Origin: an uncultured Chloroflexia bacterium
GTDB lineage: Bacteria > Chloroflexota > Limnocylindria > Limnocylindrales > CSP1-4
Length of the DNA stretch: 64,000 nucleotides
Reading direction: 5' to 3'
Assembly (NCBI GenBank): GCA_963752475.1
Contig: CAVVYR010000029.1
Span: 178,689-242,688 of the forward strand
In this document: positions 1-64,000 of the stretch, in pieces
Numbering within the stretch: position 1 is the first letter of the stretch
Layout of the letters: each line of letters begins with the position of its first letter
Translations under genes and position numbers: made by a program
Notes under the pieces: generated by a model
What the model was told of the DNA's origin: nothing
Databases searched by the model: none
Seen by the model: only the letters and a program-made list of their open reading frames with translations

Positions 1-649
1 TCGCGCTGGTGTTCATGAAGACCATGTCGATGCGGTCGCCCAGCGTCGTTTCCGGATCGGTCAGTGCGGCCACGTCCTTTGCGACCGGCAGAGACTCACC
101 GGTCAGCGGTGCCTCGTCGACCTCCAGCGTGGCCGCCGTGATGAGGCGGCCATCGGCGGGGATGAGGTCACCGGCCTCGATCGAGACGACATCGCCGGGC
201 ACCAGGTCCTCCGCTGGCACCTCCACCAGGTCACCATCACGCAGCACGCGCGCCTTGACGATCATCATCTCCTGGAGGGCCGCCACGGCGGCGGCGGCCT
301 TGCCCTCCTGAGCCATGCCCATGGCCGCATTGAGCACCGTCAGCCCGATGAGCATGATGCCCGTCGAGTACTGCTCGACGGGCCAGATGCTGACGATGCC
401 GGCCACCAGCAGCACGACCTGCATGAGGTCCTTGTACTGGCGCACGAAGACCTGCCAGCGGGGCTCCTTCTCGCCCTCGGCGAACTTGTTGGGCCCGTGC
501 TGCGCCCGTCTCGAAGTGACCTCGGTGGCACTCAGTCCGACCTTGGCATCGACGTCGGCCTGGTCCAGGGCTTCCTGCGGAGTCAGCTGGAATGCGGCTC
601 GTCCATCAGAGCCCGAGGTCTGCGTCAAGGTGTCACTCTCCACGATCAT
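1..649 (-). CDS. Cation-transporting P-type ATPase, N-terminal part (runs off window start)
   Basis: Manual translation from ATG at 649: MIVESDTL...GPNKF...LVPGDVVSIEAGDLIPADGRL...VDEAPLTGESLPV (TGES actuator motif); absent from the ORF track because it is truncated. Confidence 0.9.
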   Translation of the reverse strand, partial: MIVESDTLTQTSGSDGRAAFQLTPQEALDQADVDAKVGLSATEVTSRRAQHGPNKFAEGEKEPRWQVFVRQYKDLMQVVLLVAGIVSIWPVEQYSTGIMLIGLTVLNAAMGMAQEGKAAAAVAALQEMMIVKARVLRDGDLVEVPAEDLVPGDVVSIEAGDLIPADGRLITAATLEVDEAPLTGESLPVAKDVAALTDPETTLGDRIDMVFMNTSA

Positions 650-715
650 GTCGGATGTCCGACCTTCCGCGCCGATGGCGGATGTGCAGCGATGGTACCT
701 GAGGGTAGTGCTACC

Positions 716-1663
716 TCAATCACCGGACACGAGCGTCGGAAGCTCGTCGAGCCAGGCCTCACCTGCCAACTCGCGCGCGATGACGATGCCCTCGCGCAGG
801 CTCGCGTCGGAGGCTTCGAGCGACGAGAGGTTATAGCAATCGAGCGCGGCCTCGATGAGGCTGGCCCCCGCGGCCATCTGGAGCACGCGCCGTTCCCGCA
901 GGCCAAAGGCCTGCACGAGCTGAGCCGATGGGGTGGCCTTCACGATCTCGATGGCACGGGCGGTGCGGTCGGTGTCGATGAGGCCGGGATCGGGCGCATC
1001 TTCGTCGCCCTCGTCGGTGGTCAGCTTGATGAGGTTCGTGCCCGAACCGCCCACGACGATGCCTCGCTTGGGGTGGCCGGTGGGCAGGCTGCTGAAGAGA
1101 TGGTGCGACTCGGCGCGCAGCTCGAGTACCTCAGCCTCGGTCGGCGGGTCGTCCTCCACGTGCTGCGCGGTCAGGCGCGCCGAGCCCACGGGAACGACGC
1201 CGATGACCGGATCGGCGCCGGGCTCCAGGAGCACGACCTCCGACGAGCCTCCGCCGATGTCGATGACCATCGTCGCCTCCGTCGCCGGCTCACCCTCGAG
1301 CACGCCGACGACCGTGAGGAGGGCCTCTTCCTCGTGACTCAGGATGTGCAGTTCGAGGCCGGTAGCGGCCAGCACGGCCTTCTTCGCGGCGGTCCGGTTG
1401 GAGGCTCGACGCAGGGGCTCGGTGGCCACCAGCGTGATCGATTCCGCTCCGGCCTCGTTGGCCTCGTTCACGTAGCGGGTGAGGACGTCGGTCATGGCCG
1501 CGAGGCCATGGTCCGGGATGAACCCCTCCATGTCGACCATGGCCCACAGGCCCAGGAGCTCCGACTCGTCGCGCAGCACCTCGCCCTCGATCTCAGCCAG
1601 GAGCAGGTGGATGCTGTTGCTGCCGACATCGATGGCGGCTGTGATCCGGACCTCGTCTGCCAT
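716..1663 (-). CDS. ppx: Ppx/GppA family exopolyphosphatase (no HD domain)
   Basis: DVGSNS, EEEA, DIGGGSSE and SLREG motifs; polyP gene neighbourhood. Confidence 0.85.
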   Translation of the reverse strand: MADEVRITAAIDVGSNSIHLLLAEIEGEVLRDESELLGLWAMVDMEGFIPDHGLAAMTDVLTRYVNEANEAGAESITLVATEPLRRASNRTAAKKAVLAATGLELHILSHEEEALLTVVGVLEGEPATEATMVIDIGGGSSEVVLLEPGADPVIGVVPVGSARLTAQHVEDDPPTEAEVLELRAESHHLFSSLPTGHPKRGIVVGGSGTNLIKLTTDEGDEDAPDPGLIDTDRTARAIEIVKATPSAQLVQAFGLRERRVLQMAAGASLIEAALDCYNLSSLEASDASLREGIVIARELAGEAWLDELPTLVSGD

Positions 1664-1678
1664 GTCGAGTACCCCGCG

Positions 1679-3832
1679 CTACGTACGAGGAAGGGTACGC
1701 GCTCCGTCGACGAGGTAGTGGACGAACCAGTCGCTGATGCGCTCGATGTTCTCGATGCGCCGGAAGGGCGTCCCGCTGCGCGTCAGCTCGTGGGTCTCAC
1801 CGGGCACGCGCATCAGCCGCACCGGCCGCTTGAGCGAACGCAGCACGCTGAAGAGCTGCTCGGCCTGGGTGATGGGACAGCGGATGTCCTGCTCGGCGTG
1901 CTGGATGAGCAGCGGCGTGTCGATGGCGTCGGCGTACGTCAACGGGCTCATCTCGCGGTAGAGCTCCGGATGCGTCCACGGCTGTGCGTCAAGCTCGTGG
2001 TGCCCGAAGAGGGGGCCGCCGAGATCGCCGCTGGTCATCTCGACCGAAAGGTCGTAGACGCCGCGGCAGGCCACGGCCGCCTTGTAGCGATCGCTGTGAG
2101 CGACCATCCAGGCGGTCAGGTAGCCACCGTACGAACCGCCGGTGACACCGATGCGCTCGGGGTCGACCTTGCCGGCCTTGTTCAGCTTGTCGAGGCCGGC
2201 CTCGATGTCGGCCTGAGGGCCGGGGCCCCAGTCGCGGAAGTTGGCCTTGGCGAACGCCTGACCGTAGCCGGTCGAGCCGCGCGGATTGCAGGCGAAGACG
2301 CTGATGCCCTGGCCGACCATGACCTGCCACTCCCAGAAGAGGCTGAAGCCGTAGAGCGTGGCCGGGCCGCCGTGGATCTCGACGACCGTGGGGGCCGGCA
2401 CCCCGCGCTTGGCGGGCGCCTCATAGAACCAGCCCTGGACCTTACGCCCGTCGACCTTGGTCCAGATCACCTGTGGGGCCACGAGCTCGATGCCGGCCCA
2501 GGCCTCACCCATGAGGTCGGTGAGCCCCCGCATACCCCGGGGCTTGACCGGCGTTGCCGGCTTCTTCCTGGAGGCCGGCACGTCGAAGGCCACGACATCG
2601 GCGGGGGCGGTGGCCGTGCCCCGGACCGCGGCGGCCACGAGGCCCTTGCCAGAGACCCCGATGCTCGGGCGCACGAGGTGGTGCTGGCCCTTGGTCAGCC
2701 GCTCCACGCGGGCGTCAGCGAGGCGCACGCGCCAGAGCTCGAACGAGCCGTCGATGGGCGCGTTGAAGTAGATGTCAGCGCCATCGGGCGACCACTGTGC
2801 GCCGGCCGGCGGGGTGCCGAAGATGTCGCTGCCCATCATGGCGTCGACGAAGAGATCGGCCTCGGCCGTGAGGTTGCGCCCCTGCTGCTCGGCCCGCGCC
2901 CGGAAGACGTGGACGTCACCGCGGGTGGGGTTGCCGGACTCGAGTCGGTGGCCGACGGCCGCGATGAGCTTGCCGTCGGGGCTCCAGGCCGGCGCCTCGA
3001 AGGCCCGCTCCTCGCCGGCGCTCACGAGCACCGGCTTGCCGCCCGCAGCATCGACCATGTAGATACCGGTGCGCCAGTTGAGGTCGGGGTCGGTACCGCG
3101 GTCCGAGGCGAAGGCGATGCGCTTGCTGTCGGGGCTCCAGGCCGGCTGGACGTCGCGGCTGCGACCCGAGGTCAGGCGGCGCGCGCCGCCATCGGCCACG
3201 TCCACGACCCAGAGATTGGACCTCTGCTCGTAGATGAAGCCGGCGCCGTTGAGCTGGTAGTTCAACTCGTCGATGAGGCGAGCATCGCGGCGCGGAATCT
3301 CGGCATCCTCGGGCTTGGGCGTGGAGCGTTTGGCCGAGGTGGCCGAGGAGACGGCACACAGCTGCGCGCTGTCGGGGCTCCAGCTGAGGTCGGTGACATC
3401 CTCGGGCAGATCGGTCAGGAGCTGGGCCTCGCCACCAGCCATGGGCAGGAGCCAGACCTGCAGCAGGCCGTGCGGCAGGTCGCGCCCGACGATGTCCTTG
3501 AGGCCCGTCGCCGGCGCCGAGGCCAGCTTCAGATCGGCCTTGTCGCGAGCGGCACCGCCGGCGCGCAGCACGGCACCCCGGTCGCTGAGGAAGGCGAGGT
3601 GCCGCCCATCGGGGCTCCAGTGCGGGGCACTATCGTGGTTCGCACCCAGGGTCAGGCGGCGCGCGGGCTCCGAGCCATCCACCGGCACCAGCCAGAGCGA
3701 GGTGCGGTAGCCGGCGAGGTCAGGCGCGTTCTCCTTGACCACGAAACAGGCGAAGCGCCCGTCGGGAGACAGGCGCACATCGGTCGGGACCCGCAGCGAG
3801 GCGAGGTCCTGGGGGGTCGGCTTCTTCGGCAT
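1679..3832 (-). CDS. S9 family peptidase (beta-propeller + alpha/beta hydrolase)
   Basis: WSPDG repeats, IHGGP, GGSYGG nucleophile, D..C and H triad region; start supported by TAGACT 7 nt upstream. Confidence 0.9.
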   Translation of the reverse strand: MPKKPTPQDLASLRVPTDVRLSPDGRFACFVVKENAPDLAGYRTSLWLVPVDGSEPARRLTLGANHDSAPHWSPDGRHLAFLSDRGAVLRAGGAARDKADLKLASAPATGLKDIVGRDLPHGLLQVWLLPMAGGEAQLLTDLPEDVTDLSWSPDSAQLCAVSSATSAKRSTPKPEDAEIPRRDARLIDELNYQLNGAGFIYEQRSNLWVVDVADGGARRLTSGRSRDVQPAWSPDSKRIAFASDRGTDPDLNWRTGIYMVDAAGGKPVLVSAGEERAFEAPAWSPDGKLIAAVGHRLESGNPTRGDVHVFRARAEQQGRNLTAEADLFVDAMMGSDIFGTPPAGAQWSPDGADIYFNAPIDGSFELWRVRLADARVERLTKGQHHLVRPSIGVSGKGLVAAAVRGTATAPADVVAFDVPASRKKPATPVKPRGMRGLTDLMGEAWAGIELVAPQVIWTKVDGRKVQGWFYEAPAKRGVPAPTVVEIHGGPATLYGFSLFWEWQVMVGQGISVFACNPRGSTGYGQAFAKANFRDWGPGPQADIEAGLDKLNKAGKVDPERIGVTGGSYGGYLTAWMVAHSDRYKAAVACRGVYDLSVEMTSGDLGGPLFGHHELDAQPWTHPELYREMSPLTYADAIDTPLLIQHAEQDIRCPITQAEQLFSVLRSLKRPVRLMRVPGETHELTRSGTPFRRIENIERISDWFVHYLVDGARTLPRT

Positions 3833-3872
3833 GATCTCGAGTCTAGCCCCGCACCGAGACAAGCATCGGGCT

Positions 3873-5102
3873 CTAGTCGAAGGCCGGCTCGCGCCAGACC
3901 GGGCAGGTCATGCAGTGGCCGCCACCACGACCGCGGCCCAGCTCGGAGCCGTTGATCTCCATCACGGCCACGCCCGCTCGGCGCAGGCGCGTGTTGGTCC
4001 ACTCGTTGCGGTCGTAGGCCACGACCACGCCGGGCTCCAGGGCCACGACGTTGTTGCCGTCATCCCACTGCTCGCGCTCCTGCTGGAAGGCGTCACCGCC
4101 GGTGGGGATGGTGCGTAGCTCCTTGAGCCCGAGGGCCTCACGCACGGTCTCGATCCAGTCGTGCTTCTCGACGGTGACCTCGAGGTCGTGCTCGCCGGGC
4201 CGGTAGCTGATGGGCTGGATGGCCTCGACGGCCGGCTCGTAGACGGTCACGAGGTCGCGATCGCAGAAGCTGAAGATGGTGTCGAGGTGCATCGACGCGC
4301 GATCGGCCGGCATCTTGGCGGCGATGACCCGCTCGGCCGCGCCGGCCTGGAACAGGCGCAGCGCCAGCTGGCTCACGGCCTGGTAGGTGGTGCGCTCGCC
4401 CATGCCCACCAGCACGACGCCCCCGCCCACGGGCATGATGTCGCCGCCCTCGATGGTGGCGCTTCCGTGATGCCTGTCGTCGGGGTCACCCCACCAGATC
4501 TCGAAGTCGCCATCGCGGAACGCGGGATGGAACTTGTAGATGGCCGCGAGGTGCAGCGACTCCGCCCGTCGCGCCGGCCAGAACATGGGGTTGATGCTGA
4601 CGCCGCCGTAGATCCAGGCCGAGCTGTCGCGCGCAAAAAGCTGGTTGGGCAATGGCGCGATGACGAAGTCCGAGGGCGAGTAGGCCTGCTGCACCCAGGT
4701 CCGGAAGTCGTCCGGCAGCTCGCTCACGGCCACACCGCCGATGAGGTGGCTGACCAGCTCCTTCGACTCCATCTCGTCCATCCAGGCACGCAGCTCCGTG
4801 AGGCCACGCACGCCGACCTCGTCGGGGATGAGCTTGCGGTCGAGGACGTAGGCCCGGCCCGCGGCATCGTCGACCACGTCCTTGAGCAGCTCGTGGATGC
4901 GGTAGACGGTGATCCCGAACTCCTCGCGCATGAGGTCCACGAAGCCGTCGTGATGCGAGCGCGCCTTGCGCGCCCAGATGACGTCGTCGAAGAGGAGCTC
5001 TGCCGCGTTGGTCGGCGTCAGCCGTCGCATCTCCAGGCCGGGCCGGTGGACGATGACCTTGCGTAGCTTCCCGACCTCGGAGTACGCACCGAACTCCGAC
5101 AT
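3873..5102 (-). CDS. arcA: Arginine deiminase
   Basis: [46 protein letters not shown] motifs. Confidence 0.95.
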
Positions 5103-5125
5103 GGGCTCCTCCTCGTCGTTCGGGC

Positions 5126-6130
5126 CTAGGCGCCCAGCGTCGCAACCATCACGGCCTTGATCGTGTGCATCCGGTTCTCGGCCTGGTCGAAGACGATGCT
5201 CGCGGGCGACTCGAAGACGTCGTGGCTGACTTCGAGCCCGTCGGGCATGTTGGTGGCTTCCATGACCTCGCCGCCGACGGTGGTGCCGGCATCGTGGAAG
5301 GCCGGGAGGCAGTGCATGAACTTGACGTTGGCGTTGCCCGCTCGCTCCATCAGCGAGACGTTGACCTGATAGTCGCGCAGCAGCTGCACCCGCTGGTTCC
5401 AGACGTCCCTGGCCTCGCCCATCGAGACCCACACGTCGGTGTGGATGAAGTCGACACCAGCCACGCCCGCGTCGATATCGTCGGTGATGGTGATCTTGGC
5501 CCCGGTGTCGGCTGCGATGTCACGTGCGATGGCCACGACGTCATCGGGCGGGGCCAGCTGCGCGGGTCCCACCATGCGCACATCGCTGCCCATGAGCGCG
5601 CCCGTGACCAGCAGCGAACGACCCATGTTGAAGCGCTGGTCGCCGACGAAGGCGAACGAGAGCTCACCGTACTCCACCCCGCTGTGCTCGCCCATGGTCA
5701 GGAAGTCGGCCAGCATCTGCGTGGGGTGCCACTCGTCGGTGAGGCCGTTGTAGACAGGGACGTTGGAGAAGGCCGCCAGCGTTTCGACCGTCTCCTGGCT
5801 CTTGCCGCGGTACTCCAGCGCGTCGTAGTAGCGGCCGAGCACGCGAGCCGTGTCCTCGGTCGACTCCTTGTGGCCCATCTGCGATCCGGAGGGGTCGAGG
5901 TACGTGACGTGCGCGCCCTGGTCGAAGGAGGCCACCTCGAAGGCGCAGCGCGTGCGCGTCGAGGTCTTCTCGAAGATGAGCCCGATGTTCTTGCCCGTCA
6001 GGCGCTGCTGCTCGGTGCCTGCGTACTTCGCCGTCTTCAGGTCGGCCGAGAGCTTGAGCAGGTAGCGCAGCTCAGCCGGGCTGAAGTCGATCTCCTTGAC
6101 GAAGCTGCGGTTGCGCAGGTTGTAGGGCAC
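5126..6130 (-). CDS. arcB: Ornithine carbamoyltransferase (catabolic context)
   Basis: KTSTRTR, HPTQ, SMG, FMHCLP, QAENR motifs; between arcC and arcA. Confidence 0.95.
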
Positions 6131-6180
6131 GAGGGGTCTCTCCTGTGGGTCGGGCGCGAGGGCGCGATCGGGGTTGTGGC

Positions 6181-7146
6181 CTAACGGTAGGTGATGCCGT
6201 CGAACTCGGTCGAGATGATGGTGCCGGCCCGGCCCTCGAGCATCTCGTCGATGTCGTCGAGCCCGCCGATGGCGGCGCGCTTGCCGGGGGTCTTGGTGGC
6301 GAATCCGGCTGCCGCCTGCACCTTGGGCAGCATCGAGCCCGCCGCGAAGTGCGAGGACAGTTCGAGGACCGCGTCCGGGTGCGCGGTGGCGATGGCCCGC
6401 TGCTCGGGCGTGGCCCAGCCGGTGTAGACGGCGTCGGCGTCGGTGGCCATGACGAAATAGTCGGCCTCGATGCCTGCGCTGAGGAGGGCCGAAGCGTGAT
6501 CCTTGTCGATGACGGCCTCGACGCCCACCAGCTGCTTCTCGGGACCGTAAGCCGTGGGGGCGGGGCGATCGACGTACATCACGGGGATGCCGCCGCCGCC
6601 GGCGCAGATGACGATCGAGCCCTGCTCAAGGAGCCACCTGATCTGCCGCAGCTCGAAGATATGGATGGGCTTGGGCGAGGGCACCACGCGCCGCATGTAA
6701 TCGCCGTCGGCCTTGAAGGTCCAGCCGCGCTGCTTGCCCATGGCGCTCGCGGATTCCTGGTCGTAGATGGGGCCGATGGGCTTGGTCGGATCCTTGAAGG
6801 CCGCGTCTTCGGGGTCGACCTCGATCATCGTCAGCAGCGTGGCCACCGGGCGCTCGTAGGGCACGAGGTTGCCCAGCTCCTGCTCGACGAGATAGCCGAT
6901 CATGCCCTGGCTCTCGGCACCGAGGACGTCCAGCGGGTAGGACGGGACCTCCTTGTAGGCCGCGCTCTGCAGCGCCAAGAGGCCAACCTGTGGCCCGTTG
7001 CCGTGGGCCACCACGAGCTCGCTCTTCTGGGCCACCGCGGCCAACTCCCGGCAGGCGGTCTGCACGTTCTCGCGCTGGTTCTCGGCGGTCATGGCCTGAC
7101 CGCGACGCAACAGGGCGTTCCCGCCAAGGGCGACGACGACTCTCAT
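6181..7146 (-). CDS. arcC: Carbamate kinase
   Basis: [41 protein letters not shown] motifs. Confidence 0.95.
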
Positions 7147-7318
7147 GTTCCTTCCTCTCCGGCTGACACCAGCCGCTCCATCCTTGTAGGAGCGACATTG
7201 TGCCTCCGACGAGCAGGGGCCACATGGGCATGACGCGGCCACGTTCGGCCACCACGGATGATCCTGTCCGTGGGAACATCGGACCGGAGGGGCCGCCAGG
7301 ACGACTCGGAGGACCAGC

Positions 7319-8218
7319 GTGGGCAAGAAGAAGCAGAAGACGAAGACCGGAGCCGACAAGCGTACGACCGCCGCCAGCAGGGTCGGGCCGGGGATCGCGC
7401 GGCCGCCGTTCACGCCGGGCACCGACACCCAGAAGATGTCGCGCAAGGACTACGAGGCCGAGCTGGCGAAGCTCGAGGTCGAGCTGGTCAAGCTGCAGCA
7501 CTGGGTGGCCGAGAAGGGCCTCAAGGTCTGCGTCCTCTTCGAAGGACGCGACTCGGCCGGCAAGGGCGGGGTCATCAAGCGCATCACCTACCGCACGAGC
7601 CCGCGCGTCGTACGCGTGGTGGCGCTCCAGAAGCCCACGGAAAAGGAAAGCGGCCAGTGGTACTTCCAGCGCTACGTGTCGCAGCTGCCCTCGCCCGGCG
7701 AGATCGTGCTCTTCGATCGCAGCTGGTACAACCGAGCCGGCGTGGAGAAGGTGATGGGCTTCTGCACGCAGGCCGAGTACGACGAGTTCATGGCTACGGT
7801 CAACGGCTTCGAGCAGGCCCTCGTGCGCTCGGGCACGATCCTCGTGAAGTACTGGCTGGACATCGCCGATGAGACGCAGGAAGAGCGGTTCAAGTCGCGC
7901 ATCGACGACCCACGCAAACGCTGGAAGCTCTCGCCCATGGACCTCGAGGCACGCAGGCGCTGGGTCGACTACTCCCGAGCCCGCGACGCCATGCTGGCCC
8001 ACACCAGCAGCCAGCATGCGCCGTGGTACATCGTCGACGCCAATATCAAACGCCACGCCCGGCTCAACGTCATCTCCCACCTGCTCAGCCAGGTTCCCTA
8101 CAAGGACCTCACGCCCACGAAGCTGAAGCTGCCGCGGCGCCAGAAGGCCGGCGACTACCAGCTGCCGGATCCGTCGGACTTCCAGTTCGTGCCCTCGGTC
8201 TATCCCCAAGGCGACTAG
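7319..8218 (+). CDS. ppk2: Polyphosphate kinase 2
   Basis: [11 protein letters not shown] Walker [16 protein letters not shown]; GGAGG RBS upstream. Confidence 0.95.
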
Positions 8219-8246
8219 GCGGAGCGGCTGTGGCAGAGTCGAGTCC

Positions 8247-8648
8247 ATGACCACCGAATTCGGCGGCGACGCCATCAAGCCCACGAATATCCATGCCGAC
8301 CGCCCGGCACGACTCCTCACCATCGAGTGGGCCGACGGCCACCAGAGTGCCTTCGACCTGACCGTCCTGCGCTGGCTCTGTCCCTGCGCCTTCTGCCGCG
8401 GTGAGGCCGGCCAGCCCGGCTGGCTCGACTCGAACCCCACCTTGACCGAGGAGCAGCTCGAGCTGGCCGACATGTCGCTCACCGGCAACTACGCCCTGCA
8501 GCCGGTGTGGGCCGACGGGCATAGCAGCGGCTTCTACTCCTTCGAGCACCTGCGTCGCAACTGCCCCTGCCCCGAGGACACCGCTCGCCGCGAGGCCGAG
8601 GCTGCCGCCGAGGCCGCCGGAGGCGCACCCGAGCACACGCACGGCTAA
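8247..8648 (+). CDS. DUF971 / GBBH-like N-terminal domain protein
   Basis: W.DGH, LR..CPCA.C, GNYA...W.DGH..G.Y motifs. Confidence 0.85.
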   Translation: MTTEFGGDAIKPTNIHADRPARLLTIEWADGHQSAFDLTVLRWLCPCAFCRGEAGQPGWLDSNPTLTEEQLELADMSLTGNYALQPVWADGHSSGFYSFEHLRRNCPCPEDTARREAEAAAEAAGGAPEHTHG

Positions 8649-8729
8649 GGCGGCTCGGCACCAGTCCGTGAGGTGGTCTTGACCATCGGGCCCTATCGGT
8701 CCGTATGGCGGCCCTGATAGCATCGACGG

Positions 8730-10841
8730 GTGACGACGACCCCTGATACCGCACGCCCCGGAGCGGCCCGACGCAAGAGCCGCAAGCCCAGCTTCCCGTT
8801 CATCACGCGGGAGCTCAGCTGGCTGGACTTCAACGGGCGCGTCCTCTACCAGGCGGAGGACGAGGGCAACCCGCTGCTCGAGCGCGTGCGCTTCCTGTCC
8901 ATCTTCGCCAGCAACCTCGACGAGTTCTTCCAGGTCCGAGTCTCGGGCCTGATGCAGCAGGTTGCGGCCGGCCATAGCCGGCCTACGCCGGACGGGCTAT
9001 CGGCCAACCAGAAGCTGGACCGCATCCGCGGTCGCGTGCTGCAGCTCCAGGCCCAGCACTCCGACGTCTGGAACACGGTGCGCGAGGAGCTCTCCGAGGA
9101 GGGCATCCGCATCATCGCGCCAGAGGAGTGGGCCCGCACCAACGAGCTGCGCGAGCGCTTCATCGACGAGATCTTCCCGGTGCTGACGCCGTTGGCCGTG
9201 GATCCCTCGCACCCGTTCCCCTACATCAGCGATCTCTCGCTGTCGCTGGCCGTGACCGTGCGCGACCCATCGACCGGCGATCGCCGGTTCGCCCGGGTGA
9301 AGGTGCCCCCGGTCCTGCCCCGGCTGTGGGAGGTGGCGCCGCGGACCTACGTCCAGCTCGAGCGCATCATCGCGGCCAATATGGCCGTGCTCTTCCCGGG
9401 CATGGAGGTCGAATCGCACTACCTCTTCCGGGTCACGCGCAACGCAGACCTCGATATCGAGGAGGACGAGGCGGACGACCTGCTGCTGGCCATGGAGGAG
9501 GAGCTCCGGCGCCGACGCTTCGGTGCGGTGGTGCGCTTGGAGGTCGAGCGCTCCATGCCCCACGACACGCGCACCCTGCTGCAGCGCGGCCTGGGCCTCG
9601 ACTCAGCCAACGTCTACGAGATCCGGGGCATGCTCGACCTGCGCGGCCTGGGTACCATCGCGGACCTCGACATCCCCGAGCTGCAGCCCGAGCCGTGGAA
9701 GCCGGTGACCCCGCCGCGTCTGGCGCGGCGGGAGGAAGAGGATGAGGTCGGCGGCGTCGATGTCTTCGGTCGCATCCGCGAGGGCGACATCCTGCTCCAC
9801 CATCCCTATGAGTCGTTCGCCAACTCGGTCCAGCGGCTGATCGCTCAGGCCGCCGACGATCCGGACGTGCTGACGATCAAGATGACGCTCTACCGCACCA
9901 GCGGTGACTCGCCCATCGTGCACTCGCTCATCCGGGCCGCTGAGAGCGGTAAACAGGTCGTGGTCCTGGTGGAGATCAAGGCCCGCTTCGACGAGCGCGC
10001 CAACATCGTCTGGGCCAAGGCCCTGGAGCGTGCCGGCGCCCACGTGGCCTATGGCCTGCTGGGCCTCAAGACGCACTCCAAGATCGCGCTCGTCATCCGC
10101 CGCGAGTCAGGTGGCTTGCGGCGGTATGCCCACATCGGCACCGGCAACTATCACCACAAGACGGCGCGCCTCTACACCGACCTCGGACTGCTCACCGCGG
10201 ACCGCACCCTCACCGGCGACGTGACCGACCTCTTCAACGTGCTCACCGGGGTGGCCAAGAAGGACGCCTACCGAGAGCTGGCGGTGGCGCCCAAGTCCAT
10301 GCGCCCCCGCCTCGAGGAGCTCGTGGACGAGGAGATCGCACGGCACCGCGAGCAGGGCGACGGCCGCATCATCATCAAGTGCAACGCGTTCGTGGATCCG
10401 CCCATGATCCAGAAGATGTACGAGGCCAGCCAGGCCGGCGTGCCCATCGACCTCATCGTGCGCGGCATGTGTTCGCTGCAGCCGGGCGTGCCGGGCTTCA
10501 GCGAGTCGATCCAGGTGCGCTCGATCGTGGGTCGCTACCTGGAGCACTCTCGCATCTTCTGCTTCGGGCAGGGCGATCGTCAGCGCTACTACATCGGCTC
10601 AGCGGACATGATGGAGCGCAACCTCGACCGACGCGTGGAAGCGATGACGCCGGTGAAGGACCCGGCGCTGGCCGAGCGCCTGAGCGAGATCCTGGCCATC
10701 ATGCGGCGCGACGACCGGAGAGCCTGGACGCTGGGCGCTGATGGCGAGTGGACGCGCGTCGCGAGCACCATCGACGGCGAACCCACGACCGATACCTTCG
10801 CGGCGCTCATGGCGGACGCCGCCGAGAGCGCGGCTTCGTGA
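8730..10841 (+). CDS. ppk1: Polyphosphate kinase 1
   Basis: RELSWLDFN, SNLDEFF, HPFPYIS, LHHPYESF, KTHSK, LEHSRI, SADMMERNL; TAGCAT 6 nt before GTG. Confidence 0.97.
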   Translation: MTTTPDTARPGAARRKSRKPSFPFITRELSWLDFNGRVLYQAEDEGNPLLERVRFLSIFASNLDEFFQVRVSGLMQQVAAGHSRPTPDGLSANQKLDRIRGRVLQLQAQHSDVWNTVREELSEEGIRIIAPEEWARTNELRERFIDEIFPVLTPLAVDPSHPFPYISDLSLSLAVTVRDPSTGDRRFARVKVPPVLPRLWEVAPRTYVQLERIIAANMAVLFPGMEVESHYLFRVTRNADLDIEEDEADDLLLAMEEELRRRRFGAVVRLEVERSMPHDTRTLLQRGLGLDSANVYEIRGMLDLRGLGTIADLDIPELQPEPWKPVTPPRLARREEEDEVGGVDVFGRIREGDILLHHPYESFANSVQRLIAQAADDPDVLTIKMTLYRTSGDSPIVHSLIRAAESGKQVVVLVEIKARFDERANIVWAKALERAGAHVAYGLLGLKTHSKIALVIRRESGGLRRYAHIGTGNYHHKTARLYTDLGLLTADRTLTGDVTDLFNVLTGVAKKDAYRELAVAPKSMRPRLEELVDEEIARHREQGDGRIIIKCNAFVDPPMIQKMYEASQAGVPIDLIVRGMCSLQPGVPGFSESIQVRSIVGRYLEHSRIFCFGQGDRQRYYIGSADMMERNLDRRVEAMTPVKDPALAERLSEILAIMRRDDRRAWTLGADGEWTRVASTIDGEPTTDTFAALMADAAESAAS

Positions 10842-12544
10842 CCGGGACGCGCCGAGACGACGATCTGGCCGGCGGCGCCATACCGCCCCTCGTAGGACTG
10901 GGCAAGAAGGAACCGCAGATCCCGCGCGAGGTCGAGCTCAAGTACCTCGTGCGCGATGTGGAGGCGCTACGAGCCTGGCTGGACAAGGGTTGGGGCGGAG
11001 CACTCGACGGGATGGAGTTCGGCAACGAACGCACGGTCGAGGTCGAGGACCGCTACATCGACACCGCCTATGGCGCGCTCGGACAAGCCGGCTTCGGCGC
11101 CCGCCTGCGCCGCGAGGACAACGGGCCCTACACGGTCACGGTCAAATCCTCGTCGCACGAGCGCCCGGCCGACGAAGCCGGCGGCGAGAGGGAATCGAAG
11201 GCGCTCTCGCAGCGGGTGGAGGTAGAGGCACCGGCCAGCGAGCGGCTGGACCCGGACACCTGGCCGTCCAGTGCCGCCCGCGAACTCATCAACAAGGTCC
11301 GCGACGGCGCCCGCCTGCGGCTGCTCTTCACCATCAACCAGCGACGCGAGAAGAAGACGCTCGCGCTCGACGACGGGCCCGTACAGCTGGCGCTCGACCG
11401 CGTGGCGGTCTTCCGGGGTGGCCGGCCACTGGCCTCGTTCTCGGTGCTGGAGTTGGAGGTGAGCGGCGGCAGCGGCGCGGATCTGAACCGGCTGGCCGCT
11501 CTCGTCGAGGCCACCGGCTACGTGCTGCCCGAGCCGCGCTCCAAGGAGGAGATCGCGCGTCATTACGTGGCCCAGGCCGCGGAGGATCGCAACCACAGGC
11601 TGCCCCCGGTGCCCACGTCGACGGGGGTCAAGGCCGACGACTCGCTGGGCTCGGCCGGCCGCAAGGTCCTGCGCCTGCACCTTGCGCGCATGCTCCACTT
11701 CGAGGCTGGCGCGCGCTCGGGTGACGATCCCGAGGACCTGCACAAGATGCGTGTGGCGACCCGCCGCTTGCGCGCGGCCTGGCGCGTATTCGACGGCGCC
11801 TACCGACCCAAGGTCCAGCGCCGCTATGTCAAGGAGCTGCGCTCCATCGCCCGAGTGCTCGGCGATGTGCGCGACATCGACGTCCTGCTCGAGGACCTCG
11901 ACGGCTACATCACCGATCTGCCGCGACCCGGTCGCGATGCCGTGGAGCCGTTGCGCGCCGCCTGGCGACGGCAGCGCGAGATCGCGCGCGGGCGCATGAA
12001 CGCCAAGCTCGACTCCAAGGCCTACCGCGACTTCGTGGATGACTGCCTCGAGTTCACCGAATCACCCGGCGCGGCCGAGATCCTGACGCCGCTGGGCCGA
12101 CCCAGCCTCGTGCGCGACAACGCCGGCTCGCGCATCCTCGCGGCCTACGAGCGCATGCGTGCATACGACACGATCATCACCTGGGCGGACGTGGCCACCC
12201 TGCACGCCCTGCGCATCGAGGCCAAGCGCCTGCGCTACACGATGGAGTACTTCAGCGAGGTCATGCCGGTGACGTCGCGCAAGCTCATCGCGCAGGTCAC
12301 GGAGCTGCAGGACCACCTGGGTCTGATGAACGATGCCGACGTGGCGGCGTCGGCGACACGCGAGTGGCTCAACCTGCACGCGCCCCACCTGCCCTCGACG
12401 TCGCGAGAGGCGGTCGGGCTCTACCTCGACTCCCGCGAGGCCACGGTCGAGCAGCTGCGACGAAGCTTCCGGCCGGTGTGGAAGCGCATGACCGGCGTCA
12501 CGTTCCGAAAGGCGCTGGGCCTCTCGATCACGCAGATCGGCTAG
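10838..12544 (+). CDS. CYTH + CHAD domain protein (polyphosphate-binding)
   Basis: EVELKY and ELELE-like CYTH motifs; LHKMRVATRRLR, LHALRIEAKRLRY, QDHLG..ND CHAD motifs; GTGA overlap with ppk1 stop. Confidence 0.9.
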   Translation: MTGTRRDDDLAGGAIPPLVGLGKKEPQIPREVELKYLVRDVEALRAWLDKGWGGALDGMEFGNERTVEVEDRYIDTAYGALGQAGFGARLRREDNGPYTVTVKSSSHERPADEAGGERESKALSQRVEVEAPASERLDPDTWPSSAARELINKVRDGARLRLLFTINQRREKKTLALDDGPVQLALDRVAVFRGGRPLASFSVLELEVSGGSGADLNRLAALVEATGYVLPEPRSKEEIARHYVAQAAEDRNHRLPPVPTSTGVKADDSLGSAGRKVLRLHLARMLHFEAGARSGDDPEDLHKMRVATRRLRAAWRVFDGAYRPKVQRRYVKELRSIARVLGDVRDIDVLLEDLDGYITDLPRPGRDAVEPLRAAWRRQREIARGRMNAKLDSKAYRDFVDDCLEFTESPGAAEILTPLGRPSLVRDNAGSRILAAYERMRAYDTIITWADVATLHALRIEAKRLRYTMEYFSEVMPVTSRKLIAQVTELQDHLGLMNDADVAASATREWLNLHAPHLPSTSREAVGLYLDSREATVEQLRRSFRPVWKRMTGVTFRKALGLSITQIG

Positions 12545-12576
12545 CGCGACCCGGCGGCGCGTCGGCCGCTGGGGAC

Positions 12577-13095
12577 CTATTCCGTCTTCGTGCGGGTGGA
12601 CGTCTTCTTGTGCGTCGTGGCCGTGTCCGATTTCGATGCAGCCGCCGCTGGTCGCCGCGCTGTGGTCGGCTTCCTGGTACCCGCTGAGGCTGCGGCCTTC
12701 TTGGCTGCTGGTGGCTTGACCGTGGCCGCCGGCTTGCTGGCAACAGCGGGCGTCCTGGCTGCGGTCTTCCTGGCCGGTGCCTTGGCTCCCGCAGCATCGG
12801 ACGTGGCCGGCTCGTCCGCCTTGCCCTTCGGATCCGCGGCGCCCTTGGCCTTGGAGTCGGAGGCCGTGTCCTTCTTCCCGGCGGCGTCCTTCCCGGCGGC
12901 GTCGGCCTTCTCGGCCTCGGCCAGCTGGGCGCGGATCTCGTCGGCGATGATCGAGAGCGCGTCGACACGTGCTTGTGCCCGGTCGCGCTTGGCGGCGGCC
13001 TTGCCCAGATCGGCCTGAGCTGCGCGCAGCTGCTTGCGCAAGGACTTGGGCTTGGGGGTGCGCTTGTCCTTGGCGCGGGCCTTCTTCTTGCCCAT
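12577..13095 (-). CDS. Lys/Ala-rich histone H1-like protein with N-terminal coiled coil
   Basis: MGKKKARAKDKR start, helical heptad segment, then K/A/P/T low-complexity tail; GAAAGGGA RBS-like sequence upstream. Confidence 0.75.
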   Translation of the reverse strand: MGKKKARAKDKRTPKPKSLRKQLRAAQADLGKAAAKRDRAQARVDALSIIADEIRAQLAEAEKADAAGKDAAGKKDTASDSKAKGAADPKGKADEPATSDAAGAKAPARKTAARTPAVASKPAATVKPPAAKKAAASAGTRKPTTARRPAAAASKSDTATTHKKTSTRTKTE

Positions 13096-13165
13096 GGGTG
13101 TCCCTTTCACTCCCGCGTAGGCGGGTCGTCATTGTACGGACTCAGCGCCGGTCCTCGTATGCGCC

Positions 13166-13209
13166 GTTAACCAAGCGTTAACGAACGAGCAACCGGCTGT
13201 TCACGACGG
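13166..13209 (+). promoter_or_regulatory. PHO-box-like array of four 11-bp direct repeats
   Basis: GTTAACCAAGC / GTTAACGAACG / AGCAACCGGCT / GTTCACGACGG at exact 11-bp spacing upstream of pstS; resembles Streptomyces PhoP GTTCA-type units. Confidence 0.75.
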
Positions 13210-13287
13210 GCCTCGAAGGTAGGCCCGTAGAAACAGAAGCCTGGGACGGCTCTACACCCAGGCAACCAGGAGGGAAGAGTTCCTGCC

Positions 13288-14337
13288 ATGCGCAACACCA
13301 AGCGCCTAGGCGCAGCCGTCATCGGCACCGCCGTCCTCTCGACCAGCCTCGCCGGCAGTGCTCTGGGGCAAGACGTGGAAGGCTTCGTCGACATCTCGGG
13401 CTCCTCGACGGTCGAGCCCGTCTCGCTGCTCGTAGCCGAAGAGTTCAACTTCATGAACCCCAACTGGACGTACGTCGTCAACGGCCCGGGCACCACTGCC
13501 GGCTTCGAACAGTTCTGCAACGGCGAGACGGACATCAGCGACGCCTCGCGCAGCATCAAGGACAGCGAGATCGAGAACTGTGCCGCCAATGGCATCAGCC
13601 CGGTCGAGCTGAAGATCGGCATCGACGGCCTGGCGGTCATCGTCAGCACCCAGAACGACAGCCTCGAGTGCCTCAACTTCACGGACCTCTACGCCATCTT
13701 CGGGGTGGAGTCCGACGACGTGCGCACGTGGGAGGAGGCCGCAGCCTTCGCTGCCGAGCTGGGCTCCGAGACGAGCAGCTGGCCCAGTGGCGACATCGCC
13801 ATCACGGCACCGGGCGACGAGTCCGGCACCTGGGGCTCCTTCATCGAGATCGCCCTCGAGGACCTGCAGGATGCACGCGCCGAAGCCGGCAACGCGGCCG
13901 CCGCGGGCGAGCCCTATACGCGCCAGCCCGGTGACATCTACGTGGCCTCCCCCAACGACAACGTCATCATCGACGGCGTCGGCGGCAATCCCAACGGTAT
14001 CGGCTTCGTGGGCTACGCCTACGCTGTCAACAACAGCGACCGTGTGCGCATGATCCCCATCGACGGTGGCGACGGCCAGTGCATCGCTCCCAACGAGGAG
14101 ACCGTCGCGGCCAACACCTACCCCATCGCCCGAGACCTGTTCATCTACCCCGCGCAGGGTCGGGTCGATCCCGCGTCCGAGTCCTACAACCCGGCGCTGG
14201 CTCCGTTCGTCGACTTCTACGTGACCCCCGAAGGCCAGGAGCTCGTGTCGGTCGCCGGCTACGTGCCGCTGGCTGAGGACGCCCTCGCCGAGACCCAGGC
14301 TGCCTGGGAAGCGGCCAAGGCCGAGGTCGGCGCGTAG
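13288..14337 (+). CDS. pstS: Phosphate ABC transporter substrate-binding protein
   Basis: Signal peptide, SGSSTV, GTTAGFEQFC, DISDASR, SGT, YPIARDLFIY; GGAGG RBS. Confidence 0.93.
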   Translation: MRNTKRLGAAVIGTAVLSTSLAGSALGQDVEGFVDISGSSTVEPVSLLVAEEFNFMNPNWTYVVNGPGTTAGFEQFCNGETDISDASRSIKDSEIENCAANGISPVELKIGIDGLAVIVSTQNDSLECLNFTDLYAIFGVESDDVRTWEEAAAFAAELGSETSSWPSGDIAITAPGDESGTWGSFIEIALEDLQDARAEAGNAAAAGEPYTRQPGDIYVASPNDNVIIDGVGGNPNGIGFVGYAYAVNNSDRVRMIPIDGGDGQCIAPNEETVAANTYPIARDLFIYPAQGRVDPASESYNPALAPFVDFYVTPEGQELVSVAGYVPLAEDALAETQAAWEAAKAEVGA

Positions 14338-14371
14338 CACCCCTCGAACCGCTTTCTCCCTGACGGCCGTT

Positions 14372-14407
14372 GGAGGACCGGACCCATGTCCCGGGGTCCG
14401 GTCCTCC
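14372..14407 (+). terminator. pstS-pstC intergenic stem-loop (attenuator/mRNA stabiliser)
   Basis: GGAGGACCGGACCC ... GGGTCCGGTCCTCC perfect 14-bp inverted repeat. Confidence 0.6.
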
Positions 14408-14470
14408 GGCCATTCCTGCGGTCGACCGTTCTACTAGCATCAGCAGTGCCGACATGACCGACGCGCGCAC

Positions 14471-15397
14471 ATGACCAACGACACCCGGATCACCATCGAC
14501 GACCTGCGCGGCAGCGCCGCCCGACGTCGCCGCGAGGGCCTCATCCGCGCGGCCTTCTTCGTGGCAGCGGCCTTGGCCATCGTCATCTCGGTCGCGATCG
14601 TGCTCTCGCTGCTGGGCGATACGATCACCTTCCTGCAGGGCATCGAGCCAGGCGCTCTGCTGGCCGACGTCTGGCAACCGCGCAACGGCGAGTACGGACT
14701 TGCCACCATCATCAGCGGCACGCTCGTCATCGCGCTCATCGCCATGATCGTGGCCACGCCCCTGGGCCTCGGTGCGGCCATCTACCTCGCTGAGTATGCC
14801 AGCCCGCGGATGCGCGGCTGGCTCAAGCCCATCCTCGAGATCCTGGCCACGATCCCCAGCGTGGTCCTCGGCTTCTTCGCCCTGACCGTCCTCTCGCCGG
14901 CCGTAGTCCAGCCGTTGTGCGGCAACTCCCTCCCCTTCACGCTCGCGAGCGCCGGTGTGGCCGTCGGCATCCTGGTCACGCCGCTGGTGGCCTCGATCTC
15001 CGAGGACGCGCTCTACGCGGTCCCCCAGAACCTGCGCGAGGCCTCCTACGGGCTCGGCGCCACCAAGCGCACCACCAGCCTGCGCGTGGTGATGCCGGCA
15101 GCGGTCAGCGGCATCGTGGCCTCGCTCATCGTGGCCTTCAGCCGAGCCATCGGCGAGACCATGATCGTGGCCATCGCCGCGGGCGGTGTGGGTGGCGCGG
15201 TCTTCAGCATCAACCCCTGCCTGCCCGGTCAGACCATGACCGGAGCCATGACCGTCATCGCCATCGGCTCCGACGCGGTCGGCGGCGGCGTCGCCTTCAA
15301 CAGCCTCTTCTTCATCGGCCTGCTGCTGTTCTTCATGACGCTGGCGCTGAACACCATCAGCGAGATGTTCGTGCGACGCATGCGCAAGGGGTACTAG
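14471..15397 (+). CDS. pstC: Phosphate ABC permease PstC
   Basis: AIYLAEYA, IPSVVLG, EASYGLGAT, SRAIGETM. Confidence 0.95.
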   Translation: MTNDTRITIDDLRGSAARRRREGLIRAAFFVAAALAIVISVAIVLSLLGDTITFLQGIEPGALLADVWQPRNGEYGLATIISGTLVIALIAMIVATPLGLGAAIYLAEYASPRMRGWLKPILEILATIPSVVLGFFALTVLSPAVVQPLCGNSLPFTLASAGVAVGILVTPLVASISEDALYAVPQNLREASYGLGATKRTTSLRVVMPAAVSGIVASLIVAFSRAIGETMIVAIAAGGVGGAVFSINPCLPGQTMTGAMTVIAIGSDAVGGGVAFNSLFFIGLLLFFMTLALNTISEMFVRRMRKGY

Positions 15398-15400
15398 TCG

Positions 15401-16351
15401 ATGACCGCTGAGACTCGCCCCCTGCCGCCACCGCGTTCGGCGACCGAGGCCGTAGAACAGGCGCTCACGGGCCACCGGCGTGACTGGCGCAGCGTCGTCT
15501 TCGAGCTGGCCCTGGTGGCCTCGCTGCTGGTCGCACTGGGCGTGCTCGTGTGGCTCATCACCGACATCTTCATCCGCGCCCTGCCGGTGTTCCAGGAACG
15601 CGGGCTGGTGGACTTTCTCACCGGGCCCATGTCCTCGAACCCACAGCGAGCAGGCATCGGCCCGGCCCTTTGGGGCTCGATCGTGCTGATGGTCTTCACC
15701 GCGGTCCTGGCCATCCCCATCGGCATCGCGGCTGCGGTCTACCTCGAGGAGTACGCCAGCGACAATCGGCTCACGCGCATCATCAACACCACCGTTCGCA
15801 ACCTCGCCGGCGTGCCGGCGGTGGTCTACGGCTTGCTGGGTATCGCCGTCTTCGTGGTCATCCTGCGGGACCTGACCGGCGGCCGCTCCATCATCAGCGG
15901 CGGCTTCACCCTGGCCATCGTGGTGCTGCCCATCGTCATCATCACCTCTGCCGAATCGCTGCGCGCGGTCCCGTCCTCCATCCGCGAGGCTGGCTACGGA
16001 GTGGGGGCCACCAAGTGGGAGGTCACCCGCTCCCATGTCCTGCCCTACGCCCTGCCCGGCATCCTGACCGGCACCATCCTGACCATCGGTCGCGCCTTCG
16101 GCGAGACCGCGCCCCTGCTGCTCGTGGGTGCGGTCACGGGTGGCTTCGCGGTCGCCGCCAACGCCTCGCTGTTGGAGCGATTGCAGGGTCCCTACACGGC
16201 GCTGCCGACGATCATCTTCAGCTGGGCTCGGCAGCCCAGGGCCGAGTTCCGTGAGCTGACGGCCGCCGCCATCATCGTGCTGCTGGTGATGGTCCTGCTC
16301 ATCAACGCGATCGCGATCATCCTCCGCAACCGCTACGCCAGAAAGTGGTAG
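15401..16351 (+). CDS. pstA: Phosphate ABC permease PstA
   Basis: [25 protein letters not shown]. Confidence 0.95.
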
Positions 16352-16353
16352 AC

Positions 16354-17262
16354 ATGCCCAGTGAGACACCCACGATGACGACCGAACGACCGACACCGCG
16401 CGAAACACGGCCGACCTCCGCCATCCCGGCCAGCGACGGCACCGGCCCCTCGCTCAGTGTGGCCGGTGTGACCACCGCCTCGACCCAGCCGAGGGGCACG
16501 AAGAACGTCTTCGAGGTGCGCGACTTCAGCGCCTACTACGGCGACTTCCGCGCCATCCGTGATATCGACCTCGACATCGCTGAGAACCGCATCACCGCCT
16601 TCATCGGACCGTCGGGCTGCGGCAAGTCCACACTGCTGCGCTGCTTCAACCGCATGAACGATCTGGTGCCGGGGGCGCACATCTCGGGCCGGATCGGATA
16701 TCACGGCATCGACCTCTACGACAGCAAGGTCGACGCGGTCGAGGTGCGCCGGCGCATCGGTATGGTCTTCCAGAAGCCCAACCCCTTCCCCAAGTCGATC
16801 TACGACAACATCACCTTCGGGCCCAAGATCGCCGGCTTCAAGGGCGACATGGAAGGGCTCGTGGAGTCCAGCCTTCGCCGCGCGGCCATCTGGGACGAGG
16901 TCAAGGACAAGCTCAAGGAGCCCGGCACCGCGCTCTCCGGCGGCCAGCAGCAGCGGCTGTGCATCGCCCGAGCCATCGCCGTCGAGCCCGACGTCATCCT
17001 CATGGACGAGCCCTGTTCGGCGCTCGATCCTGTGGCCACCCTCAAGATCGAGGAGTTGATGTTCGAGCTTCGCAAGGACTACACCATCGTCATCGTCACG
17101 CACAACATGCAGCAGGCCGCCCGCGCCTCCGACGAGACGGTGTTCCTGACGATGGGCGAGGACCGCGCCGGCTACCTCGTCGAGAAGGGCCCCACGGCCG
17201 AGATCTTCACCAACCCCAAGAACCAGCTGACCGAGGACTACGTCTCCGGTCGCTTCGGTTGA
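16354..17262 (+). CDS. pstB: Phosphate ABC ATP-binding protein
   Basis: [46 protein letters not shown]. Confidence 0.97.
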
Positions 17263-17272
17263 GGAGGCTGTC

Positions 17273-18046
17273 ATGACCGACCCCACCGGCCGCCCGCCTG
17301 CCGACCCCGTCCCGCCGCCGGGCGAGGACGAGCCACAGGGCGAGCGCACCGACCTCGAGGTCCATCCTGCGGTCGAGGTCCCGCGCCCGTACACCCGCGA
17401 AGCCCTCGAATTGGAAGAGAGTCAGGTCAAGGACGGCATCCTGCGCATGGGTAGCCTTGTGGCCGAGCGCATCATCGCCGCCATCGTGGCGCTCGAGAAC
17501 CACGACGCCGACGCTGCGACCTGGGTCATCGAGAACGATCGTGACATCAACCAGTTGGAGCACGAGGTCTCCAACCTCATCACGCTGACCATCGCCACGC
17601 AGCAGCCGGTCGCACGCGACCTGCGCTTCCTGCTCACGCTGGCGCAGGTGGCCTACGACCTCGAGCGCATGGGCGACTACGCCGGCTCGGTGGCCAAGCA
17701 GGCGCGCAAGCTGGCGCCGAATCCGCCGCTCAAGGACTATGTCAACCTGCCTCGGATGGGCCGCCTGGCGGCCGCGCTCGTGCGTGACATCCTCGAGGCG
17801 GTCGTGGAGACCGATGCGGAGCGAGCCAAGGCCGTGGCGGCGCGTGACGACGACGTCGACGAGCTGTATCACGCGATCTTCGCCGAGGTCCTCGACCTCA
17901 TGCGCGCCGACCCGGCCAACGTCGATCCCGGCATGCGCATCATCTTCGCCGCGCACTACCTCGAGCGGGTGGGTGACCGCGTGACCAACATCGCGGAGGA
18001 TGTCGTCTTCCTCGCCACCGGCGAGGTCACGGAGCTCAACGAGTAG
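17273..18046 (+). CDS. phoU: Phosphate signalling protein PhoU
   Basis: QQPVARDLR, DLERMGD, YLERVGD repeats; follows pstB. Confidence 0.95.
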   Translation: MTDPTGRPPADPVPPPGEDEPQGERTDLEVHPAVEVPRPYTREALELEESQVKDGILRMGSLVAERIIAAIVALENHDADAATWVIENDRDINQLEHEVSNLITLTIATQQPVARDLRFLLTLAQVAYDLERMGDYAGSVAKQARKLAPNPPLKDYVNLPRMGRLAAALVRDILEAVVETDAERAKAVAARDDDVDELYHAIFAEVLDLMRADPANVDPGMRIIFAAHYLERVGDRVTNIAEDVVFLATGEVTELNE

Positions 18047-18526
18047 ATGGCCGGCATCGACGTCGCGCCGGGTCACGACGACGGCGTGCCCAAGATCAGC
18101 GTGCTGTTCGTGTGTACGCACAACTCGGCCCGCTCGATCATGGCCGAGGCGCTGCTCCGCGCGAAGGGCGGCGAGGCCTACGAGGCATTCTCGGCCGGCA
18201 CCGAGGCCACGGAGGTCCGGCCGTTGACGCTGAGGGTGCTCGAAGACGCCGGGGTGCCCACCGAGGGCCTGCGCTCCAAGTCGTTCGAGGAGTACCTGGG
18301 CCGCACCTTCGACTACGTCATCACAGTCTGCGACTCGGCACGCCAGAGCTGTCCGGTCTTTCCCGGCGAGGGTGCCCGCTTCCACTGGGGCTATGACGAC
18401 CCGTCTGTCGCCACGGGCACCGAGGAGGAGCGCCTGGCTGCTTTCGAGCGAGTCTTCACCGCCATCAGCCAACGCATCGACCTCTTCATGAACGCGACCG
18501 ACAAGCGCGCGACGGCCGAACCCTAG
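18047..18526 (+). CDS. arsC: Arsenate reductase, LMW-PTP type
   Basis: CTHNSARS (CX5R) loop plus TVCD....CP resolving cysteines, DDP. Confidence 0.85.
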   Translation: MAGIDVAPGHDDGVPKISVLFVCTHNSARSIMAEALLRAKGGEAYEAFSAGTEATEVRPLTLRVLEDAGVPTEGLRSKSFEEYLGRTFDYVITVCDSARQSCPVFPGEGARFHWGYDDPSVATGTEEERLAAFERVFTAISQRIDLFMNATDKRATAEP

Positions 18527-18615
18527 CTCTAGCCCTCTCCTTTCTGCACGTGCCCCTCCGGTTGCGAGGGGCTTCGGTCTTTCCCGGCGTCTGCGGACCT
18601 GCCACCCTAGGTCGC

Positions 18616-19125
18616 ATGCCCGACCAGCCAGCCGCCATCGGCGGCAACGTCCGTGTACATCTGCTGCGTCACGCCCACGCCGGCGATGCCTTCGAGTGGA
18701 TCGGTGACGACGACCTGCGGCCGCTGACCAAGAAGGGCCGGCGACAGGCCGAGCGCCTGGGCGCGTTCCTCGAGGCACACGCGGTGCGTCCCGACGTCAT
18801 CTTCACCAGCCCCCTGGTGCGGGCGCGACAGACGGCGGAGATCGTGGCCGAGGCCCTGGGCATGACCATCAAGGTCGATCGGCGCCTGGGTAGTGGCTTC
18901 GGCCAGCGCGAGCTGTGGGCCCTGCTCGACGAAGCCGGCGCGCCCGAGATCCTGCTCGTAGGCCACGACCCCGATCTCTCGATGCTGCTGACCTACCTCA
19001 TCGACGCCGCCGGCATGAGCATGAAGAAGGGCACACTGGCTACGGTCGACCTGCACACCAAGCTCGGAGACGGCGAGGGTGAGCTGCGCTGGCTGGTACC
19101 GCCGGACCTGCTGACGACAAGCTAG
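18616..19125 (+). CDS. sixA: SixA-like histidine phosphatase
   Basis: LLRHAHA, RPLT..G, SPLVRARQT, LVGHDP. Confidence 0.85.
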   Translation: MPDQPAAIGGNVRVHLLRHAHAGDAFEWIGDDDLRPLTKKGRRQAERLGAFLEAHAVRPDVIFTSPLVRARQTAEIVAEALGMTIKVDRRLGSGFGQRELWALLDEAGAPEILLVGHDPDLSMLLTYLIDAAGMSMKKGTLATVDLHTKLGDGEGELRWLVPPDLLTTS

Positions 19126-20156
19126 GCGAAGGGCAGCGAGAAGCTGAAGGTCGAGCCTTCGCCTTCGCTGGACTCGAGCCAGATGGTGCCACCGTGGGCC
19201 TCCGCGATGTGTCGAGCGATCGACAGCCCCAGACCGGTCCCACCCTGGCCCCGGTGGCGTGCTCGGTCGACCTTGTAGAAGCGCTCGAACACGCGCCCCT
19301 GGTCCTCGGGCGCGATGCCGACCCCATGGTCGACGACAGAGACCACGGCCGAGTCGGGATGCTCGTCGACGGCCACCATGACCTCGCCACCATCAGGTGA
19401 GTACTTGATGGCGTTGTGCAGCAGGTTCAGCAGCAGCTGATCGAGGCGCTCCTCGTCGCCGCGCACCGGCGGCAGATCGTCAGGGACCCGCACGCTGAGG
19501 CTGACCCCCTGGCGATCGGCGAAGGTCTCGACGTGCCGCAGGCTGGCCTCGACGAGCGGACGCAGCTCGACCTCGTCACCGCGGACCTGCACGGCCGCAT
19601 TCTCCATGCGCGAGAGGTCGAGCAGCTCGTTGATCATCTGCACCAGATGGCCGCTCTCGACGTCGATGGTGGCGACGCGCTCGCGGACACGATCAGGGAC
19701 CTCGGCCTCGGCCAGCTCGTCGATGAGCATCTCGGTGAGCAGGCGGATGTTGGCCAGCGGTGTGCGCAGCTCGTGACTGAGGTCGTCGATGAGCTCGCTG
19801 CGGATGCGCCGCAGGCGCTGCAGTTCGGTCACGTCCTCGATCGTCACCCAGGCACCGCCACCGACCGCCGGCCGGGCCCACACGATGAGGCTGGCGCGGT
19901 CCGTCGCCTCCGGCTGATACGAGCCGCTCTGCCCCTGGCCGGCCGCGCGCACCAGCGCCTCGAGCCGATGGTCCACGAACGTCTGCATCACGGAACGCCC
20001 GAGCAGCGAACCGGGCCGACGCTCGAGCGCCTGGTGGGCCGCGACGTTGGCGATGCGGACCCGCAGGTCGGGACCGAACCGGATCAGCCCGATGGAGGCC
20101 TGGTCGGCGATCTCGACCATCTCCGCGGCGAGATGGTCGGGAAGGGCGTCTGGCAC
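19122..20156 (-). CDS. Sensor histidine kinase, PhoR/SenX3-like, apparently soluble
   Basis: PAS-like N terminus, SHELRTPL, NLLHNAIKYS, D.G.GI, FERFYKVD, GTGLGL; no evident transmembrane helix. Confidence 0.9.
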   Translation of the reverse strand: MPDALPDHLAAEMVEIADQASIGLIRFGPDLRVRIANVAAHQALERRPGSLLGRSVMQTFVDHRLEALVRAAGQGQSGSYQPEATDRASLIVWARPAVGGGAWVTIEDVTELQRLRRIRSELIDDLSHELRTPLANIRLLTEMLIDELAEAEVPDRVRERVATIDVESGHLVQMINELLDLSRMENAAVQVRGDEVELRPLVEASLRHVETFADRQGVSLSVRVPDDLPPVRGDEERLDQLLLNLLHNAIKYSPDGGEVMVAVDEHPDSAVVSVVDHGVGIAPEDQGRVFERFYKVDRARHRGQGGTGLGLSIARHIAEAHGGTIWLESSEGEGSTFSFSLPFA

Positions 20157-20163
20157 GAGCCTG

Positions 20164-20886
20164 TCAGTCCTCGGGCAGCCGCAGCACGTAGCCCACGCCG
20201 CGGACGGTCTGCAGGTACTGCGGCTGGCTGGGATCGGCCTCGATGGCCGAGCGTAGCCAGTGGACATGGACGTCCACCGTGCGCGTCTCGCCGGCATAGT
20301 CGTAGCCCCAGACCTTCTCCAGCAGCTGATCGCGGCTGAAGACCTGTCCCGGATTGCGCACGAGGAAGGCCAGCAGCTCGAAGGCCTTGGGCTTGACCGA
20401 CAGGTCGACCCCGTCACGTACCAGGCGGTGGCCGGCGAGATCGATGGTGACCGCATCGAGGTGGAGGAGCGCCGCATCAGGATCGGTGGTCGGCGAGGCC
20501 TCGGAGGTGGCCGCCGGAGCCGCGTCGAGCCGCCGCAGCTGTGCTCGGATGCGCGCCATCAACTCTCGCAGGCTGAAGGGCTTGGTGACGTAGTCATCGG
20601 CACCAAGCTCAAGGCCGACGACCTTGTCGATCTCGCCATCCTTGGCCGTGAGCATGATGATCGGCAGCGATGACTCGCGGCGCACGATGCGGCAGACCTC
20701 GATACCGCCCACCTGCGGCAGCATGAGGTCGAGCAGCATCAGGTCGGGGTCGACCGCCCGGAACTGCTCCAGTGCTTCCTTGCCGTCCGCGGCGGTGACG
20801 ACGTCGAGGCCGTCCTGCTCGAGGGCCTCGGCCAGCGTCTCGCGGAGCGTGGGCTCGTCATCGACGACGAGGATCGTGCGCGCCAA
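20164..20886 (-). CDS. OmpR-family response regulator, PhoB/RegX3-like
   Basis: ILVVDDE, LLDLMLP, GADDYVTKPF, TRTVDVHV, TVRGVGY; TTG start inferred. Confidence 0.9.
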   Translation of the reverse strand: MARTILVVDDEPTLRETLAEALEQDGLDVVTAADGKEALEQFRAVDPDLMLLDLMLPQVGGIEVCRIVRRESSLPIIMLTAKDGEIDKVVGLELGADDYVTKPFSLRELMARIRAQLRRLDAAPAATSEASPTTDPDAALLHLDAVTIDLAGHRLVRDGVDLSVKPKAFELLAFLVRNPGQVFSRDQLLEKVWGYDYAGETRTVDVHVHWLRSAIEADPSQPQYLQTVRGVGYVLRLPED

Positions 20887-20888
20887 CG

Positions 20889-21284
20889 TCAGTCGTCGAG
20901 CCGCTCGACCGGGCTCGGCGCCCGCATCCACCACTCACGGAAGTCGCAGCAACGGCCGTCATCGTCGAAGCGGCAGACGAAGATGTTGCTGAAGTCCTCG
21001 CGTCCCGCCTCGCGAAAGTAACGCGTGGAGCCCACGCCCACACAGACCTGGCCCTCGATGGCGAGGGGCTCGTACGCGGCCTCCCAATCGAGCTCGGGCT
21101 CGTATGCGGCTTCCAGCCAGTCCTTGACCACGGCCTCACGACCATCGACGACCGACTGTCCACCGGTCTGGCTGTAGGTCACGTCCTCGCTGAAGAGGTC
21201 ACCGATCTCGTCTGCATCGCCGCTACGCCAGGCCGCGATGTAGCGGTCCAGCCAGCTCGCGAAGTCGTCGCGCGTCAGGGTCAT
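20889..21284 (-). CDS. SnoaL-like / NTF2-like protein
   Basis: Y..AW..GD...IGDLFSEDV.Y and F.N.F...FD.DGRC..FREW pattern; AAGGAG RBS. Confidence 0.8.
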   Translation of the reverse strand: MTLTRDDFASWLDRYIAAWRSGDADEIGDLFSEDVTYSQTGGQSVVDGREAVVKDWLEAAYEPELDWEAAYEPLAIEGQVCVGVGSTRYFREAGREDFSNIFVCRFDDDGRCCDFREWWMRAPSPVERLDD

Positions 21285-21285
21285 G

Positions 21286-22788
21286 TCACTCCTTGGTGGG
21301 CAGGTCGGCGGCCTGCGCAGTGGCGGCCTTGAGGCGGTCGAGCGTGGTCGCATAGCCGATGGCGACCATGACGTCGAACAGCGGCGGGGTGGCCTTGCGC
21401 CCGGTGATGGCCACGCGGATGGCCATGAACAGGTCGCCCACCTTCCAACCATGCTCCTCGCACAGCGCTCGCAACGGTGCCTCCAGCCCCTCAGCCGTGA
21501 AGCCGTCGAAGCCCAGCTCCTCGATGACGCGGGCCGACTCGGCCAGTCCGCTCGCGGTCGTAGCCGGATCCCAGCGCTTCGGCACGAGGATGGCCGGATC
21601 TACGCTGAGGTCCTCGATGAAGACGAAGTCGAGCATGGGCCCGATGGCGTCGAGGCGCGGCAGGCGCTCGATGACCATGGGCAGCAGCGGCGCCACATCA
21701 GTCGCGGTGGGGATGCGCACTCGGTGTCCCTCTGCCTCCGCGGCCTGCACGGCGCTCACGAGGAACGGCAGGGCGCGCTCGACCACGTCATCCGTCGGCA
21801 ATCGGCGGATCCACTGCCCGTTGAGCCACTCGAGGCGCTCGGCATCGAAGATCGCGCCTGACGGCTGGACACGGGCCAGATCGAAGCGCGACTCCAGGTC
21901 CTCGAGGCTGAAGAGGTCCTCGTCCTCGCCGCTGTTCCAACCGAGTAGTGCGAGGTGGTTGACGATGGCTTCCTTTATGTAGCCTTGCTCACGATAGATG
22001 TCAATCGCGGTCTGGCTCTTGCGCTTGGACATCTTGGAACGGTCGGGGTTGAGGATCAGCGGCAGGTGCGCGAACACCGGCGGCTCCGCGCCCAGGGCCC
22101 GGAACAGCAGCACGTGCTTGGGCGTATTGGAGAGGTGGTCTTCGCCGCGGATGACGTGCGTGATGCCCATGGCCATGTCGTCGACGACGACCACGAAGTG
22201 GTAGAGCGGGCTCCCGTCCGAGCGAGCGATGACGAGGTCGCCGCCGAGCTGGGCGGTGTCGATGCTGACGTGGCCACGCACGAGGTCGTCGAACTCGACC
22301 GTGCCCTCACCGATGCGGAAGCGGGTCACCGACTCGCGGCCCTCGGCGCGTTTGGCCTCGCGCTGGGCCTCGGTCAGGTCGGCGCAGCGGCCGATGTAGC
22401 CGGAGAGGTCGGGGTCGGCTTCCTTATCCGCCGCGCGCTCTTCGGCCGTGCAGAAGCAGGGGTAGGCCTTGTCCTCGGACAGCAGGCGCTCGATGGCATC
22501 GGCGTACAGCGCACCGCGCTCGGACTGTCGATACGGACCGACATCCCCGCTCGCTGGGCGGCCGGCAAACTCGGGGCCCTCGTCCCACTCGAGGCCCAGC
22601 CAGTGCAAGCCGTCGAGGATATCCCGCTCGAACTCGACCGTCGAGCGGACCTTGTCCGTGTCCTCCAGCCGCAGCACGAACGTGCCGCCGGTCTGGCGTG
22701 CGAACAGGTAGTTGAAGAGGGCGGTCCGGGCCGTGCCGATGTGCAGGGGGCCGGTGGGGCTGGGCGCGATTCGGCAGCGCGTGGTCAT
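21286..22788 (-). CDS. gltX: Glutamate--tRNA ligase
   Basis: RIAPSPTG.LHIG, LRLEDTD, YRQSER, HVIRGEDH, KMSKR. Confidence 0.97.
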   Translation of the reverse strand: MTTRCRIAPSPTGPLHIGTARTALFNYLFARQTGGTFVLRLEDTDKVRSTVEFERDILDGLHWLGLEWDEGPEFAGRPASGDVGPYRQSERGALYADAIERLLSEDKAYPCFCTAEERAADKEADPDLSGYIGRCADLTEAQREAKRAEGRESVTRFRIGEGTVEFDDLVRGHVSIDTAQLGGDLVIARSDGSPLYHFVVVVDDMAMGITHVIRGEDHLSNTPKHVLLFRALGAEPPVFAHLPLILNPDRSKMSKRKSQTAIDIYREQGYIKEAIVNHLALLGWNSGEDEDLFSLEDLESRFDLARVQPSGAIFDAERLEWLNGQWIRRLPTDDVVERALPFLVSAVQAAEAEGHRVRIPTATDVAPLLPMVIERLPRLDAIGPMLDFVFIEDLSVDPAILVPKRWDPATTASGLAESARVIEELGFDGFTAEGLEAPLRALCEEHGWKVGDLFMAIRVAITGRKATPPLFDVMVAIGYATTLDRLKAATAQAADLPTKE

Positions 22789-23414
22789 GATCCGGGGTTC
22801 TCCTCTTCTTCGGCCGCGACCTTGCGTGCCTCGGCACCGGTCACTACCTGTGTCCCACGGTAGCGCCACACGCCCCGCGATGGAAGGTCATCGGTCCCGC
22901 GTCGGAAGTGCCGCCTGGCCGCCGCTGACCAGGCCGCACCACTCGACCGGTCGAAGACGTCGAAGTCGTCCGCTCGATCATCGTCGGGCTGTGCCTTCGA
23001 TGGTGCCTGGGGACGTGATCGCGAGCCGGGGCGGAAGTCCTCCCACCAGGGCACGTGCTCCGCCGACCAGGTCCGCGATCGTGGCGTCGACGAACGGGCA
23101 CGCCGCCGGAAGCGGGTGGAGCGCGGCCGTCGAGGCTTGGCCTCGGCGTCGGCCCCGGTCGTTCGCCGCCGGTTGCCCGCGGCTCGCACGGGCCCTGGGG
23201 CATGGACCCGATCCCACTCGCGGCGCCGGGCCGGATCGGAGAGCAGCTGGTAGGCCTCCTGCACCGCCAGGAACCGGATGTCGTCCCCGGAGCTGCCGTC
23301 CGGGTGGTACCGCTTGGCCAGCCGGCGGTGGGCGGCCTTGATCTGCTCGGGCGTGGCACCACGCAGGACGCCGAGCACGCGATAGGGGTCGAGAACCGGC
23401 TTGACGCGGGCCAT
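22785..23414 (-). CDS. J-domain (DnaJ-like) protein with Arg-rich tail
   Basis: DPYRVLGV, IKAAHRRLAKRYHPD, EAYQLLSDP.RR; ATGA overlap with gltX. Confidence 0.85.
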   Translation of the reverse strand: MARVKPVLDPYRVLGVLRGATPEQIKAAHRRLAKRYHPDGSSGDDIRFLAVQEAYQLLSDPARRREWDRVHAPGPVRAAGNRRRTTGADAEAKPRRPRSTRFRRRARSSTPRSRTWSAEHVPWWEDFRPGSRSRPQAPSKAQPDDDRADDFDVFDRSSGAAWSAAARRHFRRGTDDLPSRGVWRYRGTQVVTGAEARKVAAEEEENPGS

Positions 23415-23436
23415 GGGTGGTTGCTCGTTAGCCTCG

Positions 23437-24615
23437 CTAGCCGTCCTGCTCCCGCCCGACCAGATCGAAGCTGGGCACGGCGGTGGCTGCCTCTTCCCCG
23501 TTGGGCGCGAAGGCGGTGGGGTGGTGATAGCCCGCGAGCATGCGCAGGTCACGCTCATCGAACAAGCCGATCTGGGCCAGGACCTCCACCGAGGTGGCCT
23601 TGACGGCCCGACGTGACTGGTCCCCGTCCTCGATCTTGATGGCGATGCCACCAGCCTCGGTGCCCGCACCGGCGATCAGGCCGATGGCGCGGATGCCGTC
23701 TGCACCGGCCTTGGCCACCAGTCGTCCGGGGCGTCGACGCATGAGCTCCGTATCGAGGTTGTCGTAGGTGCCGCCGACCATCTCCGGCGAGCCGATCATG
23801 GCGTCGCGCACGCGCAGCAGCGCCGGCGCCGATCCAGCCTGTTCGTCTTCGACCGTGGGCCCCTCGGGATCGGCCAGCATGAGGTAGGCCCGAGCCATCT
23901 CCAGCAGCGAGATCTCATACGTCAGCAGGCCGCAGTTGTCGGTCGCGACCTTCAACCCGTCGGGGTCTCGTGCCAGCAGGCGGGCGACCGTGTCGCGTAC
24001 GGCCACTTGGCTGGGGTGCCTGGAATCGGCATAGTCGCCCACCGACCAGCCGGCGTAGGCGCTCATCAGGATCGATGCGGCGTGGAAGCCGGAGCACCCG
24101 TGGCGGACCGCCCCGGGCGTCTCACCGTCGCGCGCGAGGCGGGCCGCGGTCTGGACATCAGCCGGAGCGCCATCCGTGCCGCACTGCAGCAGGGCCTGGG
24201 TCACGCTGGCACGGCGGAAGATGGCCTGCAGCGTGCGGACGTGCTTGTCCTCGCCGGTATGCGAGGCGCACATGATGGCCAGCTCGGACGCCGTCAGCTT
24301 GAGATCGTCAGCGGCGCCGGATTCGATGAGGGCCACGACGCCGAAGGGCTTCACCGTCGAGCGCATCATGACCTCGGTGGCTGGAGCACCGACCGCGTGG
24401 AGCACCTTGCCCTGGGCATCGACCTGCACGATGTGACCGCGGTGGCGGCTCTCCACGGTCGAGCCGCGGCGGACCTCCACGAGCACCGGCGGCGCCGAAC
24501 CCTTGCGCGTTCGAGAGCTGCGCTTGCGCTTGCGGGGGGTGGCGGCCTCGGTTGCTTCTTCGGGCTCTGCAGCCGCGTCACTGCTGTCGCCCGGGAGGGC
24601 CGGTTGTTCAAGCAC
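23437..24615 (-). CDS. Asparaginase II (Rhizobium etli-type) family protein
   Basis: VESRHRG, RSTVKPF, CASHTGE, CSGxH, D.CG, KAGADG, KIEDG; start supported by TACCAT 6 nt upstream. Confidence 0.85.
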   Translation of the reverse strand: MLEQPALPGDSSDAAAEPEEATEAATPRKRKRSSRTRKGSAPPVLVEVRRGSTVESRHRGHIVQVDAQGKVLHAVGAPATEVMMRSTVKPFGVVALIESGAADDLKLTASELAIMCASHTGEDKHVRTLQAIFRRASVTQALLQCGTDGAPADVQTAARLARDGETPGAVRHGCSGFHAASILMSAYAGWSVGDYADSRHPSQVAVRDTVARLLARDPDGLKVATDNCGLLTYEISLLEMARAYLMLADPEGPTVEDEQAGSAPALLRVRDAMIGSPEMVGGTYDNLDTELMRRRPGRLVAKAGADGIRAIGLIAGAGTEAGGIAIKIEDGDQSRRAVKATSVEVLAQIGLFDERDLRMLAGYHHPTAFAPNGEEAATAVPSFDLVGREQDG

Positions 24616-24705
24616 GACCCGATGGTATCGCGGGTGCGCCCGGCCGGTGTCGGGCGTGGGCCGTAGAATCGGGACTCGCCACCCTGACGCAGCCGGAGGC
24701 GGTCC

Positions 24706-25344
24706 GTGCCCGACCAGCCCAACCTCTTCGTATCGAAGCATCCCGCGGTGCTCCACAAACTCGCGCTCCTGCGCGACGAGCGCACCGAGCCCAAGAAGTT
24801 CCGCGAGCTGGTCCGTGAGATCAGCTGGCTCGTGGGCTACGAAGCGCTCGCCGACACGCCCCTCAACGAGTTCGAGGTCAACACGCCGTTAGAGGTGACC
24901 ACCGGTCACGCGCTGGCCGAGCGCATCGGGCTTGTGCCCATCCTGCGCGCGGGCCTGGGCATGGTCGGCGCCTTCCTCGAGCTCTTCCCCGAGTCACAGG
25001 TCTGGCACCTCGGCCTCTTCCGCGACGAGCGCACGCTGCGACCTGTCGAGTACTACAACAAGCTGCCCGACCAGACCACGGTCGACACCTGCCTCATCCT
25101 CGATCCCATGCTGGCCACCGGCGGCTCCGCCACCGCGGCCATCGAGGTGCTCAAGGAGTGGGGCGCGAAGCGCATCAAGATGGTCAACCTCATCGCCGCC
25201 CCCGAGGGTGTGGCCGCGGTCGCCGAGGCCCACCCCGACGTGGCCATGTACTGCGCCGCGCTCGATCGCCAGCTCAACGAGAAGGGCTACATCCAGCCTG
25301 GTCTCGGTGACGCCGGCGACCGCCAGTTCGGTACCGGCCTCTAG
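24706..25344 (+). CDS. upp: Uracil phosphoribosyltransferase
   Basis: [35 protein letters not shown]. Confidence 0.97.
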
Positions 25345-25369
25345 CGATCCCGACGAGGCGGCGACACAC

Positions 25370-26320
25370 ATGACCCGCGATCCGCGTCCCGCGCTGCTCT
25401 GCATCACGCCGGCACCGGCCATCGACCGGACCGCGCACGTCGAGCGCATCGAGCATGACGAGGTGCTTCGTCCCCGCGAGATGTTCGTGCTGCCCGGTGG
25501 CAAGGGCGTCAACGCTGCTCGAGCCGCCGTGGCCCTTGGCGGACGGGCCGTCACCACCGGCATCGCCGGCGGACACTCCGGCCGCTGGATCGTGGAGTCG
25601 CTGTCCGAGGAGGGCCTCGAGCCGCATTGGTCATTCGCCAAGGCAGAGGCCCGAACGGCCTACGTGGTCGTCGATGAGACCGGCGAGTTCGTGCTCGTCT
25701 ACGAACGCGCCACGCCGGCCACGCTGGGTGAGTACGAGGCCTTCCTGCGGCTGCTCGAGGAGCGGTTGCTGCCGGCATCCGCCCGCGCCATCGTCGCGGG
25801 CTCCATCCCCTCGGGTCTGCCGCCGGGCAGCCATGGCGCCATCGTCGAGGCCGCCCGTCGAGCCGGCGTACCGCTGCTTGTGGATGCCTCCGCCGCAGGG
25901 CTGCTGTCGGCGCTCGAGGCGGGTCCGGACGTGGTCAAGGTCGGTCGCATCGAGGTCGTGGAGGCCGGGATCGTCGGCACCGAGGCCTCGGCTGCTGACG
26001 CCGCGATGGCACTCGTCGATGGCGGCGCCCGGCTGGGCATCGTGACCGATGGGGCACGGGAGGTGGCCGCCGCAGCTGCCGAGACCGTATGGCGCCTGGG
26101 CGTGCCTCGGATCGAGGTGGTCAACCCGGTGGGCTCGGGTGACAGCTTCAATGCCGCCTTCTCTCTGGCGCTGATGGATGGCGCCGAGCTCACCACCGCC
26201 CTGGTGAAGGGTGTCGCCGCCGGCACCGCCAATGCCTTGACCAAGAGCGCCGGCTCGCCGGACCCGCAGACCGCCGCCGCGTTCGAGGATGGTGTGACCG
26301 TCAGCACGGAGCAGAGGTAG
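25370..26320 (+). CDS. PfkB family carbohydrate kinase (1-phosphofructokinase-like)
   Basis: PAIDR, PGGKGVNAA, NPVGSGDSF. Confidence 0.9.
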   Translation: MTRDPRPALLCITPAPAIDRTAHVERIEHDEVLRPREMFVLPGGKGVNAARAAVALGGRAVTTGIAGGHSGRWIVESLSEEGLEPHWSFAKAEARTAYVVVDETGEFVLVYERATPATLGEYEAFLRLLEERLLPASARAIVAGSIPSGLPPGSHGAIVEAARRAGVPLLVDASAAGLLSALEAGPDVVKVGRIEVVEAGIVGTEASAADAAMALVDGGARLGIVTDGAREVAAAAAETVWRLGVPRIEVVNPVGSGDSFNAAFSLALMDGAELTTALVKGVAAGTANALTKSAGSPDPQTAAAFEDGVTVSTEQR

Positions 26321-26327
26321 CCCAGAC

Positions 26328-27131
26328 ATGGACCGATTGATCGGCCGGGGAATCATCGTCACCGGCGCCACCGGCATCGCGGCCGCCTCGGCGCGCCGGT
26401 TCGCGGCCGAGGGTGCGACCGTGGCCGTCATCTCGCGCACGGCGTCCTCGTGCGAGGCGCTGGCCGAGGAGATCAGCGCGTCCGGCGGCCGGGCCTACGC
26501 CTTCAGCGCCGACCTCATCGACGTTCCTGCCGCGATCGGGGCGGTCCAGGCCGCGATCGGGGCGCTGGGGCGCGTGGACGGGCTCTTCAACGTGGCCGGT
26601 GGCTCCGGACGACGGATGGGCGACGGACCCCTGCACGAGCTCACGACCGAGGCGTACGAAGCCACCATGCGGTTGAACGCCACGACCCACGTGACCGTCA
26701 GCGCGCCCGTGCTGCGGGCGATGATGGCGCAGGAGCCCGATGGTGACGGCTCACGTGGCGCCATCGTCAACATGGGCTCTGTGCTCGCCACACAGCCGGT
26801 CCCGGAGCTCTTCGCCACCCACGCCTATGCCACGTCGAAGGGGGCCGTGGCGGCTCTCACCACCACCAGCGCGGCCTACTACGCGCCGCGTGGCATCCGT
26901 ATCAACATGGTCGCGCCGGCGCTGACGATCTCGCGCATGTCGGAGCGCGCGCAGGCGGACGCAGCCACGCAGGACTTCTCCACACGGAAGCAGCCCCTCG
27001 CGGGCGGCTTCATCGCGGCCGAGGACGTGGCCGAGGCCGCGCTCTACCTGCTCTCGGCCGAATCGCGGGCCGTGACCGGACAGACGATCACCATCGACGG
27101 CGGCTGGTCGGTGCTCCCCATCGGCGAGTAG
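26328..27131 (+). CDS. SDR family oxidoreductase
   Basis: TG..GI Rossmann motif, NVAG, YATSK, VTGQTITIDGG. Confidence 0.9.
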   Translation: MDRLIGRGIIVTGATGIAAASARRFAAEGATVAVISRTASSCEALAEEISASGGRAYAFSADLIDVPAAIGAVQAAIGALGRVDGLFNVAGGSGRRMGDGPLHELTTEAYEATMRLNATTHVTVSAPVLRAMMAQEPDGDGSRGAIVNMGSVLATQPVPELFATHAYATSKGAVAALTTTSAAYYAPRGIRINMVAPALTISRMSERAQADAATQDFSTRKQPLAGGFIAAEDVAEAALYLLSAESRAVTGQTITIDGGWSVLPIGE

Positions 27132-27280
27132 GCAGCGGCGGCGAGTGAGCACGCCAGCGGCGAGTGGTCGTGCTCCCCATCGGCGAGTCGGCAGCGCCAG
27201 CGGGGCGCGACACTGCTGGAGCGACGAGTGGTCGGTGCCACCGGCGAGTAGGCAGCGCCAGCGGCGAGTGGGCGTGGGCA
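27105..27280. repeat. Degenerate ~20-bp tandem array (core CGGCGAGT), starting in the SDR 3' end
   Basis: Recurring (G/C)CGGCGAGTAGGCAGCGCCA-like units; GTGCTCCCCATCGGCGAGT occurs twice. Confidence 0.7.
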
Positions 27281-27281
27281 C

Positions 27282-27566
27282 GTGTCGCCTCAGTCGACGT
27301 TGGGCTGACACCGCCGGGCAGACTACTGTCCTCGGTGGCCGGATGTAGTCCGACGTCGCCCCCAGCGACGCTATCTGCTGATCCAGCTGGTTCCTGTGGA
27401 CTCTTGTCGCCTCAGTCGACGGTAGGCCAACGCGGCCACCCGAATCACCGTGCCTGAAGCCTCCAAAGCTCGCAGCTATGCCCATCTACGCTCCAGATCG
27501 ACGGCCGACAGGCTTGGCGGTGACTACGAGCAGGTCTACCGTCGACTCCAGCGACGGGTGTCCACA
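27282..27566 (+). repeat. Two related imperfect inverted-repeat hairpins (REPIN/MITE-like)
   Basis: 34-nt arms 27395-27428 / 27533-27566; shorter copy 27282-27303 / 27350-27371; TGTCGCCTCAGTCGACG identical at 27283 and 27405. Confidence 0.65.
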
Positions 27567-27574
27567 AGGGCGAC

Positions 27575-27845
27575 GCCCAGCACGCGCCTACCCGACGCCT
27601 GGCACACGCCCACCGATGCCTGGCACACGCCCACCGATGCCTGGCACACGCCCACCGACGCCTGGCACACGCCCACCGACGCCTGGCATACGCCCACCGA
27701 TGCCCGGCACACGCCCACCGAGCCCGGCACACGCCCACCGACGCCCAGCACACGCCCACCCGGTTCTTGGCAGGCGCTCGACGAAGCGCGCCTACCCAAC
27801 GCCTTGGCACGCGCCTACCCGACGCTCGTGCCCACTCGACGCCTC
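27575..27845. repeat. 21-bp tandem repeat GCCTGGCACACGCCCACCGA(C/T)
   Basis: About eight near-identical units at 27597-27760 plus degenerate flanking copies. Confidence 0.9.
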
Positions 27846-27960
27846 CGGCCTCCGGTGGACGCCGATGCCCCGCCCCCGGCCTTCGGCGGTCGCCGGTCCT
27901 AAGCCATCCGCCACGAGCGACACACGAGCTCGGACCACCCGGCAGGCCAGCGGCATGGCG

Positions 27961-27988
27961 AAGGGCCGGCCCAGAAGGACCGGCCCTT
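27961..27988. terminator. Stem-loop downstream of the ABC operon
   Basis: AAGGGCCGG ... CCGGCCCTT inverted repeat between convergent genes. Confidence 0.55.
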
Positions 27989-28028
27989 GCCGTTCAAGCT
28001 TGGTGCGACCCGAGGCCGCCGGTAGCGA

Positions 28029-29126
28029 CTACTCGCCGCCGGGGGTCACCTCGACCTCGCCCTTGACGTAGTCGAGACCGAAGAGGTCGACATCGTCACC
28101 GACGAGCGCCCAGGCTGCCTCGGTGAGGTCGCTGCGCTGCTCATCTCCACCCGGAGCCTCGCTGATGAGGCCCGCGTCGAGCATGATCTCGATGGTCGTG
28201 TCGTAGGTGTCCTGTGGCAGCGAACCGATGCCGTCGGGAGACGGCCAGATGAGCGCGTTGATCTCGTTCATCATCCAGCGCTGGTGGCCCAGACCAAGGG
28301 TCGAGCCGGCGTCGACGGTGAACTGCACGCACTCCTCGGGGTTGTCGCGGCAGAAGGCCCAGCCCTTGAACACGCCGGCCAGGAACCTGGTCGCGATGTC
28401 CTCATTGCCCTCCTCCGCGAGCCAGCTGGCACGCGCGTGGACGGCGTCCTGGAGCATGGCCGTGCCGACCTCGTTGTAGTCGATGACCACGAGATCTTCG
28501 GGCTGGTACAGCTCACCGGTGTCGGGGTTCACCGTCTCGAGCACCTGCGCGTACTCGTTGTAGGTCATGGCCTCGGCTGCGTCGACCTCGCGGTTCAGGA
28601 GCAGCGACATGTCGAACGGCTGGATGACCTTCTCGAAGTCCTCGCCCGGCTCCAGGCCTGCCGCCCGCGCCGCCGCGGTCACCTCGAACTCGTTGCCGAA
28701 GTCCCAGACGCCGATCTTCTTGCCGGCGAACTCCTCGGGAGAGTTGACAGGAGCGTCGGCCCACGAGACCGAGAGCGTGCCCGAGCGCTGGAAGGTCTGG
28801 CCGATGTTGACCAGGTCCGAGCCCTCGTCGCGGACAGCCAGCACGCGCGGCACCCATGAGACGGCGAACTCGGGACCGGTCGGCAGGGAGCCCTCGACCT
28901 GCGGCGCGACGTCGGGACCACCGTCGACGATGGTGACGTCCAGGCCCTGCTCCTCCCAGAAGCCGAGTGCGTCAGCCGCGTAGTAGCCGGCGAACTGCGC
29001 CTGCGGCACCCACTGGAGTACGACGCTCGCCGGCGTGAGGTCCTGTGCGGCGGCGCTGCCGATCGATGATGCGGCCAATAGACCTGCGGCTCCGATGGAG
29101 ACGCCGACGTTCCGAGTCCTGCTCAT
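28029..29126 (-). CDS. ABC transporter substrate-binding protein, NMT1/THI5-like
   Basis: Signal peptide, LQWVPQAQFAGYYAA, AMTYNEY, FLAG..KGW. Confidence 0.9.
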   Translation of the reverse strand: MSRTRNVGVSIGAAGLLAASSIGSAAAQDLTPASVVLQWVPQAQFAGYYAADALGFWEEQGLDVTIVDGGPDVAPQVEGSLPTGPEFAVSWVPRVLAVRDEGSDLVNIGQTFQRSGTLSVSWADAPVNSPEEFAGKKIGVWDFGNEFEVTAAARAAGLEPGEDFEKVIQPFDMSLLLNREVDAAEAMTYNEYAQVLETVNPDTGELYQPEDLVVIDYNEVGTAMLQDAVHARASWLAEEGNEDIATRFLAGVFKGWAFCRDNPEECVQFTVDAGSTLGLGHQRWMMNEINALIWPSPDGIGSLPQDTYDTTIEIMLDAGLISEAPGGDEQRSDLTEAAWALVGDDVDLFGLDYVKGEVEVTPGGE

Positions 29127-29309
29127 TCGCCCACCTCTGCTACGGGTACACCCCTGACCCGCTATTCGGGCCGATGCCGGGTGCCCTCCTCGATTGGAAG
29201 GTGGAACCATAGCGCACAAACACGCAGTTATCGAGTGGGTATTGGGCTGCAGTCGGGTTGCATCGGCTCGGCCCACGGTTGCGTTCTCAAGCTCGTTTCG
29301 GGGCGTCCC

Positions 29310-30131
29310 CTACTCGGGCTCGTCGTGGATGTGCCAGTACCAGGGGATCACAACACGCTCGATGAGCGTCACCGCGACGTAGGACAGGATGGCCGCGATC
29401 GCGCCGAGCAGGATGGCGGCCCAGGCCACGTCGAACTTGCCGCTGCTGATGGACTGCAGCACGACGCGCCCGAGCACGTTCGAGGTGCCGCCGAAGAACT
29501 CGCCCACGATGGCGCCGATGAAGGCCAGCGTGGTGCCCACCTTCAGGGCCGTGAAGAAGAACGGCAGCATGTGTGGCACGCGCAGCTTGCGCATGACGGT
29601 GGTCTCGTCGGCCGCGTACGAGCGCATCAGCTCCAGCTTCGCCGGCCCGACCTCGACAAGGCCGCGGGTGACGTTGATGACGATGGGGAAGAAGACCAGC
29701 AGCGCCGCCATCATCATCTTGGACAACGGGTTGAGCACGCCGAACCAGTTGTTGAGGATGGGCGCGACAGCGATGATCGGGATGGTCGAGGCGCCGATGG
29801 CCAGTGGCAGCAGGATGTCTCGGGCGATGGCCCAGCGCGAGGTCAGGAAGCCCACGATGAGCCCGGCCGCGGTGCCGATGACGAGGCCGCCGAGGGCTTC
29901 GAAGATGGTGGCCAAGGCCGAGGTCGAAAGCAGCTCCCACTCCTCGAAGAGAGCTGTCCAGATGGCCGATGGCGTGGGGATGGGGTTGAAGAAGCCGCCG
30001 TCCGCGTAGTAGATCTCCCAGGCGATGAGCACGCCGATGAAGACCAGGACCGGCGGCGCCCAGTTGCGCAGTGCCTCGCTCAACGCGGGCGGCACGACGG
30101 AGCGGCCAGGCTGGCTCGCGGACGCGGTCAT
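29310..30131 (-). CDS. ABC transporter permease (SsuC/TauC-like)
   Basis: P.PSAI, IPIIAVAP, FFPI, ELMRSYAA, GAIVGEF. Confidence 0.9.
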   Translation of the reverse strand: MTASASQPGRSVVPPALSEALRNWAPPVLVFIGVLIAWEIYYADGGFFNPIPTPSAIWTALFEEWELLSTSALATIFEALGGLVIGTAAGLIVGFLTSRWAIARDILLPLAIGASTIPIIAVAPILNNWFGVLNPLSKMMMAALLVFFPIVINVTRGLVEVGPAKLELMRSYAADETTVMRKLRVPHMLPFFFTALKVGTTLAFIGAIVGEFFGGTSNVLGRVVLQSISSGKFDVAWAAILLGAIAAILSYVAVTLIERVVIPWYWHIHDEPE

Positions 30132-30970
30132 CCGAACGAGCTGTCCGAGCGGGCCCGTGCAGCAAGGCCCTGGCCACCCTCGGGCCGGCCACGAAGCGCC
30201 TCACGCACCTCGGTGACGAGCTCGTAGTAGCGATCCTCCTCGCGCGTCTGGTCGTCGCGCGGGTAGGGCAGGTCGATGTCGATGGTCTCGGCGATGCGCC
30301 CGGGGCGCGGGCTCATGACCACCACGCGGGAGGAGAGGAAGACGGCCTCGGGGATGGAGTGCGTGACGAAGATGATGGTCGTGCCGGTCTCGCTCCAGAT
30401 GTCGAGCAGCTCCGAGTTGAGCCGTTCACGTGTCATCTCGTCGAGGGCGCCAAAGGGCTCGTCCATGAGCAGGATCGACGGCTGCAGCGCCAGCGCACGG
30501 GCGATGGCCACACGCTGCTGCATACCGCCTGAAAGCTGATGCGGGTAGTGCTTGGCGAATCCGCCCAGCTCGACGAGCTCGAGCTTCTCGTTCACCAGCG
30601 CCTGGCGCTTGTCCCTGGGGTAGCCGGTGACCTCCAGCGGGAGCCGGACGTTGGCTTCGACCGTGCGCCAGTCGAAGAGCACCGGGGCCTGGAAGACCAT
30701 GCCGTACTCACGATCGAGCCGCGCCTGGTGGGCGGGCTTGCCGTTGACCTCGACCGTTCCCGCAGTCGGGGAGATGAGGTCGCCGACGGCGCGCAGCAGC
30801 GTGGACTTACCACAGCCCGAGGGGCCGATGAGGGAGATGAACTCGCGCTGCCCGACCTCGAAGTCGATGTCCGTGAGGGCGACGGTGGGCTCGCCGTCCT
30901 TGACGGGGAAGACCTTCTCGACACCGGCCAGGCGGACGGCGGGTGTGGCTGCTTGCTCCATGGACGTCAT
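30128..30970 (-). CDS. ABC transporter ATP-binding protein (SsuB/TauB-like)
   Basis: [36 protein letters not shown]. Confidence 0.93.
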   Translation of the reverse strand: MTSMEQAATPAVRLAGVEKVFPVKDGEPTVALTDIDFEVGQREFISLIGPSGCGKSTLLRAVGDLISPTAGTVEVNGKPAHQARLDREYGMVFQAPVLFDWRTVEANVRLPLEVTGYPRDKRQALVNEKLELVELGGFAKHYPHQLSGGMQQRVAIARALALQPSILLMDEPFGALDEMTRERLNSELLDIWSETGTTIIFVTHSIPEAVFLSSRVVVMSPRPGRIAETIDIDLPYPRDDQTREEDRYYELVTEVREALRGRPEGGQGLAARARSDSSFG

Positions 30971-32133
30971 GCTCCCTTGGCCGACGACGAGCCGGCCTGG
31001 CCGCCCGGCGAGCCTGATGTTCGCTGGCGGGTGCTGAGGACCTCCGCGATGCGGACCATCACGAAGAAGAGGATGCCCGTGAGGGCGGCGATGAGGATGG
31101 TGGCCCACAGCTTCTCGGGGCCGGTGATGTACTGCTGGTTGAAGTTGATGATGGCGCGGCCGAGCCCGTCCTTCACCCCGCCCGGGCCCTCACCGATGAT
31201 GGCGCCGACGAGTGCCGCCGCGGCGGCCACCTTGAGCGCCGTGAAGAGGTAGGGCACCGAGGCCGGCAGGCGCACCTTGCGGTAGATCGCCCACTTGCTG
31301 GCCGCGAACGAGCGCATCAGCTCGAGCGAACGTGGATCGGGTGAACGCAGGCCACGGGCCTGGGCCACGGTCACCGGGAAGAACGTGAGGTAGACGGCGA
31401 TGAAGATGACCGCCGACTGTCCGCGTCCGAGGGCCGCCGCGATGATCGGCGCGAGGGCCACGATGGGGATGGCCTGGCTGGCGATGACGTAGGGCATGAG
31501 GCCGCGCTCGGCCAGGCTGGAGTGGACGAAGACCGAGGCCAGCACGACACCGACCAACGCACCGATGGCGAAACCGATGACGGCGCTGCGCCAAGTCGCG
31601 AAGGCGGCGCCCACGAGATAGACGAAGAGCGAGTCGTCCTGGTTCCGCTGCACCGGCTCGACCAGCGCATAGAGGATGTCCCACTGGTGCGGCAGCTGCA
31701 GGTCGCTGGCCTGGAGCAGGTAGAAGGGCGGCTCGTGGAAGTAGTCCCAGCCCGTACCGAGCACGTTCTCGAATCGCCAGGGGTCCCCGAAGAGCCACTT
31801 GAAGCCTTCCCATGCGAGGAAGACGAGGCCGAAGAAGACGACGAAGGCGAGGATCGTGCGCGCGAGCCGACCGGCCGGCGAAGACCAGCGACCGACGACC
31901 GCCTCGGCTCCGCCGCTGGAGCTCTGGGCGATGTCATCGGCGACGCCGGCGACGCCGAGCGCCTCCTCGATGGCCTCGGCTCGCTCGAGGTCATCGGGCT
32001 CGGGTACCCAGTACGCGGACGTGTTCGGGCCGAGGGCACGGTAGGGCATCGGCTTGCGCCGTTCGTCGGTCGCCTGCTCCTGGTCTCGGGCTGCCTCCTC
32101 GGGCGTGCCCTGGACCTCGCCCTCGTCGCTCAT
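30967..32133 (-). CDS. ABC transporter permease (SsuC/TauC-like)
   Basis: SQAIPIVALAP, FFPVTV, RLPASVPYLF, GAIIGE. Confidence 0.9.
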   Translation of the reverse strand: MSDEGEVQGTPEEAARDQEQATDERRKPMPYRALGPNTSAYWVPEPDDLERAEAIEEALGVAGVADDIAQSSSGGAEAVVGRWSSPAGRLARTILAFVVFFGLVFLAWEGFKWLFGDPWRFENVLGTGWDYFHEPPFYLLQASDLQLPHQWDILYALVEPVQRNQDDSLFVYLVGAAFATWRSAVIGFAIGALVGVVLASVFVHSSLAERGLMPYVIASQAIPIVALAPIIAAALGRGQSAVIFIAVYLTFFPVTVAQARGLRSPDPRSLELMRSFAASKWAIYRKVRLPASVPYLFTALKVAAAAALVGAIIGEGPGGVKDGLGRAIINFNQQYITGPEKLWATILIAALTGILFFVMVRIAEVLSTRQRTSGSPGGQAGSSSAKGA

Positions 32134-32162
32134 ACCCTGCTGGTGCGTCGTCCCGTCGCGCG

Positions 32163-33497
32163 CTAGGAACGCACGCCCTTGTCAGCGAGGTCGAGTGCGC
32201 CGTCGATGATGTCGAAGCCCTCGGCCAGCTCCTCCTCGGTGATCGTCAGCGGCGGGTTCGTGTGGATCATGCCGAAGCGCAGGAAGGTGAAGAGGCCGTG
32301 CTCCTTGAGGTACCCGCCGACCGCCTTCATCTCGTCGCTGGTGCCGTTGTACGGCGCCATCGGCTCCCACGGATCGGTGCTGCGGACGAGCTCGATGATG
32401 CCGAACATGCCCTTGTTGCGGGTACGCCCGACCGAGGGGTGCTTCTCCGCGAGTCGCTCGTGGTGGCCGGCCATGACCTGGCCCATGCGCTTGGCACGAG
32501 CGATGAGGTCGTCCTGCTCGTAGACGTCGATGACTGCGAGGGCCGTGGCACAGGCCAGCGCGTGGCTGTTGTAGGTGAGTCCGGCGGGGAAGGGCTTGTC
32601 GCCCCACGTGTCGGCGACCTTCCGGCTCATGCCCAACGCGCCCAGTTGCACGTAGCTGGAGGTCAGGCCCTTGGCGATGGACATCAGGTCGGGCTCGACG
32701 CCCCAGTGGTCCACGGCGAACCACTCGCCGGTGCGCCCGAAGCCGCTCATGACCTCGTCGGCGATGAGCATGATGCCGTGCTGGGTGCAGAGGTCACGCA
32801 CGCCCTGCATGTAGCCGTCGGGCGGGATGAGGATGCCGTTGGTGCCGACGATGGGCTCCATGATGAAGCCGGCGATGTTCTGCGGGCCCTCGTACATGAT
32901 CACTTCTTCGAGCTCGCGCAGGGCCACGTCGGTGGGCTCGGGGTCCGGCCTACCCCACTTGTGGAAGTCGGGGGCGCGGACGATGCCGCTGACACCGATC
33001 TCGGCACCCCAGCGGCGGGGATCGCCGGTGGCCACGATGGTGGAGCCGACGGCACCGTGGTACGAGCGGTTGCGGGCCAGGATCTTCTGGCGACCGGTGT
33101 AGTGACGGGCGATCCTGATGGCGTTCTCGTTGGCCTCGGCACCACCGTTGGTGAAGAACCAGACGTCGAGGTCGCCGGGCGTGATCTGGGCCAGCTTGCG
33201 GCCCAGCTCCGCACGCGGCTCGGTGGCCGTGTACGGGTGGACGTAGCAGACCTTCTGAGCCTGGGCCGTGATGGCGTCGATGACGCGCTGGTCGCCGTGG
33301 CCGATGTTCACCGACATCAGCTGGCTGTTGAAGTCGAGGATGCGCTCGCCGTCGGGCGTGTACATGTAGCAGCCCTTGGCGTACTCGATCGGTACCGGCG
33401 CGACCGCGTCCTGCGGCACCCAGTCGAACATCGTGTGCTTCTTGGACAGCGCCGACATCTCGTCGGCGCTCATCAGCTTTCGGGTCTCCTCGACCAT
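32163..33497 (-). CDS. Class III PLP-dependent aminotransferase
   Basis: GAEANENA, SYHG, LIADEVMSGFGRTG, AKGLTS; GAGG RBS. Confidence 0.92.
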   Translation of the reverse strand: MVEETRKLMSADEMSALSKKHTMFDWVPQDAVAPVPIEYAKGCYMYTPDGERILDFNSQLMSVNIGHGDQRVIDAITAQAQKVCYVHPYTATEPRAELGRKLAQITPGDLDVWFFTNGGAEANENAIRIARHYTGRQKILARNRSYHGAVGSTIVATGDPRRWGAEIGVSGIVRAPDFHKWGRPDPEPTDVALRELEEVIMYEGPQNIAGFIMEPIVGTNGILIPPDGYMQGVRDLCTQHGIMLIADEVMSGFGRTGEWFAVDHWGVEPDLMSIAKGLTSSYVQLGALGMSRKVADTWGDKPFPAGLTYNSHALACATALAVIDVYEQDDLIARAKRMGQVMAGHHERLAEKHPSVGRTRNKGMFGIIELVRSTDPWEPMAPYNGTSDEMKAVGGYLKEHGLFTFLRFGMIHTNPPLTITEEELAEGFDIIDGALDLADKGVRS

Positions 33498-33724
33498 TCC
33501 TCACCTCGGTTCCACCGCGCGCGACCCTGGGCGGATCCGGGTCCCGTGGGATGTCGCAGCGTCGGTTCGTGCGCGGACTATGCCACGCGAGAGCCTCGAG
33601 CGGGCCTCGCATCGGGGGTTCTGGGCGGTCGCGTGGGCATCCGCGCCCGAGGCGTAACCGGGCGGCATCCACGGTGCGACCGAGGCTCCTCTGGCTCGTC
33701 GTGGGGAACGGCCTGGGCCAGACC

Positions 33725-34036
33725 CTAGGGCTCGGGCGACCACCAGACTGGGGGCTGCACGATGGTGACCTCGCGGGTGACCGTCCCCCAGCCCGGCCCG
33801 AGAGTCTCGGCCCGCCGCTCGTCAGCGGGTCCGCCCATCGCCGCGAGGGCGGCAACGACGAGAGTCACGAGGACGATCAGCACGACCAACAGGAGCAACG
33901 GCCGGCGGACCCTGATGCCTTCGTCTGCGTAGCCCATCAGGCGTGCCTGGTCGCGGTCGCGATCAGCGGACGCCAGCCGGTGTTCGACGACCTTCTCCAT
34001 GAGGCGTTGCCGCGAGTGCCGGTCGAACTGATCCAT
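33725..34036 (-). CDS. Hypothetical single-pass membrane protein
   Basis: ORF with one long hydrophobic segment; no recognised family. Confidence 0.5.
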   Translation of the reverse strand: MDQFDRHSRQRLMEKVVEHRLASADRDRDQARLMGYADEGIRVRRPLLLLVVLIVLVTLVVAALAAMGGPADERRAETLGPGWGTVTREVTIVQPPVWWSPEP

Positions 34037-34049
34037 CAAACCTGGCCCA

Positions 34050-34231
34050 TCAGGCGGCGGCCGTGGCGATCCCGAGTGCCGCTACCACCAGCAGGAAGCG
34101 CCAGCCGACCGGCTTGCGGCTAGGGTGAACCCGCGGTGCGCCTCGCTGGTGTCCGTGCGCTGTGGGCCGTCGAGCCAGAGCCGGCGACGGACTCGGTCCA
34201 CCCGACTCGTTCCGATCTCCTGTTCGGACAT
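34050..34231 (-). pseudogene. Possible frameshifted small membrane protein
   Basis: MSEQEIG... frame ends at 34082, but another frame gives PSRKPVGWRFLLVVAALGIATAAA* ending at 34050. Confidence 0.25.
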
Positions 34232-34370
34232 GGCGCCCCCTGTGCCCAGTCCCCGCGATCGTGGCCCGAGTGGATCGAAGAGCACAAGAGGCGATCGGCC
34301 TTATTGGCCCGGAGCGTCAAGGTCACGCCCATGGACTTGCACTTGGAGCACTCGCGCCGGGCCGACGCGG

Positions 34371-34754
34371 TCAGCCGACCAGCACGGACGGATCGTCCAG
34401 GATCACCTCCACGACCGGCGAGCCCGCGACGAAGGCCTCGACCTGACCGGGCCGGTTCCAGGCTTCGCACGCAGCCGTGGCCACGGCGCGCCGCTCGGCT
34501 TCGTCGGTCACCTCGAGCGCCGTGGCCGACAGGTCGACGCTGAGACCGCGCTTGAGGTGGAGCGTCATCCGCGGATCGGCTTTCAGGTTGGCCAGCCAGG
34601 CGCGCGTGCCGGGGGTGCCGGTGATATAGAGACGGTCGTCGACGTTGAAGAAGACGATCTCGATGCGCCGCGGTCGGCCCGATTTGCGGCCGGTGGTGGT
34701 TATGTCGATGATGCCGCCCTGCTGGAGGGCGGCGGCGATGGGATGGTCGGTCAT
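34371..34754 (-). CDS. Deazaflavin (F420)-dependent nitroreductase-family (FDOR/Ddn-like) protein
   Basis: ITTTGRKSGRPR and W.ANL.ADP motifs. Confidence 0.8.
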   Translation of the reverse strand: MTDHPIAAALQQGGIIDITTTGRKSGRPRRIEIVFFNVDDRLYITGTPGTRAWLANLKADPRMTLHLKRGLSVDLSATALEVTDEAERRAVATAACEAWNRPGQVEAFVAGSPVVEVILDDPSVLVG

Positions 34755-34851
34755 GGGAAGCCTCGTGCGGGAGAAGCGGAGGATACTGGGTGGGAGTATC
34801 CCGAGCAAGAGTCGTCGACGGCACGGACCGCGGCGCTGCTAGCATCCGGCG

Positions 34852-35550
34852 ATGCCCGACGACGAGCGCCGTGTCCCCTATCGCCCCGTGCGCATGGAGC
34901 CCGAGGAGATGGATGCGCGTGCCTCGACGTTCTACGAGGAGCTCGACGAGCGCCGCTCGGTACGCGCCTTCAGCCCGCATCCGGTGCCGCGGCGCCTCAT
35001 CGAGCTGGCCATCCAGACGGCTTCGACCGCACCCAGCGGTGCCCACCAACAGCCGTGGACGTTCGTGGCCGTGAGCGACCCTGAGACCCGACGGCGGATC
35101 CGCATCGCCGCCGAGGCCGAGGAACGCCGCGCCTACGAGTCACGCATGTCGGAGGAATGGCTCGACGCGTTGGCGCCGCTGGGCACCGACTGGCAGAAGC
35201 CATACCTCCAGGCCGCACCCTGGCTGGTAGTGCTCTTCGAGCAGGTCCACGGCACGTTCCCCGATGGCAGCCACAAGAAGCACTACTACGCGCGGGAGTC
35301 GGTGGGCATCGCCGCGGGCATGTTCATCGCAGCGGTCCACCACATGGGCCTGGCCACGCTGACCCACACGCCCAGCCCCATGGGCTTCCTGACCACGATC
35401 CTGGAGCGCCCCCGCAGCGAGCGGCCGTTCGTGCTCTTCCCCGTGGGCTATCCCGCGGAGGGCGCGACGGTGCCGGACCTGCGCCGCAAGCCGCTCGATC
35501 AGATCGCCGTCTTCGACCCTCCCCTCGCCGATCCCGACGAGGACGAGTAG
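34852..35550 (+). CDS. Nitroreductase family protein, iodotyrosine deiodinase-like
   Basis: RRSVRAFS, APSGAHQQPW, EE...Y..RM..EW...L.PLGTDW.KPYL, ESVGIA, LTHTPSPM. Confidence 0.85.
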   Translation: MPDDERRVPYRPVRMEPEEMDARASTFYEELDERRSVRAFSPHPVPRRLIELAIQTASTAPSGAHQQPWTFVAVSDPETRRRIRIAAEAEERRAYESRMSEEWLDALAPLGTDWQKPYLQAAPWLVVLFEQVHGTFPDGSHKKHYYARESVGIAAGMFIAAVHHMGLATLTHTPSPMGFLTTILERPRSERPFVLFPVGYPAEGATVPDLRRKPLDQIAVFDPPLADPDEDE

Positions 35551-35580
35551 GCCGCAGGCGCCTGAGTCAGTCGGAAGCGG

Positions 35581-35760
35581 GTGCCCCATCCTGCCCAGCC
35601 TACGTTGACGCTCGGGGGCTTCGTCGTGGTGCTATCCCAGCGTCAGGCGAGTCTCAGCTGGGCCAAACGACGCTTGGCGGACCAGTCGATGCTCGGTGGG
35701 ATGGCTGGACGCTGGCGACGTGGCTTCGAGCGTCAGCCTAGGCCCCATGGGATGAGGCGC
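35581..35760 (+). other. ~180-nt rod-like hairpin in a convergent intergenic region (REP/MITE-like or ncRNA)
   Basis: Imperfect 37-nt arms 35581-35617 / 35724-35760 with nested inner stems; several G-U pairs on the + strand. Confidence 0.5.
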
Positions 35761-35878
35761 AAACCACAGGTGCGATCCGCACCCGAGTGAGCGAGCACGA
35801 ACAGCGGGTGGGTGCGAACACGGACAGCGGGTGCGAGCAGTCCGACCCGAGCGAGTCGGACCGAGCGCACGAGTGGTG

Positions 35879-36724
35879 CTATTCGGCGGCGGTCTCTTCC
35901 TCGAGCTCTCGACCGAGCTCCTCGGTGCGCCGGTAGGCTGCGAACACGGCTTCCGAGAGCACCGTCCGCAGCCGGCCCCGCTCCATCTCGGCGATGGCGG
36001 CGGCGGACGTGCCCGCGGGCGAGGTGACCATGTTGCGCAGGTACGCGGGGTGGTCGCCGCTCTCCTTCGCCAGCAGCGTGCCGCCCAGCAGGGTCTCGAT
36101 GACGAGGTCGTGGGCGATGTGGCGCGGGAAGCCCAGGTGCACGGCGGCATCGATGAGCGACTCCATGACCATGAACACGTAGGCCGGACCGGTGCCGCTG
36201 ACCGCGGTCGACATCGAGACGTACTTCTCGTCCTCGACGTAGATCTCCGCCCCCAGGCTCGTGAGCAGCGCCGCGGCCTGCTGGCGCTGGAGCTCGGTGA
36301 CCTGCTCGGTCGCGCACCACACGGTCATGCCCTTGCCCAGCTGGGCCGGCGTGTTGGGCATCGTGCGCACGATCGCATCGTGGCGCAGGGCGTTGCCGAG
36401 GGCCTTGCTGGTGGAGCCGGCGAGGATGGAGATGACCAGCTGGTCAGGGGCCAGCACGCTCGAGAGCTCCCGGCCCACCTTGAGCAGCATCTGCGGCTTG
36501 ATCGCGAGCACGACGAGGTCGGCACCATCGACGGCCTCGGCGTTCGAGCCGGTGGTGCGGATGCCGTACTTGGCCTCGACGGCCTCACGACGCTCGACAC
36601 GCGGATCGCTGGCGATGACCTGTTCGGCCGCGACGTGCCCGCCCGAGAGCAGGCCCGCGATCATGGCTTCGGCCATCGCGCCGGTACCGACGATCGCGAT
36701 GGTCGCTTCCTTCAGAGGTGACAC
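35879..36724 (-). CDS. proC: Pyrroline-5-carboxylate reductase
   Basis: G.GAMA, LAIKPQ, RTMPNTP, SGTGPAY, VTSPAGTS; TATACT 7 nt before GTG. Confidence 0.95.
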   Translation of the reverse strand: MSPLKEATIAIVGTGAMAEAMIAGLLSGGHVAAEQVIASDPRVERREAVEAKYGIRTTGSNAEAVDGADLVVLAIKPQMLLKVGRELSSVLAPDQLVISILAGSTSKALGNALRHDAIVRTMPNTPAQLGKGMTVWCATEQVTELQRQQAAALLTSLGAEIYVEDEKYVSMSTAVSGTGPAYVFMVMESLIDAAVHLGFPRHIAHDLVIETLLGGTLLAKESGDHPAYLRNMVTSPAGTSAAAIAEMERGRLRTVLSEAVFAAYRRTEELGRELEEETAAE

Positions 36725-36751
36725 GCTCGCGAGTATAGGCGGCGTGGCTCG

Positions 36752-37672
36752 CTACGGAGCGGGCGCCAGCGCCTCGACCGTGGCCATCTCACCACCGTCG
36801 CCGGCGCTCAGCGGCAGGATGGCCACGTGCTCAGCACCGGCGGCGTGGAACTCGGCGATGCGCTGTCGCACCTGTTCGGCCGAGCCCCAGGCCACCAGCG
36901 AGTCCACGAGCCGATCCGAGTACGGCGGCTCCCAGTCCTCGGGACCGAAGCCCTGGGCGGCGAGGCTGCGCTGGTAGTTCTCGGCACGGGCATAGGGCCG
37001 CATCCAGGTGCGGGCGGCGGCGCGAGCGGCCTCCTCCTCCCCGACGCACGCAGCGAGGGCCGTGGCGATGATCGGACGCGGCCGATCCGCGGGAGCGGCA
37101 CCATCGAGCACCCCGCGCATGTGGGCGATGCGCTCGGCGCTGACGAAGAACGGCAGGGTGCCGTCGGTGGCGGTGGCGGCCAGCTCCAGCATCTTCGGCC
37201 CCAGCGCCGCGATGAGCACCGGCGGTTCGGCAACCTCGCCATCGGGTCGTTCGACCACCGGCCCGCGGTAGGGCAGTCGTCCGTAGGCCTCGAGGTACTC
37301 GCGCATGCGCGTGAGCGGCTTGTCGTAGGCATGGCCGCGCAGCTTCTGCACGAGGTGCTGGTGGGACACGCCAAGGCCAAGGGCGAAGCGGCCGCCGGTC
37401 AGCTCAGCGAGCGTCATCGCCCCCATGCGCGAGGCCATGGCGTCACGCCCGAAGATGTTGACGATGCTCGTGCCCAGTGCCATGGAGCCTGTGACATCGG
37501 CGACAGCGGCAAGCTGCGCGAAGGGATCGCGGCCGGCGCCCTCGCCGACCCAGAGCGTGCCGTAGCCCAGCTCGGCGACGCGGGCTACCGCAGGTCGGAG
37601 GTCAGCCGCGGGGATGTCAGAGACGAGGCCCCAGATACCGAGGGGGCCGAGAAGTGTTCGCGTGTCGGTCAT
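36752..37672 (-). CDS. LLM-class (probably F420-dependent) oxidoreductase
   Basis: ELGYGTLW, GRFALGLGVSH, KPLTRMREYL, AALGPKMLELA, AGAEHV. Confidence 0.85.
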   Translation of the reverse strand: MTDTRTLLGPLGIWGLVSDIPAADLRPAVARVAELGYGTLWVGEGAGRDPFAQLAAVADVTGSMALGTSIVNIFGRDAMASRMGAMTLAELTGGRFALGLGVSHQHLVQKLRGHAYDKPLTRMREYLEAYGRLPYRGPVVERPDGEVAEPPVLIAALGPKMLELAATATDGTLPFFVSAERIAHMRGVLDGAAPADRPRPIIATALAACVGEEEAARAAARTWMRPYARAENYQRSLAAQGFGPEDWEPPYSDRLVDSLVAWGSAEQVRQRIAEFHAAGAEHVAILPLSAGDGGEMATVEALAPAP

Positions 37673-37682
37673 GTCCCTGATT

Positions 37683-38474
37683 CTAGGACGGCGCGATGGC
37701 CTCACCGAAGACGAACGCACGCTGCGTGCTGCCGACCTCCACCGGCCCGAAGCCCTGGGCCACGACGTGGCCGCCGAGCGCCTCCGCATCCCAGCTCGTG
37801 AGCTTTCCGGACGGGCCGTCAAGGACAGTTGACCCCTGCGCCTCCACGAACACGAACGAGCCACCCGGCCGCAGCCAGGACACGACCCGCTGCAGACGCC
37901 GGTCGACCTCGTCGGGTGAGCCGGCCGAGCCAAGCAGATAGGCCGCGAAGACGACGTCGACCTCCTTGTCGGCCCGGGCCAATGGGTCCCGCTCGTGCAG
38001 GTGGGCGAGCAGGCCGTGGGCCATCAGTCGGCTACGTGCGGCATCGAGGGAGGCGCCGTCGGAGTCGTAGACCCAGAGCTCGCCCTTCTCGGCCAGCAGG
38101 GCCGTCCACCAGCCCATGCCGGCACCGAGCTCGACCAGCGTGCCGGCAAGGTTCAGGCCGTCGATCCAGCGGGTGACCTCGTCGAGCTCCATGGTCCACG
38201 GACCGTCATGGATAGGACCGCGGGCATGACGGCCGCGCCGCAGATACCAGTCCTCCCAGTCACCCGCTGCCCCGTCATCCCCGGACGCCACGGCCTCGGC
38301 TGCCGCGGCACGATCTCGCAGCGCGGTACGCACGCGGCCACGCAGGAACCCGTTGTCGTCGGCCTTGGCCAGGCAGTCGGGGCAGAGGGCGGCCCAACCT
38401 TCGAGATCGTCGTCGGAGCGCGTCCCCCACGTCTTGCCGCACCAGAGACAGTCGAAGCGCCGTCGGAAGGGCAT
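37683..38474 (-). CDS. Class I SAM-dependent methyltransferase with N-terminal CxxC..CxxC domain
   Basis: CLWC and CPDC pairs; VELGAGMG motif I; LRPGG.FVF. Confidence 0.75.
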   Translation of the reverse strand: MPFRRRFDCLWCGKTWGTRSDDDLEGWAALCPDCLAKADDNGFLRGRVRTALRDRAAAAEAVASGDDGAAGDWEDWYLRRGRHARGPIHDGPWTMELDEVTRWIDGLNLAGTLVELGAGMGWWTALLAEKGELWVYDSDGASLDAARSRLMAHGLLAHLHERDPLARADKEVDVVFAAYLLGSAGSPDEVDRRLQRVVSWLRPGGSFVFVEAQGSTVLDGPSGKLTSWDAEALGGHVVAQGFGPVEVGSTQRAFVFGEAIAPS

Positions 38475-38486
38475 GGCCCTAGTGTC

Positions 38487-39386
38487 TCAGGAAGAAGAAG
38501 CCGTCTCGTCGGACAGGTATCCGCCGGCCAGGCCGATGGGCGCCAGCGGGCGCCAGGCCTCGATCGGTCCGGCACCGGCGAAGACCTCCGGATAGCAGAG
38601 CTCGGCTAGCACGGCGATGCCCTCGACCACCCGCGGCCCCGGCCGCACGAAGAGGCCGCGGCCGTCGACCGCGAAGAACTCGCCATCCCGCACGGCGAGC
38701 AGCTCGTCGAACCACGGCGGCAGGTCGGCTGATCCGAGAGCGGCCTCAGCGCCCGCGGCATCGGTGTCGCGGAGCGCGAGCACCAGGACCTGCGGCTCGA
38801 CCTCACGCACCTGCTCCCAGGTCGTCCGCGCTGATGGCTCTCCTTCTCGACCCAGCAGCTCCCAGCCACCGGCACGGCGGACCATCTCAGGCACCCAGCC
38901 ACCCGCGGCCAGCAGCGGGTCGAGGCTCTCGATGATGACCACGCGCCGGGTCTCCGGTCCGTAGCCCAGACCGACCGAACCGAGGCGCTCGCGCAGCATC
39001 TCGACCAGGCCCACGGCCTCGAACTCCGACTCCGTGTAGGCACCCACGGTCGAGATGCTGTTGAGGATGCCCTCGACGGTGTGCGGTGCCAGGGCCACCA
39101 GCGTGGTCTCGCGGGACATGCTGCCGACGAGGTCGCTGATCTCGGCGTAGTCGACGACCGCATGATCCTCGGAGCCGTCGGCGAGCACCAGGTCCGGCTC
39201 GAGCTTGGCCAGCAACGCGGCGTCCACCCGGCGCTGGGGCGCATCGGGGTCATCGACGGTCACGACCGGCACGTCGAGCGCCTCGGCCGGATGGTCGCAG
39301 CAGTGGGTGCGACCGACGAGATCCTCGCCCAGACCCAGGGCGAAGACGATCTCGGTGGCGGATGGCGTGAGGGAGACGATACGCAT
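38487..39386 (-). CDS. BtuF/FepB-like periplasmic-binding-fold protein without signal peptide
   Basis: MRIVSLTPSATEI..ALG, GRTH.CD.P, G.WVPEM, RPGPR. Confidence 0.8.
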   Translation of the reverse strand: MRIVSLTPSATEIVFALGLGEDLVGRTHCCDHPAEALDVPVVTVDDPDAPQRRVDAALLAKLEPDLVLADGSEDHAVVDYAEISDLVGSMSRETTLVALAPHTVEGILNSISTVGAYTESEFEAVGLVEMLRERLGSVGLGYGPETRRVVIIESLDPLLAAGGWVPEMVRRAGGWELLGREGEPSARTTWEQVREVEPQVLVLALRDTDAAGAEAALGSADLPPWFDELLAVRDGEFFAVDGRGLFVRPGPRVVEGIAVLAELCYPEVFAGAGPIEAWRPLAPIGLAGGYLSDETASSS

Positions 39387-39465
39387 GGCACGTCATCGTC
39401 CCACCTCTCGTCGCACCTGTCCGGGGAGGGCCCAGAGCCGGCCGCTTGTGCAGTAGGCTGCAAGC

Positions 39466-40392
39466 ATGACCGCAACCGCGGTCGATGTCCGCAAGGTCTG
39501 GAAGCGCTACGGCGAAACGGACGTGGTCATCGACCTGTCCTTCGACGTGCACCCCGGCGAGGTGCTCGGCTTCCTCGGGCCCAACGGCTCGGGCAAGACC
39601 ACCACGATGCGCATGATCCTCGACATCGTGCGCCCGGCCCAGGGGCAGATCGAGGTCTTCGGTGAGCCTCCCGGTGTCGAGCATCAGGCGCGGGTCGGCT
39701 ACCTGCCGGAGGACCGGGGCCTGTATCGCGACGTCAAGATCATCGACACGCTGACCTACTTCGGCTCGCTGCGCGGCATGTCGCGCAAGCAGGCGCACGA
39801 CAGGGCCATGGCTCTGCTGACCGAGATGGAGCTGGCCGACGCCGCCGAGAAGAAGGCGGCCGAGCTCTCGCGCGGCATGCACCAGAAGGCACAGCTCATC
39901 GCGACCATCCTCAACGACCCCGAGCTGCTCATCATCGACGAGCCCTTCCAGGGGCTCGATCCGGTCAACGCCGACATGCTCAAGGGCGTGGTGCGCAGCC
40001 AGAAGGAGCGCGGGGCGGCCGTGATCATGAGCACCCACGACATGGGCGATGCGCAGACGCTGTGCGATCGCATCCTGCTCATCGACAAGGGCCGACGGCT
40101 GCTCTACGGCACCGTGGACCGGGTCCGTGATGCCTTCAGTGACGGCGCGGTCCAGGTCAGCGGCAGCGCTCTGCCTGACTCGGCCGATCAGCTCGGCAGC
40201 GTGACCGACGTGAATCCGGTCGACGGTGCGCTGCGCTACCTCATCGCCGAAGGCTCATCTCCCCAGGACCTCTTCCGGGAGCTGGCCAGCGGTGGCGCGG
40301 AGGTCGAGACGTTCGCGGTTCAGGCACCCAGCCTGGACGAGATCTTCATCCGCACCGTGGCAGGCGACCCGCGAGCAGAGGCCGTGCGATGA
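39466..40392 (+). CDS. ABC transporter ATP-binding protein (NatA/YhaQ-like)
   Basis: GPNGSGKTT, GYLPEDRGLY, LSRGMHQK, DEPFQGLDP, PSLDEIF. Confidence 0.9.
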   Translation: MTATAVDVRKVWKRYGETDVVIDLSFDVHPGEVLGFLGPNGSGKTTTMRMILDIVRPAQGQIEVFGEPPGVEHQARVGYLPEDRGLYRDVKIIDTLTYFGSLRGMSRKQAHDRAMALLTEMELADAAEKKAAELSRGMHQKAQLIATILNDPELLIIDEPFQGLDPVNADMLKGVVRSQKERGAAVIMSTHDMGDAQTLCDRILLIDKGRRLLYGTVDRVRDAFSDGAVQVSGSALPDSADQLGSVTDVNPVDGALRYLIAEGSSPQDLFRELASGGAEVETFAVQAPSLDEIFIRTVAGDPRAEAVR

Positions 40393-41645
40393 GCGAGCAG
40401 AACGGTTCGAGCTACGGCCGCCTGGCCGCCCTCGTCGCCCGCCGAGAGTACTCACGCACCGTGCGCCGGCGTGGGTACCTCTTCGGCACGCTGCTGCTGC
40501 CCCTCGGCATCGCTGTGCTCATGGGCATCTCGATCTTCTTCTCCACGTCGGGCTTCGAGTCCGACGGTGCGGCCAGCGGCACCATCGTAGTGGTCAACCA
40601 GTCGGACGTGACCATCGAGCCCTTCGAGACCGACACAGCCTCGCTGCGCACGATGACCGAGGCCGAGGCCGCGGCTCAGCTCGATGCCGGCGAGATCGAG
40701 ACGTACTTCGTGATCCCCGAGACGTTCAGCCAGGACGGGACGGTCAGGCGCATCGAAGCCGGCGGCTTCGACATCTCCTCGCTCGAGGCTGGTGAGGCCA
40801 ACGAGGGACTGCTGCGATACGTCATCCGAGCCTCGCAACTCGATGCCGCGGGCGTCTCGCCCGAGGACACCGCCACCATCCTGCAGGGTGTGACCATCGA
40901 GGTCGTGACGGTGGAGGGCGACGAGGTGTCCGGTGCCGACATCGCCGCCGGCATCGCGCTGCCCATGGTCTTCGTGGCCATCTTCATGATCAGCATCTTC
41001 ATGACCAGCGGCTACCTGCTCCAGTCGGTGACCGAGGAGAAGGAGAACCGCGTCGTCGAGATCGTGCTCAGCTCGATCCCGGCCACGCCGCTGATGGCGG
41101 GCAAGATCCTGGGCCTCGGCGGTGCCGGGTTGACCCAGGTAGCCATCTGGGTCGGCTCCGCCCTCGTGGCGGTGCCCTTGCTCTCGAGCCAGGTCCCGGA
41201 CCTCGGGCCCATCGAGCTGGACCCCACGATGCTGGGGCTGGCGTTGCTCTACTTCGTGCTCGGCTATCTCGCGTACGGCGCCATCTTCGCGGCCGTCGGC
41301 GCCATCGCTCCGGGCAACCGCGAAGCACAGCAGTATTCGGGCTTCCTCGGCTTCGCCGCGGCCATCCCCTTCATCGTCTTCTCGGTCTTCCTGGCCGACA
41401 TCAGCTCGCCGGTGGTCTACGCCCTCTGCCTCTTCCCGCTCACGACCCCGACCTCGATGCTCATCGTGCTGGGCGTGTCGGATGAGATCCCGTGGGCCCT
41501 GGTCGGAGCGTCGCTCACCAGCCTGACCCTGTTCGCGCTGCTCGCGACGTGGGCCTCCGCCCGCATCTTCCGTGCGACCGTGCTGCTGTACGGCGTGCGA
41601 CCCACGCTGCAGCAACTCATCGGCGCCATCCGAACGCCGCGCTAG
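40389..41645 (+). CDS. ABC-2 type permease (NatB/YhaP-like)
   Basis: VARREY, EEKENRVVEIVLSS, GKILG, multiple transmembrane segments. Confidence 0.9.
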   Translation: MSEQNGSSYGRLAALVARREYSRTVRRRGYLFGTLLLPLGIAVLMGISIFFSTSGFESDGAASGTIVVVNQSDVTIEPFETDTASLRTMTEAEAAAQLDAGEIETYFVIPETFSQDGTVRRIEAGGFDISSLEAGEANEGLLRYVIRASQLDAAGVSPEDTATILQGVTIEVVTVEGDEVSGADIAAGIALPMVFVAIFMISIFMTSGYLLQSVTEEKENRVVEIVLSSIPATPLMAGKILGLGGAGLTQVAIWVGSALVAVPLLSSQVPDLGPIELDPTMLGLALLYFVLGYLAYGAIFAAVGAIAPGNREAQQYSGFLGFAAAIPFIVFSVFLADISSPVVYALCLFPLTTPTSMLIVLGVSDEIPWALVGASLTSLTLFALLATWASARIFRATVLLYGVRPTLQQLIGAIRTPR

Positions 41646-41702
41646 GGCCAGGAACCGCGCGATCTGCCGATCGGGTGATCCGACCGGCGCCGGACATGAG
41701 CA

Positions 41703-41759
41703 GACCCCGCGTCGCCGCGGGGTCCGACCCTGGATCAGACGCCCCGGCGATGCCGGGGC
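41703..41759. terminator. Two GC-rich hairpins between convergent genes
   Basis: GACCCCGCG/CGCGGGGTC (41703-41724) and GCCCCGGC/GCCGGGGC (41741-41759). Confidence 0.55.
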
Positions 41760-41765
41760 TTGCCG

Positions 41766-42053
41766 TCACGCCGGCTTGATCTCGTTGAGCATCGCGCGGG
41801 CAGCATCCTTGTCCTGGAACCAGAGCGCATTGAGCTCGGTGTACTTGGCCTGATCGCCGGGCACGCTGTCCTCGGGGAAGATGGCCGCGGTCGGGCACTC
41901 GGGCTCACAGGCACCGCAGTCGATGCACTCGTCCGGGTCGATGAAGAGGGTGCGGTCGACACCCTCCTCGAAATGGATGCAGTCCACGGGGCAGACGGCC
42001 ACACAGGCCTGGTCCATCACGTCGACGCAGGGCTCGGCGATGACGTAGGTCAT
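41766..42053 (-). CDS. fdxA: 7Fe-type ferredoxin
   Basis: MTYVIAEPC...C...CPVDCI and [12 protein letters not shown]; GAAGGAG RBS. Confidence 0.9.
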
Positions 42054-42233
42054 TGACGCGCTCTCCTTCGCTCTAGATCCTCCGGGTCAGACCCGGGTTC
42101 GTGTCAGTACGTAGCGCGCTCATCGTACTCCGCGATTCCGCGAGTGTGTGTGCGATATGGACCGGTGCCGGGGTGCACTTCTTCCCGGAATCCGGGGCCG
42201 ACCGGCGCGAGTCGCGAAAGGCTCGCGTGCAGG

Positions 42234-42767
42234 CTAGGCTTCCACGTCCGCTTCGAGCTCACGCAGGTCCACCCGACCGACCATGCCCTTCTCGATGTGC
42301 CCGGGGATATGGCACAGCAGTGAGAGCACCTCGTCTGTGGGCACGTTGTAGGTGACGGTCTCCTGCTGGCCGGAACGAAGGAAGACGCGCAGGCCGCCGA
42401 TGCCGGGCGGCACGCTCGCGGGCGGCGCGGTGGCCAGCATGTTGGGCGGTGTGGCTTCGGCGTCGGCGATGGACCAGGCTTGCTGCACCGCGGCGTCACC
42501 GATGACGAAGTCGTGGACCTCCAGCCCGGCGTTGAAGATGGTGAAGCGGACGGTCTCGCCGGGCACCAACACCACCGGCGTGGGCTCGAAGCTGTAGTCG
42601 CGCATGATCACGGTCACGTCTCGTGGCTCGGCGAACGTGCCGGCGGTCTCGATCTCCACATCCGGGGGCGCGGTCGGCCGGGTGGCGCCGATGAAGATGA
42701 GCACTGTGGCGATGACGCCGAAGACGAGGACGACCACGACCGGCGCACGAGAGATGGGCTGCTGCAC
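42234..42767 (-). CDS. Membrane-anchored cupredoxin domain protein
   Basis: N-terminal TM; HDFVIG and CHIPGH..KGM type-1 copper ligands; TAGGCT 6 nt before GTG. Confidence 0.85.
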   Translation of the reverse strand: MQQPISRAPVVVVLVFGVIATVLIFIGATRPTAPPDVEIETAGTFAEPRDVTVIMRDYSFEPTPVVLVPGETVRFTIFNAGLEVHDFVIGDAAVQQAWSIADAEATPPNMLATAPPASVPPGIGGLRVFLRSGQQETVTYNVPTDEVLSLLCHIPGHIEKGMVGRVDLRELEADVEA

Positions 42768-42828
42768 GCCCGCAGCCTAGCCGCTCTCCGCTGGATGGGT
42801 CGCAGGCCGAGCCCGCTATCGTGGGCGG

Positions 42829-43026
42829 ATGCCAGGTGATGACGAGCCCACCGCTGCCCTGACCTCACGCACGGCGGTCATCGCGACCTTGCTGCTCTTC
42901 GGCGCCATCGTGGTCTTCGTAACGCTGACGGCGCTGCTGCCGGAGGACGACCCGGACAGCACGGAGGCAGCAACGACACCGCCGGTCGTGACCGACACGA
43001 TCATCGAAGGCGCACCGACGCCCTGA
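42829..43026 (+). CDS. Small hypothetical membrane protein
   Basis: Single TM; TATCGT 6 nt before ATG. Confidence 0.55.
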   Translation: MPGDDEPTAALTSRTAVIATLLLFGAIVVFVTLTALLPEDDPDSTEAATTPPVVTDTIIEGAPTP

Positions 43027-43055
43027 TCGACACTTGCGAGCTGGCCCTCATCCGA

Positions 43056-43250
43056 CTAGCAGCGGTGGGCGAACCAGCGCAGCGGCGCGACCTGGATCGA
43101 GTCGGATGTCGCCGCGAAGAGCTCGAGCCCGGTCACCACGACGAGCGCGGTCACCACGACGAGCGCGATGCCCAGCAGGATCACCGGCGTCAAGACAAGG
43201 GCGTTCAGCCGCTGGAAGAGGTTCGTGAGGTCGTCATTGGTGGTCCGCAT
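43056..43250 (-). CDS. Small hypothetical membrane protein
   Basis: Single TM; GGAAGG RBS-like sequence upstream. Confidence 0.5.
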   Translation of the reverse strand: MRTTNDDLTNLFQRLNALVLTPVILLGIALVVVTALVVVTGLELFAATSDSIQVAPLRWFAHRC

Positions 43251-43386
43251 GGTCGCCTTCCCTGTGCTGCATCGATAGGTTTCGATGCCGGGAGGCTACG
43301 GATGGGCCCTTGCCCAGCCCTATGCGCCGACTTCACTGCGCCTTACGCGGATGTGGACGACTGCGCGACGGCACGCCAGACACACC

Positions 43387-43416
43387 GAAGGCGCCCTCCC
43401 GAGGGAAAGCGCCTTC
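43387..43416 (-). terminator. Stem-loop downstream of the zinc-ribbon gene
   Basis: GAAGGCGC ... GCGCCTTC inverted repeat. Confidence 0.5.
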
Positions 43417-43457
43417 CTGGCGTTGCCTGTTCGCGGCTCAGCGGCCGCGACGCTCAC

Positions 43458-43841
43458 CTAGCGGCGAGAGCGGAAACAATCGTTGCAGTAGACCGGGCGG
43501 CTGCCAGTCGGCTGGAACGGCACCTGGGCCGTCTTGCCGCAGTCAGCGCAGACCGCGTCGTACATCTGGCGCGGGGGCCGGTCGTAGCCACCGCCACCAC
43601 CGCCGCCGTAGCCGCCGCCGCCACCGCCGCCGCCGTAGCTGCTGCCGCCACCACCGCCGCCGTAGCTGTCATCACCGTAGCCGCTGCCAGCGTTGCGCTG
43701 GGCCTTGCGGGCTTGGCGGCAGGTCTTGCAACGCTTGGGCGAGTCGGTGAAGCCCTTCTCAGCGTAGAACGCCTGCTCGGATGCGGTGAAGGTGAACTCC
43801 TGCCCGCAATCGGCACAGACGATCGTCTTGTCCTCGTACAC
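43458..43841 (-). CDS. Zinc-ribbon + CxxC-x17-CxxC protein with Gly-rich linker
   Basis: CADCG.EF.F...EQ.FY.EKGF...PKRC..CR and C..CG....VPF.P...RPVYC.DC; AGGAGG RBS. Confidence 0.9.
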   Translation of the reverse strand: MYEDKTIVCADCGQEFTFTASEQAFYAEKGFTDSPKRCKTCRQARKAQRNAGSGYGDDSYGGGGGGSSYGGGGGGGGYGGGGGGGYDRPPRQMYDAVCADCGKTAQVPFQPTGSRPVYCNDCFRSRR

Positions 43842-44002
43842 GAACGAACGAACCTCCTAGGTTCCTTTACTAGACCAGGACCGTTCGAGCGAGATACGGG
43901 ACCACGAAGGAGCGTTCCTGAGTTACCGCCTCGGACTATAGCCTCCGCGACCCATGATTGCTAGGTGTCAGTCGCACCTGATGCGCACTTATCCACACAC
44001 GC

Positions 44003-44194
44003 TCACATGTGTGGCTCGTAGTCGGGCGCGAGGATGCGCTCGGGCTCATCCTCGAAGTCCAGCTTGCAGCCCTTGGCGCAGAAGTAGTACGTCGTGCCCT
44101 CGTGCTCGGTCGTGTGCTGCGCGGTAGCGATCTCGACCTGCATCCCACAGACGGGGTCGATGGCGATGCCGGGAGGCGTGGCGTTCTCGTTCAT
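44003..44194 (-). CDS. YHS domain protein
   Basis: DPVCGM, YYFC..GC...F...P; TAGACT 6 nt before ATG. Confidence 0.88.
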   Translation of the reverse strand: MNENATPPGIAIDPVCGMQVEIATAQHTTEHEGTTYYFCAKGCKLDFEDEPERILAPDYEPHM

Positions 44195-44246
44195 GCCTGC
44201 AGTCTACGTCCGCCCACGCTTGACCCCTCACGCGTATCCTGCAGGC

Positions 44247-44987
44247 GTGAAAGATCGACCGAAGCCGACCCGTTCGGCACGCACCCCTGACGACCGCAAG
44301 CTGCTCATGCGGCAGCCCGTCGCGGACACCACCTTCCTCGAGTCGGATGCCTGGCGCGCGCTACGCATCATGGGCGAGTTCATCGACGGCTTCGACGCCC
44401 TCGCCCGGCTGGGCCCAGCCGTGAGCATCTTCGGCTCGGCCCGGACCAAGCCGGACGACCCCATGTACCAGCGCGCACGCGACCTCGCAGCGAAGCTGTC
44501 ACACGAGGGCTTCACCGTCATCACCGGTGGTGGTCCCGGCATCATGGAAGCCGCCAACCGGGGCGCCAAGGAGGCCGATGGCGTCTCGGTCGGGCTGGCC
44601 ATCGAGCTACCCCACGAGCACGGCCCCAACCCCTACGTCGACATCTCCCAGTACTTCCGCTACTTCTTCGTGCGCAAGACGATGTTCGTGAAGTACGCGC
44701 AGGCCTTCGTCATCTTCCCCGGCGGCTTCGGCACCTTCGACGAGCTGTTCGAGTCGCTGACCCTGGTCCAGACCGGCAAGATCGACAACTTCCCCATCAT
44801 CCTCTTCGGGTCGTCCTACTGGAGCGGGCTCGTGGAGTGGATCCGAGCGGAGGTCGTGCAACAGGGCAACGTCTCGGCGGGCGACGTCGAGCTCTTCCGG
44901 GTCTGCGACGACATCGATGAGATCGTGGCCCTCATCCGCGAGTCCTACCGCACGCGGGACGAGGGCGCCGGCGAGGACGTGGCCTAG
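44247..44987 (+). CDS. LOG family protein (TIGR00730-like)
   Basis: FGSAR, TGGGPGIMEAANRGA, FFVRK.MF, PGGFGTFDE; TATCCT 6 nt before GTG. Confidence 0.9.
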   Translation: MKDRPKPTRSARTPDDRKLLMRQPVADTTFLESDAWRALRIMGEFIDGFDALARLGPAVSIFGSARTKPDDPMYQRARDLAAKLSHEGFTVITGGGPGIMEAANRGAKEADGVSVGLAIELPHEHGPNPYVDISQYFRYFFVRKTMFVKYAQAFVIFPGGFGTFDELFESLTLVQTGKIDNFPIILFGSSYWSGLVEWIRAEVVQQGNVSAGDVELFRVCDDIDEIVALIRESYRTRDEGAGEDVA

Positions 44988-45428
44988 ATGCGTATCGCCG
45001 TGGGCACCGATCACGCCGGTCTGCCGCTCAAGGAGATCGTCATGGCCTGGCTCGAGGAGCACGGCTACGACGTCGTGGACTTCGGCGTGAGCACGCTGGA
45101 CCGGGTCGACTACCCCGATTACGTGGCGCCGGCTGCGCGCGCGGTGGCCTCGGGCGACTGCCGCTTCGGCTTCGTCTTCGGCGGTAGCGGCACCGGCGAG
45201 CAGATCGTGGCCAACAAGATCAAGGGCATCCGCTGCTGCCAGGCGACCGAGCCCGTGACGGCCGCGCTCTCGCGCCAGCACAATGACGCCAACATCCTCT
45301 CGATGGGCGCGCGCATCGTGGGCGAGCAGGTCGCCATCGGCTGCGTCGAGGCGTTCCTCGAAGCGGAGTTCGACGGGGGCCGCCACATCCCCCGCGTGGA
45401 GAAGATCAAGGCCCTCGAGTCCGAATAG
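44988..45428 (+). CDS. rpiB: Ribose-5-phosphate isomerase B
   Basis: GTDHAG, DYPD, GGSGTGEQIVANK, RQHNDAN, GGRH..RV. Confidence 0.93.
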   Translation: MRIAVGTDHAGLPLKEIVMAWLEEHGYDVVDFGVSTLDRVDYPDYVAPAARAVASGDCRFGFVFGGSGTGEQIVANKIKGIRCCQATEPVTAALSRQHNDANILSMGARIVGEQVAIGCVEAFLEAEFDGGRHIPRVEKIKALESE

Positions 45429-45496
45429 CGCGGCGGGCCGGGTTGGGGGTCGCGAGTTCGTTCGGGCGTGCTCGGAGAACGACCAGCGAGAGGGGC

Positions 45497-46210
45497 CTAG
45501 CGCTTGGCCTTTGCCGCTCGCTTCTCTGCCTGCCTGGCACGGTAAGCCTTCGTCTTCTCGAGGTACTCGATGGGGTCTGGCATGACGCACGACGTCTGCC
45601 CCGGGTCGAACTCGACCTGCCCCATCGTCGCCGCCGTCTTCCGCGCCGCGGCCTCGAGCTCGACGTTGCGCAGGCCGATGCCGGTGATGGTGTTGCTGGC
45701 CGACCGGCGGGTCCAGTTGCCGTAGCCCTCGATGCGCTCGGCGATGAGCGCCAGCTGCGCCTCGAAGACGTCGTCGTCCACGTCCTCGTCGCTGAGCGCC
45801 ACGAGGTTCATGAGATCCCAGCCGGCTTGCGCGGTGCGGTCACGATCGGACGCGATCCAGCGCTCGGCCCGCTCCAGGCGTCCGGGCGTCTTCGAAGCGA
45901 TCTCGGCCACGAACGTGTCGACGAGGAAGTACGTGTCGATGTCCTCGAGCCAGGCGTCGAGCTCGTCCTCGGAGACTTGCGCGGGGTCGGCCACCATGCA
46001 CGCGAGCAGTCGAGCGTCGGTGTTCCCGCTGGCCCAGAGCTGCTCGGCGAGCGCATGGTCGGTGCCGACCTTCTTGCCCAACGGCCGCAGATCACCGAAC
46101 TTCACGCCGAAGGTCGGCTCACCCGCGCCGTGCCTCAGATACGTCTTGCGCGTCTGTTCGGTTCCCGCCGCCTCGAGGGCAGCCATGGCCTCGTCGTAGG
46201 TGAGCGTCAT
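45497..46210 (-). CDS. DNA alkylation repair protein (AlkD-like HEAT repeat)
   Basis: FGVKFGDLR, DHALAEQLWASG..DARLLA, TSC..P pattern. Confidence 0.8.
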   Translation of the reverse strand: MTLTYDEAMAALEAAGTEQTRKTYLRHGAGEPTFGVKFGDLRPLGKKVGTDHALAEQLWASGNTDARLLACMVADPAQVSEDELDAWLEDIDTYFLVDTFVAEIASKTPGRLERAERWIASDRDRTAQAGWDLMNLVALSDEDVDDDVFEAQLALIAERIEGYGNWTRRSASNTITGIGLRNVELEAAARKTAATMGQVEFDPGQTSCVMPDPIEYLEKTKAYRARQAEKRAAKAKR

Positions 46211-46707
46211 GCGCTCGGCGCCTCCTGGAGCTGTGCCGCGATGGACTCGGCCCAGGTGCTGATCTCAGACCATGGTCGGAAGTCGCCGTCGGGCGCCCGA
46301 ACGAGCGCGATGAGCGCCTTCTCACTGATGCCCAGGTCGGAGCCCTCGATGCGGCCCGGGAAGAGCCGGTGGCCCCGGGCGCCGAGGTGCTTGACCACGT
46401 CGGCCACCTCGGCGGGGTTCTCCAGCGGCTTGGGTGGATCGCCCACGGGACCACTCGAGAAGAGCCAGACCGGCACCTCCTTGAGCTCGCCCGCGTGGAC
46501 CTCGACGAACTCACGCGCGGCCCGCATCCAGTGGCCGGAGTAGACGCCGCTGCCGATGACGACCGCGTCATAGGGGCTCAGCGAAGAGACGTCCTCGATA
46601 GGCTTGAGCTCGGCATCGAGGCCGCTCGAGCGGACCGAGGCCTCGATGACCTGGCCGATCTCGGTGGTGGCACCGTGCTTCGAAGCGACGGCAACGAGGA
46701 CCTTCAT
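46207..46707 (-). CDS. Flavodoxin domain protein (HemG-like)
   Basis: ASKHGATTEI, YDAVVIGS.VY, VWLFSSGP, GDFR.W..I..WA. Confidence 0.85.
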   Translation of the reverse strand: MKVLVAVASKHGATTEIGQVIEASVRSSGLDAELKPIEDVSSLSPYDAVVIGSGVYSGHWMRAAREFVEVHAGELKEVPVWLFSSGPVGDPPKPLENPAEVADVVKHLGARGHRLFPGRIEGSDLGISEKALIALVRAPDGDFRPWSEISTWAESIAAQLQEAPSA

Positions 46708-46816
46708 GGCTGGGATTCTCCGTGTCGTGGCAAGGACGTACCCGAGCACGATGCCGAGCGCCGTCCGCATGGCGTAGTGCCGAGCGTACCCTGCTGCGCG
46801 GGCCGAGGGTGGCCTC

Positions 46817-46832
46817 TGTCACAGCCCTGACA
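46817..46832. promoter_or_regulatory. TGTCA-N6-TGACA palindrome (Crp/Fnr-family-type operator)
   Basis: Perfect half-sites between the divergent flavodoxin and prenyltransferase genes. Confidence 0.5.
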
Positions 46833-46885
46833 CCGTTGGAGCGTGACACTGGGCGACTACCGACCGATCTCCACTGGTACCGACC

Positions 46886-47830
46886 ATGGCCGTCAGTTTG
46901 AAACGCGCAGTCCCTGACCGACGCATCGCTCCGATGTCGCCGGCACGGGCGCTCGTGGCCATGACGCGGCCCAGCCAGATCGTCCTCATCTGGGTCGTCT
47001 TCGCATCCGGCGTGCTGCTGGGCCTGACGCGCCCGGACGCTCGCTTCGACCTGGGGGCCGTGGCCCTGGCGACACTGCTCATCACCGGCACGTCGGTGGC
47101 GGCACACTACGTCAACGAGGCGGAGGACGCGGCCACCGACCGGCTCACCGAACGCACCGGGTTCTCCGGCGGCAGCGGGGCACTCGAGGCCAGCGGGGTG
47201 GAGCCATCACTACCGCTGCGCCTGGGCCTGCTCCTGACCGGCGTGGTGGTGGTAGCGACGGGGGTCGCGTGGCTGGCTGGGGCGGTACCGGGCGTGGCGG
47301 CCACGATCGTGCTCGTCGGCCTGGTGGGCGCGCTCTCCTACTCACTGCCGCCGCTGGCAGCGATGCGCCACGGCTGGGGTGAGCCGCTCAACGCGGTGCT
47401 CGGCGGGTTGCTGCTGCCGCTCGCGGGCGTCGCGGTCGTCAGCCGTCACATCGGGGGCGCGGACGTCCTCGCCTTCCTGCCCTTCGCGCTGGTCGCCCTC
47501 GCCAGCGTCATGGCTACTGCCTGGCCGGACCGTGCCGCCGATGCCGCCACCGGCAAGGCCACGATGCAGGCGCGGCTCCGGCCGACGGTGCTACGACGGA
47601 TCCACGCTGCAGCGTCGCTAGGCTTCATCGCCGCAACCGTGGTCGCGGCTGCCGCCGCCGCGCTGCCCTACGCGCTGGCGGGTCTCGTGGCCGTGCCGGC
47701 GCTCATGCTCGGGATGGCCAGCTACACCCGCCGAACCTCGCCGTTGCCGAACGTGGTCGCCATGGTCGGGCTGGCCATCGTGCTCCTGCTGGCGAACTCC
47801 GCCGCCCTGCTCACTGGGTGGAGTCCATGA
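46886..47830 (+). CDS. UbiA family prenyltransferase (MenA-like)
   Basis: NE.ED...D, FSGGSG, YSLPPL, GWGE, PD..AD...GK.T motifs; multiple TMs. Confidence 0.8.
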   Translation: MAVSLKRAVPDRRIAPMSPARALVAMTRPSQIVLIWVVFASGVLLGLTRPDARFDLGAVALATLLITGTSVAAHYVNEAEDAATDRLTERTGFSGGSGALEASGVEPSLPLRLGLLLTGVVVVATGVAWLAGAVPGVAATIVLVGLVGALSYSLPPLAAMRHGWGEPLNAVLGGLLLPLAGVAVVSRHIGGADVLAFLPFALVALASVMATAWPDRAADAATGKATMQARLRPTVLRRIHAAASLGFIAATVVAAAAAALPYALAGLVAVPALMLGMASYTRRTSPLPNVVAMVGLAIVLLLANSAALLTGWSP

Positions 47831-48528
47831 GCGGGCGCGACCCCAACAGGTTGGCCATCGACTACCTCCTCGCGACACGCAGTGCTGGTGACGGCGTCGA
47901 CACACTCGCAGCCGAGCTCGCAAGCCTTCCCGAAGCCTTCCTGCGAGACGGGCTCGGCGACGACCGCGCACGCACGGCCTTCTGGCTCGATATCTACAAC
48001 GCCGAGATCATCCGTGCCGGAGTCGTCGACCTCACCGACCGCATCACGCGCCTCCGTCACTTCCGGCGAGCGTCGATCACGGTCTCCGGCCGACGGCTCT
48101 CGCTGGATACGGTCGAGAATGGGCTGCTGCGTCGGTCACGCTTGAAGCTGGGCCTCGGCTACCTGCCCAACCCCGTGCCGGGGGCCTTCGAGCGCACCCA
48201 CCGCGTCGGCCGCGTCGACCCACGCATCCACTTCGCGCTCAACTGCGGTGCGACCTCGTGTCCACCGATCGCCGCCTACGACCCGGCTCGCCTCGACGAT
48301 CAGCTGGAGCTGGCGACGAGGAGCTACCTGTCCACCGAGGTGCAAGTGGAGGACGACGTGGTGCGTGTCCCGGCCGTGCTGCTCTGGTACATCGGTGACT
48401 TCGGTGGCCCCTCGGGTGTACGGCGGTTCCTCGAAGACGCGGGCATCGAGATGGCTGACCGACGGTTGCGCTTCCGACCATGGGACTGGACCCCGGACCC
48501 CGAGCGCTGGATGAGTGACGCTGGCTAG
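47827..48528 (+). CDS. DUF547 domain protein
   Basis: AFWL.IYNA, SLD.VE.GLLR, DPRIHFALNCGATSCP. Confidence 0.88.
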   Translation: MSGRDPNRLAIDYLLATRSAGDGVDTLAAELASLPEAFLRDGLGDDRARTAFWLDIYNAEIIRAGVVDLTDRITRLRHFRRASITVSGRRLSLDTVENGLLRRSRLKLGLGYLPNPVPGAFERTHRVGRVDPRIHFALNCGATSCPPIAAYDPARLDDQLELATRSYLSTEVQVEDDVVRVPAVLLWYIGDFGGPSGVRRFLEDAGIEMADRRLRFRPWDWTPDPERWMSDAG

Positions 48529-49262
48529 GCGTCGAGGTCCTCGAGGCCCTCGGCGATGTCCATCAGCTGCTCGGCGTCGCGGATGAGCACCTGGTGCTTC
48601 TCGGTGTCCAGCAGACCACGGCGACGGAAATCAGACAGGGTGTGCGCCAGCGTCTCACGGGTCGTGCCGATCATCTCGGCCAGCTCCTGCTGTGTCAGGC
48701 GGGCCTCGATGAGCGTGCCCCGCGAGGTCTTGACCCCGAACCGCTGCGAGAGGTCGACCAGCTTCCGCGCCAGCCGCTGGCCCACGCGCTGGTAAGCCAT
48801 CGCCTCGAGCTCCGATTCAGCATCGTGCAGGCGGCGCGAGAGGTAGCTGATGATGTTGACCCCGATAGCCGGGTAGCGCTCCACGAGCGAGCGCATCTCA
48901 CCTGGGCTGATGGTGCAGATGACGGCTTCGTCGAGCGTCTCGGCGAAGGCCTCCGGGATGGGCTCCTGCCCCAACAGGCTCATGTCGCCGAGGATCGTGC
49001 CCTTGTCGAAGATGTCGAGGGTGAGCTGCTTGCCGTCGGGCGTCACGCGGTAGGCGCGGACCTTGCCCTTCTTGAGGATGTGGATGCGGTCGGGTGGGTC
49101 GTCGGGCGACATGATGCGCTGGCCGGCCGTGCACTTGGTCATCGTGGTGGCGTGGCCGATGGCGTACATGTCGTCGTCGGAGAGGCCCGCGAAGAGATCC
49201 ATCTCGCGGAGCAGGCCCAGCTTCTCCTGCAGGGATCGCTCCTGCGCGCCGGCGATGGTCAT
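48525..49262 (-). CDS. Crp/Fnr family transcriptional regulator
   Basis: cNMP-binding fold (G.V, G.ILGDM), QRLARKL, LTQQELAEMIGTTRET HTH. Confidence 0.92.
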   Translation of the reverse strand: MTIAGAQERSLQEKLGLLREMDLFAGLSDDDMYAIGHATTMTKCTAGQRIMSPDDPPDRIHILKKGKVRAYRVTPDGKQLTLDIFDKGTILGDMSLLGQEPIPEAFAETLDEAVICTISPGEMRSLVERYPAIGVNIISYLSRRLHDAESELEAMAYQRVGQRLARKLVDLSQRFGVKTSRGTLIEARLTQQELAEMIGTTRETLAHTLSDFRRRGLLDTEKHQVLIRDAEQLMDIAEGLEDLDA

Positions 49263-49263
49263 G

Positions 49264-50058
49264 TCAGGCCTCCAGTCGCACGATCCGACCCGTGGCGAAG
49301 GGCGTGCCCACGGGCAGACCGATGCGCTCGTACAGAGCGCCAGGCAGCCCGATGTCGGCAAGGTAGAGATCGCCGCTGCGGGCGCGACCGGCGTCGGTGA
49401 GGAGGCCTGCCTTGGGTAGTGCGAGCGTGAGCGTGGCAGCGGCTGCGATGGCGGGTCCGGCAGCGATGCCCGTGTCCGGATCGAGTCCCGAGGGGATGTC
49501 CAGGCTGACGATCCGGCTGCGAGCCTCGCGGATGCGTCCGATCAACGTGGCCACCTCGTCGTGCGGAGCGCCGCGGCCCCGATATCCGAGCACCGCATCG
49601 ATGACGAGGTCGGCCGCGGCCAGCTCATCGTCGATCTCGGCGTCCGTGATGTCGTAGACCGCCATGCAGCAGGAGACGCCCATCTCCAGCAGCGTGGCCA
49701 GCTGGTGGCGACCGGCCTCCGAGAGTCGGCGGGCGGGACGGGCCAGCACGACGCGCACGTGCGCGCCTCGGTTGACGAGGTGGCGAGCGGCGGCCAACCC
49801 TCCCCCACCGTTGTTGCCGGGGCCGACCGCGACGAGCACCCGCCGGTCGCGCGGGTCGCCACCGAGGCGTCGCGTCGCCAGCTCGGCGAGGTGGGAGCCG
49901 GCCTGCTCCATCATCTGCAGCAGGCCGATGCCGAAGACATCGGTCGCGAGGCGGTCGACCTCGGCCATCTCCGCGGCAGTCACGGTCGGAAGCGAGTCGA
50001 GCGCAACGGCCGGGAGCTCGCCGGTGGCCGTGGTGGCCGGGCTGGGCGTAGCGATCAT
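49264..50058 (-). CDS. nnrE: NAD(P)H-hydrate epimerase (stand-alone YjeF_N)
   Basis: MMEQAG, GPGNNGGGG..AAR.L, IDAVLG, SLDIPSG, T.TLALPK.GL, LADIG. Confidence 0.85.
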   Translation of the reverse strand: MIATPSPATTATGELPAVALDSLPTVTAAEMAEVDRLATDVFGIGLLQMMEQAGSHLAELATRRLGGDPRDRRVLVAVGPGNNGGGGLAAARHLVNRGAHVRVVLARPARRLSEAGRHQLATLLEMGVSCCMAVYDITDAEIDDELAAADLVIDAVLGYRGRGAPHDEVATLIGRIREARSRIVSLDIPSGLDPDTGIAAGPAIAAAATLTLALPKAGLLTDAGRARSGDLYLADIGLPGALYERIGLPVGTPFATGRIVRLEA

Positions 50059-50092
50059 GACGCGCAATCTAGCGTCTGCCCCATGACGGTTC

Positions 50093-50108
50093 CGTGATGC
50101 GCCTCACA
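50093..50108. promoter_or_regulatory. CRP-type site CGTGA-N6-TCACA
   Basis: 9/10 match to TGTGA-N6-TCACA, centred about 42 bp upstream of the leaderless nnrE start. Confidence 0.6.
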
Positions 50109-50158
50109 CGTAGGTCTTGGCCGGGGCTCCTGCCGTCCCGCGGCAGACGCAGATCGCG

Positions 50159-50560
50159 TCAGCGCCCGGCAAGCTTCGCCAGCAAGAGCAGCGCGAACGC
50201 GATCAGACACGATGCAAGGGTGCCCGGGTTCTGCCACGGTCGCTGGAAGGGACGAAGGCCGCGCCGTGCCGGCTCGACCTCGATGTAGCCGAGCGGCCGC
50301 GTGATGGCAGCGCCGCCTGCACCGGCGCCTGCACTCGTCATCCTGCCAGCCGTGACGCCACCGCCGGCACCGGTACCGATGAGCCGCTGCGCCACCGGGA
50401 TGACCGTGAACGCCGTCGCGTTCCACGGGCTCGCCGAAGACGGCCTTGGCGCCGGCATGGAGCCCAGCTTGTCGGCCACCGCTCCAGCAGCTGGAGGTAG
50501 CTTCGCGGGTCGCTGCGGCCTCGGCATCGGCGTCACGGCCTGGGTCTCGTCGTGGTTCAT
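50159..50560 (-). CDS. YtfJ/GerW-like protein carrying two compensating frameshifts
   Basis: TVIPVA, Gly-rich stretch and RPLGYIEV in the main frame; AVFGEPVERDG encoded in an alternative frame. Confidence 0.55.
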   Translation of the reverse strand: MNHDETQAVTPMPRPQRPAKLPPAAGAVADKLGSMPAPRPSSASPWNATAFTVIPVAQRLIGTGAGGGVTAGRMTSAGAGAGGAAITRPLGYIEVEPARRGLRPFQRPWQNPGTLASCLIAFALLLLAKLAGR

Positions 50561-50619
50561 CGATCGTTCCTCGTTCGCGGTTCGGTGCGCTTCAGCCCCT
50601 GGGGCCATAGCATGACGAC

Positions 50620-50967
50620 GTGATCGACCAACGCAACCGCCCTGCGCTCATCGGCTCCGCTCTCGCCGGCGTGGCCGCCTTCGTCAGCCTCTGGTTCCTG
50701 GGCCTGCCACCGCTACTGGCCTGGATCGCCGGCTGGACGTTGCCGGCCTTCGCGGTCTACGGCATCGACAAGCGGCAGGCGGAGCACGGCGGTTGGCGCG
50801 TGCCCGAGGTCCTCCTGCATGGCCTTGCGCTGATCGGCGGTGTCATCGGAGCCTGGGCCGGGCGAGCGGTCTTCCGACACAAGACACAGAAGCCGGCGTT
50901 CACCGTCGTGCTCATCGTCGCCAGCATCCTCTGGGCCGTCATCGCACTCTGGGCGCTGTTGGGCTGA
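50620..50967 (+). CDS. DUF1294 membrane protein
   Basis: YGIDKRQA...WRVPE..LH.LALIGG..GA....FRHKT.K..F. Confidence 0.88.
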   Translation: MIDQRNRPALIGSALAGVAAFVSLWFLGLPPLLAWIAGWTLPAFAVYGIDKRQAEHGGWRVPEVLLHGLALIGGVIGAWAGRAVFRHKTQKPAFTVVLIVASILWAVIALWALLG

Positions 50968-51025
50968 CCATGGCGGACCGTCGCCGTCACAAGCGCACTC
51001 TGGGCCGCAGGCGCAGAATCACGAC

Positions 51026-51943
51026 ATGCTCGCTCTCAAACGCGCCCTCGCGGCGCTTGCCCTGTCCAGCCTTGTCGCGACCGGCGGCGGCACCGTGGTG
51101 GCCCAGGAGCCGCTGACCATCATCGATGTCGACGGTGTAGAGGTGGCCGTCGAGGACACTTCGCGCGTTGCGACACTCGGTGGCGTCTTCACCGAGACGG
51201 TCTACGCCCTCGGCGCGCAGGACCGGATCACGGCCATCGACGCCTCCAGCTTCTACCCGCCCGAAGCGCTCGAAGAGAAGCCGAACTTCGGCTACTACCG
51301 CTTCCTCTCGGCCGAGCCGGTCCTGGCCCAGGACCCGAGCCTCATCATCGGCAACGAGGAGACCGGCCCGCCCGAGGTCGTGCAGCAGCTGCGTGACGCC
51401 GGCGTGCCCATCCTGCTGCTGCCCGACAACAACGATGTCCAGGCCGCGCGCGACCTCATCGACACGCTCGGGCAGATCTTCGACAAGGGTGAGGAGGCCG
51501 CGGCGCTGATCGACCAGCTCGAAGCCGACGTGACCGCGGCCGAGGAGCTCGTGGCCCAGGCTCAGTCCAGCCCGCGCGTGCTCTTCGTGCTGCAGCCCCC
51601 GGAGGCCCCGATGCTCATCAGCGGTGAGGTCAGCGCGGCCGGCAACATGATCACGCTCGCTGGTGGCTCGCATGTCTTCCCCGGCTTCCCCGGCTACATC
51701 CCCATGACCCCTGAGGGCATCGTCGAGTCGGCGCCGGAGGTCATCCTCACCACCGACGCCTCGGTCGAGCGCCTTGGCGGCTGGGACGCGGTCATGGAGC
51801 ACCCAGGCATCGGCCAGACGCCGGCCGCGGAGGACGGCCGCGTCTATGCCATGGAAGATCTCTATCTCATGGGCTTCGGCCCGCGCACCGGCCAGGCCAT
51901 CGCGGACCTGGCCCTGCTGCTGCACCCGGAGCTCGAGCCGTAG
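51026..51943 (+). CDS. Heme/iron ABC substrate-binding protein (HmuT/PhuT-like)
   Basis: Signal peptide, RV.TLGG..TE.VYALG, GYYR.LSAE, GPP, GFGPRT. Confidence 0.85.
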   Translation: MLALKRALAALALSSLVATGGGTVVAQEPLTIIDVDGVEVAVEDTSRVATLGGVFTETVYALGAQDRITAIDASSFYPPEALEEKPNFGYYRFLSAEPVLAQDPSLIIGNEETGPPEVVQQLRDAGVPILLLPDNNDVQAARDLIDTLGQIFDKGEEAAALIDQLEADVTAAEELVAQAQSSPRVLFVLQPPEAPMLISGEVSAAGNMITLAGGSHVFPGFPGYIPMTPEGIVESAPEVILTTDASVERLGGWDAVMEHPGIGQTPAAEDGRVYAMEDLYLMGFGPRTGQAIADLALLLHPELEP

Positions 51944-51996
51944 CGCGCCCGGGGCTGAAGCTCGCCCTTCTTGCCGCCGTCCTGGTCGCGGCCGTC

Positions 51997-52980
51997 GTGG
52001 TCGCGATGGGCATCGGCGCGGTGAGCATCGCCCCGCTCGAGGTCCTGGCCATCCTCGCCGGGCGGCTCGGTATCGACCTCGGACCGGAGTACAGCGACCG
52101 CCAGGAGACGGTGCTCACGGCCATCCGTGTACCGCGCGTGCTGGCCACGGCGCTGGTGGGTGCCGCCTGGGCCGCTGCCGGCGTGGGCATGCAGGGTCTC
52201 TACCGCACACCGCTGGCCGACCCCGCCCTGGTGGGCATCGGCGCGGGAGCCGCCCTCGGAGCCACGCTGGGCACGGCCGCCGCGGTCTCGTTCGGGATCG
52301 TGGCCGGCTACGGCGGCACCGTCCTCGTCGTAGTGACGGCCTTCGGTGGCGCCCTGGTGGCGGCCGCCATCATCTATCGCGTCGCGGCGTCCTCGGGACG
52401 GGTGGTCGTGGCCACGATGCTGTTGGCCGGCATCGCCCTTTCGGCCTTCTTCGGGGCCGTGACCGCGCTGGTCGTGGCCGCCGGTCGCACACCGGAGCTG
52501 GGCTCGGTCCAGTTCTGGACGCTGGGCTCGTTCGCCGGCATCGTCGGGCGCGACGTGGTCGTGAGCGCACTGATCGTCATCCCCGCCATCGCCGTCCTGT
52601 GGCGCCTGGGGCCGCGGCTCGACGCGCTGGCCCTGGGTGAGACCGAGGCCGGCCATCTCGGTGTCGACGTGCCCTGGCTGACTCGGGTCGTGAGCGCACT
52701 CTTCGCTCTGCTCACGGCCGTGGCAGTCGCGACGGCTGGTGTCATCGCCTTCGTGGCGCTGATGGTGCCGACGCTCGTGCGTGGCTTCGTCGGCCAGTCG
52801 CACCGCGGCGTCGTCATCGGATCGGCGCTGCTCGGCAGCACGTTCCTGGTGGTGGCCGACGTCCTGGCTCGCAGCCTGTTCTCGCCGGTCGAGCTGTCGA
52901 TCGGCGTCATCACCACCGTGCTCGGCGCGCCCTTCTTCCTGTGGCTCCTGCTGCGTGATCGAGGATTGCTGGCCCGATGA
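51997..52980 (+). CDS. FecCD-family ABC permease (HmuU-like); true start may be slightly upstream (in-frame CTG at 51955)
   Basis: IRVPRV, MQGLYR.PLADP, FWTLGS, LGETEA.HLGVDV, G.IT..LGAPFF. Confidence 0.88.
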   Translation: MVAMGIGAVSIAPLEVLAILAGRLGIDLGPEYSDRQETVLTAIRVPRVLATALVGAAWAAAGVGMQGLYRTPLADPALVGIGAGAALGATLGTAAAVSFGIVAGYGGTVLVVVTAFGGALVAAAIIYRVAASSGRVVVATMLLAGIALSAFFGAVTALVVAAGRTPELGSVQFWTLGSFAGIVGRDVVVSALIVIPAIAVLWRLGPRLDALALGETEAGHLGVDVPWLTRVVSALFALLTAVAVATAGVIAFVALMVPTLVRGFVGQSHRGVVIGSALLGSTFLVVADVLARSLFSPVELSIGVITTVLGAPFFLWLLLRDRGLLAR

Positions 52981-53780
52981 CCTACCGCGCATCCGGGGTC
53001 GGCGTTCGGATCGGTGGGGCCACGCTGCTCGACGACGTCTCGCTCGAGATCGGGCCGGGCGAGGTCGTGGCCGTGGCCGGTCCCAACGGTGCCGGCAAGA
53101 CCACGCTTCTGAGCGTGCTGGCGGGTGATCGGCAGCCGACGTCCGGCTCGGTCTCGCTCGATGGCACCGCGCTGGCCGATCAGCCCAAGGTGGAGCTGGC
53201 GCGGCGCCGCGCGGTGATGGGCGCCGACCGGGCCGTGGCCTTCGCCTTCAGCGCCCGAGAGGTGGCGATGATGGGTCGCATGCCACTCCATGGTGGCGAC
53301 CCGAACGAGGCCGACGAGACCGTCATCGACGAGCTTCTTGCCGCGGTCGACTGCGCGGGTCTTGGCGACCGGATCTACGCCACCCTCTCGACCGGCGAGC
53401 GACAGCGCATCAGCCTGGCTCGAGCCGTGGCGCAGGTGACGGAGGCCGATGGGGCCGAGGAGACGGCGCACCGATACCTGCTGCTCGATGAGCCCACGTC
53501 CAGCCTCGACCCAGCCCACCAGCACACCGCCATGCGCCTCATCCGCCGGACGGCCGACGCCGGACGGGGCGTGCTCGCCATCGTCCACGACCTCAACCTC
53601 GCCGCGGCCTATGCCGACCGCGTGGTCCTGATGCACGAGGCGCGAGTGGTGGAGACGGGCACGCCGACCGAGGTGCTGCGACCCGAGCTGCTGGAGGCGG
53701 TCTTCGACATCCCCATGCTCGTCATCCCGCATCCGCAGCTGTCCCACCCGCTCGTCATCGCCGAACCGCACGAGGACTAG
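52977..53780 (+). CDS. Heme ABC ATP-binding protein (HmuV-like)
   Basis: GPNGAGKTT, LS.GE.QR..LAR..AQ, LLLDEPTSSLD..HQ, HDLNLAA.YAD. Confidence 0.88.
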   Translation: MTYRASGVGVRIGGATLLDDVSLEIGPGEVVAVAGPNGAGKTTLLSVLAGDRQPTSGSVSLDGTALADQPKVELARRRAVMGADRAVAFAFSAREVAMMGRMPLHGGDPNEADETVIDELLAAVDCAGLGDRIYATLSTGERQRISLARAVAQVTEADGAEETAHRYLLLDEPTSSLDPAHQHTAMRLIRRTADAGRGVLAIVHDLNLAAAYADRVVLMHEARVVETGTPTEVLRPELLEAVFDIPMLVIPHPQLSHPLVIAEPHED

Positions 53781-54902
53781 GTGGCCACGTTCGGCATCGA
53801 GCAGGTCAACGCCCGCTCGCTGAGAGCACACGGGTTGGCCGAGCCGGTGCGGTCGATGGGCGAGGCCATCGTAGCCGCGGCCGGGATCTACGGCACCTCC
53901 CCCGTCTCGCACGTCGGTCTCGCTGCCCGCCTGGAGGGATACCGGCCGACTGTCCTGGAACGAGCTCGACTCGTGGAGCGCTCGATCCTGCGCACGCCGG
54001 GTCCGCGCGGCTCGGTCTTCCTCGCGCCACGGGAGATGGTACCGGCGTTCCTGGGGCTCAGTCGACCGCGCACCGCTCGGCACGTGCTCCTCAACGAAGG
54101 CGTGGGCGAAGCCGAGCTGGAGCACCTGATGGATCGGGTCGAGGAGGCGCTGACGGGGACCAGCCTGACCTCGCGTGAGCTGCGCGAGCTGTTGGGCGCC
54201 GACGATCCGGGCGGACCCCGGATGACGCTGGTGCTGCGGGCGATGGTCGGCGAAGGCCGACTCGTGGCCGCCGAACCCGTCGGCGGCGAGCGCGCGACCG
54301 CGTTCCGCTACGCCAGGATGGCCGAGTGGGCGCCGGACCTCGAACCCAGGATGTCGGTCGAGGACGCGCTCGCGGTCATGGCCCTGATGTGGATGCGCGC
54401 GAACGGTCCCGGCACGGTCGACGATCTGGCCTGGTGGGCGGGCGTGACCAGGAAGCGGGCGAAGGTCGCCCTGCTGGCGATGGATGCCCGCGTCGTGGAG
54501 GTCGATGGCCTCGAGGGTGAGCAGTGGGCCACCAACGAGGTCATCGACGGGCTCGGGGACGCCGAGCCGAGCGGGGCGGTGCGGCTGCTGCCCATGTGGG
54601 ATACCTGGCTCATGGCGAGGCGGGAGCGCTCGCGGATCCTCGACGAGGCGGCGCGGCCACTCGTCGTGGACAAGAGCGGCAACGTCACCAATACGATCAC
54701 GCTCGATGGGCGTGTGGTCGGCGTGTGGGACGAGGACGGCGACACGCTGCGGGTGGCGATGCACGAGGGTGAGCCGCCCGAGGGGCTGGAGGCTGCAGCC
54801 GATCGGCTTCGCCCGGTGGTCGACTGGACCCGCATCGTCCACGTCGGACCTCGCCCCCTCCCCGTCGGCAAGCAGAACGCGTTCCGCGCACCGCTGCGCT
54901 AG
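53781..54902 (+). CDS. Winged-helix (HTH_42, AlkZ/YcaQ-like) DNA glycosylase family protein
   Basis: L.ARL, RG.VF, GP.TVDDLAWW.G, VRLLP.WD, DGRVVGVW pattern. Confidence 0.8.
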   Translation: MATFGIEQVNARSLRAHGLAEPVRSMGEAIVAAAGIYGTSPVSHVGLAARLEGYRPTVLERARLVERSILRTPGPRGSVFLAPREMVPAFLGLSRPRTARHVLLNEGVGEAELEHLMDRVEEALTGTSLTSRELRELLGADDPGGPRMTLVLRAMVGEGRLVAAEPVGGERATAFRYARMAEWAPDLEPRMSVEDALAVMALMWMRANGPGTVDDLAWWAGVTRKRAKVALLAMDARVVEVDGLEGEQWATNEVIDGLGDAEPSGAVRLLPMWDTWLMARRERSRILDEAARPLVVDKSGNVTNTITLDGRVVGVWDEDGDTLRVAMHEGEPPEGLEAAADRLRPVVDWTRIVHVGPRPLPVGKQNAFRAPLR

Positions 54903-54932
54903 TTCAGAAGCACGTATGGTATCGTGTATGGC

Positions 54933-55151
54933 ATGGAGCGGACGACCGTCTATCTCACCCAGGAGTTGCGAGTCGCACTCAAGGAGGCCTCGCGACGCCG
55001 GCGTGTGAGTGAGGCAGAGCTCATTCGGGAGGGCATCGCGCTCGTCACGGCGGGAGATGCCGCTCCGAGTCCGACCTTGCCCCTGTTCGAGAGCGGCAAG
55101 TCTGACCTCGCGGAACACGTAGACGAGGCACTCGACGGGTTCGGCGAGTGA
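54933..55151 (+). CDS. vapB: Ribbon-helix-helix antitoxin (VapB/CopG-like)
   Basis: RTTVYL...L...LK..S.....SEAELIRE; overlaps the PIN gene; TATCGT 7 nt before ATG. Confidence 0.85.
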   Translation: MERTTVYLTQELRVALKEASRRRRVSEAELIREGIALVTAGDAAPSPTLPLFESGKSDLAEHVDEALDGFGE

Positions 55152-55579
55152 TCCTGCTGGACACGAGCGGCCTATTGGCGGCAGTAGATGCCAGCCAGAG
55201 CCTCCATCGCGAGACCGCTGAAGCGCTCCGGCAAGCGCGACCACCGCTCCTGCTCTCGCCCTTCGTGCTCGCGGAGCTGGACTACCTCGTGGGCAAGTAC
55301 GTGGGCTCGGAAGCCCAGAACGCACTGCTCCGCGAGGTCGAGCGAGGCGTCTACCAACTGGAGCCATTCGATCCCGCGGACATCGCCGCGGCACGTCGAA
55401 TCATCGAGCGGTACGCGGGTCTCGACATCGGGCTGGCCGACGCATCGATGGTCGTGCTGGCGGAGCGCTACCAGCTGACGGATGTGCTTACGCTCGATGA
55501 GCGACACTTCCGGACCATCGTCGGTCCCCGCGGCCGTCCGTTCCGCTTGCTTCCCGCCGACCGCCCATGTGAGGCCTGA
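55148..55579 (+). CDS. vapC: PIN-domain toxin
   Basis: ILLDTSGL, VLAELDY, LADAS, TLDERHF acidic PIN residues. Confidence 0.9.
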   Translation: MILLDTSGLLAAVDASQSLHRETAEALRQARPPLLLSPFVLAELDYLVGKYVGSEAQNALLREVERGVYQLEPFDPADIAAARRIIERYAGLDIGLADASMVVLAERYQLTDVLTLDERHFRTIVGPRGRPFRLLPADRPCEA

Positions 55580-55647
55580 CCCCGGACGCAGGGCCCGTGG
55601 CCGCCGGAATCGGCTATGAATAGGCCGTCTGTTCTATACTGGATGTC

Positions 55648-56277
55648 GTGGCCTCACGGAACCAGCGGGCGGCCAATGCCTCCTACTACCGACGCAACCG
55701 GACGTTCGAGACACAGCGAGTGCGGATCCGGCAGGATGCGACGCGCGACCATCTGCGCGAACTCCGACGGGTGCCGTGTCGGGACTGCGGTGGCGTCTTC
55801 GAGCCGCACCAGATGGACTTCGACCACCGGGACCCGGCCGCGAAGTCGTTCCGCCTCACCTCCGGTACGGCGATGCTGGCTTCTGGCGGCCGCCTCGATG
55901 CAGAGCTCCACAAGTGCGACATCGTGTGTGCGAACTGCCACCGTGTGCGTACGCGAAGCCGTCGTGGTGCCGCGCCTCGCGCCGACGCATCACCAGAACT
56001 CGAGCGGAAGCGCCGCTACTGGCGCGCACAGATCAAGATGCTCGAGCAACTCAAGGATCGACCATGTGACGACTGCGAGGGCTACTACCCGAGCTGTGCC
56101 ATGGACTTCGACCATCGTGATCCGCGGCAGAAGCGCTACACCGTCAGTCGCATGGTCGGCCGCGCCGGAACCGCGCGGATCCTGGCTGAGGTAGCCAAGT
56201 GCGATATCGTGTGTGCGAACTGCCATCGTGATCGCACATACCGGCGACGCGAGGCGGGTTCCTTCGAGCGGGAGTAG
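55648..56277 (+). CDS. Tandem HNH-like endonuclease domain protein
   Basis: Two copies of PCxDC...MDFDHRDP..K...E..KCDIVCANCHR.RT; TATACT 7 nt before GTG; stop codon inside tRNA. Confidence 0.8.
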   Translation: MASRNQRAANASYYRRNRTFETQRVRIRQDATRDHLRELRRVPCRDCGGVFEPHQMDFDHRDPAAKSFRLTSGTAMLASGGRLDAELHKCDIVCANCHRVRTRSRRGAAPRADASPELERKRRYWRAQIKMLEQLKDRPCDDCEGYYPSCAMDFDHRDPRQKRYTVSRMVGRAGTARILAEVAKCDIVCANCHRDRTYRRREAGSFERE

Positions 56278-56343
56278 CTCAGTTGGTGGAGCGCCAGCCT
56301 TCCAAGCTGGATGTCGCGGGTTCGAATCCCGTCTCCCGCTCCA
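56268..56343 (+). tRNA. tRNA-Gly(TCC)
   Basis: 76-nt cloverleaf: GCGGGAG/CTCCCGC acceptor, CCAGC-CTTCCAA-GCTGG anticodon arm, GGTTCGAATCC T arm, U73, encoded CCA. Confidence 0.97.
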
Positions 56344-56435
56344 ATCCTCTCTTTCACGCTTGAAACGACGTCATAACTGCGTGAGGTCGCTGTTCTGGTC
56401 GTTGCCGCAACACTCCCAGACACGACGATCGGCCC

Positions 56436-56840
56436 ATGGAGACGAGGACCGTTGCGGACCCGACAATCGGCAACTACGAGGAACTGGTCGCGTCGTGGCG
56501 CCTCGCTCTGAGGGCTGAGAACAAGTCCCCGAGCACCCTCGTGTCGTACCTCTCGGCAGCCGATGAACTCGGCCGCTACCTCGCGGAACATGGGATGCCG
56601 CGACGGCTCGCCGCTATCCGGCGCGAGCATGTCGAGTCGTGGGTGGCCGACCTTGCGACCCAGCAGTTCTTCCGCTGGGCGGCCGAGGAAGGGGAGATCG
56701 ACGAGTCGCCGATGGCGCGAATGCGACCACCTATCGTGCCCGAGGAGCCTCCGCGGGTCCTCGCCGAGGGCGAGCTCGAGCGGCTGCTCGCGACGACAAA
56801 GGGTCGGGGGTTCGCCACCAGCAGCGGGTCATGCGTCTGA
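56436..56840 (+). pseudogene. Truncated tyrosine recombinase/integrase (core-binding part only)
   Basis: L.AENKSP.T..SY, FFRW..EEGEI..SPM, P.VL...EL..LL; no catalytic R-H-R-Y domain. Confidence 0.8.
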
Positions 56841-56939
56841 TCTCGGTGTCCGCCTTGGCGCTGCTGCCCAAGGCTGTCGCCCCCGTTGCCGTCTGGGACG
56901 ACGCAGGGGGCGACAGGTCGTTTCGCGCGCGACGCCTGG

Positions 56940-57959
56940 TCAGTACTCGACGAGCCCTTCGAACACGATCGAGACGGGGTGCGGGATGGTGGGCAGGCCT
57001 TCTTCGTCGTAGCCGGAGTTGGTGACGGTGCCGGTGAAGCTGATCTGCCCGCTGGCCCCTTCGAACTGTCCCGTGCCGCCGGTCACCTCGGCCATCGACA
57101 CGCAGAGCCATTCGGCCCCGACCTCCTCGACCCAGCTCGGGATGCAGTCGCCGGGTCCGGCGACCGTGATGCTGTCCCCGGCGTCGTTGCTGAACGTGGT
57201 CGTCCCGCCGTGCATGTTCGCGAGGACGTCTTCCGGCGCGTAGCAGTTCTGGAAGACCACAGAGGTCGGGCCCAGAAGTGTCGACTCGCCCGTGGCGGTC
57301 ATGACGCTCGTGAAGCCGATCTCACAGCCAGCCGGGTTCTCGAGGTCGGCGACCATCTCGCCCTCGGCACTGCCGACCATGAGCGGGTTCGCGACGGCAT
57401 CGGTCTCTTCCTGCGGCGCCGCCGCGACCTCAGCGCCGGGCGCCTCCGGGAACGGGGGCAGCTCGCCCGGGTAGACCATGCCCTCGAGATCGAAGCCGCT
57501 GCCGTTGTCCAGTTGGAACAGGATAGCTGAGAGGCCTTCGTAGGCACCCTCGCCGGCCAGCTCGCCGAGCAGGTAGATCTGCGCGTCGTTCGCGGTGGTG
57601 TAGCCGCGGAACGTGCCGCGCCAGGAGCCGAGCTCGTTGTCGATGCCGATAAGGCCGGCGACCACGGACCCCTGGCTGTCGAGGTACCTGTCGTCGTTCC
57701 AGATGGCCCAGGACTCTCCGCTGAGGCGTGGGTCACCCGTGTCGATGGTCCCGCCGAAGCCGTAGTCCCGAACGAGCATCCGATCCTCCTCGAAGAAATA
57801 GGGCGTCGGATCGGTCACGACCGGATACGGCATGGTGCCGCTCAGGAGCGCGCTCTCGGTCGTGACCGGAGCATCCGACTGGGCCACCGTCACGGCGGCG
57901 ATGCCGCCGAGCAGGCCAAGGATGAGCGCTCCCGCCATCGAGAGTCGTACGGTACGCAT
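56940..57959 (-). CDS. Secreted two-domain hypothetical protein
   Basis: Signal peptide; DPRLSG...GEGAYEGL domain followed by a 4-Cys GGTGQFEGASG domain. Confidence 0.8.
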   Translation of the reverse strand: MRTVRLSMAGALILGLLGGIAAVTVAQSDAPVTTESALLSGTMPYPVVTDPTPYFFEEDRMLVRDYGFGGTIDTGDPRLSGESWAIWNDDRYLDSQGSVVAGLIGIDNELGSWRGTFRGYTTANDAQIYLLGELAGEGAYEGLSAILFQLDNGSGFDLEGMVYPGELPPFPEAPGAEVAAAPQEETDAVANPLMVGSAEGEMVADLENPAGCEIGFTSVMTATGESTLLGPTSVVFQNCYAPEDVLANMHGGTTTFSNDAGDSITVAGPGDCIPSWVEEVGAEWLCVSMAEVTGGTGQFEGASGQISFTGTVTNSGYDEEGLPTIPHPVSIVFEGLVEY

Positions 57960-57980
57960 GGCGTCTTCCCCCTGTTCGTC

Positions 57981-58057
57981 AGCGGGTCGGGTTCGCCAGT
58001 GGCTCGGCACGACCCAGGCGGCCAACGTACGCGAGTCGTGCCTCGCAGCCTCCCGCT
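57981..58057 (-). ncRNA. c-di-GMP-II-like riboswitch aptamer (variant), copy 1
   Basis: P1 AGCGGG/CCCGCT, P2 GGC/GCC, tandem GA kink-turn, P3 GGCACGACT/GGTCGTGCC, pseudoknot CGCC/GGCG; ends 21 nt before ATG. Confidence 0.75.
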
Positions 58058-58063
58058 ACCTGG

Positions 58064-58154
58064 ATGGGACATCGGACCGGCCCCGGCTTTCCGAAAACAG
58101 TCAGTGAGCCGATCGAGATGGATCGGGAAAGCCGGACGCTTGAGCGTGACCCAT
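58064..58154. promoter_or_regulatory. Pair of divergent ECF-type promoters GGAAAG-N16-G(T/A)CCCAT
   Basis: Minus strand 58092-58064 and plus strand 58126-58154 share GGAAAGCCGG and identical spacing. Confidence 0.6.
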
Positions 58155-58226
58155 ACCATAGAGAGGACCGCGACCAGCGCGGCCCCGTGGTCGGATGCGA
58201 AGACCTCCGGCCCGATGGATGGGGGC

Positions 58227-58790
58227 ATGGACCAGGACTTGGTTGTCCGGGCGCAGCACGGCGACCAGCGGGCCTTCGAGGCCCTGGCGCTTGCCGACAG
58301 CCCTCGCCTGCACCGCGTGGCCTACGGCATCCTGCGTGACTCCGAGTCGGCCGAGGACGCGACCCAGCGAGCCCTCGTCGACATCTGGCGCGACATCGGC
58401 CGCCTCCGCGATCCGGCCAGGTACGAGGCCTGGTCGTACCGGCTCCTCGTCCATGCCTGCTACCGGGAGGCCCGGCAACGGCGTGACCTGCCATGCATCA
58501 CGGACGTCGCCGACGTGCAGGCGCCCGCTGCGGCCGGCGCCTTCCGCCAGGTCGACGACCGCGACCAGCTGGAACGCGGGTTCCGACAGCTTTCGGTGGA
58601 GCATCGGACGGTCATCGTGCTGCGCTGCCTCCTCGACCTGCCGATGGAGCAGGTGGCCGAGGCGCTCGGCGTCGCGCCCGGCACCGTCGGCTCCCGGCTC
58701 CACCGTGCGCTCCGAGCCATGCGAGCGGCCCTGGAGGCCGACGAGCGGACCACGACGAGCCACGGACTGCAGCGCGAGGCGGTCAGATGA
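58227..58790 (+). CDS. ECF RNA polymerase sigma factor
   Basis: GD..AF..L, AEDATQ, region 4 L....R.VI.L......VAEALGV..GTV.SRL.RA. Confidence 0.9.
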   Translation: MDQDLVVRAQHGDQRAFEALALADSPRLHRVAYGILRDSESAEDATQRALVDIWRDIGRLRDPARYEAWSYRLLVHACYREARQRRDLPCITDVADVQAPAAAGAFRQVDDRDQLERGFRQLSVEHRTVIVLRCLLDLPMEQVAEALGVAPGTVGSRLHRALRAMRAALEADERTTTSHGLQREAVR

Positions 58791-60142
58791 ACGACGAACA
58801 GCTGCTGCACGACCTCGGTTCATGGCTGAAGGACACGGACACCGCCCATCCCGACGCCGAACGCATAACGGCGCGGGCGATGAGCCAGGTGCCACAGGTC
58901 CGCCAGCGCGGACGCTGGTGGCCGTTGCCGGCGCTCGATCGCGGGAGCCCGCCTGCGCCTGCCTCGGGGTCGACGGTGTTCTCCGCACTGCGGTTCGTGG
59001 CCGCGGGCATCATCATCGGGCTGTTCGGCGGCTTCCTGCTCGCCAGCGTCCTCACCACGCCGCCGATGGAGCAGGCCCCAGCTGCGGCGACCGACTCACC
59101 CGTCCCCGTGACGACCGAGGAGCTGCTCTCGACCGCGGCGACCGAGGAGATCGAACCCGGGCTCCTGCGGGTCGTCGACGATGGCATCCGGGACCTCGCC
59201 ACGGCCGACACCATCAGCCTCGTCAGTGGGCGGGACGGCAGCATCTGGCTGCTGTCGGAAGACCACCTCCTCCGAGTCGGCGCCGACGGGACGTATGGGT
59301 GGCCATCGGAGCTGGCCGGGCCTGTGAGCGAGTTCGAGGTCGCCCCCGACGGCACTGTCTGGATCGTGGGCGCGGGCGAGGACGGCGTCTCGACGCTTTG
59401 GTCCTTCGAGGGCGCACGGTGGACCCGCCACGGGCCGACCTCGGATACCCGCGCCATCGAGATCGCCGACGACGGCACGATCTGGGCCTTCTGGCAGGAC
59501 CAGGGGTCGGAGACGGTCAGCCTCGGCTACCTCGCCGGCGACGAGCGGCACCCCATCGGGGAGTGGCAGGAGGGTCGGGTGCACGGCGGACACCTCTACC
59601 TGTCCGGGTCGGACGACGTCTGGATCGCCGGAGCCCCGGCGCACCGGGAGGGCAAGCCCGAGCTCTATCGCCTCGTCGATGGGACCCTGCAGCAGGAGTA
59701 CGCAGCTACCGTCGTGGCCGCCGACGTGGGCGCAGATGGTACGGCCTGGTTCGTCTCGCTCGACGAGCTCGTCCGACTGGACGCGGCCGCCGGGGATGCC
59801 GAGCCCGAGTCGTGGGCGCTGCCCGGATCGATGACCGCCGAGTGGGGCAGCATGCCGTGGTGGACGTTCCTGCCCGGCGATGCCTTCAGGGCCGCGCCCA
59901 ACGGCAGCGTCTGGTTCGCGCTGCGGGCCGAGTCCGGGCCGCCCGTCCCGGAGGTGGCCTGTGGCGGGATCGCGGGCTTCGACGGCACGACATGGCTGGG
60001 CCCGTTCCTGCCGGACCGGTGTGTCGAGTCCATCCAGCTGGCCGCCGACGGCTCGGTCTGGCTGCTGGCCCGCGACGCGGAGCATGCCGATGACCTCGTC
60101 GATCTCTTCGTCATCGACCCGGAGGCCGCGGCCGCCGCTTGA
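58787..60142 (+). CDS. Putative anti-sigma factor: short cytoplasmic domain, one TM, extracellular beta-propeller-like domain
   Basis: ATGA overlap with the sigma gene; repeated (A)PDG(T/S)VW blades. Confidence 0.75.
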   Translation: MNDEQLLHDLGSWLKDTDTAHPDAERITARAMSQVPQVRQRGRWWPLPALDRGSPPAPASGSTVFSALRFVAAGIIIGLFGGFLLASVLTTPPMEQAPAAATDSPVPVTTEELLSTAATEEIEPGLLRVVDDGIRDLATADTISLVSGRDGSIWLLSEDHLLRVGADGTYGWPSELAGPVSEFEVAPDGTVWIVGAGEDGVSTLWSFEGARWTRHGPTSDTRAIEIADDGTIWAFWQDQGSETVSLGYLAGDERHPIGEWQEGRVHGGHLYLSGSDDVWIAGAPAHREGKPELYRLVDGTLQQEYAATVVAADVGADGTAWFVSLDELVRLDAAAGDAEPESWALPGSMTAEWGSMPWWTFLPGDAFRAAPNGSVWFALRAESGPPVPEVACGGIAGFDGTTWLGPFLPDRCVESIQLAADGSVWLLARDAEHADDLVDLFVIDPEAAAAA

Positions 60143-60160
60143 CCGGCCGGGGCCCAGTGC

Positions 60161-60709
60161 TCAGGAGCCGACGAGACCCTCGAAGAGCATCATGGCCCGG
60201 ACGTCTCCCGGTGCCGCGTCGGGATGGTCGGACTGGGCGTTGAAGGTGTAGGCGATCGCGTGGATCTCACCGCTCGCACCCTCGAAGACGCCGGTCCCCC
60301 CGGTGATGATGGTCGTGCCCCAGCAGCTGTAGAAGCCACCGGGCTCCGGGACGTCATCAGGGATGCAGTCGCCGCTTGCGGTCCCGGCCAGGGTGTCACC
60401 GCTCTCGAAGGTGTAGGTGATGGTACCGAGCTGGACGTTGTCGAGCGTGTCGGTCGGGACGTAGCAGTTCACCTGCCTGATGGTGATCGCGCCGAGCTGT
60501 GGCGACTCGCCGTAGGCCGTCACCTCGCTGGTCATGCCGATGTCGCAGCCGAGTGGGTTGTCCTCGTTGGGGTGGAGGTAGCCCTCCGCCTCGCCGGAGA
60601 AGTACTGCCGAGCGTCGTCGGCGCCCTCCTGGCCCAGCCCGACGCTCGACGCGCCGAGCAGCAGGATCGCAGTGGCCGTGCCGGTCGCCACCAGCCTGAT
60701 CGCTCGCAT
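60161..60709 (-). CDS. Secreted hypothetical protein, paralog of the C-terminal domain of 56940-57959
   Basis: Signal peptide; shared NP.GC.IG.TS, NCY.P, GDCIP, GGTG.FEGASG.I, FEGLV. Confidence 0.8.
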   Translation of the reverse strand: MRAIRLVATGTATAILLLGASSVGLGQEGADDARQYFSGEAEGYLHPNEDNPLGCDIGMTSEVTAYGESPQLGAITIRQVNCYVPTDTLDNVQLGTITYTFESGDTLAGTASGDCIPDDVPEPGGFYSCWGTTIITGGTGVFEGASGEIHAIAYTFNAQSDHPDAAPGDVRAMMLFEGLVGS

Positions 60710-60729
60710 GCAGTTCCCCCTCGATGCAG

Positions 60730-60805
60730 GCGGGTCGGGTTCGCCAGTGGCTCCCCGCGGCCCAGGCGGCCATCTTCAACGGGCCGCGCGTCGATGCCTC
60801 CCGCT
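60730..60805 (-). ncRNA. c-di-GMP-II-like riboswitch aptamer (variant), copy 2
   Basis: Same core as copy 1 with compensated P3 (CGCGGCCC/GGGCCGCG); ends about 20 nt before ATG. Confidence 0.75.
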
Positions 60806-61165
60806 ACGGCGATTCTCTCGCGGGTGTCCATTGCGATCCGGAACGCCATGGATCGCGGGTCTTGTCTGGTCGTCGCCGCCATGGCGAGCGCCTGATGCCG
60901 TCCCTGCCTCGGTCGGCGGCGGATTCGATCGTCGATGCCGGGAGTGCCTCGACCGGCCGCTACCAGATGCCAGATGAAGCCCCGGGGGGCTCGATCGGGG
61001 GTGCCGGCCGGCGCTCATGCCGCGGGACCTCGATCGACCAACGGCCCGGTCGACCGAGTCACCGGGGGCAGGACCGAGGCGAGGGCACGGGGAACGAGAG
61101 ACGCCTCGCGCCCGTACCACAGCCGACCCCGCCGGTCATCGAGCGGCCACGGCGGCCGTGCCGCA

Positions 61166-61673
61166 TGTGACTCCAGGGTGAGGCGCGCATGATGCGGCCA
61201 TGGACCGAGATCGGACCCTGCCCGAGCGACCGGCACGCCGGACGTTCAGCGCCGAGTACAAGCAATGCATCCTCGATGAGTACGAGGCCGCCACCGAGGA
61301 GGGCGCTATCCTGCGCCGGGAGGGTCTCTGTACCTCGCACATCACCGAGTGGCGCCGGGCCCGTGACGCGGGCGCCCTCGCCGGCCTGGCGCCGAGGCCG
61401 AGACCCCGCGCCAAGTCACCCGAGCAGCGCGAGCTGGTCCGCCAGCGGCGTCGTGCCGAGCGGGCCGAGGCCGAGCTGGCCAAGGCCCGCCTGGTCATCG
61501 ACATCCAAGGAAAAGCATCGGAGCTCTTGGAGCGGCTGCTGGCCGAGAGCGACGAGGACGAGAAGCAGTCGCGGTGATCGACGCCGCGTTCGAGACGCTG
61601 GAGCCGCTGGTGGGTACGTCGGGAGCGTGCGCCGCAGAGCATCGCGCGACCGTGTGTCTCATCGCGCTTGACA
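61166..61673 (+). mobile_element. Internally deleted IS3-family element
   Basis: OrfA present; OrfB reduced to a short N-terminal stub; tentative TG...CA imperfect ends. Confidence 0.6.
61200..61577 (+). CDS. IS3-family transposase OrfA
   Basis: RRTFSAEYK..IL.EY, GAILRREGL..SHI..WRR, coiled coil, VIDIQGKASELL. Confidence 0.8.
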   Translation: MDRDRTLPERPARRTFSAEYKQCILDEYEAATEEGAILRREGLCTSHITEWRRARDAGALAGLAPRPRPRAKSPEQRELVRQRRRAERAEAELAKARLVIDIQGKASELLERLLAESDEDEKQSR

Positions 61674-61763
61674 GGTTCCGTCGCTGCAGCCTTGTGGGAC
61701 ACCATAACTGGACGTGATCCGCTCCGGGGTCTGAGCACGGTGCCACTGCGCTCAGGCGTTTCG

Positions 61764-61810
61764 GCCTTCCAAGCTGGATGTCGCGGGTTCGAATCCCGTC
61801 TCCCGCTCCA
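61764..61810 (+). repeat. attR-like copy of the 3' 47 nt of tRNA-Gly
   Basis: Exact match to 56297-56343; lacks the 5' acceptor strand and D arm. Confidence 0.92.
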
Positions 61811-61878
61811 CCCCCTGTTGTATCTGGGTGGGAATCCATGCCGCGTGAGCTGGCACGACGGCCGAGCAGTCTCGGTCC

Positions 61879-63993
61879 ATGCCACGCACGAAGGCCGATC
61901 CCACCGTCGTCCGACCACCATGTCCCGAGCACCCCGGCAGCCGGGTCCGACTGGACGGCTATCGAAACTGCCGCTGGAGCCCAGCGCATCGGCGACCGAG
62001 ATATCGGTGTGTGACCGTGCCGGGCACCCGCGGCCACTCGTTCAGCCTGCCCGTCGCGGTGCGCCAGCCGACCGAGGAGCATCCCGACTCGGGCGCGGGA
62101 TGCCCGACGTGCGACCGCCTGTATGGCCGCGACGAGGGGGTGCCGACCGGCCGTGGCTTCGTGTTCGGACACGCCGAGATCGCCCGCCTCTTCCTGCGGG
62201 TCGGCGAGGGCATGAGCCTGCGCGCCGCGAGCCAGGATCTGCGCGCCGCGGTCCTCCGCTCGGACGGCCCCGACACTAGCCGCCAGGCGAACCTCGCGGT
62301 CGACTACCTCGACGCCTTCGCGCCGGCCATCGTGGACGCCCTCCACCCGACGGCCTGGCCGCGGGTCGTCGTCCTCGACTCGCGGACCCTCTTCACGCGG
62401 AGCTATCGGGCCAGCCGGGCCGCTGGCGACGGCGGACCCGACGAGGCCTGGGTCGCGGAGCAGAAGGCGGGCACGATCCTCGTCGCGCTCGACGGCACGA
62501 GCGTCCGTCCGCGACCCTGCCTCATGCGCGTCGCGGGAGCCAAGGACACCGAGAGCTGGAAGGCGTTGTTCGCCACCCTCACCGGCCGGCCCGACGTGGT
62601 CGTGGCCGATCTCGATGCGGCCATCGCCCGCGCCGTGCGGGAGACCTGGCCGGCCGCGATCCTCGTGCCCTCGCGCCATCATCTCGCAGCGCTCATGCGC
62701 GAGCGGGCCCTCGCCGACGGCGTGCCCGCACGGGCCCGGACCGAGACGCCGCTCCCGCTCCCCCGACCCCTGCCCTGGACCGGCGAGCGCACGAAGCGCT
62801 GGATCGAGCATCCGCTCCACGCGGCGATGCTCGGTGCCCTGCGCGGGCCCGAGGCGTGGGCCGCCTTCGAGGCGCTCGTCGAGCGCCATGTGCCACCCGA
62901 CCGACTGGCGCTGCGAGGCTGGATGGCCACGAACGAGCCGCTCGTCCGCCGCGGCTGGGAGATCGCCGCCCGACATCCCGACCTCCCCCGCTCGACGGGT
63001 TCGCTCGAGGGCGCCATCGGGGAGTGGCTGGCGCCCATCGCCCGGCGCGCCGGGCGCTGGCAGAACGCGCGGCGGCTCGATCTCGTGCTGGCGCTCATGA
63101 CCCTGCGCGCGCGGGGCGAGGCGCGAGAGGCGCGCTATGCCCGCATCGTGCGCGATGCCTTCGCGGTCCACGGCAACCGCTCCCATGTCGCGGAGCCGGC
63201 GTCGTCATCGACCGCGCGGCCGGCGATCGGTTGGTGGCGGACATGGAAGGACCACGGCGAGCCGTCGCTGCCGCGGCTCGTGCGCGAGGCCGACCGTCGC
63301 TGGCGCCGGCGTGCCGTCGATGACCATGCCGCCCGGGTCAAGGAGCGCCTCGCCGAGCGCTACGCCACCGAGGCTGACCTGCGCACCCGGCTCGATCTGC
63401 CCACGCCGCCGTCGGGGCGACCGCGACGAGCACACGCCCGACGGGCGGGTGACTCGGTCCGGGGCCGGCGCCTGTCGGACTACCCCGAGCTCGTGGCCGA
63501 GTGGGCCTGGGACGTCAACGGCGAGCTCGATCCCACGACGCTCGCGGCGGGCTCGGCCGAGCGGGTCGCCTGGCGCTGCCTGCTCGAGCCCGCCCATGTC
63601 TGGGAGACGCGGGTCTCGAGCCGCACCGCCGGGGGCACCGGCTGCCCCTTCCACATGGGCATCCGGGTCCACCCCGCCGAGTCGCTCGCGGCCTTCTTCC
63701 CCTGGCTCGCGCAGGAGTGGCACCCCGAGCGCAACGACCTGCGGCCCGACCAGGTCACCCGGGCCTCGGCACGCAGGGTGGTCTGGCACTGCGAGTCCGG
63801 TCACGAGTGGGAGGCCGCCGTCTACCAGCGGACGCTGTCGGGCTCCGGCTGTCCCGAGTGCTATCGCCGCGAGGCCGATGTTCGTTCGAGGGCCGGGCGG
63901 GCGCGTGCCCGCCGTGCCAAGGACGAGGCCGAGGCCGAGGCCGCCAGGATCATCCGCCTCGGCGAACGCCTCTCGGGTGGCGAGGCCGGCTGA
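61879..63993 (+). CDS. DDE transposase-like protein (IS256/Mutator-like) fused to two DUF4379-type zinc ribbons
   Basis: N-terminal Cys/His finger and HTH (GMSLRAAS); VVVLD167, VVVAD244, SxxH, STGSLE377; two PxLxxEW...N...W.C...H.W...R...GCP repeats. Confidence 0.7.
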   Translation: MPRTKADPTVVRPPCPEHPGSRVRLDGYRNCRWSPAHRRPRYRCVTVPGTRGHSFSLPVAVRQPTEEHPDSGAGCPTCDRLYGRDEGVPTGRGFVFGHAEIARLFLRVGEGMSLRAASQDLRAAVLRSDGPDTSRQANLAVDYLDAFAPAIVDALHPTAWPRVVVLDSRTLFTRSYRASRAAGDGGPDEAWVAEQKAGTILVALDGTSVRPRPCLMRVAGAKDTESWKALFATLTGRPDVVVADLDAAIARAVRETWPAAILVPSRHHLAALMRERALADGVPARARTETPLPLPRPLPWTGERTKRWIEHPLHAAMLGALRGPEAWAAFEALVERHVPPDRLALRGWMATNEPLVRRGWEIAARHPDLPRSTGSLEGAIGEWLAPIARRAGRWQNARRLDLVLALMTLRARGEAREARYARIVRDAFAVHGNRSHVAEPASSSTARPAIGWWRTWKDHGEPSLPRLVREADRRWRRRAVDDHAARVKERLAERYATEADLRTRLDLPTPPSGRPRRAHARRAGDSVRGRRLSDYPELVAEWAWDVNGELDPTTLAAGSAERVAWRCLLEPAHVWETRVSSRTAGGTGCPFHMGIRVHPAESLAAFFPWLAQEWHPERNDLRPDQVTRASARRVVWHCESGHEWEAAVYQRTLSGSGCPECYRREADVRSRAGRARARRAKDEAEAEAARIIRLGERLSGGEAG

Positions 63994-64000
63994 GCGGCAT

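Follow-up and report, generated by a model that had tools for sequence, protein, structure and literature searches.

Two leaders of a catalogued c-di-GMP-II riboswitch variant class, with an A-C-G pocket, precede secreted-looking paralogs in a Limnocylindria-like Chloroflexota bacterium

The c-di-GMP-II-GCG variant (RF03170) was reportedly first described by Weinberg et al. in PNAS in 2017. Our literature search found the GAG and GCG variant family names only in list mentions, with no published ligand and no binding or reporter data, and for c-di-GMP-II in Chloroflexota it returned one unrelated survey and nothing on the topic. GEMM-I riboswitches are known to occur in dozens of copies per genome. 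In the canonical c-di-GMP-II aptamer (RF01786; structure 3Q3Z), A69 reads G-alpha, A70 intercalates and G73 reads G-beta, and one deletion or base-pair swap shifts the aptamer among cGAMP isomers (PMC13715770). PMC9481103 describes c-di-GMP-II switches ahead of surface-protein genes, and the leaders described here likewise precede genes of extracellular proteins. According to PMC7266159, a few pocket changes on the single scaffold of c-di-GMP-I/c-AMP-GMP (GEMM-I) yielded another cyclic-dinucleotide specificity and regulon, which is a precedent for pocket retuning, although that fold is unrelated and altered specificity is only possible in the present case.

The window, which is the whole 64-kb stretch of DNA analysed here, was compared with 4227 Rfam families using cmscan, and two elements on the minus strand matched RF03170 over model positions 1-85 of 85. 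Copy 1 (58062..57976) scored 64.0 bits (E 2.1e-9) and copy 2 (60810..60724) scored 59.8 bits (E 2.1e-8), both far beyond chance since the gathering score is 47.9. The cut-off of 40 for c-di-GMP-II-GAG (RF03169) was also exceeded by both copies (56.8 and 55.7 bits), while the scores against the parent model RF01786 were 46.2 and 42.4 bits, below its cut-off of 53.5. Passing the two variant cut-offs and missing that of the parent, both leaders are, as judged from sequence, members of an already catalogued orphan variant class and no new RNA. The earlier note had placed both elements on the minus strand, as the sequence bears out; its c-di-GMP-II-like assignment held against the -GCG and -GAG models and failed against the parent, and the new variant class that it implied has to be given up.

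The elements were arranged as follows.

57982..58056, minus strand: core of aptamer copy 1, bounded by the two strands of P1, both included, in the RF03170 alignment
58056-58052 (GCGGG) with 57986-57982 (CCCGC), minus strand: P1 of copy 1
58051, minus strand: floor adenine of copy 1 (A13 equivalent)
58050-58048 with 58003-58001, minus strand: P2 of copy 1
58041-58034 with 58014-58007, minus strand: P3 of copy 1
58020-58017 (CGCC) with 57997-57994 (GGCG), minus strand: pseudoknot of copy 1
58000, minus strand: ceiling adenine of copy 1 (A61 equivalent)
57992, 57991 and 57988, minus strand: pocket columns A69, C70 and G73 of copy 1
60730..60804, minus strand: core of aptamer copy 2 in the RF03170 alignment
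60804-60800 (GCGGG) with 60734-60730 (CCCGC), minus strand: P1 of copy 2
60799, minus strand: A13 equivalent of copy 2
60798-60796 with 60751-60749, minus strand: P2 of copy 2
60789-60782 with 60762-60755, minus strand: P3 of copy 2
60768-60765 (CGCC) with 60745-60742 (GGCG), minus strand: pseudoknot of copy 2
60748, minus strand: A61 equivalent of copy 2
60740, 60739 and 60736, minus strand: pocket columns A69, C70 and G73 of copy 2

The two copies were 77% identical over 94 nt. In the Rfam alignments the P3 strands were GCACGACU/GGUCGUGC in copy 1 and GCGCGGCC/GGCCGCGG in copy 2, which differ by two double-sided pair changes (A-U to G-C, twice) and one single-sided change (U-G to C-G); in copy 2, P3 closes with a G.G mismatch. 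Among 107 distinct related sequences, 93.2% of the cells were paired, compared with 27.7-45.0% when the partners were slid, and 17 of the 20 pairs changed on both sides. These included two of the four pseudoknot pairs (GC 88 and AU 16; CG 88 and UA 7), which covary even though the pseudoknot was absent from the model behind this alignment. Every predicted helix and the pseudoknot is thus backed by covariation, and the full-length alignments likewise gave the P1, P2, internal loop, P3 and pseudoknot (P3 loop with 3' junction) of clan CL00127. Each of the putative aptamers is almost certainly a functional member of the c-di-GMP-II clan. The layout proposed in the earlier note was confirmed in this way, its motif string fitted both copies, and the compensatory changes that it had seen in P3 correspond to the two pairs changed on both sides.

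The 3' junction was ACUGGCGAACCCGA in both copies and AGUgGUGCAACCGg in the parent consensus, so that the canonical string quoted previously was essentially right. The junction has a length of 14 nt in both copies and in each of the three Rfam consensus lines, so that its columns map one to one. The pocket of both copies contained A13, G14-C60, A61, A69, C70 and G73, and the only change relative to the parent was that of the intercalating A70, which is now C; the altered ligand pocket that had been suspected is therefore real, with A69 and G73 kept. Read along the ligand-contacting columns, the letters were A-C-G here, G-C-G and G-A-G in the Rfam variants, and A-A-G in the parent. The equivalents of A13, A61 and G73 were the same in all 34 genomic copies that were aligned, and those of A69 and C70 were at least 90% conserved in the same set.

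This pocket matched none of the three families in full. RF03170 was the best-scoring model and shared the helices, the GGCG/CGCC pseudoknot, A68, C70 and G73 with both copies, but its first name-giving column is a conserved G where A was found at 57992 and 60740 (consensus GGCGAGCCCG compared with GGCGAACCCG), the columns behind the name 'GCG' having been deduced from the differences among the consensus lines of GAG, GCG and the parent. RF03169 has the same scaffold, yet two of its three letters differed (G69 A70 G73 compared with A69 C70 G73). The canonical RF01786 shared the architecture, the 14-nt junction, A13, A61, A69 and G73, but differed in the C at A70, in the score and in its pseudoknot, GUG/CAC in place of the compensated GGCG/CGCC. 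GAG-type aptamers in other Chloroflexota records were followed by open reading frames that start like two of the genes led by ACG aptamers here: by reading of the N-termini only, one (L048) begins MGLRR, like the methyltransferase of this genome, and another (L103) begins MEHIEVE, with a loose resemblance to the SRPBCC genes.

Downstream of the aptamers, the following features were found.

57964..57973, minus strand: Shine-Dalgarno (SD) purine run AGGGGGAAGA of copy 1, with GGGGG at 57972-57968, beginning 8 nt past P1
56940..57959, minus strand: CDS 1, ATG at 57959-57957, secreted-looking protein of 339 aa with two beta-barrel-type domains
60714..60721, minus strand: SD run AGGGGGAA of copy 2, with GGGGG at 60720-60716, beginning 8 nt past P1
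60161..60709, minus strand: CDS 2, ATG at 60709-60707, secreted-looking protein of 182 aa

The C-terminal domain of the CDS 1 protein is a paralog of the CDS 2 protein, which aligned with residues 162-309 of the mature CDS 1 product, the identity being 40.5% (148 aa, E 4.6e-25). The description of the two downstream products as secreted paralogs thus stands on this identity, while their signal-peptide-like N-termini were judged by a crude home-made rule. No Pfam family matched either protein. The CDS 2 product was predicted to be an eight-stranded beta-barrel of the allene-oxide-cyclase/dirigent/AbyU/PodA type (mean pLDDT 84.6; best Foldseek E 5.9e-4; Z 10-12 and rmsd 2.8-3.9 over 117-135 residues).

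The 3' end of P1 was separated from the AUG by 22 nt in copy 1 and 20 nt in copy 2. In the same 33 of the 35 copies found in the genome, the AUG lay 16-23 nt and a G-rich SD 4-12 nt past P1, and no terminator-like site was found on the minus strand. The aptamer 3' end thus abuts the ribosome-binding site without an intrinsic terminator, the placement of a translational riboswitch, unlike canonical c-di-GMP-II switches, which use a terminator or ribozyme. This predicted anatomy makes translational control by the leaders likely, in agreement with what the distance of about 20 nt to the ATG had suggested.

Upstream of copy 2, one further feature was observed.

60812..60830, minus strand: promoter-like block, with TGGAC at 60830-60826 and GAGAAT at 60817-60812

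The block ends 7 nt ahead of the first G of P1 (60804). In upstream sequences anchored at P1 it was common to most of the 35 genomic copies and absent at copy 1, and a promoter role may be inferred for it; a sigma-70 consensus scan of 57900-61000 found no promoter. Contigs of RNA libraries bridged aptamer 1 and its open reading frame (57339-58045 in X16, from a relative that differs by 20 letters and 4 gaps, and 57811-58006 in X15); such contigs are no proof of transcription and define no 5' end, as DNA carry-over is possible. They covered neither copy 2 nor the ECF sigma genes, and absent cover is not evidence.

With a probability of roughly 0.75, the leaders are translational riboswitches that sense a guanine-containing cyclic dinucleotide, with c-di-GMP as the leading candidate. 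This kind of ligand is suggested because A69 and G73 are kept, only A70 is changed to C, and the genome encodes c-di-GMP enzymes; that the putative ligand is c-di-GMP itself or a close cyclic dinucleotide is reasonably probable. The signalling domains matched in the genome were 7 GGDEF, 3 EAL and 1 DAC. Loss of the intercalating adenine could shift affinity or specificity. In the proposed mechanism, each aptamer would form the 5' leader of the transcript of one secreted-protein gene, and binding of the putative ligand would close the short all-G/C P1 (GCGGG/CCCGC). Once P1 is closed, its C-rich 3' strand would no longer be available to pair with the G-rich SD and the start region, and translation would be turned ON.

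The predicted direction leans slightly towards ON. When the aptamer nucleotides were withheld, the mean predicted pairing of the SD fell from 0.54 to 0.39 (lower in 27 of 35 copies) and that of the AUG from 0.62 to 0.44 over the 35 copies. An ON design also fits the P1 5' strand GCGGGAGG, which is SD-like and would compete with the actual SD for CCCGC. These points speak against an OFF switch, in which the ligand-bound aptamer would block 30S binding sterically or by tertiary contacts and the free leader would be translated. The OFF direction, a tentative alternative, draws on the very short and tightly constrained spacing, as a folded aptamer ending only 4-12 nt from the SD could obstruct the 30S subunit. 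It also draws on the anti-SD pairing that the ON mechanism requires: in the local minimum free energy (MFE) structures of 30 of 35 copies at least three SD nucleotides were paired with the C-runs at the aptamer 3' end, but the energies were no lower than with shuffled downstream sequence (mean z +0.47), and no switching helix was demonstrable above composition. The MFE folds computed over the full length were heterogeneous and leave the pseudoknot out of account.

The 35 aptamers of the genome comprised 31 ACG, 3 AAG and 1 true GCG copies, and 31 of the 35 preceded secreted-looking products by our own crude rule for signal peptides. The parent model gave 32 matches in the genome, all at loci of this set, which indicates that the genome has no separate canonical c-di-GMP-II riboswitch. 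The search for c-di-GMP-I (RF01051) in the genome gave no match, a result of little weight since its control likewise gave none. Related loci in the phylum were classified with a purpose-built covariance model; a scan of the contigs with the loose pattern GAGCCANTGGCGNNNCCG returned at least 121 stretches and, among the 80 loci listed, five aptamers at five loci that were real by regular expression, and was too loose to give a distribution.

A different view of the ligand is that the A-C-G pocket senses another signal, such as 3',3'-cGAMP, another cyclic dinucleotide or a linear product like pGpG, and that the 35 leaders form the regulon of that signal. C at position 70 was found in 31 of 35 genomic copies and in 59 of the 107 distinct relatives, the parent-model scores were below the cut-off, and a c-di-GMP-II aptamer has been retuned among cGAMP isomers by a single deletion or base-pair swap (PMC13715770). 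Moreover, the true G-C-G aptamers of the genus, which unlike both copies read GGGAAGC and GAGC-AGUGG, were followed in 10 of 10 cases by a gene for a DUF5658-like membrane protein and not by one for a secreted protein, and pocket letters that co-vary with target genes are the usual sign of differing specificities. However, the guanine-reading A69 and G73 are both kept, and there are some indications against a major shift of specificity: the three canonical A-A-G copies precede the same kind of secreted-protein genes in this genome, and the tandem paralogs C32:14842 (ACG leader) and C32:15619 (AAG leader) encode proteins that are 65% identical, so that position 70 looks exchangeable within one regulon. 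A changed signal is hence rather unlikely, and it is equally doubtful that A-C-G is a specificity class of its own, distinct from both G-C-G/DUF5658 and canonical c-di-GMP-II, that senses a messenger other than c-di-GMP. If true, such a messenger would govern about 30 secretome genes, the majority of them for small beta-barrels of AOC/dirigent-like type, in Limnocylindria-like Chloroflexota.

It is very improbable that the leaders sense no small molecule and serve to bind a protein or as a purely structural element, or that they belong to a cassette of promoter, leader and signal peptide that was duplicated passively and senses nothing. The first codons (MRTLRLSL...) are conserved as a unit with the aptamer and the promoter-like block across the genomic copies, so that part of the conservation reflects duplication of one module, but all helices and the pseudoknot are kept by covariation across distant genomes, conservation among the unpaired positions is highest at the residues that form the pocket in solved c-di-GMP-II structures, and the same aptamer is also found ahead of unrelated genes (SRPBCC, methyltransferase, esterase). 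Interpretation of the repeated leader as a mobile gene cassette or repeat element was rejected, since what is repeated is a structured aptamer whose pairs covary.

For the orphan GAG and GCG variants, whose names came with no published ligand in our search, this genome and its genus provide an unusually rich context. A single genome carries 35 leaders built on one scaffold, almost always ahead of secreted proteins, a sister aptamer type in the same organism is locked to a different gene, and natural pocket variation (ACG, AAG and GCG) occurs inside one organism. Ligand tests can draw on this material, which can also reveal the relation between a single pocket nucleotide and regulon identity. 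For the biology of the organism, these leaders suggest that an uncultured Chloroflexota lineage lets one signal, sensed by RNA, control a large part of the proteins that it secretes.

Both leaders in the window belong to a riboswitch class that is already catalogued. A cmscan search of the window against all 4227 Rfam families gave full-length matches to RF03170, the GCG variant of c-di-GMP-II (gathering score 47.9):

58062..57976, minus strand, aptamer copy 1 (RF03170, 64.0 bits, E 2.1e-9)
60810..60724, minus strand, aptamer copy 2 (RF03170, 59.8 bits, E 2.1e-8)

Both copies also passed RF03169 (c-di-GMP-II-GAG; 56.8 and 55.7 bits, cut-off 40) but missed the cut-off of 53.5 of the parent model RF01786 (46.2 and 42.4 bits), so by Rfam thresholds they are variant-class aptamers and not canonical c-di-GMP-II; this was the outcome of the three-model comparison proposed by the earlier note. 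The GAG and GCG variants were reportedly defined by Weinberg et al. in PNAS in 2017. In the literature searched for them, only their names in lists were found, with no ligand report. The two copies were 77% identical over 94 nt, the motif string read from the sequence was right for both, and the compensatory changes claimed for P3 were present as two double changes, accompanied by one single change. The earlier interpretation thus stood in its fold, changed pocket and translational placement, but not as a new class: the pair are further members of an orphan riboswitch kind already known, and their pocket letter is distinct.

The aptamer fold is real. A covariance model built from 34 of the 35 copies in the window's own genome was used to align 120 matches, 107 of them distinct, which came from genomes of the same genus, a sample of the phylum and a handful of named MAG records. 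Among the 107 distinct sequences, with the nested helices favoured as part of the fitted model, standard pairs filled 93.2% of the cells versus 27.7-45.0% with slid partners, 17 of 20 pairs changed on both sides, and the observed pairing values were reached by none of 500 shuffles. The pseudoknot, which lay outside the model, covaried nevertheless at two of its four pairs (GC 88 and AU 16; CG 88 and UA 7). Within the genome alone covariation was confined to P3, where six of eight pairs changed on both sides, and the equivalents of A13, A61 and G73 (numbering of structure 3Q3Z) were invariant in 34 of 34 copies. Compared with the parent pseudoknot GUG/CAC, the window copies carried GGCG/CGCC, a compensated change.

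The P2-P1 junction was 14 nt long in all three models and in both window copies:

Parent RF01786, consensus: AGUgGUGCAACCGg
GAG model RF03169, consensus: AgUGGCGAGACCGa
GCG model RF03170, consensus: AgUGGCGAGCCCGa
Both window copies: ACUGGCGAACCCGA

The junctions of the GAG and GCG models differed in a single column. Owing to the equal lengths, the three name letters map onto A69, A70 and G73 of 3Q3Z, with the pocket columns deduced from the consensus lines printed by cmscan. In a 2026 structural paper, A69 reads G-alpha, G73 reads G-beta, and A70, an adenine, intercalates between both of the ligand's bases (PMC13715770). On this mapping the pocket triple was A-A-G in the parent, G-A-G and G-C-G in the Rfam variants, and A-C-G in the window copies, which by these letters appear to have retained both guanine readers and lost the intercalating adenine alone.

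The genome, at 88.8% completeness and 4.25 Mb in 38 contigs, contained 35 RF03170 matches, of which 33 exceeded the cut-off. All 32 matches of the parent model fell on the same loci, so there was no separate canonical c-di-GMP-II element. The pocket triples were A-C-G in 31 copies, A-A-G in three and G-C-G in one. Eighteen of the 35 products belonged to one family with a domain of ~150 aa once or twice per protein, and these included the products of both window genes, CDS 1 (339 aa) and CDS 2 (182 aa), whose supposed paralogy was correct. A signal-peptide-like N-terminus was found in 31 of 35 products by a crude rule, MRTLRLSL being a common start. In a Pfam scan of 32 products, 27 had no match; the others were two SRPBCC proteins, a methyltransferase, a BD-FAE esterase and a DUF5658-like membrane protein. 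Dense tandem arrays of riboswitch-led genes were observed on contigs C8 (571-593 kb, 13 leaders inside 22 kb), C32 (13.4-15.7 kb) and C14 (0.5-4.9 kb), and 33 of 35 leaders lay on the minus strand of their contig.

The 182-aa protein of copy 2 was modelled as an eight-stranded β-barrel (mean pLDDT 84.6) resembling allene oxide cyclase, dirigent proteins, the AbyU/PloI4 cyclases and pyocyanin demethylase (Foldseek best E 5.9e-4; VIA-align Z 10-12, rmsd 2.8-3.9 Å, 117-135 residues), a predicted likeness that concerns the fold and gives no function.

The start codon followed the P1 3' strand by 16-23 nt in 33 of 35 copies (39 and 40 nt in the exceptions), and the same 33 had a G-rich Shine-Dalgarno (SD) sequence 4-12 nt 3' of P1; in the window the distance, put at about 20 nt in the earlier note, was 22 nt for copy 1 and 20 nt for copy 2. 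No terminator-like site was found on the aptamer strand, which together with the SD spacing makes translation the likely level of control. With the aptamer nucleotides withheld, the predicted pairing of the SD fell from a mean of 0.54 to one of 0.39, a drop seen in 27 of 35 copies, and that of the AUG fell from 0.62 to 0.44. Since the SD paired with the C-rich 3' strand of the aptamer no more strongly than shuffled sequences did (mean z +0.47), these predictions lean only weakly towards an ON switch. In many copies (e.g. C4:69720, C14:496), GCAUGA directly 3' of P1 is complementary to UCAUGC surrounding the start codon; the predicted hairpin would place the SD in its loop and overlap with the final two pairs of P1.

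A conserved TGGAC-N8/9-GAGAAT block ended 5-8 nt before P1 in most copies; copy 1 (58057) was without it, and upstream-sequence comparison located that of copy 2:

60812-60830, minus strand, TGGAC-N8/9-GAGAAT block

Its two parts are not spaced like a standard sigma-70 -35/-10 pair, and a sigma-70 consensus scan around the window aptamers found no promoter. The block may be a promoter, in which case the transcript start would fall at P1. RNA-library contigs from different studies, which prove no transcription and give no RNA ends, spanned aptamer 1 and its ORF (source X16, 57339-58045, from a relative that differs at 20 letters and by 4 gaps; source X15, 57811-58006), and others contained further aptamer copies, followed on the plus strand by CCCCC, which complements the SD.

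The surroundings of the two genes contained:

56268-56343, tRNA-Gly(TCC) gene
56436-56840, integrase N-terminal (SAM-like) domain remnant, 134 aa, Pfam matches below cut-off
58215-58790, plus strand, ECF-type sigma factor (Sigma70_r2, Sigma70_r4_2), between the riboswitch genes
58787-60142, plus strand, 451-aa membrane protein, between the riboswitch genes
61200-61577, plus strand, small HTH ORF like transposase OrfA, just outside the downstream tRNA repeat
61879-63993, plus strand, 704-aa ORF with two DUF4379 treble-clef zinc-finger stretches

The 3' part of the tRNA gene (56297-56343) recurred as a perfect 47-nt direct repeat 5467 bp downstream (61764-61810). The 5.5 kb in between, with the integrase remnant, both riboswitch-led genes and the sigma/anti-sigma pair, has the look of an island integrated long ago, its ends resembling att sites. 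The 451-aa protein is likely the anti-sigma factor; its extracytoplasmic part shared 29% identity (E 3e-27) with a secreted protein of 399 aa encoded elsewhere in the genome (C8:589664-590860), which has a riboswitch leader of its own.

Of the 24 same-genus genomes sampled, 23 had RF03170 matches, numbering 1 to 31 per genome; 16 genomes of ~1 Mb belonging to another family of the order had none. An even phylum draw gave matches at E <= 1e-5 in 27 of 151 genomes (counting the window's own and one unpublished genome, G184, which was excluded elsewhere), mostly with 1-7 copies. The same aptamer was present in named Chloroflexota MAG records, and the nearest named protein relative was also from a Chloroflexota MAG. 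The triples among the 107 distinct relatives were ACG 59, AAG 17, GCG 13, GAG 12 and others 5; A-A-G sequences with an A-U first P2 pair, from small low-GC genomes, reached canonical RF01786 scores of 58.5-70.3 bits. All ten true G-C-G aptamers examined in the genus, nine in relatives, preceded a DUF5658-like membrane ORF (77-99 aa as called; Pfam E <= 0.0023, curated cut-off passed by only one of ten):

Window's genome, C8:571463-571549; loci L038, L039, L205, L210-L213, L215 and L216 in other genomes, G-C-G aptamers

This type was single-copy, and single-copy genomes carried it. A-C-G aptamers were located upstream of secreted proteins, SRPBCC proteins and methyltransferases.

Retention of A69 and G73, the signalling domains encoded by the genome (7 GGDEF, 3 EAL and 1 DAC), the three A-A-G copies preceding the same kind of gene, and a tandem pair of 65%-identical genes led by one ACG and one AAG leader all point to c-di-GMP or, more broadly, a close cyclic dinucleotide as the ligand, with a probability of about 0.6. 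A ligand other than c-di-GMP would agree with the loss of the intercalating base, the RF01786 scores under the cut-off, the GCG/ACG pocket split that parallels different target genes, and the reported retuning of the c-di-GMP-II scaffold among cGAMP isomers by small changes (PMC13715770), but such an altered signal seems less likely, as the guanine readers are kept and A-A-G copies precede genes of that kind too. Because the G-C-G and A-C-G types differ in pocket and downstream genes, the genus keeps two aptamer lineages with different targets, and the multi-copy lineage of the window copies, judged by its pocket letters, is not the one described by the Rfam name GCG.

Follow-up and report, generated by a model that had tools for sequence, protein, structure and literature searches.

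At the end of a 64,000-nt stretch of DNA from an uncultured Chloroflexia bacterium (the window), a long open reading frame starts close behind a partial tRNA-Gly gene. What does this gene encode, and why does it lie there? The reading frame (61879..63993, + strand) is intact, starts with ATG and encodes 704 amino acids, and it opens 68 nt past the CCA (61810) of a 47-nt copy of tRNA-Gly, exactly where an earlier reading of the letters alone (the sequence-only reading) had placed it. We interpret the feature with high confidence as an autonomous ~2.2-kb insertion sequence that extends from 61811 to ~29 nt past the contig end, encodes an IS256/Mutator DDE transposase followed by a long helix and two DUF4379 ribbons, and inserts after the CCA of tRNA genes, with the ribbons as the best candidate for the target reader. 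The features of the locus are as follows.

56268..56343, + strand: intact tRNA-Gly(TCC) gene, the sole tRNA in the window (ARAGORN)
61764..61810, + strand: 47-nt copy of the 3' part of tRNA-Gly, anticodon stem to CCA (blastn, 47/47 against 56297..56343)
61803..61810, + strand: CCGCTCCA, predicted 8-nt target site duplication, a second copy of which should follow the right end of the element (from the duplications of relatives)
61811..61837, + strand: left terminal inverted repeat CCCCCTGTTGTATCTGGGTGGGAATCC, which aligns with related left ends and inverted right ends
61838..61856, + strand: imperfect palindrome of the GTGCCA..TGGCAC type, in the interval from the left repeat to the start codon (pattern match)
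61879..63993, + strand: transposase gene (ORF, Pfam, conservation, AlphaFold2 model and fold matches)
63481..63867, + strand: coding region of two DUF4379 treble-clef zinc ribbons (PF14311, invariant Cys/His)
63994..64000, + strand: last 7 nt of the contig (C29), whose end is the window end

The transposase and its relatives

The stored public product for the contig (P0002) has only 660 residues. The 704-residue start was preferred since residues 1–44 are conserved in homologues. The regions of the protein are as follows.

Residues ~12–98: N-terminal Cys/His region
Residues 99–158: helical DNA-binding region (predicted)
Residues 160–440: DDE core with a helical insertion (D167, D244 and E377)
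Residues 463–505: long helix leading from the core to the ribbons (AlphaFold2 model)
Residues ~535–600 and 603–663: two DUF4379 ribbons
After the ribbons: basic C-terminal helix

The AlphaFold2 model (mean pLDDT 75.5) contains a DDE/RNase H core with a helical insertion, as in the IS256 family, and the nearest solved fold is the ISCth4 transposase. With the model as query, ISCth4 (6xgx_A) was the top Foldseek match (E 3.9e-8), and VIA-align superposed 265 residues on it (model residues 95–414) with a Z score of 14.6 and an rmsd of 4.8 Å. Retroviral integrase cores gave Z scores of ~11 over residues 160–413, and a profile (A2) searched against the PDB reached 6xg8_A at E 0.0052. The ISCth4 transposase is described as a copy-out/paste-in enzyme (PMC7780238).

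Conservation bore out the architecture that had been read from the letters. The proposed triad is complete, and none of its three residues (D167, D244 and E377) varies among 36 close homologues; in 44 distant relatives, D167 is invariant while D244 and E377 are conserved at 90% or more. The proposed N-terminal zinc finger contains seven Cys/His residues that are all invariant in the close homologues (C15, H18, C44, H53, H68, C75 and C78), and the helical linker corresponds to the long helix of the model. Both zinc ribbons were recovered by Pfam as two stretches of DUF4379 (PF14311; E 9.2e-33, 112.7 bits against a cut-off of 24.5, best stretch 610–663), with the residues C567, H573, C589 and H592 of one and C638, H642, C658 and C661 of the other kept at 90% or more in the 36 close homologues. 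The IS256 family has a C/DxxH-type motif after the second Asp, which appears as a C-E-x-H consensus in the wider family treated here. S265-R-H-H268 occupies the position of this consensus, with H268 conserved at 90% or more, and it is probably the equivalent of the C/DxxH motif, as had been suggested; the Ser in place of Cys/Asp sets the window clade apart from IS256. The protein further differs from ISCth4 (chains of 401–410 residues) in its length of ~700 residues and the element size of 2.2–2.4 kb, and from IS256 in the added C-terminal helix and two DUF4379 ribbons.

The likeness to IS256/Mutator, which had also been noted earlier, rests on the structural match and on relatives of the protein. 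Neither PF00872 (Transposase_mut) nor NF033543 (IS256) matched the window protein at E ≤ 1, and it reached the cut-off of no curated transposase model in Pfam and NCBIfam. PF00872 reached its cut-off (21 bits) in 11 of 46 distant relatives, and NF033543 matched 23 of 44 relatives weakly (E ≤ 0.01, best E 4.5e-10). The ISL3 models stayed below their cut-offs (PF01610, 12.7 bits against a cut-off of 23; NF033550, 17.8 against 180), as did that of the IS1249 group (NF033544, 16.5 bits against 300), which was weakly matched by 20 of 44 relatives.

The suspicion that the fusion is a one-off or an assembly chimera does not agree with the 203 homologues found; the 120 listed ones share 59–100% identity (59–87% once the window's own product is set aside) and all contain PF14311. 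The fusion recurs further afield, with DUF4379 in 35 of 46 distant relatives, and the transposase part is matched by 540 cluster representatives at E ≤ 0.001. The public names of the homologues are only "zinc-ribbon domain-containing" or "hypothetical". The family is unevenly spread: it occurs in 8 of 401 genomes of the phylum, and 5 of 41 genomes matched in a genus-and-order sample that included the window's own (G000), outside which only fragments were present. The full-length gene was absent from the 24 other genomes of the genus searched. A search of a plasmid collection turned up no copy of the transposase, and the ribbon part alone was matched, namely by "zinc-ribbon domain-containing proteins" of Bacillus, Rhodococcus and Streptomyces (39–46% identity, query residues 524–665). 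The C-terminal ribbons also match DUF4379 proteins of trypanosome mitoribosomes in the PDB; unlike the window protein, the mitoribosomal and plasmid proteins have no transposase part. No PADLOC defence-system model matched the protein, and PHROGs gave only weak matches to endonuclease families, over one ribbon.

Anatomy of the element in related loci

In 85 related loci, the gene is flanked by co-varying terminal inverted repeats (CCCCCTGTTTTATCTG..TGGGAAT) of ~25–45 nt, and the unit measures 2.2–2.4 kb. The left ends align from CCCCCTG inward with no similarity outward, and the left-end sequence recurs inverted past the stop codon, the two ends co-varying within each copy. Such ends were found in 20/20 loci in which both end motifs were located, and the scan for termini yielded 128 termini from 86 sources. 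Two contigs consist of exactly one element (L014, 2241 nt; L018, 2302 nt). Other contigs terminate exactly at an element terminus, and breaks of contigs at tRNA genes in such genome bins may be due in part to the element. Miniature derivatives span 190–340 bp; L002 and L006 (340 bp each) and L105 (~190 bp) have one at a tRNA end. Decayed copies contain frameshifts or stops (L016, L023 and L026–L031).

Target duplications of 8–9 bp are typical of IS256. Both flanks were readable in 39 copies, where a perfect 8-bp duplication was observed in 11 and one with a single mismatch in another 11. The flanks of the remaining 17 do not match as a duplication, most having two different tRNA-type ends; tRNA 3' ends face both ends of the element in L021, L038, L039, L041 and L044. 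We tentatively ascribe the non-matching pairs either to recombination or to an assembly that ran through a repeat. The duplication CCGCTCCA itself is present in L006 and L016, and a miniature copy at a non-tRNA site (L102) is surrounded by the perfect 8-bp duplication CGCTGAGG. The family is a true insertion sequence, neither a domesticated gene nor a chimera; like members of the IS256 family, it has one ORF enclosed by inverted repeats and duplicates 8 bp of its target. The single-gene transposon of the sequence-only reading is upheld by these features together with the many sites, miniatures and decayed copies.

The first base of the window copy is 61811, and only its left repeat is in the window because the contig ends. 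The right terminus of L037, which encodes an 83% identical protein, lies 36 nt past the stop codon, so ~29 nt of the window element are missing beyond the contig. Another contig of the same genome (C36) ends with the complement of CCGCTCCA and one base of an element end. Besides the window copy, no other copy or right end was found in the genome by blastn, tblastn and an end-motif scan. The public run that holds the window sequence yielded short contigs, one of which extends 29 nt beyond the window end and none of which bridges the left junction or shows the right end. The palindrome at 61838..61856, possibly an operator or a 5' hairpin judging from its sequence, has a strict pattern found in 21/68 left ends as against 0/56 right ends.

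Insertion at the 3' ends of tRNA genes

The elements of this clade (down to ~45% protein identity) insert almost exclusively right after an encoded CCA, in either orientation. Where 12 nt or more of flank could be read (118 ends), the junction carries NNNNNCCA or its complement TGGNNNNN in 106 cases; of 20000 positions drawn at random from these sequences, 2836 (14%) do so. Of the 118 ends, 33 (21 left and 12 right) lie directly against an intact tRNA gene at its 3' end, in either orientation. The homologues therefore lie non-randomly at tRNA 3' ends, which the sequence-only reading had proposed to score. The chance that a random site falls within 6 nt after a tRNA end is ~7e-5 in the window's genome, where 48 of the 50 tRNA genes encode CCA. 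Insertions are spread over 12 amino-acid specificities, those named being Arg, Gly, Asn, Ala, Val, Pro, Lys, Ser and Cys, and also Ile, plus a few other sites.

The 8 bp that relatives duplicate are the final 8 nt of the tRNA, and the tRNA gene therefore stays whole. Two different element variants stand in tandem in L047, L056 and L087 with exactly the 8-mer between them, so that one tRNA end was struck repeatedly. At other loci the element end lies beside a tRNA 3' fragment, which is reduced to a 16-nt piece without the T-loop in L011, L035, L065, L031, L037 and L088. Likewise, the 47-nt copy at 61764..61810 is the target remnant that the window element abuts. The window copy may have entered intact tRNA-Gly before the 5.4-kb segment integrated there, or it may have entered the remnant directly; the sequence fits either order. 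Two candidate sites were rejected: ARAGORN -m and Rfam found no tmRNA in the flanks of L020 and L021, with Rfam identifying the L020 flank as a partial tRNA, and 'CCCTGTTT' behind tRNA-Ser in another contig of the window's genome (C13) is a mere spacer to the next tRNA.

An indirect route to this adjacency would be that the element has no preference of its own and rides in tyrosine-recombinase islands that enter tRNA genes. The window copy and several others do lie beside tRNA 3' fragments like those left by island integration, and a contig of the same genome (C10) has repeated tRNA-Gln 3' ends typical of tandem islands. However, nothing separates the element termini from the CCA, the duplicated 8 bp belong to the tRNA itself as its final 8 nt, and the 33 ends at intact genes involve many kinds of tRNA in both orientations; island-free miniature copies behave alike, and the 5.4-kb segment of the window yielded no integrase family. 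Such passive carriage is very improbable. Equally slight is the likelihood of an immobile, domesticated transposase-derived nuclease or regulator, the alternative already raised from the letters, even though the window's genome holds a single intact copy and the family is as strongly conserved as the identities above indicate. It is contradicted by the inverted repeats, target duplications, varied insertion sites, miniatures and decayed copies, and the lack of the full-length gene in the other searched genomes of the genus and of any match to the defence-system models also speaks against it.

The ribbons as candidate target readers and comparison with known systems

The sequence-only reading had the ribbons select targets such as tRNA genes. 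Targeting of tRNA ends stood, but the ribbons as sole selector did not. A sister clade with both ribbons (30–34% identity) is at tRNA genes in 0/12 loci and has clean 8-bp duplications at unrelated sites (CCGCTGGC in L149 and TGTGCGGC in L153), so the ribbons alone are insufficient. Ribbon-less relatives are also off tRNA ends (0/8 loci), and the ribbons could therefore be necessary without being sufficient. Identity between the clades is 31–38% in every domain and 23% in the linker, with no domain more diverged, and the per-domain values gave no sign of which domain had changed. The inverted repeats of two clade-2 loci (L112 and L113) could not be placed confidently.

The element and its tRNA targeting might thus be as described while the ribbons serve end binding, synapsis or regulation, and the tRNA end is read by another part of the transposase, by DNA structure or by a host factor. 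This has considerable plausibility, though somewhat short of an even chance. The sister clade and the flat divergence favor it, as do the abutted 16-nt pieces without T-loop, which would leave a very small or structural determinant if entry followed truncation. Against it stand the ribbon-less relatives and work on homing endonucleases, in which tandem domains with a distant relationship to CapR, DUF4379 and DUF723 are considered likely DNA-binding modules that add specificity (PMC12350094).

With the ribbons as readers, we suggest that the N-terminal zinc and helical region of transposase dimers would bind the inverted repeats, and that the element would move by copy-out/paste-in as described for IS256-family enzymes, to judge by family resemblance. 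An added DNA-reading surface would dock the complex on the T-arm/acceptor end of the tRNA gene DNA. The tandem ribbons are the strongest candidate for this surface, to which residues specific to the clade would probably contribute from other regions. Docking would space the two strand transfers 8 bp apart over the last 8 nt of the tRNA. It is also conceivable, if improbable, that RNA guides the element to its target. The only solved relatives of the ribbons sit in mitoribosomal assembly complexes, and in this scenario the ribbons would grip a mature tRNA by its 3' part, which would pair with its own gene and set the transpososome exactly at the end of the hybrid. If true, it would explain why the same base is struck in a dozen or more unrelated acceptor sequences, why the element is also found on 16–47-nt tRNA 3' remnants, why its orientation is free, and how a sister clade can share the ribbons yet have a different habit.

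The conserved, multicopy and safe tRNA 3' region is a landing site shared with other prokaryotic elements, namely tyrosine-recombinase islands and phages, some casposons and Tn7-like elements. Their enzymes are a tyrosine recombinase, Cas1, or multi-protein TnsABC with a target selector, and they have longer att repeats or different offsets, whereas the present element uses a single DDE protein and makes an 8-bp duplication. To our knowledge, few bacterial DDE transposases that act as a single protein choose a safe site so precisely. Insertion almost exclusively at tRNA gene 3' ends also separates the element from IS256. A literature search, with ISfinder and paper supplements outside its scope, found no tRNA-targeting IS256-like element and no DUF4379 transposase described, and in a 2014 survey devoted to prokaryotic Mutator-like transposases the word tRNA is absent from the main text (PMC3942029). 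In eukaryotes, Dada transposons are described as DDE elements with a DxxH motif, distantly similar to MuDR, hAT, P and Kolobok and to IS256, among which are families with site-specific insertion into tRNA and snRNA genes and with duplications of 6–7 bp (Kojima and Jurka, 2013, PMC3706591). By that description, the likeness is functional and architectural: a DDE enzyme with a DxxH-type motif, zinc fingers on the N- and C-terminal sides, RNA-gene sites and a short target duplication. Unlike the window element, Dada has introns, proteins of ~1400 residues and insertion inside RNA genes rather than past the last base (PMC3706591).

What appears to be new here is an IS256-like one-gene element with DUF4379 ribbons that lands behind the last base of tRNA genes. 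A protein family of many metagenomes and genomes receives a new label, transposase in place of zinc-ribbon or hypothetical protein. In landing at a wide range of tRNA genes while leaving each of them whole, the element parallels two natural systems, Dada of eukaryotes and the tRNA-targeting retrotransposons. The element offers a compact system in which to ask how a transposase reads a tRNA gene, and it is a candidate for safe-site insertion tools.

The window copy and its surroundings

The window carries an intact open reading frame (ORF) whose start lies 68 nt past the CCA of a tRNA-Gly copy, as described in the sequence-only reading; the copy is an exact repeat. The features of this region are as follows.

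56268..56343, tRNA-Gly(TCC), the sole tRNA gene of the window
57999-58790, ECF-type sigma factor gene, inside the 5.4-kb segment between tRNA-Gly and its partial copy
61764..61810, 47-nt exact repeat of the last 47 nt of tRNA-Gly (source copy 56297-56343)
61811-61837, left inverted repeat
61879..63993, + strand, intact transposase ORF, 704 aa

The gene call on record for this ORF on contig C29 is 660 aa; the 704-aa reading was preferred because residues 1-44 are conserved among homologues. The window is the final 64 kb of C29, in a bin of 38 contigs, and C29 ends 7 nt past the transposase stop codon. In a related locus with 83% identity (L037), the right terminus lies 36 nt 3' of the stop, so that C29 lacks the right repeat itself, ~29 nt. 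In C36, another contig of the bin, the last 9 nt consist of the complement of CCGCTCCA (an 8-mer) and one further base, which suits an element terminus rather than a tRNA. The end of C36 is probably the right flank of the window's copy.

The 5.4-kb segment (56344-61763) is bracketed by the 47-nt direct repeats of the tRNA-Gly 3' part. The repeat spans the anticodon stem to the CCA, as att sites classically do, and an old integration at tRNA-Gly is therefore plausible. No integrase family was found in the segment between tRNA-Gly and its copy, and four other scanned ORFs in it matched no Pfam family. The segment resembles an island at tRNA-Gly that has decayed or lacks an integrase.

The left repeat is followed, before the start codon, by a GTGCCA..(GAG)..TGGCAC-type palindrome (61838-61856). 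The strict GTGCCA..TGGCAC pattern is present at 21 of 68 left ends and at 0 of 56 right ends of related loci, and the palindrome may control the transposase, either as an operator or as an RNA hairpin.

Transposase fold and family

Pfam detected two DUF4379 zinc ribbons in the 704-aa protein (E 9.2e-33) and no other family, with an ISL3 match below threshold; the NCBIfam matches to ISL3 and IS1249 were both below threshold as well. A word-indexed search gave 203 homologues. The 120 matches listed have identities of 59–100%, are nearly all full length and all contain PF14311, so that the ribbon fusion is not a one-off. They come from bins of Chloroflexota, Limnocylindrales and Actinomycetota and are named on record as “zinc-ribbon domain-containing protein”, “Probable Zinc-ribbon domain” or “hypothetical protein”. 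Asp167, Asp244, Asp246, Glu377 and several N-terminal Cys/His residues are invariant in 36 close homologues, as are most of the ribbon Cys/His residues (Cys661 at least 90%). The window ORF, the reference row of this alignment, keeps all family-invariant residues.

An AlphaFold2 model built from the 36-row alignment had a mean pLDDT of 75.5, and most of the core exceeded 90. The best PDB matches in Foldseek were chains of the IS256-family transposase ISCth4 (E 3.9e-8), followed by DUF4379 mitoribosomal proteins (at the C-terminus) and then by the Hermes and P-element transposases and retroviral integrases. VIA-align superposed residues 95–414 of the model on ISCth4 with a Z score of 14.6 and an rmsd of 4.8 Å over 265 residues. 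Integrase cores matched residues 160–413 (Z ~11) with ~120 residues aligned, consistent with an RNase H core that is interrupted by a helical insertion.

Residues 1–560 retrieved 540 cluster representatives (E ≤ 1e-3) in an exhaustive search, including forms of 600–900 aa (27–43% identity) and forms of 400–460 aa without the C-terminal part. Among 46 distant relatives, DUF4379 is present in 35, and the Pfam cut-offs were reached for PF00872 (Mutator/IS256 transposase) by 11 and for MULE by 3. The NCBIfam IS256 model matched 23 of 44 relatives (E ≤ 0.01) and the IS1249 model 20 of 44, and a profile of 44 distant relatives found the ISCth4 sequence at E 0.0052. In the 44-relative alignment, Asp167 is invariant, Asp244, His268 and Glu377 are at least 90% conserved, and the wider-family consensus C-E-x-H stands at the position of S-R-H-H in the 704-aa protein. 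Given the fold matches and this wider conservation, the D167/D244/E377 triad proposed from the sequence stands, and its SxxH is probably, as also proposed, the equivalent of the (C/D)xxH motif.

Element ends and insertion at tRNA genes

Related loci were collected from species-representative genomes (29) and metagenomes (52). Going inward, their alignment 5' of the start codon begins only at a common CCCCCTGTTTTATCTG..TGGGAAT, outside which the loci are mutually unrelated, though many flanks are tRNA genes. The same motif is found inverted 3' of the stop, and both ends of each copy carry that copy's own private variants. Elements are 2.2–2.4 kb long, apart from two longer units, and in two cases (L014, L018) the whole contig is exactly one element. 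Some copies have frameshifts or stops. End-only miniature derivatives of 340 bp, retaining a remnant of the ribbon-coding part, occur at two sites in one genome (L002, L006), and others of ~190 bp at two sites in another (L102, L105). Three of the four are at tRNA ends (Asn, Gly, Ile). The fourth, L102, is at a gene end, a non-tRNA site, with a perfect 8-bp duplication CGCTGAGG; the duplication length is therefore independent of the tRNA. The gene is patchily distributed: it matched 8 of 401 genomes sampled from the phylum, the family profile matched 40 of 401 genomes of the bacterial family, and 24 other searched genomes of the genus contained fragments only and no full-length gene. These comparisons indicate that the feature is a mobile element with defined ends.

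We located 128 element termini in 86 sources, of which 101 had at least 90 nt of flank. Of these, 32 directly adjoin an intact tRNA gene whose 3' end faces the element, 7 adjoin a tRNA 3' fragment retaining the T-arm, and 33 show TGGNNNNN, the complement of a tRNA end, which an 8-bp duplication should leave on its far side. The other 29 were classed as “CCA only” (15) or “other” (14); on visual inspection, several of them are variants of the first three classes, shifted or with one mismatch. NNNNNCCA or TGGNNNNN is found at the junction of 106 of 118 termini, compared with 2836 of 20000 positions drawn at random from the same sequences; scored for adjacency in this way, the homologues are not randomly located. 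In the window's genome, where CCA is encoded in 48 of 50 tRNA genes, the chance of a random site lying at most 6 nt past a tRNA end is ~7e-5. The targets are tRNA-Arg (three anticodons), Gly (two), Asn, Ala, Val, Pro, Lys, Ser, Cys and Ile, plus a Gln-like end, with the intact tRNA at the left end in 21 cases and at the right end in 12. The association extends to relatives of 45–53% identity, at tRNA-Arg (L067) and tRNA-Val (L026, L150, L063, L073, L077).

Among 39 copies with both flanks, 11 have perfect 8-bp direct duplications and 11 more differ by one base; where the tRNA is present, the perfect duplication is its last 8 nt. In three loci (L047, L056, L087), two different element variants stand in tandem, spaced by exactly the 8-mer, the expected outcome of repeated insertion at one tRNA end. 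The flanks of the other 17 copies do not match as a duplication and are usually two different tRNA-type ends, and in L021, L038, L039, L041 and L044 tRNA 3' ends face both element ends. Unmatched flanks of this kind would arise if short reads had been assembled through a 2.3-kb repeat or if copies had recombined. Several element ends, including the window's, adjoin only 16–47-nt tRNA 3' remnants. In L011 (right flank) and in L035 and L065 (left flanks), the remnant is a 16-nt tRNA-Arg piece preceded by its near-inverted copy and the inverted native downstream flank; the arrangement is palindromic and the three contigs have diverged.

Contig C10 of the window's own genome has the tRNA 3' end ..CCTCGCCAGCCA three times within ~5 kb (18947-24010) and again at its very end, ~1.8 kb beyond 24010. 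Such repeats are typical of tandem islands at a single tRNA gene. Element flanks in L020 and L021 show the same kind of tRNA end.

Zinc ribbons and comparison with known systems

A sister clade at 30–34% identity has the same architecture, aligning through both ribbons, and has inverted repeats of its own type (28–40 nt). Its copies in L149 and L153 sit at unrelated sites and have clean 8-bp duplications. All 12 loci of this clade lack a tRNA, and the ribbons alone are therefore not sufficient for tRNA targeting. Identity between the clades is flat across the domains. The sequence-only reading had proposed a transposon whose ribbons select targets such as tRNA genes; the mobile element with a tRNA-end habit is retained, while the ribbons as sufficient by themselves are not. 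Eight loci of ribbon-less short forms had no tRNA either, and at one of them (L116) a palindromic site carries a duplication of 4 bp. In another relative (L121) the duplication is 8 bp long and lies 100 bp away from a tRNA-Pro. Tandem domains of phage homing endonucleases, distantly related to CapR, DUF4379 and DUF723, have been read as likely modular, DNA-binding and specificity-adding (PMC12350094), and by analogy the ribbons may play such a role.

A ribbon-less 560-aa relative (L115, the same as L093, in genome G276) is encoded by a 2383-bp element with 27–36-nt inverted repeats, located in the loop of a GC-rich hairpin with the flanks GCGGGCGGC ... GCCGCCCGT; this is a different target habit in the same superfamily, possibly directed by structure. 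Plasmid “zinc-ribbon domain-containing proteins” of Bacillus, Rhodococcus and Streptomyces match the two ribbons with 39–46% identity and are multi-copy, at several and up to 20 places per record (records H1-H30).

The element works like an IS256-family insertion sequence, and ISCth4 of this family is described as a copy-out/paste-in enzyme (PMC7780238). The element differs from the family in that its protein fails the curated sequence thresholds, its size is nearly double, and it has the added C-terminal module and the tRNA-end target habit. No account of such a habit in an IS256-type element was found in the published articles searched, the DUF4379 literature matches listed contained no transposase link, and the word “tRNA” is absent from the main text of a 2014 survey of prokaryotic Mutator-like transposases. 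The closest functional parallel, likened by description, is the eukaryotic Dada superfamily, described as IS256/MuDR-like DDE transposases with zinc fingers at both ends that target tRNA and snRNA genes (PMC3706591). We have filed the feature as a clade of the IS256/Mutator superfamily that had gone unrecognised and whose insertion habit is specific to tRNA ends.
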